The notes under the pieces: generated by a model
What the model was told of the DNA's origin: nothing
Database searches by the model: none
The model's input: the letters and a program-made list of their open reading frames with translations, nothing else
Assembly (NCBI GenBank): GCA_000387965.1
Contig: APJZ01000002.1
Coordinates: 60,001-92,000, forward strand
Direction: 5' to 3'
Source of the DNA: Candidatus Nanobsidianus stetteri
GTDB lineage: Archaea > Nanobdellota > Nanobdellia > Nanobdellales > Nanobdellaceae
DNA length: 32,000 bases
Shown here: in pieces, positions 1 to 32,000 of the stretch
Layout: each line of letters starts with the position of its first letter
Numbering within the stretch: the stretch's first letter is position 1
Program-made: the position numbers and the translations under genes

Positions 1-897
1 TTTTTTATATGAAGATATATATAAGATTATGATAGAAATTAATAAAACTAAAAATGCTGAAATAATTGGTATAACATCTTGACTAGAAAATTTTATTGGA
101 GATATCATTCCAAGAATTCCAGTAAATATTGTGAAAGCCGATATTTCTTCTCCAGATATTGATGCCATACTAATATTAAGATCCTTATCTTTAAACCAGG
201 AAAAATGACCATATAATATATCTGGTAATGTAAATAAAATTAAGGATATTGCATAACCAATTAATGGTATAGATAAATTTAATCCTTGTAAAGTATTTGA
301 AATATTATTTAATATATTTCCACCAATATATATTATTGATATTGCTAGAGCAATTTCTAAAGAAAAAACCGTTGCCTTAAAATATTCATAAAATGAACTT
401 TTAGGTATGTATATATTTTTTTCGCTTTTTTTCCTATATTTATACAATAAAAATATAGAAATTATAATAAATATAAGATATAAAATAGATCCGGAAAAGA
501 AATTTATTTGTTTAAATATCAATACAACAACTTGTGCTATTATTGAAATCATAATTAGAGATAGTACATTACTATCAATCATTCCCTTCTTAAAATTAAA
601 TGCTAATATAAATGAACCTAAAGTAATTGTATAATCTAATACTACATTATATAATTGAAAATAATATCCTAGTTTTGGATCTCCATTTAATGCTACTGAT
701 AAACCCGGTAAAAAAGATTGCAAAGCAGAAGCTATTCCTGCTGTATATATTAATAAATAATGTTCTGGCCATGAAGAGTAATATTTTGAATATTTTTCAA
801 TATACTTTAATATAATATTTTCAGATAAATATATTAGAAAAGCATATATAAGTAAAGGTATAAGAGTTGATATGATAATTATTAAGTAATTTGTCAT
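1..897 (-). CDS. polytopic integral membrane protein; its 3' end lies outside the window (299 codons visible)
   Basis: It is absent from the ORF track because it runs off the window. The complement of 895-897 is ATG. I read the reverse frame codon by codon down to position 1 and saw no stop. The translation MTNYLIIIISTLIPLLIYAFLIYLSENIILKYIEKYSKYYSSWPEHYLLIYTAGIASALQSF... is a series of hydrophobic helices. I recognise no family. The + strand track ORFs 407-634 and 627-815 are low-complexity shadows of this gene. Confidence 0.6.
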   Translation of the reverse strand, partial: MTNYLIIIISTLIPLLIYAFLIYLSENIILKYIEKYSKYYSSWPEHYLLIYTAGIASALQSFLPGLSVALNGDPKLGYYFQLYNVVLDYTITLGSFILAFNFKKGMIDSNVLSLIMISIIAQVVVLIFKQINFFSGSILYLIFIIISIFLLYKYRKKSEKNIYIPKSSFYEYFKATVFSLEIALAISIIYIGGNILNNISNTLQGLNLSIPLIGYAISLILFTLPDILYGHFSWFKDKDLNISMASISGEEISAFTIFTGILGMISPIKFSSQDVIPIISAFLVLLISIIILYISSYKK

Positions 898-933
898 AAA
901 AGATTAATAACTATCAAGATTTAATAATTTTCT

Positions 934-1449
934 ATGGATGACTGTATATATTGTAAAATTGCAAATAAAACATTGACATCTTATATTTTATATGAGGATA
1001 ATGATATAATATGTGTATTAGATATTTTGCCACCTTCAAAAGGATCCTTTTTAGTATTTCCAAAATTACATATAGAAGATTATACAAGTTTAAATGATGA
1101 AATAAATCAAAAAATGTTTACAATTTCAAAATATATATCAATAGTATTAAAAAATAAATTGAAATTTGATGGATTAAATATTCTATTATCTTCTGGAGAA
1201 ACAGGACAAAAATATAGACATATTGTTATTCAGGTTATACCGAGATTTAAAGATGACAATATTAAAATATATTTTAATAGATTTAGAGAAGATCCTTCTT
1301 TTTTAGAAGAATTAAAGAAATATATAACTACAGAATTAATAAGGATGAGCCAACAATATTTAAATTCTGAAAAAAAGGAAGAGAGGGAGGAAATAAAAAA
1401 AGATATAGATTATAAATTATTAAATCAGTGGTTTGAAAAAAGAATATAA
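934..1449 (+). CDS. HIT (histidine triad)-like protein with a degenerate triad
   Basis: Track ORF. CIYCKI, VLDILPPSKGSFLVFPK and GQKYRHIVIQVIPRF follow the Hint/HIT family layout (CxxC ... P.s.GH.LviPk ... GQ.v.HlHvHviPR). The triad reads H-I-V-I-Q instead of H-x-H-x-H. A C-terminal K/E-rich extension of about 55 aa follows. Confidence 0.75.
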   Translation: MDDCIYCKIANKTLTSYILYEDNDIICVLDILPPSKGSFLVFPKLHIEDYTSLNDEINQKMFTISKYISIVLKNKLKFDGLNILLSSGETGQKYRHIVIQVIPRFKDDNIKIYFNRFREDPSFLEELKKYITTELIRMSQQYLNSEKKEEREEIKKDIDYKLLNQWFEKRI

Positions 1450-1471
1450 ATAAATATTTTAAAGATATTTT

Positions 1472-3202
1472 ATGGCGGATCTTAAGGATGATATATTGAA
1501 TAGTGAATATAAAGATAGAGTACTCGGAATAATGGAATTTAAAGAAAAGAATGAGAATATAATGAATTTATTGAAAGAATTGATTTATTATAGCTCAATA
1601 ATGGTAAGGGATGACTTATTTGAAAAATATAAAAGAGAGATAGAAGTTTATAAGCATTGGATAATAATTTTATCAGATTTTGATTTAAGTCCAGAAGAGA
1701 AAGTAAAATTAAAGGCATCTTTTCTAGAAAAATATTTGCAAAAAATAAAAAATGAAAAATTGGATATATGGTTACATGTTTTATTAATTGAAGACATAAG
1801 AAACATTGCTATGGATTCAAGATTTGAGTTATTAGATTTATTAGCAATTGGAAATGTAATATATGATAAAGGAATATTTGGAATATTTAGGTTAACAAGT
1901 GTTCATAAAAAATTAATAATCGATATATTACAGAAATATGTTGTTGCATATGTTTTGGCAGGATCTCAAGTAAAGGGAAGAAGTGTTGAATCCTCCGATG
2001 TAGATATATATGTTGTAATTGATGACACGGATGTTAAACAACATACATTTGAAGAATTAAAAATGAAATTAATGGATTTAATATTAAATAAAGCAATAGA
2101 AGCTAAAATATTAGTAAACTCTAATAAAGAATTACATCCGCAAGTTTATACTCTAACAGAATTCTGGTTAGCAATGTCAGAATCAAATCCGGTAATAATT
2201 ACATTCTTAAGGGATGGAATACCATTATATGATAGAGGAATGTTTATTGCATGGAAACAATTATTATTAAAGGGAATTATAAAACCATCACAAGAGGCTG
2301 CTAATAAATATATAATTGCTGCGGAAAATGCATTGAAAGAAGCTAGAAATAAATTGAAAAATATGATAAATAATTTAATAATTGAAGATTTGGCAGTTGC
2401 AATGGTTACTTCTGCTCAGGCAGTAATAATGGATTATGGTTTGTTACCAGGAGATCCAAAAGAAACTCCAGAGATGTTAAAAAAATTGTTTGTAGATAAG
2501 GGAATATTGAGTATGGAATATGTAAATATATTATCTGAAGTATGGAAAATGAGAAAAGATTTTGAGCATGGTAAAGTAAATGAATATAAATATGAGGATT
2601 TAATGAATGTATTTGAAAAGGCTGAGAAATTTATATCTGAAATGAAAAATATAAAGCAGATTATTGATAAAGAGAATGAAAAGAAAACAATAGATAATTA
2701 TATATTAATTTATGAAGAACTAAAGGTAAAGTTCCAGGATTTATTTAATGTTGAATATAATAACTATGTAAAAGAAAAAATGCCAATAGAATATAATGGA
2801 TTAGAAAATTTGGAAAATAATATTAAGAATTATAAGGAAAAGAAGTACGATATAATTGAAATGGAAAAATTAAAAGAATCCTTATTATATCATATTAGGA
2901 ATATAAGAAATTTAATTGAAAATAAGAGGGAAGAAATACTGTTGAGATTTAAATATTCAATAATGGATAAAGAAAAAAATAAAAACTATGATCTATATTT
3001 GTCAAAATCTAAATTATATATAGTAACAGAAAATGGAATTGATATATATGATAATAATGGGAATAAAATCGGTACATTTAATGATCCAAAATATAGAGAA
3101 GAAATGATCAAAGATATTAGCAAAGATGGTTTAAATTATTTAGATAATAATATAATTGGTGTACTAAATAAAATATTTAAAGATTATTATATATCAAAAT
3201 AG
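1472..3202 (+). CDS. large fused minimal nucleotidyltransferase (MNT) plus HEPN-like protein
   Basis: Track ORF. The pol-beta-type NTase signature GSQVKGRSVESSDVDIYVVIDD (G-S ... D-x-D) lies at nt 1961-2026. A helical domain follows, ending in MRKDFEH (R361-x4-H366, nt 2552-2569), the HEPN R-x4-6-H motif. There are about 160 aa of N-terminal and 200 aa of C-terminal K/E/N-rich extension. Confidence 0.65.
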   Translation: MADLKDDILNSEYKDRVLGIMEFKEKNENIMNLLKELIYYSSIMVRDDLFEKYKREIEVYKHWIIILSDFDLSPEEKVKLKASFLEKYLQKIKNEKLDIWLHVLLIEDIRNIAMDSRFELLDLLAIGNVIYDKGIFGIFRLTSVHKKLIIDILQKYVVAYVLAGSQVKGRSVESSDVDIYVVIDDTDVKQHTFEELKMKLMDLILNKAIEAKILVNSNKELHPQVYTLTEFWLAMSESNPVIITFLRDGIPLYDRGMFIAWKQLLLKGIIKPSQEAANKYIIAAENALKEARNKLKNMINNLIIEDLAVAMVTSAQAVIMDYGLLPGDPKETPEMLKKLFVDKGILSMEYVNILSEVWKMRKDFEHGKVNEYKYEDLMNVFEKAEKFISEMKNIKQIIDKENEKKTIDNYILIYEELKVKFQDLFNVEYNNYVKEKMPIEYNGLENLENNIKNYKEKKYDIIEMEKLKESLLYHIRNIRNLIENKREEILLRFKYSIMDKEKNKNYDLYLSKSKLYIVTENGIDIYDNNGNKIGTFNDPKYREEMIKDISKDGLNYLDNNIIGVLNKIFKDYYISK

Positions 3203-3204
3203 AG

Positions 3205-3549
3205 ATGAAGGGAGTAATATTAAATTATAGGATGGGTAGGCATCATATATATCCAAATCAGGTAATAGTAAAATTTGAAAATATAAATAATAAGTATGAG
3301 GCAAGTAAATATATTGGAAAGCATGTAATATGGGTAAGTCCAGGAAAGAAAATTTTTATTGGAAAAATTGTTGATGTACATGGAAATAAGGGTAATTTAA
3401 GGGTTAGATTTAATAAAGGAATACCTGGACAAGCTTTGGGAGATATTGTTTTATTAATAGATAATATAGATAAAGTAAAGGAAATAAGGGAAAAAATAAA
3501 AAATGCAAAAGATATAAATCAAATAAGGAGTATTTTAATTAATGCTTAA
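3205..3549 (+). CDS. rpl35ae: ribosomal protein eL33 (L35Ae)
   Basis: YRMGRHHIYPNQVIVKFENI and IGKHVIWVSPGKKIFIGKIVDVHGNKGNLRVRFNKGIPGQALGDIV match the eL33 family pattern. The gene starts 2 nt after the upstream stop. Confidence 0.85.
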   Translation: MKGVILNYRMGRHHIYPNQVIVKFENINNKYEASKYIGKHVIWVSPGKKIFIGKIVDVHGNKGNLRVRFNKGIPGQALGDIVLLIDNIDKVKEIREKIKNAKDINQIRSILINA

Positions 3550-4207
3550 ATTTACTGGAACTGAAGGTTTAATATTTTTTGATAAAATTTTAGTTATTTC
3601 TGATTTACATATTGGTATAGAAAAGGAATTATATAAAAAGGGGATAAATATTCCTTCTCAAGTAAATTATTATATAAATAAAATAAAGAAAATTTATGAA
3701 AAGTATAAAATAGAGTATTTAATAATTGATGGGGATTTAAAACATAATATACCTGAAACAAGTTTACAGGAAATGTCAGATATTCCATACTTTATAAATG
3801 AAATTTCTCAATATTTCAAGAAAATATATATAATAAAGGGGAATCATGATGGAGATATTGAAGAATTAATTAATGGAATAAATAATGTTAAAATTTTAAA
3901 AGCATTAAAAATAAAAAATGTTGTATTTACTCATGGAAATTTGAATACAAAGTTAAATGGAAAATATTATGTTATCGGGCATCATCATTTTGCAAAAAGT
4001 ATTTCTACAAGTATTGGGGAAAGTATATATGAAAAAGTTTTCGTAATTGGTTATAAAGATAATAAAGTAATTATAATTTTACCTGCATTTTCTGATTTAG
4101 CTGGATTATGGGATACCGGAGAATTTCAAGGTCCAATTGCAAAGGGGATAAAAAAATATGAAGTATATACTCTAGATGGAATTTTAATTGAGGAAAAGGA
4201 AGTTTAA
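3542..4207 (+). CDS. small calcineurin-like metallophosphoesterase (COG1407-type MPE, Lhr-associated class)
   Basis: The ordered motifs ISDLHIG, IIDGDLKH, IIKGNHD, FTHGN and IGHHHF are the metallophosphoesterase metal ligands. The start overlaps the eL33 stop by 8 nt. The gene lies immediately upstream of an Lhr-type helicase. Confidence 0.8.
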   Translation: MLKFTGTEGLIFFDKILVISDLHIGIEKELYKKGINIPSQVNYYINKIKKIYEKYKIEYLIIDGDLKHNIPETSLQEMSDIPYFINEISQYFKKIYIIKGNHDGDIEELINGINNVKILKALKIKNVVFTHGNLNTKLNGKYYVIGHHHFAKSISTSIGESIYEKVFVIGYKDNKVIIILPAFSDLAGLWDTGEFQGPIAKGIKKYEVYTLDGILIEEKEV

Positions 4208-4383
4208 AAAATTTTAATATTGTATAAAATGTTTAGTTTTATTTATTAAATTAATTTTGTTTCTAAGATTCTTTTAATTTTTAATTAATTTATGTAAATA
4301 ATTGGAATTATTCTTTATTGCATCATTTCTAACTATTTTTTTTAAAAGAATTTTTTATTTTTTCAATACTTTTAAATGCTATA

Positions 4384-4391
4384 TTTATAAA
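4384..4391 (+). promoter_or_regulatory. TATA-like box for the lhr-like gene
   Basis: TTTATAAA is centred about 31 nt upstream of ATG 4419. It lies within a 211-nt AT-only spacer. The spacing fits a short-leader or leaderless archaeal mRNA. Confidence 0.35.
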
Positions 4392-4418
4392 AAATTTTTA
4401 GAAAAATATAAATTATCT

Positions 4419-5570
4419 ATGACATATAAACTTAATAAAAAAGTAGAAGAATTATTCTTTGAAAGATTTAAAGATTTTAATCCAATTCAAAAAATAGCAA
4501 TTCCCGAAATATTAAATGGAAATAATACCTTAATTGTTGCACCTACAGGATCTGGAAAAACAGAGGCTGCGATATTACCTGTATTTTCAAAAATATTGGA
4601 ATTAAAGGAAAAAGGAGTTGAAAATCAATTATTAGGAATTTATATATCTCCATTGAGAGCATTGAATAGAGATTTATTGGATAGAATAAAATGGTGGTGT
4701 GATAATTTAGGTATAACTGTTGCAGTAAGACATGGAGATACAGAGGAAAAAGAAAGAGCAAGATTATCCAAAAAACCTGTAGAATTTTTAATAACAACGC
4801 CAGAAACTTTCCAAATATTATTTTTAGGAAAAAGATTAAGAGAACAATTAAAAACAGTAAAATATGTTATTATTGATGAATTGCATGAATTATTAAATGA
4901 AAAAAGAGGAATACAGCTATCTTTAGGTTTAGAAAGATTGGTAAATTATGCTGGAGAATTTCAGAGGATTGCAATATCTGCAACAATAGGAGATTTGGAT
5001 GAAGCTGCAAAATTTATTTTTGGATATAGGAATTATAAAATTGCATATTGGTATGCAGAGAAAAAATATCATATAGAAGTATATTATCCGGAAATTGGTG
5101 AAGAAGATTTAAAATTGTCAAGGAAATATAATTGGAATCCAAAAATAGCATGGAGTTTAAGGAAAATAAAGGAAATATTAGATAAACATAAATCTGTAAT
5201 AATATTTGTAAATACAAGAGAAATGGCAGAATTATTGTCTTCAAGATTTAAGGTTTGGTTACCAGAATATAAGATTGAAATACATCATAGTTCTTTATCA
5301 AGAGAGGTGAGGGAAAGAAATGAAAAATTATTTAAGGAAGGGAAAATTAAAGCAATTATTGCAACGTCTTCTTTAGAACTTGGTATAGATATTGGATATG
5401 TTGATGCTGTTATTCAATATAATTCGCCTAGACAGGTTACAAGGTTAATACAGAGGATTGGAAGAGCTGGTCATAGGTTGCATGAGGTATCCATTGGATA
5501 TATAATTACAACAGATATAGATGATTATGCAGAAAGTTTGGCAATTAAAAAATTTGCATTGGAAAAATAA
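4419..5570 (+). CDS. lhr: Lhr-type superfamily 2 helicase, RecA1+RecA2 core only (truncated or split)
   Basis: Motifs seen: Walker A APTGSGKTEAA, ISPLRALNRD, RHGDT, TTPETF, IIDELHEL, KRGIQLSLGLERL...FQRIAISATIG, and motif VI QRIGRAGHR. The track ORF starts at TTG 4302 with a junk-like hydrophobic leader. The first ATG (4419, MTYKLNKKVEELF) follows a TATA box, so I call 4419. The protein ends about 30 aa after motif VI. Confidence 0.85.
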   Translation: MTYKLNKKVEELFFERFKDFNPIQKIAIPEILNGNNTLIVAPTGSGKTEAAILPVFSKILELKEKGVENQLLGIYISPLRALNRDLLDRIKWWCDNLGITVAVRHGDTEEKERARLSKKPVEFLITTPETFQILFLGKRLREQLKTVKYVIIDELHELLNEKRGIQLSLGLERLVNYAGEFQRIAISATIGDLDEAAKFIFGYRNYKIAYWYAEKKYHIEVYYPEIGEEDLKLSRKYNWNPKIAWSLRKIKEILDKHKSVIIFVNTREMAELLSSRFKVWLPEYKIEIHHSSLSREVRERNEKLFKEGKIKAIIATSSLELGIDIGYVDAVIQYNSPRQVTRLIQRIGRAGHRLHEVSIGYIITTDIDDYAESLAIKKFALEK

Positions 5571-5571
5571 A

Positions 5572-6843
5572 TTAATGAAGAAGTTTTTCTAAAAATTTTA
5601 TTCTTTCATTAATTAAATTTTCCATTTCTCTTATATAAACTTTTGATCTGTCTAATGCAGATAATATTCCAATTTCATATTTTCTATCACCAGGAGTATG
5701 TAAAAGTTTCTTAAGTCTTAATCCAATATCATTTTTAAATGCATCTTCATATTGATAAAACCTAATTAATAATATTTTTACATTGTTGTACTCTTTTGCT
5801 ACATCATTTATTTCTGATAATATTTGTTGATATTGTGAATAGAAATTACTATAGATGTTATTTAATATATTTTTTAGTTCATCTTTATCGTTATTGTCTA
5901 ATCCAAGTTTCCAGATTTCTCTTAATGTATAATCACGAAGTTGGCTTAATGATGGAATGTATGGTATATCTGTATTCAGACTATCTCTTTTATGTTCTAA
6001 GTTTTTAATAAGATTCTCTAGGTCATTTATTTGATTAGGTTGCAATCTACCTTTATACGTATTTAAATAGCCATTATATCTACTTATTAATTCATTAATA
6101 AATGTTTTATATGTATCTCTTAATTTAGATAAAATATTTTTAAATTTTGCCTCTGCATTGTCGAGTTTTGCCCTTATATTTGCTAAATCATTGTTAATTT
6201 TTTCTATTCCTTCCATTAGATATTTTGCATCTTCTTCAGAAAGATCTTTTTTTACTTTCTTTAACTCCTTTTCTATTTCTACTAAATCTTTTTCTATATT
6301 GGCTGCAAAAGATTTAATTGAATGATGGAAACTTTTTCCATAAGAAATTGTAGCTCTTCCAAAGAAAAATAAAGCTATTAATACAAGTATTAATAAAATA
6401 AATCCATAAAGATTAAATAAAAATGGTATAGCATAACCTATTGCTATTGCAGAAAATAAGCTTAGAGTAAATATAAATAATATTTTAGATTTTCTCATTG
6501 TTTCGCTTTCGGTTATTTTAGCTCTTTGTATAAATATTTCAAAAAGATAAGTATATATTGCAACAAAGAATAAAATAGTCATTAAAAATACTATAATAGT
6601 CCAAATATAGGATGGTACTCCATTAATAGATAAAAAATTGGCTAAATATTGACCTGCAGTTGAATAACCACTAGCTGAAGAGTTAATAATCCATTGGATA
6701 ATATAATTTGATTCTAAACTACTTACTGCATTATTTTGTTCAGATGTTCCTTGTGAATATACTGAAAAAATAAACCCTATTAAGAATAGGACAGTAAATA
6801 TAGTAGTTATTAACTTCTTATTAATATTTTTTGTACCTTCCAT
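5572..6843 (-). CDS. membrane protein: signal/anchor, 3-4 TM helices and a long cytosolic coiled-coil-like tail (type A)
   Basis: The track ORF starts at TTG 6864. The first ATG (6843) lies about 27 nt downstream of TTTATAAA on this strand. The signal region ends in VYSQG. The TM cluster includes IWTIIVFLMTILFFVAIYTYLF and ILFIFTLSLFSAIAIGYAIPFLFNLYGFILLILVLIALFFF. About 250 aa of K/E/N/L-rich helical sequence follow. The stop is 1 nt from the convergent lhr stop. Confidence 0.6.
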   Translation of the reverse strand: MEGTKNINKKLITTIFTVLFLIGFIFSVYSQGTSEQNNAVSSLESNYIIQWIINSSASGYSTAGQYLANFLSINGVPSYIWTIIVFLMTILFFVAIYTYLFEIFIQRAKITESETMRKSKILFIFTLSLFSAIAIGYAIPFLFNLYGFILLILVLIALFFFGRATISYGKSFHHSIKSFAANIEKDLVEIEKELKKVKKDLSEEDAKYLMEGIEKINNDLANIRAKLDNAEAKFKNILSKLRDTYKTFINELISRYNGYLNTYKGRLQPNQINDLENLIKNLEHKRDSLNTDIPYIPSLSQLRDYTLREIWKLGLDNNDKDELKNILNNIYSNFYSQYQQILSEINDVAKEYNNVKILLIRFYQYEDAFKNDIGLRLKKLLHTPGDRKYEIGILSALDRSKVYIREMENLINERIKFLEKLLH

Positions 6844-7079
6844 TTTGTCATATAAATTCGTCAAAATTTATAAATTATTTCCTTATAACTATAACAAAAA
6901 AGAGAATAAACATAGAAAAATTAAATGAAAAATTATTAAATAAATAAATAAAAAGTATAATGTATTGGCTTTATATTTATTTAAGATCACTTTCCTCATA
7001 ACCTTTTTTATTTTTAAATATTTTCTAATGTCAAATTTAATACATTATTTAATTTTTTATTTGAAATTTCGCATTTTTA

Positions 7080-7124
7080 TAGGTTTAGAAAGATTTGTAA
7101 ATTATGCTTGAGAATTTCAAAGAA
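7080..7124 (+). pseudogene. decayed copy of an internal lhr segment (matches 4924-4968)
   Basis: 41 of 45 positions are identical to 4924-4968, which encodes LGLERLVNYAGEFQR. In the copy, GGA has become the stop TGA. All four differences are G in the gene and A or T in the copy. The copy sits in the 442-nt non-coding spacer 6865-7306. Confidence 0.5.
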
Positions 7125-7306
7125 AGAGATCTTCTTTAATAGATGTCTTTATGTAAAGTTTATTTAAATCTTTTGGATTAGTTGTAAGATAGTAAAAGTT
7201 ATCTTATTAATAGATCATTCTAAATATTTTTTTATAATTTTAAATGCTATATAATTAGATTTGTAAATAGTTCAATAAGAATATAACAATCTTTAATTAG
7301 CTCTAA

Positions 7307-8569
7307 TTAGCGTATTTTAAGGTTTTTTAAAATACCTTTACTTAAATTAATTGCTGTCTTATAATATTTTAATAATCCCTTTGGATTTCCTCTAAATTTA
7401 CGTAAATTAAGTAAAGATTTAGATAAATTTTTTGTAGAGTTAAGTGTAGTAGATAATATTTCTATTTTTTTTAATGAAGATATACTGGGATTTTCATAAA
7501 TAGCGTTGGTAGTATTTTTTATTATTTGTATTTCTCTTTTTAGAGCCCCCTCATTATCTAAAGATAAGAGAGCAGCAATATTAGGATTTATATTTAAATT
7601 ATTATTTATTTCATTTGCATATTTCCTACTAATAGCTTCTGCAGAAATTAACAATCTATTTAAATCTGCAAATATTTTCTGACCTTCTTCGTATGTAGTA
7701 TTCAATCTCGTATTCAGGTCGTTTAGTATTTTTCTTAATACTATCAAATACTTCGGTGTAAATTTATTTGTTCTAAATATTCTATTTCCAAACCTTCTTA
7801 ATAAAGAAATATTACTAAACATAGTATTTATTATTCTACTTAACTGTTCGGTTTTATATATGGTATCCTTATATACCATATTGAATTTTGATGAAGAAGC
7901 TACTAACATATGTTGAGTTAATCTTTCATTTTCAGTTTCTTTTAATAGGTATAATATTATATTATTTAGAGTTTCTATATCTTTTTCTATAGGATTTAAT
8001 AAGTTTCTTATGTAAGGATGATTTATTATTCTATATAGTTTATTTATATCTCTCAGAATTCCTTTTGTATCTCTATTAAAATTCCTAATATCTGATGTAG
8101 ATCTTGAGAAAATACCACTTAATCCGGGATTAATCTTGCTTAAGCTTTCTTTAAAACTTTCTAATTTAGATTTACCAATTCTAAATACTTTTATTATAAA
8201 TGCAGTAATTAATATAGGCATAACAAAAGGCCAAAAAAGGTATGTAAGTATTAAAGACATTAATGCTGAGATTGCAAACTTTTGGGATTCGGGAGCTAGA
8301 CTATTAAAAATATTTAAGAATCTTCTAAATATAAAAAGTAAAGCTAAAAATGTGACTATATATGGTAAATTTTCTATAATAATTGGTGCTAGAGGACCTA
8401 AATATTGAGAAAGAATATTAGCAGAGGATTCTAATAATTGTTTATCTAAATATAATGTACCTATCGATTCATTATACCATGTATAAATATAATTATTTGA
8501 TTGAGAATAAATGTTAGTAGAGTTTAAGATAAAGGTCAAGATTATCAGATATTTATAATTTTTTATCAT
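7307..8569 (-). CDS. membrane protein: signal/anchor, TM cluster and a long cytosolic helical tail (type B, same architecture as 5572-6843)
   Basis: Track ORF. The ATG lies about 28 nt after a TATA-like box (complement of 8591-8602). The signal region ends in IYSQS. TM helices include LPYIVTFLALLFIF and LILTYLFWPFVMPILITAFII. About 290 aa of N/L/I/K/R-rich helical tail follow. Confidence 0.6.
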   Translation of the reverse strand: MIKNYKYLIILTFILNSTNIYSQSNNYIYTWYNESIGTLYLDKQLLESSANILSQYLGPLAPIIIENLPYIVTFLALLFIFRRFLNIFNSLAPESQKFAISALMSLILTYLFWPFVMPILITAFIIKVFRIGKSKLESFKESLSKINPGLSGIFSRSTSDIRNFNRDTKGILRDINKLYRIINHPYIRNLLNPIEKDIETLNNIILYLLKETENERLTQHMLVASSSKFNMVYKDTIYKTEQLSRIINTMFSNISLLRRFGNRIFRTNKFTPKYLIVLRKILNDLNTRLNTTYEEGQKIFADLNRLLISAEAISRKYANEINNNLNINPNIAALLSLDNEGALKREIQIIKNTTNAIYENPSISSLKKIEILSTTLNSTKNLSKSLLNLRKFRGNPKGLLKYYKTAINLSKGILKNLKIR

Positions 8570-8617
8570 AATGATCTAAAAATATTTTGTACTTTATAAA
8601 AGTTATTATAAAAAATA

Positions 8618-9376
8618 CTAATAAATAAAATTACCCGATGAAGATAAATGTTTTAATATATTGCTTTTCATTAAATTCTTTATTTCTAAAGCTTTTTCTA
8701 ATGCTAAATTTAATGCATCGTTTAATTCTCTATTTGAAATTTCTCCATCCAATTGTATTAAAGTAAATTTTTTTTCGGAAGGAATTATTGCAACTGGTAT
8801 ATCTGTAGCCCTTCCTTCTCCATAATATTCTATATATTTTGATTTTTCAGGATCTTTTCTTAATTTTTCAGAATCATAATCTTCTTCTTCTTTGTTTAAA
8901 TCTACAACAATTTTTTCCCCAACTTTTCCAACTGCTAAACCTATTACTAGATCTTTCATTGGGATACCTGCTAAAGATAATGCCAGAGATGCAGCATTTA
9001 TACTTGCAGTCCTTGTTCCAGCATCCGCATTTAATATTTCAACATATACATCTATAATACTTCCGGGGATTTCTTCTAATAATAATGCCGGCTCTAATGC
9101 TCTCTTAATTACTTCAGATAATTCAATTTCTCTTCTACCTGGTGTAGGTTTTTTCCTTTCAGGTGTAGAAAATGTTAGCATATTATATCTAACCCTTAAG
9201 AATGCTTTATCATAATCCAAAGACATTTTTGAAGGTTTTGGTCCATATACAGCAGCTAATGCAACAGTATCACCAAAAGAAAATATTGCAGATCCTTTTG
9301 CATTATCTATTACATTTAACTTTATATTTATTTTTCTTAATTCATTATATTCTCTACCATCAAATCTTTTTACCAT
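8618..9376 (-). CDS. rrp41: exosome complex exonuclease Rrp41 (RNase PH domain)
   Basis: FDGREYNELRKINI, KGSAIFSFGDTVALAAVYGPKP, PGRREIELSEVIKRALEPALLLEEIPGSIIDVYVEILNADAGTRTASINAASLALSLAGIPMKDLV. The GTRT phosphate-binding motif is present. Confidence 0.9.
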   Translation of the reverse strand: MVKRFDGREYNELRKINIKLNVIDNAKGSAIFSFGDTVALAAVYGPKPSKMSLDYDKAFLRVRYNMLTFSTPERKKPTPGRREIELSEVIKRALEPALLLEEIPGSIIDVYVEILNADAGTRTASINAASLALSLAGIPMKDLVIGLAVGKVGEKIVVDLNKEEEDYDSEKLRKDPEKSKYIEYYGEGRATDIPVAIIPSEKKFTLIQLDGEISNRELNDALNLALEKALEIKNLMKSNILKHLSSSGNFIY

Positions 9377-9378
9377 TT

Positions 9379-9978
9379 TTATTTATTTTCCAAAATTTCT
9401 TTAACCTTTTCAGTTAAACCCCTCTTATATGAATTATTTATAACAAATCTAATAATATCTACTGCTTTCAATATATCATTTACATCGCCATTTAAATATA
9501 TTCTACCATTTTTTCCAATTATTATATCAACTTTTAAATATTGTTTAATTAAATTTAACATTGAAGAATTTTTTCCAATTACTCTTGGAATTCTTGCAGG
9601 ATCTACCTTTAATATTAATCCATCATTTAATTTTTCTCTTTTCTTAATATCTAGATCTATTAATTTATTCTTTGTCATTTTTACAATTTGACATAGTATA
9701 TAATCACCATAAGTATATATATCATTTGGATCTGTTCCAACATCTTTTAAAGATAACTTTCCCATATATGGGGAATTTATATCAATTAACCATCCATTAG
9801 ATAGTACATCAATTACTTTTCCAATTACAATATCATTTACTTCTGGCATATAATATCCAAAAAGCTTTGTAGTTTTATCTTCATTTACTAATAATATATA
9901 TTTTGAATAATAATTGTTCTCTCTTTCATATGAATTATTATCTTTTTTCTTTAAATTATCTCCAGGTATTAATATCAT
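9379..9978 (-). CDS. rrp4: exosome RNA-binding subunit Rrp4 (S1 + KH)
   Basis: The S1-like segment is VNDIVIGKVIDVLSNGWLIDINSPYMGKLSL. The KH segment is VDPARIPRVIGKNSSMLNLIKQYLKVDIIIGKNGRIYLNG. The gene lies directly upstream of rrp41, with its stop at 9379 and the rrp41 start at 9376. Confidence 0.85.
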   Translation of the reverse strand: MILIPGDNLKKKDNNSYERENNYYSKYILLVNEDKTTKLFGYYMPEVNDIVIGKVIDVLSNGWLIDINSPYMGKLSLKDVGTDPNDIYTYGDYILCQIVKMTKNKLIDLDIKKREKLNDGLILKVDPARIPRVIGKNSSMLNLIKQYLKVDIIIGKNGRIYLNGDVNDILKAVDIIRFVINNSYKRGLTEKVKEILENK

Positions 9979-9979
9979 C

Positions 9980-11086
9980 TTATAGATAATATATTATATC
10001 ATTTTTAAACATGCTCTCAAGCATATACTTTTCCTCATTTTTATGTTTTATTTTTTCTGCTTCATTTTCTAATATAGAAAATATATCTTTTATTGTTGAA
10101 TATAGATCATATCCATGATCATCAATGGAGAATTTACCATTATTATATATTAATTTTGCTCTAATTTGATAATATATTTTTTTATTTTCTCTATCTTCAT
10201 TTACTTTTTTGATATGTATTAATAATCTTATATTTTCTCCCAAAACATTTCTATATTTTTTATAAAATTTCTCATATAATTTTTTTATATAACCTATATC
10301 TATTTCATCTAAAGATATTCCATGAACAACCAAATTATATTCTTTTTCCTTTTTATGTTGCAAATAATTTATTAATATATCCTTTGCTGTTATTATACCA
10401 ACTAAATTACCATTATCCAATATTGGTAATGAAAATACCTTATTTTCTATCATCAAATTAATTATTTTCTCTATATTATCGTCTTTATTTGCAAATATTA
10501 ATTTACTACTCATTATAGATTTTATTTTTATATCAAAATCTTTTTCATTTGGTGTTCTTATATTATTACTATTATCAATTAACATATATTTTAGAATATC
10601 CGTTAAAGATATTATTCCAGATACTTTATTATTTTTATCTAATACTATTAATCTTGATATACCCTTATCCTTCATTATACCAATTGCTTTTTTAATATTT
10701 TCATCTTCATATATGGTATAGGCTTCATTTATTATTTCATTTAGATTCATTTTTTCTAAAATATCTTTATCATTCAATATATCTTTTAACACATCATATA
10801 TGTTGACTATCTTTATTTGTCCGTCTTCTCTTACGAAAGTTACTCTAGAATTAGAACTAATTAATTTCTCTACTATATCAATTATATTATTTGTTTTTAA
10901 TGGCTTTATCTTATTTACTATTTTTTCAATTTTTGTATCTGGTCTATATAAATATCTAATTGCTTTAGAATTTTCTAAAACTCCAAAAGGTTTTCCATTA
11001 TTATCTGTTACAATTATATCTTCCCCCTTTTTTATATATTCAACAATATCTCCAATTTTTTTATCCTTAGATATAAATACTGCCAT
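9980..11086 (-). CDS. four-CBS (two Bateman modules) protein with a C-terminal HPF/RaiA (S30AE)-like domain
   Basis: Four CBS-like units occupy aa 1-245, for example ISRLIVLDKNNKVSGIISLTDILKYM and VFSLPILDNGNLVGIITAKDILINYL. Residues about 250-353 (nt 10028-10339) read NLVVHGISLDEIDIGYIKKLYEKFYKKY ... IRLLIHIKKV ... YQIRAKLIYNNGKFSIDDHGYDLYSTIKDIFSILENEAEKIKHK. This follows my recollection of the HPF/RaiA pattern. Confidence 0.7.
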   Translation of the reverse strand: MAVFISKDKKIGDIVEYIKKGEDIIVTDNNGKPFGVLENSKAIRYLYRPDTKIEKIVNKIKPLKTNNIIDIVEKLISSNSRVTFVREDGQIKIVNIYDVLKDILNDKDILEKMNLNEIINEAYTIYEDENIKKAIGIMKDKGISRLIVLDKNNKVSGIISLTDILKYMLIDNSNNIRTPNEKDFDIKIKSIMSSKLIFANKDDNIEKIINLMIENKVFSLPILDNGNLVGIITAKDILINYLQHKKEKEYNLVVHGISLDEIDIGYIKKLYEKFYKKYRNVLGENIRLLIHIKKVNEDRENKKIYYQIRAKLIYNNGKFSIDDHGYDLYSTIKDIFSILENEAEKIKHKNEEKYMLESMFKNDIIYYL

Positions 11087-11123
11087 TAATCTATATAATA
11101 AAAAATTTTTAAATGATTATTTT

Positions 11124-11765
11124 CTATCTTTTTGTATGTTCTGGTAATTCATATAGAGCTTCCATAGGTCCATAGATATAGTATTTTACTTTACGTTTCT
11201 TCTTTGGACGTTCTTCTTGGTGGTATACCCAATATATGGCTGCAATTACAAATCCTATTATTATAAGGAATGGGAGTAAACCAGTATATATCAATGTAAG
11301 GAATATTTCTATTATTATATTTTGAGCAGTTGATCCAAATCCATTAAAATCTGTTGAGGATGCATATAGAAATGCAAATAGAACTGTAAGAGTTATAAAT
11401 CCAACAATAACATTATGTGAATATTGCTTATATCTTTCAAATTCTTCATCCCCTTTATATGGTTCTGATATACCAGCCATTAATGCAATAATCATTAGAA
11501 TAAAAAATATAACAAGTACTTCAAAGAAGAAGAAAGATATAAAGTTTGATGTAAATATAACATCAGATATATTATATAGATAATAAAAAGATATTACCAT
11601 AGAAATTATTGCATACAGTTTTTCTTTATTTGGATTATCCTTTCCAAATAAACCAGTTTTTCTAAGAGATCCATATAATAATGAAAATACTAATAAGAAT
11701 GGTGCTACAAATGTAAATATTCCATATTCTGAAAATAAATTATAAATAAAAGATGATAGATCCAT
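11124..11765 (-). CDS. 5-TM membrane protein, paralog 3 of a tandem trio
   Basis: The N-terminus MDLSSFIYNLFSEYGIFTFVAPFLLVFSLLYGSLRK carries the family motif G-[FI]-x-x-[FV]-[VI]-x-P-F-L-L. The C-terminal tail is basic (ERPKKKRKVKYY). The start lies 1 nt after the paralog 2 stop. Confidence 0.65.
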   Translation of the reverse strand: MDLSSFIYNLFSEYGIFTFVAPFLLVFSLLYGSLRKTGLFGKDNPNKEKLYAIISMVISFYYLYNISDVIFTSNFISFFFFEVLVIFFILMIIALMAGISEPYKGDEEFERYKQYSHNVIVGFITLTVLFAFLYASSTDFNGFGSTAQNIIIEIFLTLIYTGLLPFLIIIGFVIAAIYWVYHQEERPKKKRKVKYYIYGPMEALYELPEHTKR

Positions 11766-11766
11766 T

Positions 11767-12372
11767 TTATCTAGATACTAATAATACTGGGCTATTCCTT
11801 TTTTCTTCCTCCCTTTCTTCTTCCTTTTCTCCACCACCAACTAGCCACATTAATACTAGGAATATAAGTCCAAATACAATTAATAGTTCTAAAATACCAG
11901 ATTGAATAAGATAGTTTATTGTATATGATAATAAAGATGCTATTGGTGATGAAGATGGTCCTGCTATGCTTAAGGAATTTATAGCTAACCATAATATTAT
12001 TCCTATAACAAGGAATGCAAATAAAGCTCTTAACCATGAAGGTATCTTTTTATTTGTAATTGCTAATACAATAACTATTAAAGTAAATCCAATTATAGCT
12101 ATAGTAGCACTGGGAATAAAGGATAATAACCATTTTACCAAATTTTGATTATATATTGATAAAAGAGCAAATCCGAAAGAAAATAAAGCACTTAATTTTC
12201 TACCTACAGGATCATCTGGACTTACTTTTAATAGATTAGATAATTCTAATATCATGAATACCAAAGAAAATATTAATAAAAATGGTAGAACAAAATCTAT
12301 AAATCCATATTGGGATAATAATTGATTAAAATTCACTGGATTAAAATTTATTTGGGGTAATGGATTTATCAT
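11767..12372 (-). CDS. 5-TM membrane protein, paralog 2 of a tandem trio
   Basis: The motif is QYGFIDFVLPFLLIFSLVF. The track start 12423 would overlap paralog 1 by 55 nt. The internal ATG at 12372 (MINPLPQINF) forms an ATGA overlap with the paralog 1 stop, so I call 12372. The tail is acidic (GGGEKEEEREEEKR). Confidence 0.6.
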   Translation of the reverse strand: MINPLPQINFNPVNFNQLLSQYGFIDFVLPFLLIFSLVFMILELSNLLKVSPDDPVGRKLSALFSFGFALLSIYNQNLVKWLLSFIPSATIAIIGFTLIVIVLAITNKKIPSWLRALFAFLVIGIILWLAINSLSIAGPSSSPIASLLSYTINYLIQSGILELLIVFGLIFLVLMWLVGGGEKEEEREEEKRNSPVLLVSR

Positions 12373-12950
12373 TTTGATTGCGAAGGTCCCGATCCTTGGC
12401 CTTTTGAAGGTTTTATAGCCCAATATGCTATTCCAAACATTATTGCTAAAATTACTATTGTTTCTATGAATGGTTGTAATGAAGAAAGTGTTGAAGATGA
12501 TGCTGATGCTGCCGAAGCAATATAATTATATAAGCCGAGTATAAATATTACTATCAATGTAAATATAATTATTGAAGATGCTAATAATATCATTCTTGTT
12601 CTATTACCTATCTGTATTTCTCCACTCTTTTCTTCTCTCTGTAAAAATGGAGAAATTGCCAATATAAGGAAAAATACTGTTAATAAAAATAATACTATAT
12701 AAGGAATTAATGTTCTTAATGATAATACAACATTTGCAGATCCAACTATGAAAAATCCTGTAGCTGCAGATACAATTGATATTAAACTTCTAGTAACCCT
12801 TCCCCTATCTCCCTCAGCAAAAGGATCTCCCAATATTTTATACTTACTTAATATACCATACATTACAGCATAAACTAATAGAAATGGTAATATAACATTG
12901 AAGAATCCAAGGTTATTCAATAAAGTTATAAATGTATCATAAAACGCCAT
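12369..12950 (-). CDS. 5-TM membrane protein, paralog 1 of a tandem trio
   Basis: The N-terminus is MAFYDTFITLLNNLGFFNVILPFLLVYAVMYGILSKYK. Four further hydrophobic helices follow. An exposed loop is Ser/Ala-rich (SAASASSSTLSS). The tail is KPSKGQGSGPSQSK. Confidence 0.65.
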   Translation of the reverse strand: MAFYDTFITLLNNLGFFNVILPFLLVYAVMYGILSKYKILGDPFAEGDRGRVTRSLISIVSAATGFFIVGSANVVLSLRTLIPYIVLFLLTVFFLILAISPFLQREEKSGEIQIGNRTRMILLASSIIIFTLIVIFILGLYNYIASAASASSSTLSSLQPFIETIVILAIMFGIAYWAIKPSKGQGSGPSQSK

Positions 12951-12976
12951 ATTTAAAAATAATATTTCATAATTTA

Positions 12977-13192
12977 TTAATCTTTATCTAATATTTCTTG
13001 ATAATATATAGCATTTGTAGGACATGCCTTTGCAGCAGTCTTTATATCTTCTATATCTTCTTCAGAAGAAATTATATTATTTTTTATTATTATTCTATTA
13101 TTTTCAATTGAAAAAACATTTTTATTTATTAAATAGCATGCCAAACAATTTATACATTTACTATAATCAATATCTACTATATATTTCATCAA
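12977..13192 (-). CDS. small single-cluster 4Fe-4S ferredoxin (copy 2)
   Basis: CINCLAC (CxxCxxC) plus a distal ACP (AAKACPTNAI) in 71 aa. The start forms an ATGA overlap with the upstream ferredoxin. Confidence 0.75.
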   Translation of the reverse strand: MMKYIVDIDYSKCINCLACYLINKNVFSIENNRIIIKNNIISSEEDIEDIKTAAKACPTNAIYYQEILDKD

Positions 13193-13398
13193 TTATTTAA
13201 TTCTTCTACTTTAACTGAATGTGTTGGGCATGCAACTTCAGCATCTTTAGCTTTTTCTATTAAATTTGGATCTTCAATAATTTCAATTTTTGCTTTTGAT
13301 TTTCCATCAGAATCGAATTCATATATTTCTGGCGCAACTGCAATACATGTTCCGCAACCAATGCAGGTATCTTTATTAATCCATGTTTTTATTTTCAT
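13189..13398 (-). CDS. small single-cluster 4Fe-4S ferredoxin (copy 1)
   Basis: CIGCGTCIAVAP ... EVACPTHSV is a layout like the small archaeal single-cluster ferredoxins. 69 aa. Confidence 0.8.
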   Translation of the reverse strand: MKIKTWINKDTCIGCGTCIAVAPEIYEFDSDGKSKAKIEIIEDPNLIEKAKDAEVACPTHSVKVEELNN

Positions 13399-13420
13399 CT
13401 AAGATATATCGCCGTTATAT

Positions 13421-13437
13421 TTTATAAATATTTAAAA
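13421..13437. promoter_or_regulatory. shared near-palindromic TATA region for divergent genes (ferredoxin operon and Cas4-like gene)
   Basis: The whole divergent spacer is 52 nt. TTTATAAATATTTAAAA places TTTATAAA about 26 nt before GTG 13451. On the other strand it places TTTAAATA about 34 nt before ATG 13398. Confidence 0.35.
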
Positions 13438-13450
13438 CATTAAATAGAGC

Positions 13451-14278
13451 GTGGAATTAAATGAGATTTTTGTTAGAGTAACAGATATAACAGATTATAT
13501 TTTTTGTCCTAGAAAAGTTTATCTAAAAAGGGTTTTAGGATATTCTGAAGAAGATACTGAACAAAAAATATTTGGATCAATTGTTCATTCTTTATTTGAT
13601 AAAATAAATGAAAAAGAGCAAGAAATAATATTTAATATAAAAGAGTTTGTTGAATATGAAAAAATATTAAATTTATATAATAATTTTTTAACAGAATTGT
13701 TAGAAGAATCTATAAAAGAATTTGAAGAACAAATAAAAAATTTAAATTTAGATAAAAACGATATAAAAATAAGGGCATATAGTTATGTAATAAAGGATAT
13801 AGAGGAGAGAGCAAAAAATGTATATAATTTTATGAAGGATAATGATTTATACGGAATAGAATTATGGGAATTCTTAGAACCAAAAATAAAGACAGAACTT
13901 GATGTTACATCTTTAAAATATAATATAGTTGGGAGAATTGATAGATTAGAAATATATAAAAAATATATAATACCTTATGAAATAAAATCTGGATTTTTTA
14001 GAAGAGAACATATTACACAACTATATTCATATTATTTATTATTAAAGGATGAATTTCCAAATTATAATATAGAGAAAGGTATATTATTATATGCAAAAGA
14101 TAATCGCAAAATGGAAATAGAGTTTAGAAATAATAATGAAATAAAGAAAATACTTGATATAAAGGATAAAATAATTGATATGATTGATAAAAAAGAAGAT
14201 CCTGGAAAGAAATTTTCTGAAAAATGTAAAAAATGTGCATTTTATAATATTTGCTGGAAAAATGGAAATAAAAATTGA
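13451..14278 (+). CDS. Cas4-like / RecB-family PD-(D/E)xK nuclease with a 4-Cys cluster (stand-alone)
   Basis: Motifs seen: N-terminal Cys (YIFCPRKVY), GRIDRLE ... PYEIKSG (D ... E-x-K), QLYSYYLLL (QxxxY) and C-terminal CKKCAFYNIC. The start is GTG. No CRISPR repeats or other cas genes are nearby. Confidence 0.75.
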   Translation: MELNEIFVRVTDITDYIFCPRKVYLKRVLGYSEEDTEQKIFGSIVHSLFDKINEKEQEIIFNIKEFVEYEKILNLYNNFLTELLEESIKEFEEQIKNLNLDKNDIKIRAYSYVIKDIEERAKNVYNFMKDNDLYGIELWEFLEPKIKTELDVTSLKYNIVGRIDRLEIYKKYIIPYEIKSGFFRREHITQLYSYYLLLKDEFPNYNIEKGILLYAKDNRKMEIEFRNNNEIKKILDIKDKIIDMIDKKEDPGKKFSEKCKKCAFYNICWKNGNKN

Positions 14279-15026
14279 TACTAGAAAAAGTATATATGAA
14301 AATATAAATGAAATATATGAAAAAATAAAGGAATTAAAGAATAAAAAGCAAAAGATAGAGAGTTTGATAAAAGAATTGGAAGAAAAATTAAATAATATTG
14401 AAGAAAAAATAATTATTGAAAAAAAGAAAGAAGAGATTAAGAGAAATAAAAAATGGTATGAGAAATTTAGATGGATGTTTACAACAAATAATTTTTTATT
14501 AATTGCTGGGAAAGATTCTATTACAAATGAAATTATTATAAATAAATATTTAGAAAAAAATGATCTAGTATTCCATGCAGATATTGTAGGATCTCCTTTT
14601 GGTATACTAAAAAATGGAAGAAATGCAAGTGAAATAGATATATATGAAGCTGCAAAATTTGTTGGATCATATTCTAGAGCATGGAAAAATAAATTATCCT
14701 CTATAGATGTATATTATGTATACCCAGATCAGGTATCAAAAAAGGCACCTTCTGGAATGTATTTAAAAAAAGGATCTTTTATGATATATGGAGAGAAAAA
14801 TTATATAAAAGTGAATTTAGAAATTGCATTGGCTTTTGAAGATTATAATATTATTCCAGGGGTACCTGAAAGTATAAAGGATAAATATAAAAGATATGTT
14901 ATATTAATCCCAGGAAATAAAAAACCAATAGATATTGCAAAACAGTTGGAAAATATTTTTAAAGTTGATTATAATATTATATTAGGATACCTTCCTGGTG
15001 ATAGTGATATACTATACCTCAGGTAA
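14262..15026 (+). CDS. NFACT-R (DUF814) domain protein with an N-terminal coiled coil; lacks an NFACT-N domain
   Basis: KWYEKFRWMFTTNNFLLIAGKDSITNEIIINKYLEKNDLVFHADIVGSPFGILK and AAKFVGSYSRAWKNKLSSIDVYYVYPDQVSKKAPSGMYLKKGSFMIYG match the C-terminal domain of NEMF/RqcH/FbpA-like proteins. The track start 14184 overlaps the Cas4-like gene by 95 nt. ATG 14262 (MEIKIDTRK) leaves a 17-nt overlap. Confidence 0.7.
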   Translation: MEIKIDTRKSIYENINEIYEKIKELKNKKQKIESLIKELEEKLNNIEEKIIIEKKKEEIKRNKKWYEKFRWMFTTNNFLLIAGKDSITNEIIINKYLEKNDLVFHADIVGSPFGILKNGRNASEIDIYEAAKFVGSYSRAWKNKLSSIDVYYVYPDQVSKKAPSGMYLKKGSFMIYGEKNYIKVNLEIALAFEDYNIIPGVPESIKDKYKRYVILIPGNKKPIDIAKQLENIFKVDYNIILGYLPGDSDILYLR

Positions 15027-15061
15027 TAACATTTATAAATTTTTCCATAATAAGTTAAATT

Positions 15062-16990
15062 ATGGATAACAAAGTAGTAGTAACAATAAGAAGATTGTTT
15101 AGTTTTTTAATGGGATTAGTATTATTAGGATTGGGAGTATATTCACAAGGATCAATAATAATAGAACCACAGACACAAACAATATTAGCAAATGCAGCAA
15201 ATAATCTAACATTTATAGTAAAGTTACAAGGAGTAAATCAGACTCCAGAAGAGGCAAATTTGTACTTTAATATATATGCACCAAATGGGCAGTTAATATA
15301 TCAATATTATGAACCAATATCAGTATGTACAGGATTGAACATATATCAGGTATCAGTAAATCCATTAGAATTAGAAAATTTAGTACAACAGTATAGTTCA
15401 ACAAGTTCATGTTCATCTTATACATGTTCAGTACAACAATATTATAATTTCACAGTACAGGCAAATGTAACATTATTATATCCATCAGGTTTAGAATATG
15501 TAACAGCAAATCAAACATATAATTTAACATTCGTACCATATAATTTGACATTATCATTAGTACAATTACCAGAAGTAATTTCACAACAACAAGCAGAAGA
15601 ATATGGAATAAGTGTACAATCAGTAGTATATTTACAAAATGTTGAAACAAGCATACAATCATCTACATTAACATTAACATTATATGATTCACAAGGAAAT
15701 ATTGTATACCAAACACAAGAAAATGTAAATCTACAACCAGGAGAGAATTTATTAACTGTAAATATACCAAACTATTATTTAGAAAATGTACAAGGAGAAA
15801 TGTATGTATCAGAACAATTGGATGTTGTATTATCTAATGGACAAGTATTAACACAACAAGCAGAACAATCATTCTATATATCAAATAATCAAAATGGACA
15901 AAGTGTACAAGTAATTTCAATATCACCAAACTTCAATTCATTGAACAATTTAGTAAATTCTGTATATAATGTAGAAGTATTAATGGAGAACCCAAGTTAT
16001 CAAACAGTAAATGCAACAGTTCAAATGTTATTATATGACCAATATGGAGATTTAATATACAATTTACAAGGTTCACAAGTAATATCTCCAGATTCTCAAG
16101 GAGAAGTAACATTACCATTAAATACAATGTCATTACAGCCAGGATATTATACATTAATATTATATGTATATCAAAATGGTGCAGAAGTATATCAATATAA
16201 GTATACAATAACAGTAAATGCACAAAATATACAGCCAGTAAATGTATTAAGTGTATATCCAAATACATTTAATGTAAAACCAGGACAATTTGTAGAATTA
16301 TATGCAAATTTAGAATCTAACTTACCAATGAATATACAAGTACAACCAATAGTAGAATCACAACAATTAAATATATTCCAACAATTATCAACAGTAACAT
16401 TATCACCAAACCAAGTAACACAATTACCAGTAGTAATATATATTCCAGCAAATTTAACAGCAGGATATTATCCAATAGAATTTGTATTCAATTATAATGG
16501 AATATCACAAACATATACATATAATTTATATGTAAATGGAACAGTAATAGTACCAGAACCAATAAGTGCGTCATTGGTTGGATATCTACCATTAAAATAT
16601 GGACAAAATTCAACAATATACCTAGTAATAAGTTCAAATACAACACAGATATATAATTTATTAATACAAGCATATGCTGTCGGAGGAGAAGTATATCCAG
16701 AACAACAAGAAGTACAAATAGGAGGTACATATACTGAACAAATACCATTGAATGTAACTGCAGAAAGTAATAATGTAACAGTATATGTAAATATAATAGA
16801 TCAACAAACAGGACAATTATTATATTCATTAAATGAAACATATTCAGCATCTCAAGCACCTTCAGTATCATTGCCATCATTAGGATTAATATTCTGGATA
16901 TTGGTAATATTAGCAATAATAATAATAGCTGCAGTATTAATAGAATCAAGAAGAGGAGGTAAAAAAGAAAAGGAAAAGGCTGAAGAATAA
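15062..16990 (+). CDS. secreted, C-terminally anchored surface glycoprotein candidate (S-layer/adhesin-like, repeated beta-sandwich modules)
   Basis: The signal peptide ends in GVYSQG. The protein has 642 aa rich in Q/N/Y/V/T. N-x-S/T sequons are many (NLT, NQT, NFT, NVT, NST). A recurring module core appears as NIYAPNGQLIYQYY, LYDSQGNIVYQTQ, LYDQYGDLIYNLQ and IIDQQTGQLLYSL. The C-terminus has a TM helix LGLIFWILVILAIIIIAAVLI followed by RRGGKKEKEKAEE. Confidence 0.7.
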   Translation: MDNKVVVTIRRLFSFLMGLVLLGLGVYSQGSIIIEPQTQTILANAANNLTFIVKLQGVNQTPEEANLYFNIYAPNGQLIYQYYEPISVCTGLNIYQVSVNPLELENLVQQYSSTSSCSSYTCSVQQYYNFTVQANVTLLYPSGLEYVTANQTYNLTFVPYNLTLSLVQLPEVISQQQAEEYGISVQSVVYLQNVETSIQSSTLTLTLYDSQGNIVYQTQENVNLQPGENLLTVNIPNYYLENVQGEMYVSEQLDVVLSNGQVLTQQAEQSFYISNNQNGQSVQVISISPNFNSLNNLVNSVYNVEVLMENPSYQTVNATVQMLLYDQYGDLIYNLQGSQVISPDSQGEVTLPLNTMSLQPGYYTLILYVYQNGAEVYQYKYTITVNAQNIQPVNVLSVYPNTFNVKPGQFVELYANLESNLPMNIQVQPIVESQQLNIFQQLSTVTLSPNQVTQLPVVIYIPANLTAGYYPIEFVFNYNGISQTYTYNLYVNGTVIVPEPISASLVGYLPLKYGQNSTIYLVISSNTTQIYNLLIQAYAVGGEVYPEQQEVQIGGTYTEQIPLNVTAESNNVTVYVNIIDQQTGQLLYSLNETYSASQAPSVSLPSLGLIFWILVILAIIIIAAVLIESRRGGKKEKEKAEE

Positions 16991-16991
16991 A

Positions 16992-16997
16992 TTTTTT
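16992..16997 (+). terminator. oligo-T run after the surface protein gene
   Basis: A T6 run begins 2 nt after stop codon 16988-16990. A second T5 run lies at 17020-17024. Oligo-T tracts are the usual archaeal termination signal. Confidence 0.4.
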
Positions 16998-16998
16998 A

Positions 16999-17046
16999 TC
17001 TGTTAGCTTTATTTCATCATTTTTCAGCCTGGGACGGTTTCTTCAT
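16999..17046 (-). ncRNA. candidate C/D-box-like sRNA
   Basis: The reverse strand reads AUGAAGA, then 12 nt (AACCGUCCCAGG), CUGA, AAA, AUGAUGA, 11 nt (AAUAAAGCUAA), CAGA. This is the archaeal C / guide / D' / C' / guide / D spacing. The outer C and D boxes each carry one mismatch. It lies in the only GC-rich non-coding patch of the window. Confidence 0.3.
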
Positions 17047-17052
17047 TTTGTA

Positions 17053-17102
17053 CCCCTACTAACTCAACCTTTTTCATCTATCTAAGGTTACCCTAGTAGG
17101 GG
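17053..17102. other. GC-rich bipartite hairpin abutting the stop codon of the GATase gene
   Basis: CCCCTACTA (17053-17061) pairs perfectly with TAGTAGGGG (17094-17102). The inner stem pairs AACCT (17066-17070) with AGGTT (17085-17089). There is a 4+4 nt internal loop and a 14-nt apical loop. On the reverse strand the stem is followed by U-ACA. Confidence 0.45.
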
Positions 17103-17630
17103 CTATATACATTCTAAAAAATTAATTATTATATCTTTATTTAAAACTTCTGGATGAAACAATGAAAAATATATATTTTTGTATTTATATAATACTGGAA
17201 TATTTTCTACCTTTCCAATTATATAAAATTTTTCATCAATCTTTGGGATTTTTGTTATTAAAAAATAAGCTTCAAAATCTTTATCAACTATTTTATCTTT
17301 ATTTATTATTTTTACATAATATTTTCCAATCAATTCTTTATCTTCAAAATCATAATTTAATAATTTTGTCAATATCTGGCTTCCGGAACATATTGCAAAG
17401 GTTTTTATATTGTTTTCAATTATAAATTCAAAATTTTTTATATAATTTAAATAATCAAAATCCATTATTGCAGTACCTGTTATTATTATTTTTTCAAAAT
17501 ATTCATTTATTTTATCTTTATATGAAAAAACTTTATAATTAATATTTAATTCTTTTAAAATATTTATTATTGGATATAGAAATTCATATTTTGATAGTTC
17601 TTCTTTATTTGTATAAATTATCCCAATCAT
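17103..17630 (-). CDS. class I glutamine amidotransferase subunit (stand-alone, about 175 aa)
   Basis: The nucleophile elbow is AICSGSQIL, the His-Glu pair is LFHPEV, and IIITGTAIMD corresponds to the usual ILSGGP segment. The start forms an ATGA overlap with the upstream Dph6-like gene. Confidence 0.7.
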   Translation of the reverse strand: MIGIIYTNKEELSKYEFLYPIINILKELNINYKVFSYKDKINEYFEKIIITGTAIMDFDYLNYIKNFEFIIENNIKTFAICSGSQILTKLLNYDFEDKELIGKYYVKIINKDKIVDKDFEAYFLITKIPKIDEKFYIIGKVENIPVLYKYKNIYFSLFHPEVLNKDIIINFLECI

Positions 17631-18292
17631 TCTAAATAAGCATTTTTTATAATATATTCTGCATAATTTTTTTCTACCTTTATTTCATAATCTTTTATTA
17701 TTATCCTTTTCTTAAATAATGGTTGATATAAAACAAATGTTTCATATTCTCCACCTTCTCCTGAAATGTTTATTTTATATTTTTCTTTATATTCGATTAA
17801 TTTTTTTATTATATTTTCATCAACAACTTTTCCCAAAATATTTATATCTAAAGGATATGTATACCATCCAACAATTATAAATTGAAAATTATTTTTTAAT
17901 AATTCATATAAATATTCTTTTTCATCTTTTAACCATAATGGATTAAAACACCATAGATTTAATCTTTTGCATATTCTTTGAAATCTTGATCCCTGATATG
18001 TGGATCTAATTGCTCCAGTGACAACCCCATCAATATTATATTCTTCCTTTAGATATTTTAATGCTTCAAACAATGTTTCTTCCTCATTATTATTTATATA
18101 AAATCTTTCTATAGGTATATTCAATGCTTTTGATTGTAATTCAGTTAAATTATTATTAATATAATGATATAAATAACTCTCATTATTTTTTGGAATTATA
18201 TTTAATAGTACAGATACTTCATGATATTTTGATGCAATATATAATGAATAATTTGAATCTTTTCCTCCAGAATATAATACTGCAAGTTTCAT
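17627..18292 (-). CDS. dph6: Dph6-like PP-loop ATPase (MJ0570 family, diphthine-ammonia ligase)
   Basis: The PP-loop is LAVLYSGGKDSNYSL. Other hallmarks are GAIRSTYQGSRFQRICKRLNLWCFNPLW and SGEGGEYETFVL. At 221 aa it is too short, and lacks the features, to be GMP synthase subunit B. Confidence 0.8.
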   Translation of the reverse strand: MKLAVLYSGGKDSNYSLYIASKYHEVSVLLNIIPKNNESYLYHYINNNLTELQSKALNIPIERFYINNNEEETLFEALKYLKEEYNIDGVVTGAIRSTYQGSRFQRICKRLNLWCFNPLWLKDEKEYLYELLKNNFQFIIVGWYTYPLDINILGKVVDENIIKKLIEYKEKYKINISGEGGEYETFVLYQPLFKKRIIIKDYEIKVEKNYAEYIIKNAYLE

Positions 18293-18855
18293 ACCATATG
18301 TTTTGGTATAGAACTTATTAAATTATATATTAAGTTGTATAAATAATTTTCAGGTAATTTCTGATAAATTATATTACAATAGTTTTCTGAATAGCAATAA
18401 ACATTATTATTATATAAAAATACATCCCTATTAACAATTACTATTGGATATGTAATATTTATATAGTATGTTATATTATAACATGAAGGTACGGGACAGC
18501 TTATTACTGAACACTCTATAATTGGTGAACATTCTTTAATTGTTATATTATAATAAAATGTTTGATTGCAAAATACAAATGAAGTAGTATTAATATATTC
18601 TACTAAAGGTATTATATAATTTATTCCCGGCCCTTTATTTTTTATTATAAAATATCCTTCAGTAATATTATATAAATAGCATCCATTTCCGTATAAGTTC
18701 AATAGATATACTGATATGTTTTGATTATCAATTGTAATATTTGTTTTTTCTAAAATATAGTTATTATTAAAGTTTACATTATTTAATAATAATATAAAAA
18801 ATAATACCAATATAGATATTATTCCTAGAATTATTGTATAAAAATAAGATCTCAT
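18289..18855 (-). CDS. N-terminally anchored Cys/Asn/Tyr-rich extracellular protein
   Basis: The N-terminus is MRSYFYTIILGIISILVLFFILLL. An exposed domain follows with clustered Cys (KECSPIIECSVISCPVPSCYN, VYCYSENYCN) and many N-x-T sequons. The stop overlaps the dph6-like start. Confidence 0.55.
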   Translation of the reverse strand: MRSYFYTIILGIISILVLFFILLLNNVNFNNNYILEKTNITIDNQNISVYLLNLYGNGCYLYNITEGYFIIKNKGPGINYIIPLVEYINTTSFVFCNQTFYYNITIKECSPIIECSVISCPVPSCYNITYYINITYPIVIVNRDVFLYNNNVYCYSENYCNIIYQKLPENYLYNLIYNLISSIPKHMV

Positions 18856-18894
18856 AATAAAATATTTTTAAGATTTTTTTAAAAGGTTTTAATA

Positions 18895-19071
18895 ATGGTA
18901 GAAATTGTAATAAAGGGATATGAAAATGGACCATACGAAATATCAGTAAATGGAGAAGTATTATATCATTTATGTAGATGTGGTTATTCACAAAATAAAC
19001 CATATTGTGATGGATCTCATAGAAAAATGGGATTTCAGGCAAAAGCTTTTGAATTAAAAGTTAATAAGTAA
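18895..19071 (+). CDS. CDGSH-type iron-sulfur domain protein (58 aa)
   Basis: It is not in the track (under 60 aa). It runs from ATG 18895 to TAA 19069-19071. The translation is MVEIVIKGYENGPYEISVNGEVLYHLCRCGYSQNKPYCDGSHRKMGFQAKAFELKVNK. CRCGYSQNKPYCDGSH matches the CDGSH signature C-x-C-x2-S-x3-P-x-C-D-G-S-H. Confidence 0.8.
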   Translation: MVEIVIKGYENGPYEISVNGEVLYHLCRCGYSQNKPYCDGSHRKMGFQAKAFELKVNK

Positions 19072-19189
19072 TCTTAATTTATTATTTTTTATTAAAATAT
19101 TTATCTCCTAAATCCCATATTTATACAAATATAACTATATGTAATATCATAAAATTTATTTTAAAATATTATTCTTTAATTTTATTATA

Positions 19190-21394
19190 ATGGCTAGTCT
19201 AACTGAAAGAATATTGCAAGTTATGAATAATCCGAATAATATAAGGAATATAGGTATAATTGCTCATATACACCATGGAAAGACAACGTTGACAGATTCT
19301 TTATTGGCAGGTGCGGGAATGTTGGCAGAAGAGCTTGCAGGTGAGGCGATGTTTACATGGTGGCACGAAACTGAAAGACAAAGAGAAATGACAGTATATG
19401 GAGCTGCAGTTTCAATGGTTCATAATTATGAAAATCAAGATTATTTAATAAATTTAATAGATACTCCAGGACACGTAGAATTTTCAGGACAGGTTACTAG
19501 AGCTACTAGAGCAATTGATGGTGCAATTGTTGTAGTAGATTTTGTTGATGGAATAATGCCTCAAACAGAAACTGTATTGAGGACAGCATTAAAAGAATAT
19601 GTAAAACCAGTATTATTTATAAATAAAACTGATAGAGCGATTACAGAATTAAAATTATCTCCACAACAAATTATGGAAAGAATTGGAAAGATAGTTATTG
19701 AAGTAAATAGATTAATTGATAAATATTCTCCTCCAGAATTTAAAGGAAAATGGAATGTAAATGTAAATGACGGATCTGTTGCATTTGGATCTGCAAAATT
19801 CCATTGGGCATTATCAGTACCTTTTATGAAAAAATACAATGTTTCATTTAAAGATGTAATTGAAATATATAATCAATTTTTAGAGGATAAAGAAAAATTA
19901 AAGGAAGAAATGAGAAAAAAGGCACCTGTTGCAAAGGTTGTATTAGATATGGTTATAAGACATTTACCCTCCCCAGTTGAAGCTCAAAAATATAGAATTC
20001 CTCATATATGGAAGGGAGATATAAATTCAGATGTTGGAAAAGCAATGTTAAATTTAGATTCAAACGGACCAATTGTAATAAATGTAACAAATGTAATAAT
20101 TGATAAAGTATCAAAACAAGAAATTGCAACTGCAAGAATATTTTCAGGTACATTATCAAAAGGTGATGATGTATATTTAATCCAAGCTGGAAGGCAAATA
20201 AAAATACAACAGGTTGCTATATGGAAGGGAATACAGAGAATAAATGTAGATTCTGCAAAGGCTGGTAATATAATTGCTTTAGTTGGAATAAAGGGATTAT
20301 ATCCTGGGGAAACAATTGTTGGAAAAGTTCAAGATCCAAAAAGTGTTGAAACATTCGAAGAGATGAGACATTGGTTAGATCCTGTGGTTACAAAATCATT
20401 TGAACCAAAGAATCCAAATGATTTGCCAAAATTAATTGAAACATTAGATCTATTAACAAGAGAAGATCCAACAATAAAGGTTGAACAAAAAAGAGATACT
20501 GGAGAAATCATAGTATCCGGTTTGGGAGATTTACATTTACAAATAATAGAATATAGAGTACAGAATGATTTTGGAATACCTGTAAAGGTTGGAGATCCAA
20601 TAGTAATTTATAGAGAGTCGGTTAATAAAGCTACACAGGTATATGAAGGAAAGTCTCCAAATAAACATAACAAAATATACATACAAATTGAACCTTTACC
20701 ATATGAAATATATGAAAAAATGAGAGAATATATTAGGGAAGGAAAATTACCTGAAGGTAGAATTAAAAAGGAAGATTTATGGAAAGTGTTTAATGAAATT
20801 GGGTTTGATAAAGAAGAAGCAAGGAGAATTATAATGGTACATAATGGAAATGTATTGATAGATATGACAAGAGGTATTGTTCATTTGCCAGAAGTAATAG
20901 AATACATTGTTGAAGGATTTAAGGAAGTAATGGATCAAGGTCCATTGGCATGGGAACCTGGTATAATGATGAAAGTAAAATTGATTGATGCAGTATTACA
21001 TGAAGATGCAATTCATAGAGGTCCTGCTCAAATAATTCCTGCAGCAAAGGAGGCAATTAAAAGTGCAATCCTTGAACAACCAACATTATATGAACCATTA
21101 CAAATTATAAGGATTGATGCTCCTCCAGAATCTGTTGGAGATGTAACATCTATATTACAATCAAGAAGGGGACAAATATTGGAAATGAATATTGAAGAAG
21201 AAAGAGCAATGGTTAAGGCAAAGCTACCCGTAGCAAATATATTTGGATTTACAGATGAATTAAGGTCTGCAACATCTGGAAAGGGTGTTTGGTTCTTAGA
21301 AGATCAGGTATATGAAAAAGTTCCAAAAGATTTACAGCAACAAATAATAGATTCTATTAGAAAAAGAAAGGGAATACCTGAAGGGGTTCACTAA
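19190..21394 (+). CDS. fusA: translation elongation factor 2 (aEF-2)
   Basis: IRNIGIIAHIHHGKTTLTDSLL, LINLIDTPGHVEFSGQVTRATRAIDGAIVVVD, MPQTETVLRTAL, VLFINKTDR, and the domain IV tip LHEDAIHRGPAQIIPA. The diphthamide-target His is His609, nt 21014-21016. Confidence 0.95.
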   Translation: MASLTERILQVMNNPNNIRNIGIIAHIHHGKTTLTDSLLAGAGMLAEELAGEAMFTWWHETERQREMTVYGAAVSMVHNYENQDYLINLIDTPGHVEFSGQVTRATRAIDGAIVVVDFVDGIMPQTETVLRTALKEYVKPVLFINKTDRAITELKLSPQQIMERIGKIVIEVNRLIDKYSPPEFKGKWNVNVNDGSVAFGSAKFHWALSVPFMKKYNVSFKDVIEIYNQFLEDKEKLKEEMRKKAPVAKVVLDMVIRHLPSPVEAQKYRIPHIWKGDINSDVGKAMLNLDSNGPIVINVTNVIIDKVSKQEIATARIFSGTLSKGDDVYLIQAGRQIKIQQVAIWKGIQRINVDSAKAGNIIALVGIKGLYPGETIVGKVQDPKSVETFEEMRHWLDPVVTKSFEPKNPNDLPKLIETLDLLTREDPTIKVEQKRDTGEIIVSGLGDLHLQIIEYRVQNDFGIPVKVGDPIVIYRESVNKATQVYEGKSPNKHNKIYIQIEPLPYEIYEKMREYIREGKLPEGRIKKEDLWKVFNEIGFDKEEARRIIMVHNGNVLIDMTRGIVHLPEVIEYIVEGFKEVMDQGPLAWEPGIMMKVKLIDAVLHEDAIHRGPAQIIPAAKEAIKSAILEQPTLYEPLQIIRIDAPPESVGDVTSILQSRRGQILEMNIEEERAMVKAKLPVANIFGFTDELRSATSGKGVWFLEDQVYEKVPKDLQQQIIDSIRKRKGIPEGVH

Positions 21395-21424
21395 ATTTTT
21401 ATATAATAAAAATAATTATTTTTT

Positions 21425-21595
21425 ATGGGAAATAAAATTGGTGAATGCAAATATTGTAATAGACCTGTATATGATGATGAAAAATATAGGATAATAAATT
21501 TAAATGGTGAAAAGATGATTTTTCATATATCTTGTTTTAGAAAATTAAAAAAGGAAGCAATTGATTTAGCAAAGAAAGGATTTGTTAATTTCTAA
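21425..21595 (+). CDS. small zinc-ribbon-like protein (56 aa)
   Basis: It is not in the track. The translation is MGNKIGECKYCNRPVYDDEKYRIINLNGEKMIFHISCFRKLKKEAIDLAKKGFVNF, with C-x2-C ... H-x2-C ligand spacing. It starts 30 nt after the EF-2 stop. Its stop codon overlaps the stop codon of the convergent platform gene. Confidence 0.45.
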   Translation: MGNKIGECKYCNRPVYDDEKYRIINLNGEKMIFHISCFRKLKKEAIDLAKKGFVNF

Positions 21596-22425
21596 ATCTT
21601 TGGTTGATATATATGTATCATATATAAATATGTAATATATGAAAAAGGGATAATTACAATAAAGAAGAATAATAATGAATTTAAAATATTTACATTTCCT
21701 GATGCAATTGAAAATAGGAATGCTAAAATTAATAATACCATTGGAAATGTTATAAAGAAAAAGGCATATAATGTTACCCATAAATTGACCTTTTCATTAT
21801 ATTCCTTCAATTGTATTTCATATTCTTCTAAATTTTGTTTTGCATATATTCTTGCAAAATCTTTTAAAGAACCTCCGGATCTAATTACTGATATTAATCC
21901 ATATAAAAATTCTTTGAATTTTTCTGAAGGTGTTTTTCGAGCTAATTCTAATAATGCTGATAAAATATCATATCCGAAATTATTAATTAATATTAATAAA
22001 TATGAAATTTCTTTATTTATTGCTCCAAATCTTTTTTCTTTATTTAATAATTTAAATATATCTATTATATTCATTTGGGAACCTGAATATGAATAAAAGT
22101 ATAATGCAAAAAATGGTAAATTATCTTCTATATCTTTTACATAATCTGCCTTTGCTAATGATGGATAAATATAAAAATAAATAAATGTTAAAAATCCAAC
22201 AATAATTCCAAATAAAACACTTACAGAAAATAATACTATATTATAGAAATTTAGATAGAAGATAAATATTAATGATAAAGATATAAAAGATAATATAAAT
22301 GTTAGGAAAGAATATTTCAATGTTGTTTTTATATAATCTTCAATAGAAGTTTTAAATTGTGTATAAAATATATCATATTTTTTATCCTTAAAATATGGGT
22401 ACAGTTTTTTTACTAAGAAGTTCAT
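21592..22425 (-). CDS. FlaJ/TadC/PilC-like platform membrane protein with a single T2SS-F domain
   Basis: NLPFFALYFYSYSGSQMNIIDIFKLL ... GAINKEISYLLILINNFGYDILSALLELARKTPSEKFKEFLYGLISVIRSGGSLKDF, flanked by TM helices. The start forms an ATGA overlap with the upstream ATPase. Confidence 0.75.
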   Translation of the reverse strand: MNFLVKKLYPYFKDKKYDIFYTQFKTSIEDYIKTTLKYSFLTFILSFISLSLIFIFYLNFYNIVLFSVSVLFGIIVGFLTFIYFYIYPSLAKADYVKDIEDNLPFFALYFYSYSGSQMNIIDIFKLLNKEKRFGAINKEISYLLILINNFGYDILSALLELARKTPSEKFKEFLYGLISVIRSGGSLKDFARIYAKQNLEEYEIQLKEYNEKVNLWVTLYAFFFITFPMVLLILAFLFSIASGNVNILNSLLFFFIVIIPFSYITYLYMIHIYQPKI

Positions 22426-23969
22426 ATTTTTCTCAATAAAGAATCTTTATCAATATAATATAGCCTTACATATTCAGCAATTTTTTTATTTTCTCTTATA
22501 TTTTTCTTTACCAAATAATCTATTACTTGTTTTTTCTCTTCTATTGAATCTTTAAAACTTATATTTGATCCAACCCTATATTTTAATGTTTCTTCAGTAT
22601 ATTTTCCTAAATCTTTTTTATCAAATGTATCATTTTCGAAATTCCACTTTATAACTGTTTCATTTTCAATCTTTCCATTTAAATATTTTCCAACTTCAAC
22701 AATTTCTCTTATCCTTCTAGCAGAGGGAGAAATATTCCTTGCCCTCATTGTAAATACTACAGCATCCAATAATGCAACATGATCTGGAGTTAAATTAATT
22801 GGTGCTGTTGTTAATCTTCTTATTAATGCCCTCCAACTATCGGTATGTATAGTTGATAGTGCAGAATGACCAGAGGCCATTCCCTGGAACATTACATATG
22901 TTTCTTCTCCTCTTACTTCTCCAACTATTACATAATCTGGATTTTGTCTAAAAGATTCTGATAATAATCTATACATATCAATTTCTCCATAGTATTTATC
23001 TCCAACAAAGAAACCTTTTCTTGTTGTTGCAGGAATCCAATTTTCATGATATAATTGTAATTCTCTCGTATCTTCAATAGATATTACCTTTGCTTCTGGT
23101 GGTATAAATTGAGCAATTGAATTTAGTAATGTTGTCTTTCCAGAAGATGTAGAACCTGCAATTAATATATTTGCTCTATATTCTACTAACGTCCATAAAT
23201 ACGCAGCAATTTCAGAATCTAACATGTTTGATTTTATTAAATCTACTAATGATAACATTTGTTTTTTGAATTTTCTTATTGTAAATGTTGGACCATGTGT
23301 AGTAATTTCTTGCGAATATGTTGCATTTACTCTTGATCCATCATCTAATGTTGCATCCAAAATTGGTTCTGCATAAGATATATGTTTCCCAGCCTTTTGT
23401 GCTAATTTTACTATAAATTTATCTAATTCATCCCTAGATAAAATTATATTTGTCCTTAATATTCCAAATTTATTATGATGTACATATATTGGTATATCAT
23501 ATCCATCACATGAAATATCCTCAATAAATATATCATAAAATAATGGATGAATTTTTTCATATCCTAACATATCCCTCCATAAATAATAATAATATTTTAT
23601 GAATAAATCTTTACCTATTTTTATTTTATATCTATTTACAAATTCTTCCAATTTTTTTATTAACACATATTCTTTATTTTTATTTAAAAATTCTTCGGGA
23701 TCTTTGTACATTTCATCCAAAATATATTGTTTTATCTTTTCTATTAATATTCTTTCTTCATCAGATATTTCTGGTTCTAATAATTCATATACAAGTTCTT
23801 CAGATATATTATCATAATAAATATGTGCATATGCAAGTTTTCCAATTAGTGGATAAATTATATCAATTTTTGATTTATCGATGTTAGATTTTATATCTGG
23901 TATAAAAGATTCCTTTTTTATTTCATTATCAAAATATTTTAATATTTCTTCTGCAACAATTTTTTTCAT
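22422..23969 (-). CDS. FlaI/PilB/VirB11-family secretion ATPase
   Basis: Walker A is IAGSTSSGKTTLLNSI. The Asp box is VISIEDTRELQL. Walker B and the His box are NPDYVIVGEVRGEETYVMFQGMASGHSALSTIHTDS. Confidence 0.9.
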   Translation of the reverse strand: MKKIVAEEILKYFDNEIKKESFIPDIKSNIDKSKIDIIYPLIGKLAYAHIYYDNISEELVYELLEPEISDEERILIEKIKQYILDEMYKDPEEFLNKNKEYVLIKKLEEFVNRYKIKIGKDLFIKYYYYLWRDMLGYEKIHPLFYDIFIEDISCDGYDIPIYVHHNKFGILRTNIILSRDELDKFIVKLAQKAGKHISYAEPILDATLDDGSRVNATYSQEITTHGPTFTIRKFKKQMLSLVDLIKSNMLDSEIAAYLWTLVEYRANILIAGSTSSGKTTLLNSIAQFIPPEAKVISIEDTRELQLYHENWIPATTRKGFFVGDKYYGEIDMYRLLSESFRQNPDYVIVGEVRGEETYVMFQGMASGHSALSTIHTDSWRALIRRLTTAPINLTPDHVALLDAVVFTMRARNISPSARRIREIVEVGKYLNGKIENETVIKWNFENDTFDKKDLGKYTEETLKYRVGSNISFKDSIEEKKQVIDYLVKKNIRENKKIAEYVRLYYIDKDSLLRKI

Positions 23970-23984
23970 ATAATTTTAACCTAT

Positions 23985-24224
23985 CTATGAATTTTTAATT
24001 ATTATAGTACCAACTGGATAGTAATAACCCTGATAGTACAACAAATTTGATTGATTATTTAATTTTGCATCTTCTAATGTTAAATTATATATTTGATTTT
24101 TTATTATTGAATTTCTATAATTTAAATTATTTAGATAATTATAATAAAATATTAAGGAACCTGATATAAATAATAAAACTAAAAAAATAAATAATACTTG
24201 CTCTAATAATAATTGTGTTTTCAT
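23985..24224 (-). CDS. small pilin-like protein (candidate)
   Basis: The N-terminus MKTQLLLEQVLFIFLVLLFISGSLIF has a very short charged leader, a Glu about 5 residues in, and then a hydrophobic helix. The remainder is N/Y-rich with sequons. It lies between the 172-aa protein and the ATPase in the same operon. Confidence 0.4.
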   Translation of the reverse strand: MKTQLLLEQVLFIFLVLLFISGSLIFYYNYLNNLNYRNSIIKNQIYNLTLEDAKLNNQSNLLYYQGYYYPVGTIIIKNS

Positions 24225-24739
24225 TGTATTATTGAATATATTGATGTTTGGTTTTTAACTATATTTAAATTGCAATTTCCATAACATACTCCTGTGCAAT
24301 TATTTGTCAATATTATTAATGATAAATAATCCTCAAAACATCCATATAATGTAATATTATTATTATTTTCCAATAAATAATATCCATTCATTTTTGGATC
24401 ATATACATAATAGTTTCCATATGAATATATTAATTCTCCTTGATATGTTATATTATTTAATGTTGTTTTACAAAAATTATTAGATTTAATTAATGTTAAA
24501 TTATTTAAACAATATATATCATATCCATTTAAATTAAAATTTATATTAAAATATAAGTCATCTTCTAAATTATTTAATACATTTTCTATATATTTTGATT
24601 CATATTGAAATTTATTTTGATTATAAAAGTTTATTGCATATATTTTATTGTTATTCCACCATGTAAAAACAAAATAAAATGTAAATACAGATAGTAAGAT
24701 TATTAGAATATATTCAATGTAAATATGTATTGATTTCAT
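24221..24739 (-). CDS. pilin-like / pilus-associated exposed protein (candidate)
   Basis: The N-terminus is MKSIHIYIEYILIILLSVFTFYFVF. An N/Y/C-rich domain with N-x-T sequons follows (NNLT, NNIT, NNCT, NQTS). The stop overlaps the start of the 79-aa gene. Confidence 0.4.
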   Translation of the reverse strand: MKSIHIYIEYILIILLSVFTFYFVFTWWNNNKIYAINFYNQNKFQYESKYIENVLNNLEDDLYFNINFNLNGYDIYCLNNLTLIKSNNFCKTTLNNITYQGELIYSYGNYYVYDPKMNGYYLLENNNNITLYGCFEDYLSLIILTNNCTGVCYGNCNLNIVKNQTSIYSIIQ

Positions 24740-24754
24740 AAAAATATATTAACT

Positions 24755-26083
24755 TTATATATTAAATATTTTTCTCTGATAATCTTCTAAGAAAAATATA
24801 TCTTCTCCCAATGTATATCCATAATCTGATGCAATATTATAATATGATGCCTTTTTATTTATATCTCCATGATTTGGTATTATATATTCAGGATTTAGCA
24901 TTTTTAATAACATTATATGATCTTGACTTTTTCCATGACCTGATACATGTATATCCTTTATTATTTCTGCTTTTCTTCTTTTTAATCTTTCTTCCAATAT
25001 TTTTCTATTTGCTTCATTTATTGGATGTGGAATTATATTATTTGCAAATATTACTGTTGTATTACTTAGATCAAAATTATATTCTCCCCTTGCCAATCTA
25101 TCTAAAATAGAACCAGGTTCACCCTGATGTCCAGTAACAATTAATAAATATTCTTCCTTATTTTTTTCTACTCTTTCTAAAACTTTTTTATAATCCCTTG
25201 GATCAAAATATACCTCCGCTTCTTTAGAAAAATTGTATAAATTAATATTTTCTGCAGCACTAATATATTTTCCCAAACTTCTTCCAATAAATATTGGTTT
25301 TCTATTTATTTCTTTTGATAATTCAATTATTGATTTTAACCTTGCAATATGTGATGAGAATGTTGTTATAATTATTCCTTTTGTATCTATTGAATGTAAT
25401 ACATCATATAACATATATTTTTCAATAATTTCTGATTGTGATTTTGAATTTTCTTCAACCCTTGTTGTTTCACAAATTAATAATAAAACCCCTTCCTTTC
25501 CAATTTTCTTTAATTTTTCTTTATCAGGTTTTTTACCAATAATTGGAAAATTATCAAATTTAAAATCACCTGAAAATATTATATGACCTTTATTTGTTTG
25601 AATATCAATCATTAATGATTGTGGAATTGAATGAGTAATATTAATAAAATTAATTGAAATATCTTCTGAAATTTTAATTGAAGAATTTGGAGATATTTTT
25701 TTTAAATCATTTGGTAAAATAATTCCATATTCTTTTTCTTGTTGTTTTATTAGTTCAATTGTATATGGAGATGCATAAATTGGAACATTATATTTTGGTG
25801 CAATAAAATTTACTGCACCTATATGATCTAAATGTCCATGTGTTAATATTATTGCCTTTACTTTATCTTTATAATTTTCTAAAATTGAGTCATCAGGTAT
25901 TATATCTAAATCATATAATTCTTTTAATGGTTTATTAGTTATATCTTCCCTTTCTCCAAATTGAGATACTTTATCTACATTTATTCCAATATCTATTATA
26001 ATTATTTTATCATCAATTCTTATTGCACTCATATTTTTTCCTATATATGAATATCCACCTATTGGAAAAACTTCAATTTCCAT
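24755..26083 (-). CDS. rnj: beta-CASP ribonuclease J (archaeal RNase J)
   Basis: IGGYSYIGKNMSAIRIDDKIIIIDIG and ILTHGHLDHIGAV (HxHxDH). At 442 aa, and with a GKN rather than GRS N-terminal motif, it fits RNase J better than aCPSF2. Confidence 0.8.
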   Translation of the reverse strand: MEIEVFPIGGYSYIGKNMSAIRIDDKIIIIDIGINVDKVSQFGEREDITNKPLKELYDLDIIPDDSILENYKDKVKAIILTHGHLDHIGAVNFIAPKYNVPIYASPYTIELIKQQEKEYGIILPNDLKKISPNSSIKISEDISINFINITHSIPQSLMIDIQTNKGHIIFSGDFKFDNFPIIGKKPDKEKLKKIGKEGVLLLICETTRVEENSKSQSEIIEKYMLYDVLHSIDTKGIIITTFSSHIARLKSIIELSKEINRKPIFIGRSLGKYISAAENINLYNFSKEAEVYFDPRDYKKVLERVEKNKEEYLLIVTGHQGEPGSILDRLARGEYNFDLSNTTVIFANNIIPHPINEANRKILEERLKRRKAEIIKDIHVSGHGKSQDHIMLLKMLNPEYIIPNHGDINKKASYYNIASDYGYTLGEDIFFLEDYQRKIFNI

Positions 26084-26140
26084 TATATGTAAATTATACT
26101 TTATGATAAATTTTATAAGTAAATAATACGATAATAAAAT

Positions 26141-28600
26141 ATGAAACTATTAAAGATATTTATATTTGGATTAATGGTTATTTTAATATCAAGATTTGTA
26201 TATTCTCAGGGATGGTATCAAGTTACTATAACAAATTCTCAATCTCAAGCAACTCCACAACCTTTCCAACAAGATATAGCAATATGTAATGGAAGTATAA
26301 ATATTGGTCCTAACTTTGCATATGTAAATAATCCAACATTATTTAATGAAATAGATTCAAACGGACAAAATGTATATTTTTCTACAAATTTAGGAAGTTC
26401 TCCAAATATATATTCATGGTATGAAGGTCAATTAAATTATGGTAATACATATTGTGATGTATGGTGGATAAATTTACCTCAAGGAATTAATGCTAATTCA
26501 GAGATAACAATATATATGTATATAGGATCTTCTAGTGATAATTATTATTTTCAATATTATCCATATGTTGGAGCTTCTACTCCAGTAGTTTCAGAATATG
26601 TTAAAGATTATGATAATGGTCAAGATGTATTTATAGCATATGGATATTTTGATTATACACTTGACGGATGGAATGTTGGTGTTTATTCTGGATCCTGGTC
26701 TCCAACACCATCCTCCTGCGGCGTTGAAATGTTAAATGCTAGTAATAATGAAGGTACATACATTTTACCACCAAATGATGGAAATATTCCAAAAATACCT
26801 TTAATTGTTGAGGAAGCCTGGTATTACACTGGCTTTGGGCATGCGAATGTAATAGCATTGTTTGGAACTAATCAGCAAATTCAGGCTGCCAGTATTGGAG
26901 ATACATCAGGTGGATATACACCAACATCTGATTCATCTACATTTGTACAATTTCAGTATGCTCCTACAAGTAAGCCACCCAATAGTCAAGCAGTTATGTT
27001 AAAATCTGCAGTAACAGGTCAATATTTAAATTATACATATTTTCCATATCTATATGTTTCTGAAGGTGGAACTATTTATTCATATTTAATTGTTACCTCC
27101 AACTATGCGGAAGCGGGATATTATATTTATTCTGATATTGAGGGGTGGATTACATGGGCCCCAATAACATTATTAGATACATATACTTATAATGTATATA
27201 ATTCTAATAATATAAATGAAGGTCTTTCAGCATATACATATGCTAATTTAAATTATAATCCTTTCCAATATGGTACATTAGAAATAGGCGCTGGGGATGG
27301 AGATGGTTATTATACATCAACTCAATGTGTTCAATGGGTAGTAGCGAGAGCATATCCTCCAAATGGTGTAATGCCTAGTATTTCCATACAGCCTCTCGTT
27401 TCAGTTGAATATATTATAGTAAACCCTCCAAGTTATTCCCCACCTCCACCAAGTTCTTCTTACATTTGTCCAGGTACTCAAGTATCATCAACAGTAACTG
27501 CTTATTTAAACAATCCATACAATGTTCCTGCAACAGTTACTTTTTCTTGTTCAGCACCTTCAGGTATTTATTGTTCATTTTCTCAAAATTCATGTACTAC
27601 TAGTGGATCTTCTTGTTCAACAACATTGTATGTAAATTTATCTCCATTAATATCTCAAGGACAATATTCAGTAACAGTGACAGCTTCAACTGAGGAATCT
27701 TTATCATCAGCGACGCTTGCTATTAATGTAGGTCAATGTTCAGCTCCAGTTACATCTGTTCAAGTAAGTCCTCCAAGTTCTTCTTACATTTGTCCAGGTA
27801 CTCAAACATCATCAACAGTAACTGCTTATTTAAATAAACCTAGTAGTGCCTCTACTACAGTTACTTTTTCTTGTTCAGCACCTACTGGTTCTGGCATTAC
27901 ATGTTCAGTTAATCCATCATCCTGTACTACTACTGGATCATCATGTTCAACAACATTATATGTAAGTTCATCTTCATCAACACCTCAGGGATCATATCCT
28001 ATAAATGTAATAGCCTCAATTCCTGGATCTTCATCACAATCAACGTATACTCTTGATGTGGGTCCTATTTTAATTTATAGTCTATCAACTTCAAACATTC
28101 AAAATTCATATACAGGTTGTGTCTATTACGGTATAATTCAATTGCAAGCAAGTATTCAACCAATTAATACAAATAATACATATGGACCAATTGGAAATAA
28201 TTTAGAATTTAGTTTAGGTTATCCAGAATACATTTTAACATTAAATATAACAAATATAGGAAATATAGCATTAAACAATATTACGATAAATTTATTACAA
28301 GAAGGAAATGTACTAGAAATATTATATAATGGAATTCCAATACAATCATTAAATAATATAAATATCGATCAATTACAACCAAATCAATCATATATATTAC
28401 AGTTTAATGTATTACCATTATATATCGGATCTTCATCATTATTATTAAGTTTCAATGTAAATGGACAAAATATTGGAAATGCTCAATATAATTTAATTGT
28501 AAATGGACCTTCAAATAGTTCTTCATTAATTGCATCAGAAAATATTAATTATATATTAATTTTGTTAGGAATAATTGGATCAATAATATTCTTAATCTAG
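26141..28600 (+). CDS. large secreted, C-terminally anchored surface protein (DUF2341/LamG-like N-terminus, Cys/Ser/Thr-rich tandem repeats, CARDB-like domain)
   Basis: The signal peptide ends in FVYSQG. GWYQVTITNSQ ... NVYFST ... YSWYEGQLNYGNTYCDVWWINLPQGINANSEITIYMYIGS resembles my recollection of the DUF2341 pattern. Two 108-aa repeats lie at nt 27449-28063. LTLNITNIGNIALNNITINL ... LQPNQSYILQFNVLP looks CARDB-like. The C-terminal TM helix is YILILLGIIGSIIFLI. Confidence 0.7.
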   Translation: MKLLKIFIFGLMVILISRFVYSQGWYQVTITNSQSQATPQPFQQDIAICNGSINIGPNFAYVNNPTLFNEIDSNGQNVYFSTNLGSSPNIYSWYEGQLNYGNTYCDVWWINLPQGINANSEITIYMYIGSSSDNYYFQYYPYVGASTPVVSEYVKDYDNGQDVFIAYGYFDYTLDGWNVGVYSGSWSPTPSSCGVEMLNASNNEGTYILPPNDGNIPKIPLIVEEAWYYTGFGHANVIALFGTNQQIQAASIGDTSGGYTPTSDSSTFVQFQYAPTSKPPNSQAVMLKSAVTGQYLNYTYFPYLYVSEGGTIYSYLIVTSNYAEAGYYIYSDIEGWITWAPITLLDTYTYNVYNSNNINEGLSAYTYANLNYNPFQYGTLEIGAGDGDGYYTSTQCVQWVVARAYPPNGVMPSISIQPLVSVEYIIVNPPSYSPPPPSSSYICPGTQVSSTVTAYLNNPYNVPATVTFSCSAPSGIYCSFSQNSCTTSGSSCSTTLYVNLSPLISQGQYSVTVTASTEESLSSATLAINVGQCSAPVTSVQVSPPSSSYICPGTQTSSTVTAYLNKPSSASTTVTFSCSAPTGSGITCSVNPSSCTTTGSSCSTTLYVSSSSSTPQGSYPINVIASIPGSSSQSTYTLDVGPILIYSLSTSNIQNSYTGCVYYGIIQLQASIQPINTNNTYGPIGNNLEFSLGYPEYILTLNITNIGNIALNNITINLLQEGNVLEILYNGIPIQSLNNINIDQLQPNQSYILQFNVLPLYIGSSSLLLSFNVNGQNIGNAQYNLIVNGPSNSSSLIASENINYILILLGIIGSIIFLI
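27449..28063 (+). repeat. two tandem 324-nt (108-codon) intragenic repeats
   Basis: Unit 1 starts at 27449 and unit 2 at 27773. Both open with the identical 33-mer CCAAGTTCTTCTTACATTTGTCCAGGTACTCAA. Further identical runs follow: TCATCAACAGTAACTGCTTATTTAAA and ACAGTTACTTTTTCTTGTTCAGCACCT. The protein units are PPSSSYICPGTQ.SSTVTAYLN...TVTFSCSAP...C...SCTT.GSSCSTTLYV. Confidence 0.85.
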
Positions 28601-28635
28601 GAAAAATATTAAAATTTTTTAGTTATATTTTTTAG

Positions 28636-30534
28636 ATGGACCTAAATGAAAAAATAAAATTCTTTATTAATAAAGGATTCTTTTATGAATCTCAAAGTAT
28701 ATATGGAAGTAGATCTGGGTTTTATGATTATGGATCTTTAGGTACATTATTAAAAAGAAGATATGAAAATTTATGGAGAATATATTTTGGAAAATTATTT
28801 GATAATATATATGAAATACAACCTTCAGAAATAATGCATAAAAATACATTTGTTGCATCAAGACATTTAGAATTATTTAATGATCCAATTGTTGAATGTA
28901 AAAATGGACATAGATTTAGGGCAGATAAATTAATTGAAGAAAAATTAAATATTAAGGCTGAAAGCTTAACAATTGAAGAAATGAATAAAATATTTGATGA
29001 AGAAAAGGTTGTTTGTCCTGAATGTGGATCAAAATTATCAGATGTTAAATTATTTAATTTAATGTTTCCAATATATGTAGGACCTGTATATGATTTATTC
29101 TTAATTTTAGAAGAATTAAAAAGAAAATATGGTTTTTTAATAAAAAAATATAGAAAGATAAGTGAAAAAGAACTAAATTATATAATAAAAAATTATTTGA
29201 AAAATAAAAAATTATATTCAATAAATTTAAATAATGAAAAATATATATTTGATGAAAATAAAGAAATAATAATAAAGATTAAAGATAATGAATATTATGT
29301 TTATCCAGAAAATATTGAAATAAAAGAAGAAAATGAAAATTATTTAGAAAAATTAAATAATGCTGAAGAAATAAAAGTAGATTATGAATTATATGATTTA
29401 ATAAAGAATTATATTGAATTAAAGAATAATGAAATGTTTTTAAGACCAGAAACTGCACAGGGTCCATATGTAAATTTCCCAATTGAAATAATAATTAATA
29501 GATATAGATTACCTTTAGGATTATATGTGATTGGAAAAGCATTTAGGAATGAAATATCCCCAAGAAATGCATTATTAAGAATGAGGGAATTTACGCAAGC
29601 AGAATTACAAATTTTCTTTGATTATTATAATAATCCATTTGAAAATGAATTTGAATTCTATAAAGATAAATATATTAATGTATTATTAGTAAAAGATAGA
29701 GATAAGAAATTACCATATGTTGAAAAAAGTTTGGAAGAAATATATAATGAAACAAAAATAGACAAATTTTATTTATATTTCTTATATAAAGTATATGAAT
29801 TTTATATAAATATATTAAAAATACCAAAGGAAAGGATAAGATTTTATCAATTAGCAGATAATGAAAAATCTTTCTATAATATGTATCATTTTGATATAGA
29901 AATATATTTAGATGAAATTGGATGGACGGAAGTTGGAGGAATACATTTTAGAGTATTAAGATTTAATAGGGATATAATTAATAAGGTTGATGAAGAAATA
30001 AGGAAAGATGTCGAAAATTTATTTATTGGAAATGAAATATATGTTGGATATGATCTATGGAATCATTTTATATTATCAAAAGATAGAAGATTTATATTAA
30101 CAAGACCAAATGGATCAAAATTTATCCCAGTTGAATTAGAATTATCATTTGGAGTTGATAGAAATATATTTTCATTATTATTAATTAATTATGATGGAAG
30201 AATACTAAAATTACCAGATTATTTATCTCCAATTCAAATTGCAGTATTTCCATTATTAGAAAATAATGAAAATATGGTAAAAGTAGCTAAGGAAATTTAT
30301 AATAAATTAAGAAAAAGATTTGATGTATATTATGATGATTCTGGAAGAATTGGTATAAGATATAAAAGACAGGATGAAATTGGAACATTTTATTGTATTA
30401 CAGTAGATGATCAAACATTAAAGGATAATACAGTTACAGTAAGATTTAGAGATACAAAAGAACAAATAAGGATAAATATAAATGATTTGGAAAAGTTTTT
30501 TGAAGAAAAATTTGATATTTGGAAAATTTTATAA
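28636..30534 (+). CDS. glyS: glycyl-tRNA synthetase (archaeal/eukaryotic alpha2 type)
   Basis: GFYDYGSLGTLLKRRYENLW and LRPETAQGPYVNF. Motif 2 is IGKAFRNEISPRNALLRMREFTQAELQIF. Motif 3 is ELSFGVDRNIFSLL. The C-terminal anticodon-binding domain reads IQIAVFPL ... GRIGIRYKRQDEIGTFYCITVD. Confidence 0.9.
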   Translation: MDLNEKIKFFINKGFFYESQSIYGSRSGFYDYGSLGTLLKRRYENLWRIYFGKLFDNIYEIQPSEIMHKNTFVASRHLELFNDPIVECKNGHRFRADKLIEEKLNIKAESLTIEEMNKIFDEEKVVCPECGSKLSDVKLFNLMFPIYVGPVYDLFLILEELKRKYGFLIKKYRKISEKELNYIIKNYLKNKKLYSINLNNEKYIFDENKEIIIKIKDNEYYVYPENIEIKEENENYLEKLNNAEEIKVDYELYDLIKNYIELKNNEMFLRPETAQGPYVNFPIEIIINRYRLPLGLYVIGKAFRNEISPRNALLRMREFTQAELQIFFDYYNNPFENEFEFYKDKYINVLLVKDRDKKLPYVEKSLEEIYNETKIDKFYLYFLYKVYEFYINILKIPKERIRFYQLADNEKSFYNMYHFDIEIYLDEIGWTEVGGIHFRVLRFNRDIINKVDEEIRKDVENLFIGNEIYVGYDLWNHFILSKDRRFILTRPNGSKFIPVELELSFGVDRNIFSLLLINYDGRILKLPDYLSPIQIAVFPLLENNENMVKVAKEIYNKLRKRFDVYYDDSGRIGIRYKRQDEIGTFYCITVDDQTLKDNTVTVRFRDTKEQIRININDLEKFFEEKFDIWKIL

Positions 30535-30594
30535 TATTCTTCATGAGAAGGTAGTTATTAAATAAATATAAAGTTCCATGAAATTATAAAGAAT

Positions 30595-32000
30595 ATGAAG
30601 AAAGTTGCTTTTATATCTCAAGAATTTGCAATCGATAAATTACCAACATATGCTGGGGGATTGGGAATTTTAGCTGGAGATCTATTTTATTCATCAAACG
30701 ATTTAAAATATCCAATATATGGTGTAACATTTGTAAATAAAAATGGATATGGAAAATATGAAATAAAAAATAAGGAAATAGTATATGAAGAAGAAAATTA
30801 CGATCCATTAGAATATTTTTTAGAAATTGAAGATAAATTCCATATAGATTTGAAAGATAAAAGGATATATTTTAAAGTATGGCAATATCCATTATCCCAT
30901 TCAAAATTGTTCTTATTTGATACAGATTTACAAGAAAATGATCCAAGTATAAGGAAATTAACTGGAAGATTATATTATGAAGAAAATGAGGAAGAAAAAT
31001 TATTAAAAGATTTATTATTGGGATTGGGTGCATTGGAATTCTTTGAAAATTATGGAATAGAAATTGATAAATATCATTTAAATGAATCACATGGTGGTTT
31101 TTTAGCAGTAGAATTATATAAAAAATATAGGGATATAAATAAGGTAAAAGAAAAGGTTGTATTTACTACTCATTCAATTATTGCAGGTCATGATTCATTC
31201 GATTATAATTTAGTAGAAAAATATTATGATATTCCCGGAGAAATAAGAAATATATCTCCAAATAGATTATCATTAACAAAAATATTATTTGAATTATCTG
31301 GATTTGTAAATGCAGTATCATATAAACATAAAATAGTTACTGAAAGTGTATATAATAAAAAGTTAGATTATGTAACAAATGGAGTATATCATTTAAGATG
31401 GATAAATAAAAAGATTGAATATTTATATGATACATATTTACATGGATGGAGAAATGAACCTGGAAAATTTGCATACGCTCAATCTATAAATAGGAAAGAA
31501 TTTATAAAAGTAAAGAATGTTGTAAGAAAAGATTTAATAGATTATATTAATGTAAATTCATATTCAAACAAAGAATTTAAAGATGATAGGGTATTAATTT
31601 CTGTAAAAAGGAGGTTAACAGAATATAAAAGATTTCATATGTTATTATGGAGATTGGAAAAGTTTGAAGAATTAGATAAAAAGTATAAAATACAATTTTT
31701 ATTATCTGGTTCATTCCATCCAAAAGATGAATTTGTAAAAAATACAATAAGATGGATTTTAGATATTATGTCAACATTAAATACACCAATTGGATTAATA
31801 TTAAATAGAGGATATGAACAAGAAAGGACAATTCTAGCAGGTACAGATATATTTTTACATATCCCAAGACCTCCATTTGAAGCTTCAGGTACTTCTTGGA
31901 TGAGGGCAGCATTAAATGGTACTCCTACATTATTTTCAAGGGATGGATCGCCTTTAGAAATAATAATTGATGATTATAATGGATGGTTCTTTGGAGAAAA
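30595..32000 (+). CDS. alpha-glucan (glycogen/maltodextrin) phosphorylase family protein (GT35); its 3' end lies outside the window
   Basis: It is not in the track because it runs off the window. It starts at ATG 30595. Family segments are VAFISQEFAIDKLPTYAGGLGILAGDLFYSSNDL, FTTHSIIAGHDSF, YVTNGVYHLRW, KRRLTEYKRFHML and EASGTSWMRAALNG. I read the frame to the window end without a stop. Confidence 0.8.
   Translation, partial: MKKVAFISQEFAIDKLPTYAGGLGILAGDLFYSSNDLKYPIYGVTFVNKNGYGKYEIKNKEIVYEEENYDPLEYFLEIEDKFHIDLKDKRIYFKVWQYPLSHSKLFLFDTDLQENDPSIRKLTGRLYYEENEEEKLLKDLLLGLGALEFFENYGIEIDKYHLNESHGGFLAVELYKKYRDINKVKEKVVFTTHSIIAGHDSFDYNLVEKYYDIPGEIRNISPNRLSLTKILFELSGFVNAVSYKHKIVTESVYNKKLDYVTNGVYHLRWINKKIEYLYDTYLHGWRNEPGKFAYAQSINRKEFIKVKNVVRKDLIDYINVNSYSNKEFKDDRVLISVKRRLTEYKRFHMLLWRLEKFEELDKKYKIQFLLSGSFHPKDEFVKNTIRWILDIMSTLNTPIGLILNRGYEQERTILAGTDIFLHIPRPPFEASGTSWMRAALNGTPTLFSRDGSPLEIIIDDYNGWFFGE

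Follow-up and report, generated by a model that had tools for sequence, protein, structure and literature searches.

A gene directly upstream of rrp4 and rrp41 in a nanoarchaeal ectosymbiont very probably encodes the ribosome hibernation factor HibA/AHA

Which protein precedes the exosome genes in the window, that is, the whole stretch of 32,000 nucleotides (24% GC) that was analysed? A preliminary description of this DNA had proposed a CBS sensor fused to an HPF/RaiA-like domain, encoded by a reduced archaeon. The nature of the organism is clear: the protein is 92-96% identical to proteins of Candidatus Nanopusillus/Nanobsidianus, and the genome of N. acidilobi measures 605,887 bp. The three genes are arranged as follows.

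9980..11086, reverse strand: hibA/AHA-type gene from the ORF list, 368 aa, ATG start, stop TAA at 9980-9982
9379..9978, reverse strand: rrp4, exosome cap subunit (NCBIfam NF003181, E=1.2e-46; Pfam RRP4_S1 and KH_6)
8618..9376, reverse strand: rrp41, exosome RNase PH subunit (TIGR02065, E=5.5e-77; Pfam RNase_PH, E=5.3e-35)

The junction sequences place a single base between the TAA of the first gene and the ATG of rrp4 at 9978, and two bases between the stop of rrp4 and the ATG of rrp41 at 9376. Together with the family matches of Rrp4 and Rrp41 they agree with the preliminary description, which had put the stop of the first gene 1 nt from the rrp4 start with the exosome genes next. Its equation of nucleotides 10028-10339 with residues 250-353 was likewise correct, and the three peptide segments it cited are found at residues 251-278, 286-295 and 308-348.

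Very probably the gene is a Nanopusillus ortholog of hibA, which encodes a ribosome hibernation factor of archaea that is also known as AHA. A phmmer search of the PDB sequences connected the protein to HibA of Pyrococcus abyssi (chain 9sr9_H, E=1.5e-17, residues 19-342 against 32-367), and a profile of 15 family members ranked the same chain first (E=3e-34, 9-355 against 21-380 of 392). The entry 9SR9 is listed as 'HibA-ATP' in the data-availability statement of the HibA paper (PMC13324472). The protein and P. abyssi HibA have only about 25% of their residues in common; they can be aligned from end to end, are of comparable length (368 aa versus 392 aa) and show the same domain order, with the CBS tetrad first and the HPF/RaiA domain after it. 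They also share a loop between CBS3 and CBS4, an extended beta2-beta3 hairpin and the nucleotide motifs in CBS3 and CBS4.

HibA has been described for P. abyssi (PAB0961/Q9UYR4; PDB 9SR9-9SRF and 9T7H; Madru et al., Nat Commun 2026, PMC13324472) and AHA, a member of the same family, for Haloferax volcanii (HVO_2384; Souza et al., bioRxiv 2026, PMC12934967). The published data comprise cryo-EM structures, the inhibition of translation in vitro and the phenotypes of knockouts (PMC13324472, PMC12934967). HibA is reported from about 47% of archaeal genomes (PMC13324472) and AHA from 2,723 species of 17 phyla (PMC12934967). The earlier view that S30AE-type factors are essentially confined to bacteria and plastids is thus superseded. 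Moreover, since HibA/AHA has already been reported widely in archaea, the CBS-HPF fusion found here is not novel; the architecture is that of an already known family, published in 2025-2026. The fusion as such, a CBS sensor joined to an HPF/RaiA domain in an archaeon, had been recognized rightly, considering the HibA homology over both modules, the HPF profile matches and the predicted fold.

The N-terminal module comprises the following features.

10352..11086, reverse strand: CBS tetrad, residues 1-245, two Bateman modules in a disc (Pfam, AF2, Foldseek)
10598..10618, reverse strand: CBS3 ribose-phosphate motif G157-I-I-S-L-T-D163, with G157 and D163 invariant or nearly so in the family
10379..10399, reverse strand: CBS4 ribose-phosphate motif G230-I-I-T-A-K-D236 (motif scan)
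10529..10579, reverse strand: CBS3-CBS4 loop LIDNSNNIRTPNEKDFD, residues ~170-186, counterpart of the 'PTC loop' of HibA and 'loop 3' of AHA

The match to the Pfam CBS family (PF00571, E=1.7e-28) is far above chance. Four CBS motifs had been claimed, and the full-length AF2 model (pLDDT 87.7, pTM 0.84) indeed has four beta-alpha-beta-beta-alpha units within residues 1-246; Pfam, on the other hand, detected CBS3 and CBS4 only, the divergent CBS1 and CBS2 being visible solely in the structure model. The homologues in the same alignment have three to four Pfam CBS stretches each. When the full-length model was compared with the PDB by Foldseek, 257-290 columns were aligned with MJ1225 (3lfz), SriB (9znf_4), Dri (9e6q_3) and AMPK-gamma, with E-values from 1e-13 to 3e-15. 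That this comparison returned CBS-tetrad proteins only follows from the dominance of the tetrad and from the fact that the HibA entries postdate the library cut-off of 2026-04-08. The C-terminal domain was therefore modelled separately from the tetrad for a Foldseek search of its own.

The pattern G-h-h-S/T-x-x-D is confined to residues 157-163 and 230-236, and thus to CBS3 and CBS4; CBS1 and CBS2 are without the motif. In CBS4, G230 is nearly invariant in distant homologues, and T233 and D236 are nearly invariant in the Nanoarchaeales alignment. This pair of CBS units, with its canonical ribose-phosphate motifs, probably binds AMP, ADP or ATP. For the characterized proteins, binding of AMP/ATP has been reported at the CBS3/CBS4 junction, with one AMP at a Kd of 12 uM for HibA (PMC13324472) and two AMP for AHA (PMC12934967). 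Nevertheless, the CBS-gating that had been suggested is not established even for these proteins, as AMP or ATP had no clear effect on the ribosome binding of HibA in vitro (PMC13324472). The CBS3-CBS4 loop is a coil of 17 residues in the AF2 model with a clade-conserved IRTP motif; it aligns with HibA ~190-207 (RFKAQYGELAGEKIPPFS) and is about four residues shorter. By analogy with HibA and AHA it may enter the peptidyl-transferase centre.

The features of the C-terminal module are the following.

10043..10339, reverse strand: HPF-type domain (AF2 domain model, pLDDT 87.2; Foldseek, profiles, hhalign)
10166..10192, reverse strand: nine-residue extension of the beta2-beta3 hairpin, R299-Q307, opposite a gap in the E. 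coli HPF alignments
9983..10042, reverse strand: C-terminal tail, residues 349-368, with Y354, K361 and Y367 conserved in the family and a low-confidence helical prediction (pLDDT 45-53)

The order of the secondary structure elements in the AF2 model (strand 251-255, helix 264-282, strands 287-298, 303-314 and 317-325, helix 328-348) matches the HPF/RaiA layout that had been claimed for this part. The fold comparison that had been proposed at the same time gave a clear answer: ranks 1-36 of the Foldseek search against the PDB were all hibernation factors (HPF/RaiA/pY/PSRP1/MPY/RafH), with 8uu7_w as best match (E=4.4e-6) and a TM of 0.80 and an rmsd of 2.0 A for E. coli HPF (2rql). A profile of the domain found E. 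coli HPF among the PDB sequences over the full domain (4v8h_AX, E=1.8e-6), and hhalign of the domain against E. coli HPF, the sequence of which was checked against entry 2rql, gave a probability of 93% (E=3.4e-7). In addition, D327-L-Y-S-T-I332 takes the place of the DMYAAI signature in the alignment with E. coli HPF, and the domain is basic (pI 9.1).

A significant S30AE profile match, the test that the preliminary description itself had put forward, is absent. More specifically, the search of the 368-aa protein with Pfam Ribosomal_S30AE (PF02482) gave no match at E<=1, and the NCBIfam models stayed below threshold, with 16.6 bits versus a cut-off of 40.9 for yfiA (TIGR00741, E=0.008) and E=0.18 for RaiA (NF007654). 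A transitive search with the C-terminal domain alone found the CBS fusions P0038, P0039 and P0041 as well as the standalone protein P0042, all of which score above the gathering score of Pfam Ribosomal_S30AE. Since these four proteins pass PF02482, the domain is homologous to HPF, yet lies outside the curated bacterial models. The homology is visible only via family profiles, transitive searches and structure.

The extension R299-Q307 has its counterpart in HibA's beta14-beta15 insertion, an archaeal-specific element that touches uS12 and the decoding centre (PMC13324472). The HibA domain has another such insertion, beta13-alpha11, and the deletion of both left the in vitro inhibition unchanged (PMC13324472). 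This other insertion, located at beta1-alpha1 of the HPF domain, is not evident in the protein studied here, as the alignments are without a gap at that point and the segment is two residues shorter than in HibA. Considering the shorter CBS3-CBS4 loop and the lack of an evident beta1-alpha1 insertion, the details of the ribosome contacts may differ from those of HibA. Other differences with HibA/AHA are that Pfam S30AE is not directly detectable in the Nanopusillus protein, that the gene resides in a 0.6-Mb ectosymbiont, and that rrp4-rrp41 lies directly downstream, a context absent from the main text of both papers.

A comparison with the other known systems places the protein more precisely. 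With the bacterial and plastid factors (YfiA, pY, PSRP1; PF02482) it shares the signature D-[ML]-Y-x-x-I before the last helix and, presumably, the binding site in the 30S subunit's mRNA/tRNA channel. The bacterial proteins, however, are standalone domains of ~95-115 aa or long HPFs with a C-terminal dimerisation domain, whereas here the domain is fused behind a CBS tetrad of 245 aa, carries the nine-residue hairpin insertion and scores under the PF02482 and TIGR00741 thresholds. In bacteria, many homologs of HPF favour the formation of 100S dimers (PMC12934967), whereas HibA/AHA bridge both subunits and thereby hold 70S monomers (PMC13324472, PMC12934967). The same kind of CBS tetrad is found in Dri and Sri (best Foldseek match SriB 9znf_4, E=2.9e-15; Dri, E=7.6e-14), which like HibA/AHA occupy functional sites of the ribosome. 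Dri of Pyrobaculum calidifontis (PDB 9E6Q/9E7F) has two tetrads and SriA-D/ARC of Methanosarcina acetivorans (PDB 9ZNF-9ZNI) each consist of one separate tetrad and bind in tandem; both are without the HPF domain, whereas the protein studied here has that domain and a single tetrad. In the published phyletic patterns Dri and Sri largely exclude HibA/AHA (PMC13324472, PMC12934967). Finally, the four-CBS disc (Foldseek E ~1e-13 to 4e-15) and the adenylate motifs in the second Bateman module are shared with AMPK gamma and MJ1225, but there is no kinase partner and the tetrad appears tethered to a putative ribosome-binding domain instead.

We infer ribosome binding and nucleotide binding of the Nanoarchaeales protein from these similarities. 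By analogy with the HibA/AHA structures, the basic HPF domain would anchor in the 30S subunit's mRNA/tRNA channel at the decoding centre, and the tethered CBS disc would fill the vacant tRNA sites of the 50S subunit, from where the CBS3-CBS4 loop could reach the peptidyl-transferase centre. Domain, disc and loop together would hold the idle 70S ribosome and stop translation, and under starvation or stress the rRNA of these ribosomes would be shielded from nucleases. CBS3 and CBS4 would probably bind the adenylates, the motifs of CBS1 and CBS2 having been lost.

The order hibA-rrp4-rrp41 was kept in 14 out of 14 Nanoarchaeales genome loci, down to a HibA identity of 36-39% (the short MC-1 locus stops before rrp41), and the hibA-exosome gene order also recurs near the metagenomic relatives P0036 and P0038. 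The search for relatives with the family alignment gave full-length matches from Nanoarchaeales only, plus unrelated CBS proteins. The adjacency was sampled at six distant homologues, and no exosome genes adjoin P0021, P0039, P0041 and P0043. In four lineages an HTH gene is located between hibA and rrp4. The linkage is described in the main text of neither the HibA nor the AHA paper. Upstream of hibA the following region was found.

11087..11123, reverse strand: intergenic region of 37 nt with the TATA-like box TTTAAAAA at 11106-11113, ~24 nt upstream of the ATG

Of the 13 lineages aligned, most retain an A/T box at an equal distance upstream. In a genome of 24% GC such a box is only suggestive of a promoter of its own and of a leaderless or short-leader mRNA. 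The scan for bacterial sigma-70 promoters and terminators gave 59 sites versus 62 expected; the models are bacterial and uninformative for an archaeon. On the basis of the gaps of 1 nt and 2 nt and the conserved synteny, hibA, rrp4 and rrp41 are probably transcribed together from the TATA-like promoter of hibA.

The tight cluster could be taken to mean that the HibA architecture was re-purposed, such that the Nanoarchaeales protein acts mainly with Rrp4 and Rrp41, for instance in the presentation or withholding of substrates or in an adenylate-dependent regulation of the exosome. We consider this improbable. It is true that hibA heads the cluster, that the order is maintained in the 14 loci and near P0036 and P0038, and that 3'-5' RNA decay in archaea is mainly the work of the exosome (PMC13324472). 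However, the HPF domain retains the fold and the 30S-binding signature with both modules under purifying selection, four of the distant homologues are encoded away from the exosome genes, and the HTH gene intervenes in four lineages. In addition, adjacency alone is weak evidence because small symbiont genomes generally keep synteny strongly, and an interaction with the exosome is described neither in the passages of the HibA paper concerned nor in the main text of the AHA paper.

Even less probable is a generic CBS regulator, either an HhpR-like transcription regulator or a metabolic sensor, with a superficial C-terminal likeness to HPF. The relatives carry public names such as 'CBS domain-containing protein', 'hypothetical', 'predicted transcriptional regulator' and 'homoserine O-acetyltransferase', and next to the missing Pfam S30AE match there are weak partial NCBIfam matches to CBS regulators (HhpR, E=1.2e-8). 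Yet these matches are limited to the CBS part and far under the cut-offs, the C-terminal domain is connected to HPF by profile, hhalign and the 36 top-ranking folds, and the best full-length match in the PDB is HibA and not a standalone CBS protein. In fact, the JGI label of P0003, which is 94% identical, reads 'CBS domain-containing protein/ribosome-associated translation inhibitor RaiA'. Both the exosome cofactor and the generic CBS regulator were rejected as main explanation. A similarly low probability applies to a degenerating relic that has lost its hibernation function in the obligate ectosymbiont and is kept only by its position in the operon. Such a relic might account for the evolution of the protein being faster than that of its neighbour (HibA identity 36-39% versus 72-77% for Rrp41 in the same genome pairs) and for the loss of the nucleotide motifs in CBS1 and CBS2. 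Against this, the length of the Nanoarchaeales homologues is steady at 363-382 aa throughout the order and each module has residues that never vary, purifying selection acts on the CBS tetrad as well as on the HPF domain (dN/dS 0.03-0.14 versus the Nanopusillus relatives, and 0.05-0.10 for the gene versus close relatives), the structure is predicted with confidence, and the motif loss fits the characterized members, where nucleotides are bound only at the CBS3/CBS4 junction.

The ortholog of HibA/AHA thus being the preferred identity, a further role of its location may be considered. Idle ribosomes of archaea also carry another factor, aSBDS, which in other archaea is encoded within the canonical exosome superoperon. 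It is conceivable, though rather unlikely, that in the Nanoarchaeales and close relatives hibA has become the gene nearest to the promoter in the exosome operon, and that HibA sets which ribosomes can be attacked by the exosome or replaces aSBDS functionally. If true, the position of hibA would couple the expression of a ribosome protector to that of the main 3'-5' RNA-degrading machine.

The CBS-HPF architecture was recovered independently in the preliminary description from the raw sequence alone. Its publication in 2025-2026 was a major advance: the work on HibA/AHA showed that HPF-type hibernation also exists outside bacteria and is linked to an adenylate-binding module resembling AMPK-gamma (PMC13324472, PMC12934967). 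The practical value of the analysis lies in the annotation, as the gene and its orthologs should be renamed HibA/AHA. The conserved linkage to rrp4-rrp41 is a hint at a coordination of ribosome protection and exosome-mediated RNA decay. Moreover, strong purifying selection maintains the gene of a hibernation factor in an obligate ectosymbiont with a genome of just 0.6 Mb, and the preservation of ribosomes therefore seems to matter to host-dependent cells.

Its architecture, its fold and its homology to the founding member place the 368-aa protein encoded by hibA (9980-11086, minus strand; ATG start, from the ORF listing) in the HibA/AHA family, which has already been published, and its novelty is therefore low. 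A phmmer search with the window protein against all PDB sequences returned 9sr9_H (392 aa, E=1.5e-17), with query residues 19-342 on target residues 32-367, a match that covers both halves of the protein. The chain is labelled 'Dehydrogenase' in the PDB, and entry 9SR9 is 'HibA-ATP', the hibernation factor HibA of Pyrococcus abyssi (PMC13324472). With a profile of 15 family members the same chain ranks first in the PDB (E=3e-34, 9-355 against 21-380); the pairwise identity of the two proteins is about 25%. HibA consists of a CBS module (1-269) and an HPF/RaiA-like domain (270-392) (Madru et al., Nat Commun 2026, PMC13324472), and AHA of Haloferax volcanii has the same architecture (Souza et al., bioRxiv 2026, PMC12934967). 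The window protein resembles both in domain order, size, end-to-end homology and loop position, as well as in an extended beta2-beta3 hairpin and the retained CBS3/CBS4 nucleotide motifs. The preliminary description, which had read the protein as a four-CBS sensor fused to an HPF/RaiA hibernation domain, was thus essentially right, and the peptide segments it quoted were all found at the residues assigned to them (nt 10028-10339 correspond to residues 250-353). It took S30AE factors to be, in essence, proteins of bacteria and plastids, a premise that is out of date, since HibA is present in 47% of 4026 archaeal genomes, with every major lineage represented (PMC13324472), and 3,160 AHA homologs are reported from 2,723 species in 17 phyla (PMC12934967).

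The only Pfam family found in the window protein is CBS (E=1.7e-28), in two units at residues ~115-170 and 188-238. Nevertheless, the four CBS motifs proposed earlier are borne out by the predicted structure: four units are visible in the confident AlphaFold2 model of the whole protein (pLDDT 87.7, pTM 0.84; 18-sequence alignment), and Foldseek aligned 257-290 columns of the model with the four-CBS proteins SriB of M. acetivorans (9znf_4, E=2.9e-15), MJ1225, SSO3205, Dri and AMPK-gamma. Of the four units, CBS3 (157-163) and CBS4 (230-236) alone carry the canonical ribose-phosphate motif G-h-h-S/T-x-x-D, and both copies are kept across the family. A 17-residue loop (170-186) separates CBS3 from CBS4, at the same position as the 'PTC loop' of HibA (190-207) but about 4 residues shorter.

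The identification of the C-terminal domain by direct profile search, which the preliminary description had named first among the results that could refute it, was borderline at best, because Pfam Ribosomal_S30AE gave no match and NCBIfam only weak ones: TIGR00741 (HPF/YfiA) aligned residues 267-354 with positions 20-99 of its 102 but, with 16.6 bits (E=0.008), fell short of its cut-off of 40.9, and the RaiA model gave E=0.18. The predicted fold supports the identification. When the domain was modelled separately (pLDDT 87.2), Foldseek ranks 1-36 in the PDB were all HPF, RaiA/YfiA/protein Y, plastid pY/PSRP1 or mycobacterial MPY/RafH, headed by Listeria HPF (8uu7_w, E=4.4e-6, TM 0.81 on target); E. 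coli HPF (2rql) aligned over 100 columns with TM 0.80 and an rmsd of 2.0 A. Moreover, a profile of the domain alone matched E. coli HPF over the entire domain (E=1.8e-6), followed by many further HPF/RaiA chains, and hhalign against E. coli HPF, the sequence of which was checked against entry 2rql, gave a probability of 93% (E=3.4e-7). The 'DMY.AID' signature of the preliminary description corresponds to D327-L-Y-S-T-I332, and the beta2-beta3 hairpin is 9 residues longer than in E. coli HPF. An exhaustive phmmer search with the domain over 1.84 billion representatives yielded only 11 proteins, including three CBS fusions (P0038, P0039, P0041) and a standalone protein of 137 aa (P0042), all four of which score above the Ribosomal_S30AE gathering score. 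Beyond the HPF core lies an acidic tail (residues 351-368; 9983-10036, minus strand; pI 4.4) with clade-conserved Y354, K361 and Y367, predicted to be helical at low confidence (pLDDT 45-53); the C-terminus of P. abyssi HibA is directed towards the mRNA exit channel (PMC13324472).

In P. abyssi, HibA's C-terminal domain occupies the 30S subunit's mRNA/tRNA channel and the CBS module takes three positions on the 50S subunit (PTC, uL5 and L1 stalk). HibA inhibits translation in vitro and binds nucleotides at the CBS3/CBS4 interface in the order AMP > ADP > ATP (Kd 12, 65 and 113 uM), with no clear change of ribosome occupancy with AMP or ATP (PMC13324472). AHA carries two AMP at the CBS3/CBS4 junction and inserts loop 3 of CBS3 into the PTC (PMC12934967). 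By homology, the window protein would likewise bind ribosomes and nucleotides; gating of hibernation by nucleotides, as proposed in the preliminary description, is a hypothesis for HibA as well.

An automated JGI annotation names a 94%-identical protein (P0003) 'CBS domain-containing protein/ribosome-associated translation inhibitor RaiA'. The ortholog of the cultivated Nanobdella aerobiophila (P0009, L001:5001-6104) is called 'homoserine O-acetyltransferase' in NCBI and UniRef, and further orthologs 'hypothetical protein' or 'predicted transcriptional regulator'. Such names are mis-annotations of a HibA/AHA-type protein.

The closest relatives of the window are Candidatus Nanopusillus and Nanobsidianus genomes (92-96% protein identity), and N. 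acidilobi has a genome of 605,887 bp, so that the wording 'reduced archaeon' was correct. Against four of these genomes, dN/dS was 0.05-0.10 for whole hibA, 0.03-0.08 for the CBS part and 0.07-0.14 for the HPF domain. Judged by these substitution rates hibA is a functional gene and not a relic. In contrast to this low dN/dS within Nanopusillus, HibA evolves much faster than Rrp41, with identities of 36-41% versus 72-77% for the same genome pairs (relatives' loci L018, L019 and L005 versus the window).

The genes around hibA share its strand, and the exosome genes reported downstream, with the 1-nt spacing, were confirmed.

Features around hibA
12977-13398 and 11124-12950, minus strand: two small 4Fe-4S ferredoxins, preceding three paralogous multi-pass membrane proteins (213, 218 and 193 aa; no family match; the 218- and 193-aa ORFs overlap by ~55 nt as called)
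11106-11113, minus strand: TATA-like box TTTAAAAA, ~24 nt upstream of the hibA ATG
9980-9982, minus strand: hibA stop codon TAA, from the sequence
9978, minus strand: ATG of rrp4, one base past the hibA stop (NF003181, E=1.2e-46; Pfam RRP4_S1 and KH_6)
9376, minus strand: ATG of rrp41, two bases past the rrp4 stop (TIGR02065, E=5.5e-77; Pfam RNase_PH)
7307-8569, minus strand: protein of 420 aa that bears a hydrophobic segment at its N-terminus, next after rrp41 (no family match; conserved within Nanopusillus only, 63-79% identity)

Elsewhere in the window, in which no tRNA genes were found, lie:
13451-15026, plus strand: two overlapping genes, for a Cas4/PD-(D/E)XK-like nuclease and for an NFACT-R protein homologous to ribosome quality-control factors
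19190-21394, plus strand: aEF2
21592-23969, minus strand: type IV pilus/archaellum ATPase and platform protein
24755-26083, minus strand: RNase J-like beta-CASP nuclease

An A/T box is found at the same distance from the hibA ATG in most relatives. This suggests that hibA may have its own promoter, from which a hibA-rrp4-rrp41 mRNA with a short leader or none would be made, although such boxes are weak evidence because the genome has 24% GC, as does the window. Given the junctions and the conserved synteny, hibA is probably co-transcribed with rrp4-rrp41.

The block from the ferredoxins through the membrane proteins to hibA-rrp4-rrp41 is syntenic across the Nanoarchaeales: it is kept in all 14 species genomes recovered, including Nanopusillus, Nanobsidianus, Nanobdella, Nanoclepta, YN1 and MC-1, down to HibA identities of 36-39%, with a short MC-1 locus that stops short of rrp41 and a short L019 contig without the upstream part. 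In four deeper-branching lineages an HTH protein of 140-150 aa separates hibA from rrp4 (L005:6127-6576, L020:5219-5665, L031:1210-1632 and L035:6186-6638). It is 60-70% identical between lineages, more conserved than HibA itself, and matches TIGR03879 ('probable regulatory domain, near KaiC') above cut-off with 78.7 bits. It is absent from the whole window, and Nanopusillus, Nanobdella and Nanoclepta lack it between hibA and rrp4; it may be a cluster regulator that has been lost or has moved elsewhere. Among six more distant homologs sampled, P0036 and P0038 retain the order hibA-HTH-rrp4, which was not found at P0021, P0039, P0041 and P0043, and the hibA-rrp4 linkage is therefore clade-specific. 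The gene for P0039 (31% identity, Pfam S30AE match) is directly followed by those for uS19 and Rpo11 (L034:1015-2827); the C-terminal tail of uS19 is one archaeal-specific contact in the P. abyssi HibA structure (PMC13324472).

The cluster departs from the canonical archaeal exosome superoperon in that no rrp42, csl4 or SBDS comes after rrp41, nor are these present in the rest of the window. The main texts of the HibA (PMC13324472) and AHA (PMC12934967) papers make no mention of an exosome neighbourhood, and the sole aspect not found in the literature searched is that hibA is the conserved first gene of the Nanoarchaeales rrp4-rrp41 cluster. Since the SBDS gene is part of the exosome superoperon in other archaea and aSBDS was found together with HibA on idle ribosomes (PMC13324472), it is conceivable that factors of ribosome idling and the exosome operon are functionally linked.

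Follow-up and report, generated by a model that had tools for sequence, protein, structure and literature searches.

Does the gene for a Dph6-type diphthine amidase, whose stop codon overlaps the start of a glutamine amidotransferase (GATase) gene, belong to an enzyme that takes its nitrogen from glutamine? To our knowledge, the Dph6 enzymes characterized so far use free ammonium. We analyzed this locus in Candidatus Nanobsidianus stetteri, in a window of 32,000 nt (the whole stretch of DNA considered here, positions 60,001 to 92,000 of contig APJZ01000002.1). A sequence-only reading of the window had put forward a glutamine-dependent complex of Dph6 and GATase analogous to GMP synthase; this idea is well supported computationally, by synteny, natural fusions, the catalytic triad, and the structure model of a fusion, and the most likely product of the two overlapping genes is a heteromeric, glutamine-hydrolyzing diphthamide synthetase. 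No description of a glutamine-dependent Dph6-GATase diphthamide synthetase was found in the literature searched. The features of the locus are as follows.

17103..17630, minus strand: class I (triad) glutamine amidotransferase, 175 aa, predicted NH3 supplier to Dph6 (PF00117, AF2, Foldseek)
17627..17630, minus strand: ATGA stop/start overlap of Dph6 and GATase (translational coupling; read from the sequence)
17627..18292, minus strand: 221-aa Dph6, a PP-loop ATP pyrophosphatase forming the synthetase subunit (amidation of diphthine; profiles, motifs, structure matches)
18289..18855, minus strand: Cys-rich protein of 188 aa whose N terminus carries a hydrophobic segment (membrane-protein gene), first gene of an apparent three-gene operon
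18895-19071, plus strand: CDGSH gene, 58 aa, between Dph6 and EF-2
19190..21394, plus strand: EF-2, the protein substrate (TIGR00490, 943.7 bits)

Gene identities and layout of the locus

The 221-aa protein scored 246.5 bits against TIGR03679 (Dph6_archaeal), above the curated equivalog cutoff of 197.3, and matched PF01902 at 7e-61; among Dph6 crystal structures, it matched PF0828 at 7.5e-55 and PH1257 at 5.6e-48. With the motifs SGGKDS and GEGGEYETF (GEGGEYET) also in place, the Dph6 hallmarks that had been claimed for this protein are borne out. An EGG(E/D)xE188 motif marks Dph6 and ENGExH marks DUF71-B12, which makes this motif the discriminating criterion (PMC3541065); both SGGKDS and EGGExE were present in 42/42 partner Dph6 proteins.

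By itself, the 175-aa GATase passes the PF00117 cutoff only marginally (23.7 bits versus 22.8), and its fused relatives score 35-77 bits. Its assignment to the class I GATases is secure because the family profile matched archaeal GuaAA structures in the PDB at an E value of 2.5e-17, the AF2 model reached a pLDDT of 90.1, and Foldseek matched this model to GuaAA 2a9v with a TM score of 0.81 (E 1.7e-12). The predicted triad, Cys81 (AICSGSQ) and His159/Glu161 (FHPE), aligns with LGICLGHQ and FHPEV of M. jannaschii GuaAA, as expected from the earlier description of an intact Cys and His-Glu pair. Among 40 family members, C81 and E161 are kept in all 40 and H159 in 39; G52 and G83 never vary, and 34/40 keep the residue that corresponds to the GxCxGxQ Gln. 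The triad His is replaced by Ser in one lineage (P0008, L003, L030), and the motif Gln is replaced by His in four Pacearchaeota-type members. Judged from sequence comparison, the GATase is a distinct family, to which archaeal GMP synthase subunit A is closest.

The ATGA overlap between the Dph6 stop and the GATase start is visible at 17627-17630, as had been claimed, and a second ATGA joins the stop of the 188-aa gene to the Dph6 start. The 188-aa protein had no match in Pfam or NCBIfam, its Nanopusillus acidilobi counterpart is annotated as an uncharacterized protein with one TM segment, and its homologues lie upstream of Dph6 only at Nanopusillus, Nanobdella, and YN1 loci; a link of this protein to the Dph6-GATase enzyme is doubtful. 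Direct translation places the codon for the diphthamide acceptor of EF-2, His609 in DAIHRG, at 21014-21016 on the other strand, in agreement with the sequence-only reading. The distance of 1.3 kb given there is too long: the start codons of Dph6 and EF-2 are 0.9 kb apart, with the CDGSH gene and the 188-aa gene in between. Adjacency of EF-2 to the operon is kept only within Nanopusillus, Nanobdella, and YN1; being limited to these lineages, it has no bearing on mechanism, and the hint drawn earlier from the nearness of EF-2 is set aside.

Co-location and fusion of Dph6 and GATase across archaea

In 37 of 38 species-representative genomes with the GATase family, Dph6 lies upstream of the GATase on the same strand. 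The lineages with the pair include Nanobdellota, Woese-, Pace-, and Aenigmatarchaeota, Methanosarcinales, Archaeoglobaceae, and Thermoproteota. The two genes overlap in 33/38 genomes, with an identical 4-nt overlap in 32/38, from different phyla; the pair is interrupted or separated in 5/38, and its flanking genes vary between lineages. Single-chain fusions, with Dph6 at the N terminus and the GATase at the C terminus, make up ~110 protein clusters, many from Methanothrix and others from Micrarchaeota and Aenigmatarchaeota. Their linkers span ~20-65 aa, and several of them give weak matches to PF07722. Co-location and fusion are pan-archaeal, and the check on recurrence of the dph6-GATase adjacency named in the sequence-only reading came out in favor of the pair. 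The pairing is not a background effect: of 80 Dph6 loci sampled from metagenomes, 61 were evaluable, and 52 of these carry no GATase; a GATase was present at 9. SAM methyltransferase modules are tied to the pair in some relatives (L038 and the triple fusion P0263).

All partnered or fused proteins (105/105) fell into one clade in a neighbor-joining tree of 176 Dph6 domains, which was built without support values and from partnered and unpartnered sets gathered in different ways. Six clade-specific residues set the partnered clade apart, and the 221-aa protein carries the partner-clade residues Q105, C115, N117, and P147. The GATase is co-inherited with this distinct Dph6 clade.

The AF2 model of the natural fusion P0105 reached a pLDDT of 94.3 and a pTM of 0.91, with low confidence in the linker only. 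Its N-terminal domain matches PH1257 with a TM score of 0.96, within 1.1 Å, and its C-terminal domain matches GuaAA with a TM score of 0.73. The pTM of this model implies that the Dph6 and GATase domains hold a fixed interface, in keeping with the earlier expectation of a predicted interface with Dph6.

Nitrogen source and alternative roles of the GATase

Other partners for the GATase were sought in the published gene table of N. acidilobi, a 95% identical relative with a complete genome. The GATase is the sole "GMP synthase" entry in this table, and Dph6 is the sole PP-loop ATPase/DUF71 entry. The table contains no GuaAB, PdxS, CPSase, NadE, or AsnB and no "pyridox" entry, and the GATase has no alternative partner in this closely related genome. 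Dph2 (split) and Dph5 are listed; Dph6 therefore co-occurs with Dph2 and Dph5, as taken from N. acidilobi, and with an EF-2 that has the acceptor His. Without this Dph6, the diphthamide pathway of N. acidilobi would miss its last step. The N. acidilobi proteome table records neither Dph6 nor the GATase as detected. According to the N. acidilobi paper, nucleotides and cofactors cannot be synthesized by the organism.

Since the pairing, also in fused form, recurs in many archaeal lineages, glutamine rather than free ammonia is probably the nitrogen source of the pair. In the proposed reaction, the PP-loop ATP pyrophosphatase Dph6 would adenylate the diphthine carboxylate on His609 of EF-2, and the class I amidotransferase would hydrolyze glutamine at its Cys81-His159-Glu161 triad; the nascent ammonia would then move to the Dph6 active site and displace AMP there, yielding diphthamide. 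We infer glutaminase activity, ammonia channeling, and glutamine use in vivo. Glutamine use, if true, would fit a host-dependent cell without its own ammonia assimilation.

It is conceivable that the GATase is instead GuaAA, or a glutaminase of the PdxT, HisH, TrpG, or PabA kind; its synthase would then be encoded at another locus, and overlapping Dph6 would reflect incidental operon packing in a compact genome. GuaAA is closest by profile, with PRK00758 matched by 28/29 GATase family members and GuaAA structures in the PDB matched as described above, and the Foldseek result makes it nearest by fold too; the existing annotation, "GMP synthase - glutamine amidotransferase domain" (arCOG00090), points the same way. 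However, the scores fall far below the GuaAA cutoffs (23.9 bits versus 198 for NF001975/PRK00758 and 23.8 versus 172 for TIGR00888), and the best of 29 family members reached only 7.9e-18 against GuaAA. Together with the lack of GuaAB in the N. acidilobi table, these scores largely refute a GuaAA identity and the suggestion, raised as an alternative in the sequence-only reading, that the GATase serves GuaA. An identity as PdxT was likewise rejected, with 29.2 bits versus 181 for NF010050, 19.9 versus 105.6 for TIGR03800, and no PdxS partner in the same table. Incidental packing is also at odds with the absence of nucleotide and cofactor synthesis in N. acidilobi, with an adjacency kept across phyla and also seen in fused form, and with the occurrence of the pair in Methanosarcinales, Archaeoglobaceae, and Thermoproteota, which, unlike DPANN, are not groups of reduced-genome symbionts. 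We consider this explanation highly improbable.

Two further possibilities accept the pair as a functional unit. The GATase-fold subunit could be a true partner of Dph6 without donating ammonia, acting in another hydrolysis or, noncatalytically, in assembly or EF-2 docking. One candidate hydrolysis is removal of the methyl ester from over-methylated diphthine, which in eukaryotes is carried out by the unrelated Dph7; we know of no Dph7 in archaea, which leaves room for such a role. Class I GATase folds include hydrolases that are not glutaminases, such as peptidase C26, and the weak PF07722 matches of several fusions, the missing triad His in one lineage, and the methyltransferase modules joined to the pair can be read in the same sense. 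Against this stand the conservation, as in true glutaminases, of the triad and of the Gln aligned to the motif and the established glutamine-dependent design of a PP-loop synthetase with a class I GATase, as in GMP synthase, and we know of no methyl-ester intermediates in archaea; a nondonor role is therefore unlikely. Alternatively, the partnered Dph6 clade, set apart as it is by its six distinctive residues, could amidate a substrate other than EF-2, for example a small-molecule carboxylate, which would make the pair a glutamine-dependent amidotransferase without a role in diphthamide synthesis; the DUF71-B12 subfamily has a proposed role in cobamide salvage. This is quite unlikely, given that all partner proteins carry EGGExE and not ENGExH, that the 221-aa protein exceeds the Dph6 equivalog cutoff, and that it corresponds to the only PP-loop/DUF71 entry of N. 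acidilobi, alongside Dph2, Dph5, and an acceptor-His EF-2.

Comparison with known systems

A glutamine-hydrolyzing diphthamide synthetase would most closely resemble the two-subunit archaeal GMP synthase (GuaAA plus GuaAB; M. jannaschii, P. horikoshii PH1346/PH1347), which likewise combines a stand-alone class I triad GATase of ~180 aa with an N-type PP-loop ATP pyrophosphatase. In GMP synthase, the PP-loop subunit adenylates the substrate, which is then attacked by ammonia. The coupling of a glutaminase to a PP-loop synthetase is found here both as an operon and as a fusion, but the partner is Dph6 instead of GuaAB, and the substrate would be a modified histidine of EF-2 instead of XMP. The GATase shares ~17-23% identity with GuaAA and scores >130 bits under the GuaAA cutoffs, and the order of synthetase followed by GATase is the reverse of that in fused GuaA. 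The GATase subunit appears to descend from the GuaAA GATase lineage.

The synthetase subunit is an orthologue of the canonical ammonia-dependent Dph6 (diphthine-ammonia ligase, EC 6.3.1.14; yeast Dph6/YLR143W, PH1257, PF0828). Canonical Dph6 has no glutaminase partner, whereas the partnered proteins form a separate clade with the residues named above. Eukaryotic Dph6 enzymes carry RidA domains.

In their 2012 paper (PMC3541065), de Crecy-Lagard et al. described fusions of AsnB (GAT-II plus PP-loop) to DUF71 from Methanohalophilus, Methanosalsum, and Nanosalinarum; that paper makes no mention of an arrangement of Dph6 with a class I GATase. The idea is the same, in that Dph6 is possibly fed glutamine-derived ammonia via an attached amidotransferase. 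The AsnB-DUF71 fusions, however, have an N-terminal, Ntn-type class II GATase and a second PP-loop domain, whereas here a class I triad GATase is C terminal or encoded downstream, with no extra PP-loop domain.

NAD+ synthetase, NadE, is NH3 dependent or glutamine dependent according to lineage, without or with a glutaminase domain. Its glutaminase belongs to the nitrilase family, not to the class I GATases, and its substrate is a small molecule; it nonetheless offers a precedent for a single PP-loop amidating enzyme that exists in both ammonia-dependent and glutamine-dependent forms.

Gene order around the pair

At ~23% G+C over its 32 kb, the window contains housekeeping genes of a member of the Nanobdellota (formerly Nanoarchaeota). 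Within it, three minus-strand ORFs are linked serially by ATGA overlaps, running from a 188-aa gene through Dph6 to a class I glutamine amidotransferase (GATase). These genes and their divergent neighbors are as follows.

17103-17630, minus strand: class I glutamine amidotransferase, 175 aa, last ORF of the chain
17627-18292, minus strand: Dph6, 221 aa, middle ORF of the chain
18289-18855, minus strand: Cys-rich protein, 188 aa, with an N-terminal hydrophobic segment and abundant N-x-S/T sequons, first ORF of the chain
18895-19071, plus strand: CDGSH-type iron-sulfur/zinc-finger gene, 58 aa, between the operon and EF-2
19190-21394, plus strand: EF-2, divergent from the pair, beyond the CDGSH gene

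All the motifs quoted in the sequence-only reading were found in the window sequence. That reading had placed EF-2 1.3 kb from the pair, as its presumptive substrate; the start codons of Dph6 and EF-2 are actually 0.9 kb apart, and the acceptor His609 is encoded at 21014-21016. Proximity to EF-2 was considered as a functional link and rejected, because the pair has EF-2, the 188-aa gene, and the CDGSH gene as neighbors in Nanopusillus, Nanobdella, and YN1 but in none of the other lineages; this neighborhood is local synteny and lies outside the system.

Since its stop codon overlaps the Dph6 start, the 188-aa gene appears to head the operon. Its product has no Pfam or NCBIfam match, and its homologs, found 5' of Dph6 only in the same three lineages, diverge fast (40 to 79% identity, versus 74 to 97% for Dph6). 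The CDGSH gene falls under the 60-aa threshold of the ORF list; its position is kept in Nanobdella (PF09360) and in N. acidilobi, a close Nanopusillus relative. The N. acidilobi gene table (PMC4935971, supplementary table 1) repeats the gene order of the window, with Nps_03115 as CDGSH and Nps_03120 as an uncharacterized protein with one TM segment.

Scans for tRNA genes and Rfam families found no RNA genes in the window. A stable 53-nt hairpin lies directly 3' of the GATase stop codon (~17050-17103, minus strand), in the intergenic space between the convergent GATase and 642-aa S-layer-like genes. The 111 nt around it have a predicted folding energy of -26.4 kcal/mol (z -3.05; 1 of 200 shuffles folds as well), and CUGA and AUGAUGA box-like motifs follow ~20 to 30 nt downstream. 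The hairpin, which has no Rfam match, could be a terminator-like element or a small RNA. The 642-aa Gln/Asn/Thr-rich protein (15062-16990, plus strand) has a signal-anchor, a C-terminal TM segment, and Ig-like matches below threshold only; its N. acidilobi counterpart, Nps_03135, carries an S-layer domain annotation. An 819-aa ORF at 26141-28600 (plus strand), which has no Pfam match, lies in the sole stretch of raised G+C in the window (0.32 versus ~0.23).

Identity of the two proteins and recurrence of the pair

The 221-aa protein can be firmly assigned to Dph6 by sequence comparison: it scores 246.5 bits against TIGR03679 (cutoff, 197.3), matches PF01902 at 7e-61, and aligns with the crystal structures of PF0828 (7.5e-55) and PH1257 (5.6e-48). 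It has both the PP-loop motif SGGKDS and the EGGExE motif, the latter of which distinguishes Dph6 from the B12-linked DUF71 subfamily (De Crecy-Lagard et al., PMC3541065).

Taken alone, the window GATase gives weak matches, with 23.7 bits against PF00117 (cutoff, 22.8) and 24 to 29 bits against the PdxT and GuaAA models (cutoffs, 172 to 198). Membership in GuaAA, PdxT, HisH, or TrpG was rejected, every NCBIfam match being far under its cutoff. Its AF2 model (pLDDT 90.1) has archaeal GMP synthase subunit A as its best structural match (2a9v, TM 0.81; PH1346; the M. jannaschii GATase), with TrpG, PabA, and Pdx2 ranking lower. A 29-member family profile matches GuaAA structures at 2.5e-17, aligning the family motifs GICAGMQ and FHPEV with LGICLGHQ and FHPEV of M. 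jannaschii GuaAA, but no member of the family approaches the GuaAA cutoff (best E, 7.9e-18). The family is thus distinct from GuaAA, the glutaminase subunit of archaeal GMP synthase, though GuaAA is its nearest relative.

From the coupling of the two genes in the window, the sequence-only reading had proposed a two-subunit, glutamine-dependent diphthine amidotransferase, and the coupling recurs in other archaea. When 1.84 billion representative proteins were searched with the GATase-family profile, 310 clusters matched at E<=1e-10, and a scan that took one genome from each GTDB species found 38 loci with the GATase, in Nanopusillus, Nanobdella, YN1, Woesearchaeota, Pacearchaeota, Aenigmatarchaeota, uncultured Methanosarcinales, Archaeoglobaceae, and Thermoproteota. 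Unlike the DPANN lineages, several of these groups (Methanosarcinales, Archaeoglobaceae, and Thermoproteota) are not reduced-genome symbionts. Compared with its counterparts, the window GATase shares 97% identity with the protein of a Candidatus Nanopusillus MAG, 95% with that of N. acidilobi, and 69% with that of Nanobdella aerobiophila. Dph6 precedes the GATase, in the same orientation, at 37 of the 38 loci, with the identical 4-nt stop/start overlap in 32 and a 26-nt overlap in 1; in 4 Pacearchaeota-type genomes, the two genes are parted by 0.4 to 2.7 kb of other genes. The genes flanking the pair vary from lineage to lineage.

The two proteins are also found fused. Four long matches carried Dph6 at the N terminus and the GATase at the C terminus, and searches seeded with them yielded ~110 fusion clusters of 390 to 500 aa, with Methanothrix or Methanosaeta as the label on many and Micrarchaeota or Aenigmatarchaeota on others; looking up the cluster members gave hardly any further names. 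In their source annotations, the fusions go by "diphthine--ammonia ligase" or "GMP synthase subunit A."

Other genes accompany the pair at some loci. A GNAT-like gene of ~155 aa lies between Dph6 and the GATase, with overlaps, in some Pacearchaeota- or Aenigmarchaeum-type genomes (locus L041, 1247-1708; locus L043, 3487-3960). At L038, the one locus where no Dph6 was seen, a class I methyltransferase-like ORF (100-858) lies upstream and overlaps the GATase start. One protein, P0263 (689 aa), has SAM-methyltransferase, Dph6, and GATase Pfam domains on one chain, listed without regard to domain order. The GNAT-like and methyltransferase-like companions may be extra players in EF-2 modification.

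The partnered Dph6 clade and a fusion model

SGGKDS and EGGExE are present in all 42 partner Dph6 proteins. To see whether just any Dph6 has such a neighbor, we sampled 80 Dph6 loci from metagenomes, ranked by their similarity to PH1257: a GATase lay directly downstream in 9, none occurred anywhere in the locus in 52 whose downstream sequence ran to 700 nt or more, and 19 were not evaluable. In a neighbor-joining tree of 176 Dph6 domains, built without support values and from partnered and unpartnered samples gathered differently, all 105 partnered or fused Dph6 domains fell in one 114-leaf clade, and parsimony gave five state changes; the partner is co-inherited with this Dph6 clade.

Six positions set partnered or fused Dph6 apart from the unpartnered form (consensus A81, A101, Q105, C115, N117, and P147). 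Q105 is present in 99% of partnered versus 6% of unpartnered proteins and N117 in 94% versus 8%, while P147, found in 92% of the partnered clade, is replaced by Gly in unpartnered Dph6. Of these residues, the window protein carries four (Q105, C115, N117, and P147). Judged from the alignment, these are candidate interface or ammonia-path sites.

As a proxy for the window pair, the natural fusion P0105 was modeled by AF2 with a 65-fusion alignment. The model is confident throughout (pLDDT 94.3, pTM 0.91) except in the linker (residues 231 to 240), which implies, at the level of prediction, that the two domains pack in a defined way. By Foldseek, each domain found its own match, PH1257 (TM 0.96, 1.1 A) for the N-terminal one and GuaAA for the C-terminal one; the search with the fusion model found no solved structure with both domains.

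Acceptors, chemistry, and comparison with known enzymes

Across 40 nonredundant GATase-family members, the catalytic triad is conserved (Cys in 40, His in 39, and Glu in 40), two glycines (G52 and G83) never vary, and the Gln-aligned residue of the GxCxGxQ motif is retained in 34. The lone His exception, a Thermoproteales-labeled lineage (L003, 6001-6540; L030; protein P0008), has Ser instead (FSPE), retains Cys and Glu, and has the 26-nt rather than the 4-nt Dph6 overlap. A nonglutaminase role of the GATase-fold subunit, whether in docking or as an esterase like Dph7, seems unlikely; a related variant would make it the missing archaeal counterpart of Dph7, a hydrolase acting on a diphthine intermediate and not a glutaminase. 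In four Pacearchaeota-type members His replaces Gln of the GxCxGxQ motif.

The sequence-only reading had weighed a GuaA-type partner for the GATase. The N. acidilobi table argues for Dph6 instead: it has a single "GMP synthase" entry, which is the GATase, and a single PP-loop entry, which is Dph6; pyridoxal, carbamoyl-phosphate, NAD, and asparagine synthase entries are absent from it, and CTP synthase has a GATase domain of its own (PMC4935971). With no other synthase partner in that table, Dph6 is the sole candidate acceptor for the GATase ammonia, and a plain GuaAA or PdxT role, for all the family's kinship to GuaAA, is very improbable. A nondiphthine substrate for the partnered Dph6 clade is also quite improbable; both Dph5 and a split Dph2 are in the table, Dph2 being two genes in Nanopusillus and Nst1 and absent in N. 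equitans (PMC4935971, supplementary table 1), which fits the split Dph1/2 reported in DPANN by Narrowe et al. No peptides of Dph6 or the GATase were detected in the N. acidilobi proteome table (PMC4935971).

We therefore favor, with good confidence, a glutamine-dependent, GMP-synthase-like diphthamide synthetase made up of Dph6 and the GATase. By analogy with GMP synthase, Dph6 would adenylate the carboxylate of diphthine on EF-2 His609, the GATase would hydrolyze glutamine via a Cys81 thioester, and the ammonia set free would be handed to the acyl-adenylate. The analysis itself establishes the genetic coupling, the fusions, the conserved triad, the confident packing of the two domains in the model, and the co-inheritance; glutaminase activity, channeling, and physiological glutamine use are what we infer from this scheme. 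It is also likely that a large, ancient archaeal Dph6 clade consists of obligate glutamine amidotransferases, for which "diphthine:glutamine amido-ligase," a new activity among the glutamine-hydrolyzing ligases (6.3.5.- and not EC 6.3.1.14), would be the fitting description.

Dph6 is diphthine-ammonia ligase (EC 6.3.1.14), and diphthamide is an EF-2 modification universal to archaea and eukaryotes; to our knowledge, its final step has so far been described solely as ammonia dependent. De Crecy-Lagard et al. (2012; PMC3541065) suggested that the ammonia source may vary, citing eukaryotic RidA fusions together with fusions of AsnB (class II GAT plus PP-loop) to DUF71 in a few archaea; they also reported that DUF71 generally did not cluster with other genes. 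A class I GATase partner of Dph6 is mentioned neither there nor in Narrowe et al. (2018), and full-text literature searches found no other description of a glutamine-dependent or GATase-linked Dph6. Given this literature and the ammonia dependence of known Dph6, we count the proposed GMP-synthase-like diphthamide synthetase as a new form of a known type of enzyme. On this reading, the glutamine-dependent version is widespread in archaea, and the split-form GATase is routinely misannotated as a purine-biosynthesis gene; databases list the fusions under generic names.

If correct, the proposal would add a second form of the enzyme, dependent on glutamine and defined by its conserved glutaminase partner or fused domain, and the GATase would be the first of the triad class to channel ammonia to the active site of a protein side-chain-modifying enzyme. 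The proposal would also put right the widely used "GMP synthase subunit A"/arCOG00090 label, a false hint of purine synthesis in reduced DPANN genomes, and account for the completion of diphthamide in host-dependent nanoarchaea lacking ammonia assimilation. The likeness to GMP synthase extends to the synthetase, which there is also an N-type PP-loop ATP pyrophosphatase, and the pair would be a clean example of a GuaAA-type glutaminase recruited by another PP-loop enzyme with a protein substrate. The design is classical; the value of the system would lie in its protein-modifying use, its breadth, and its direct testability.
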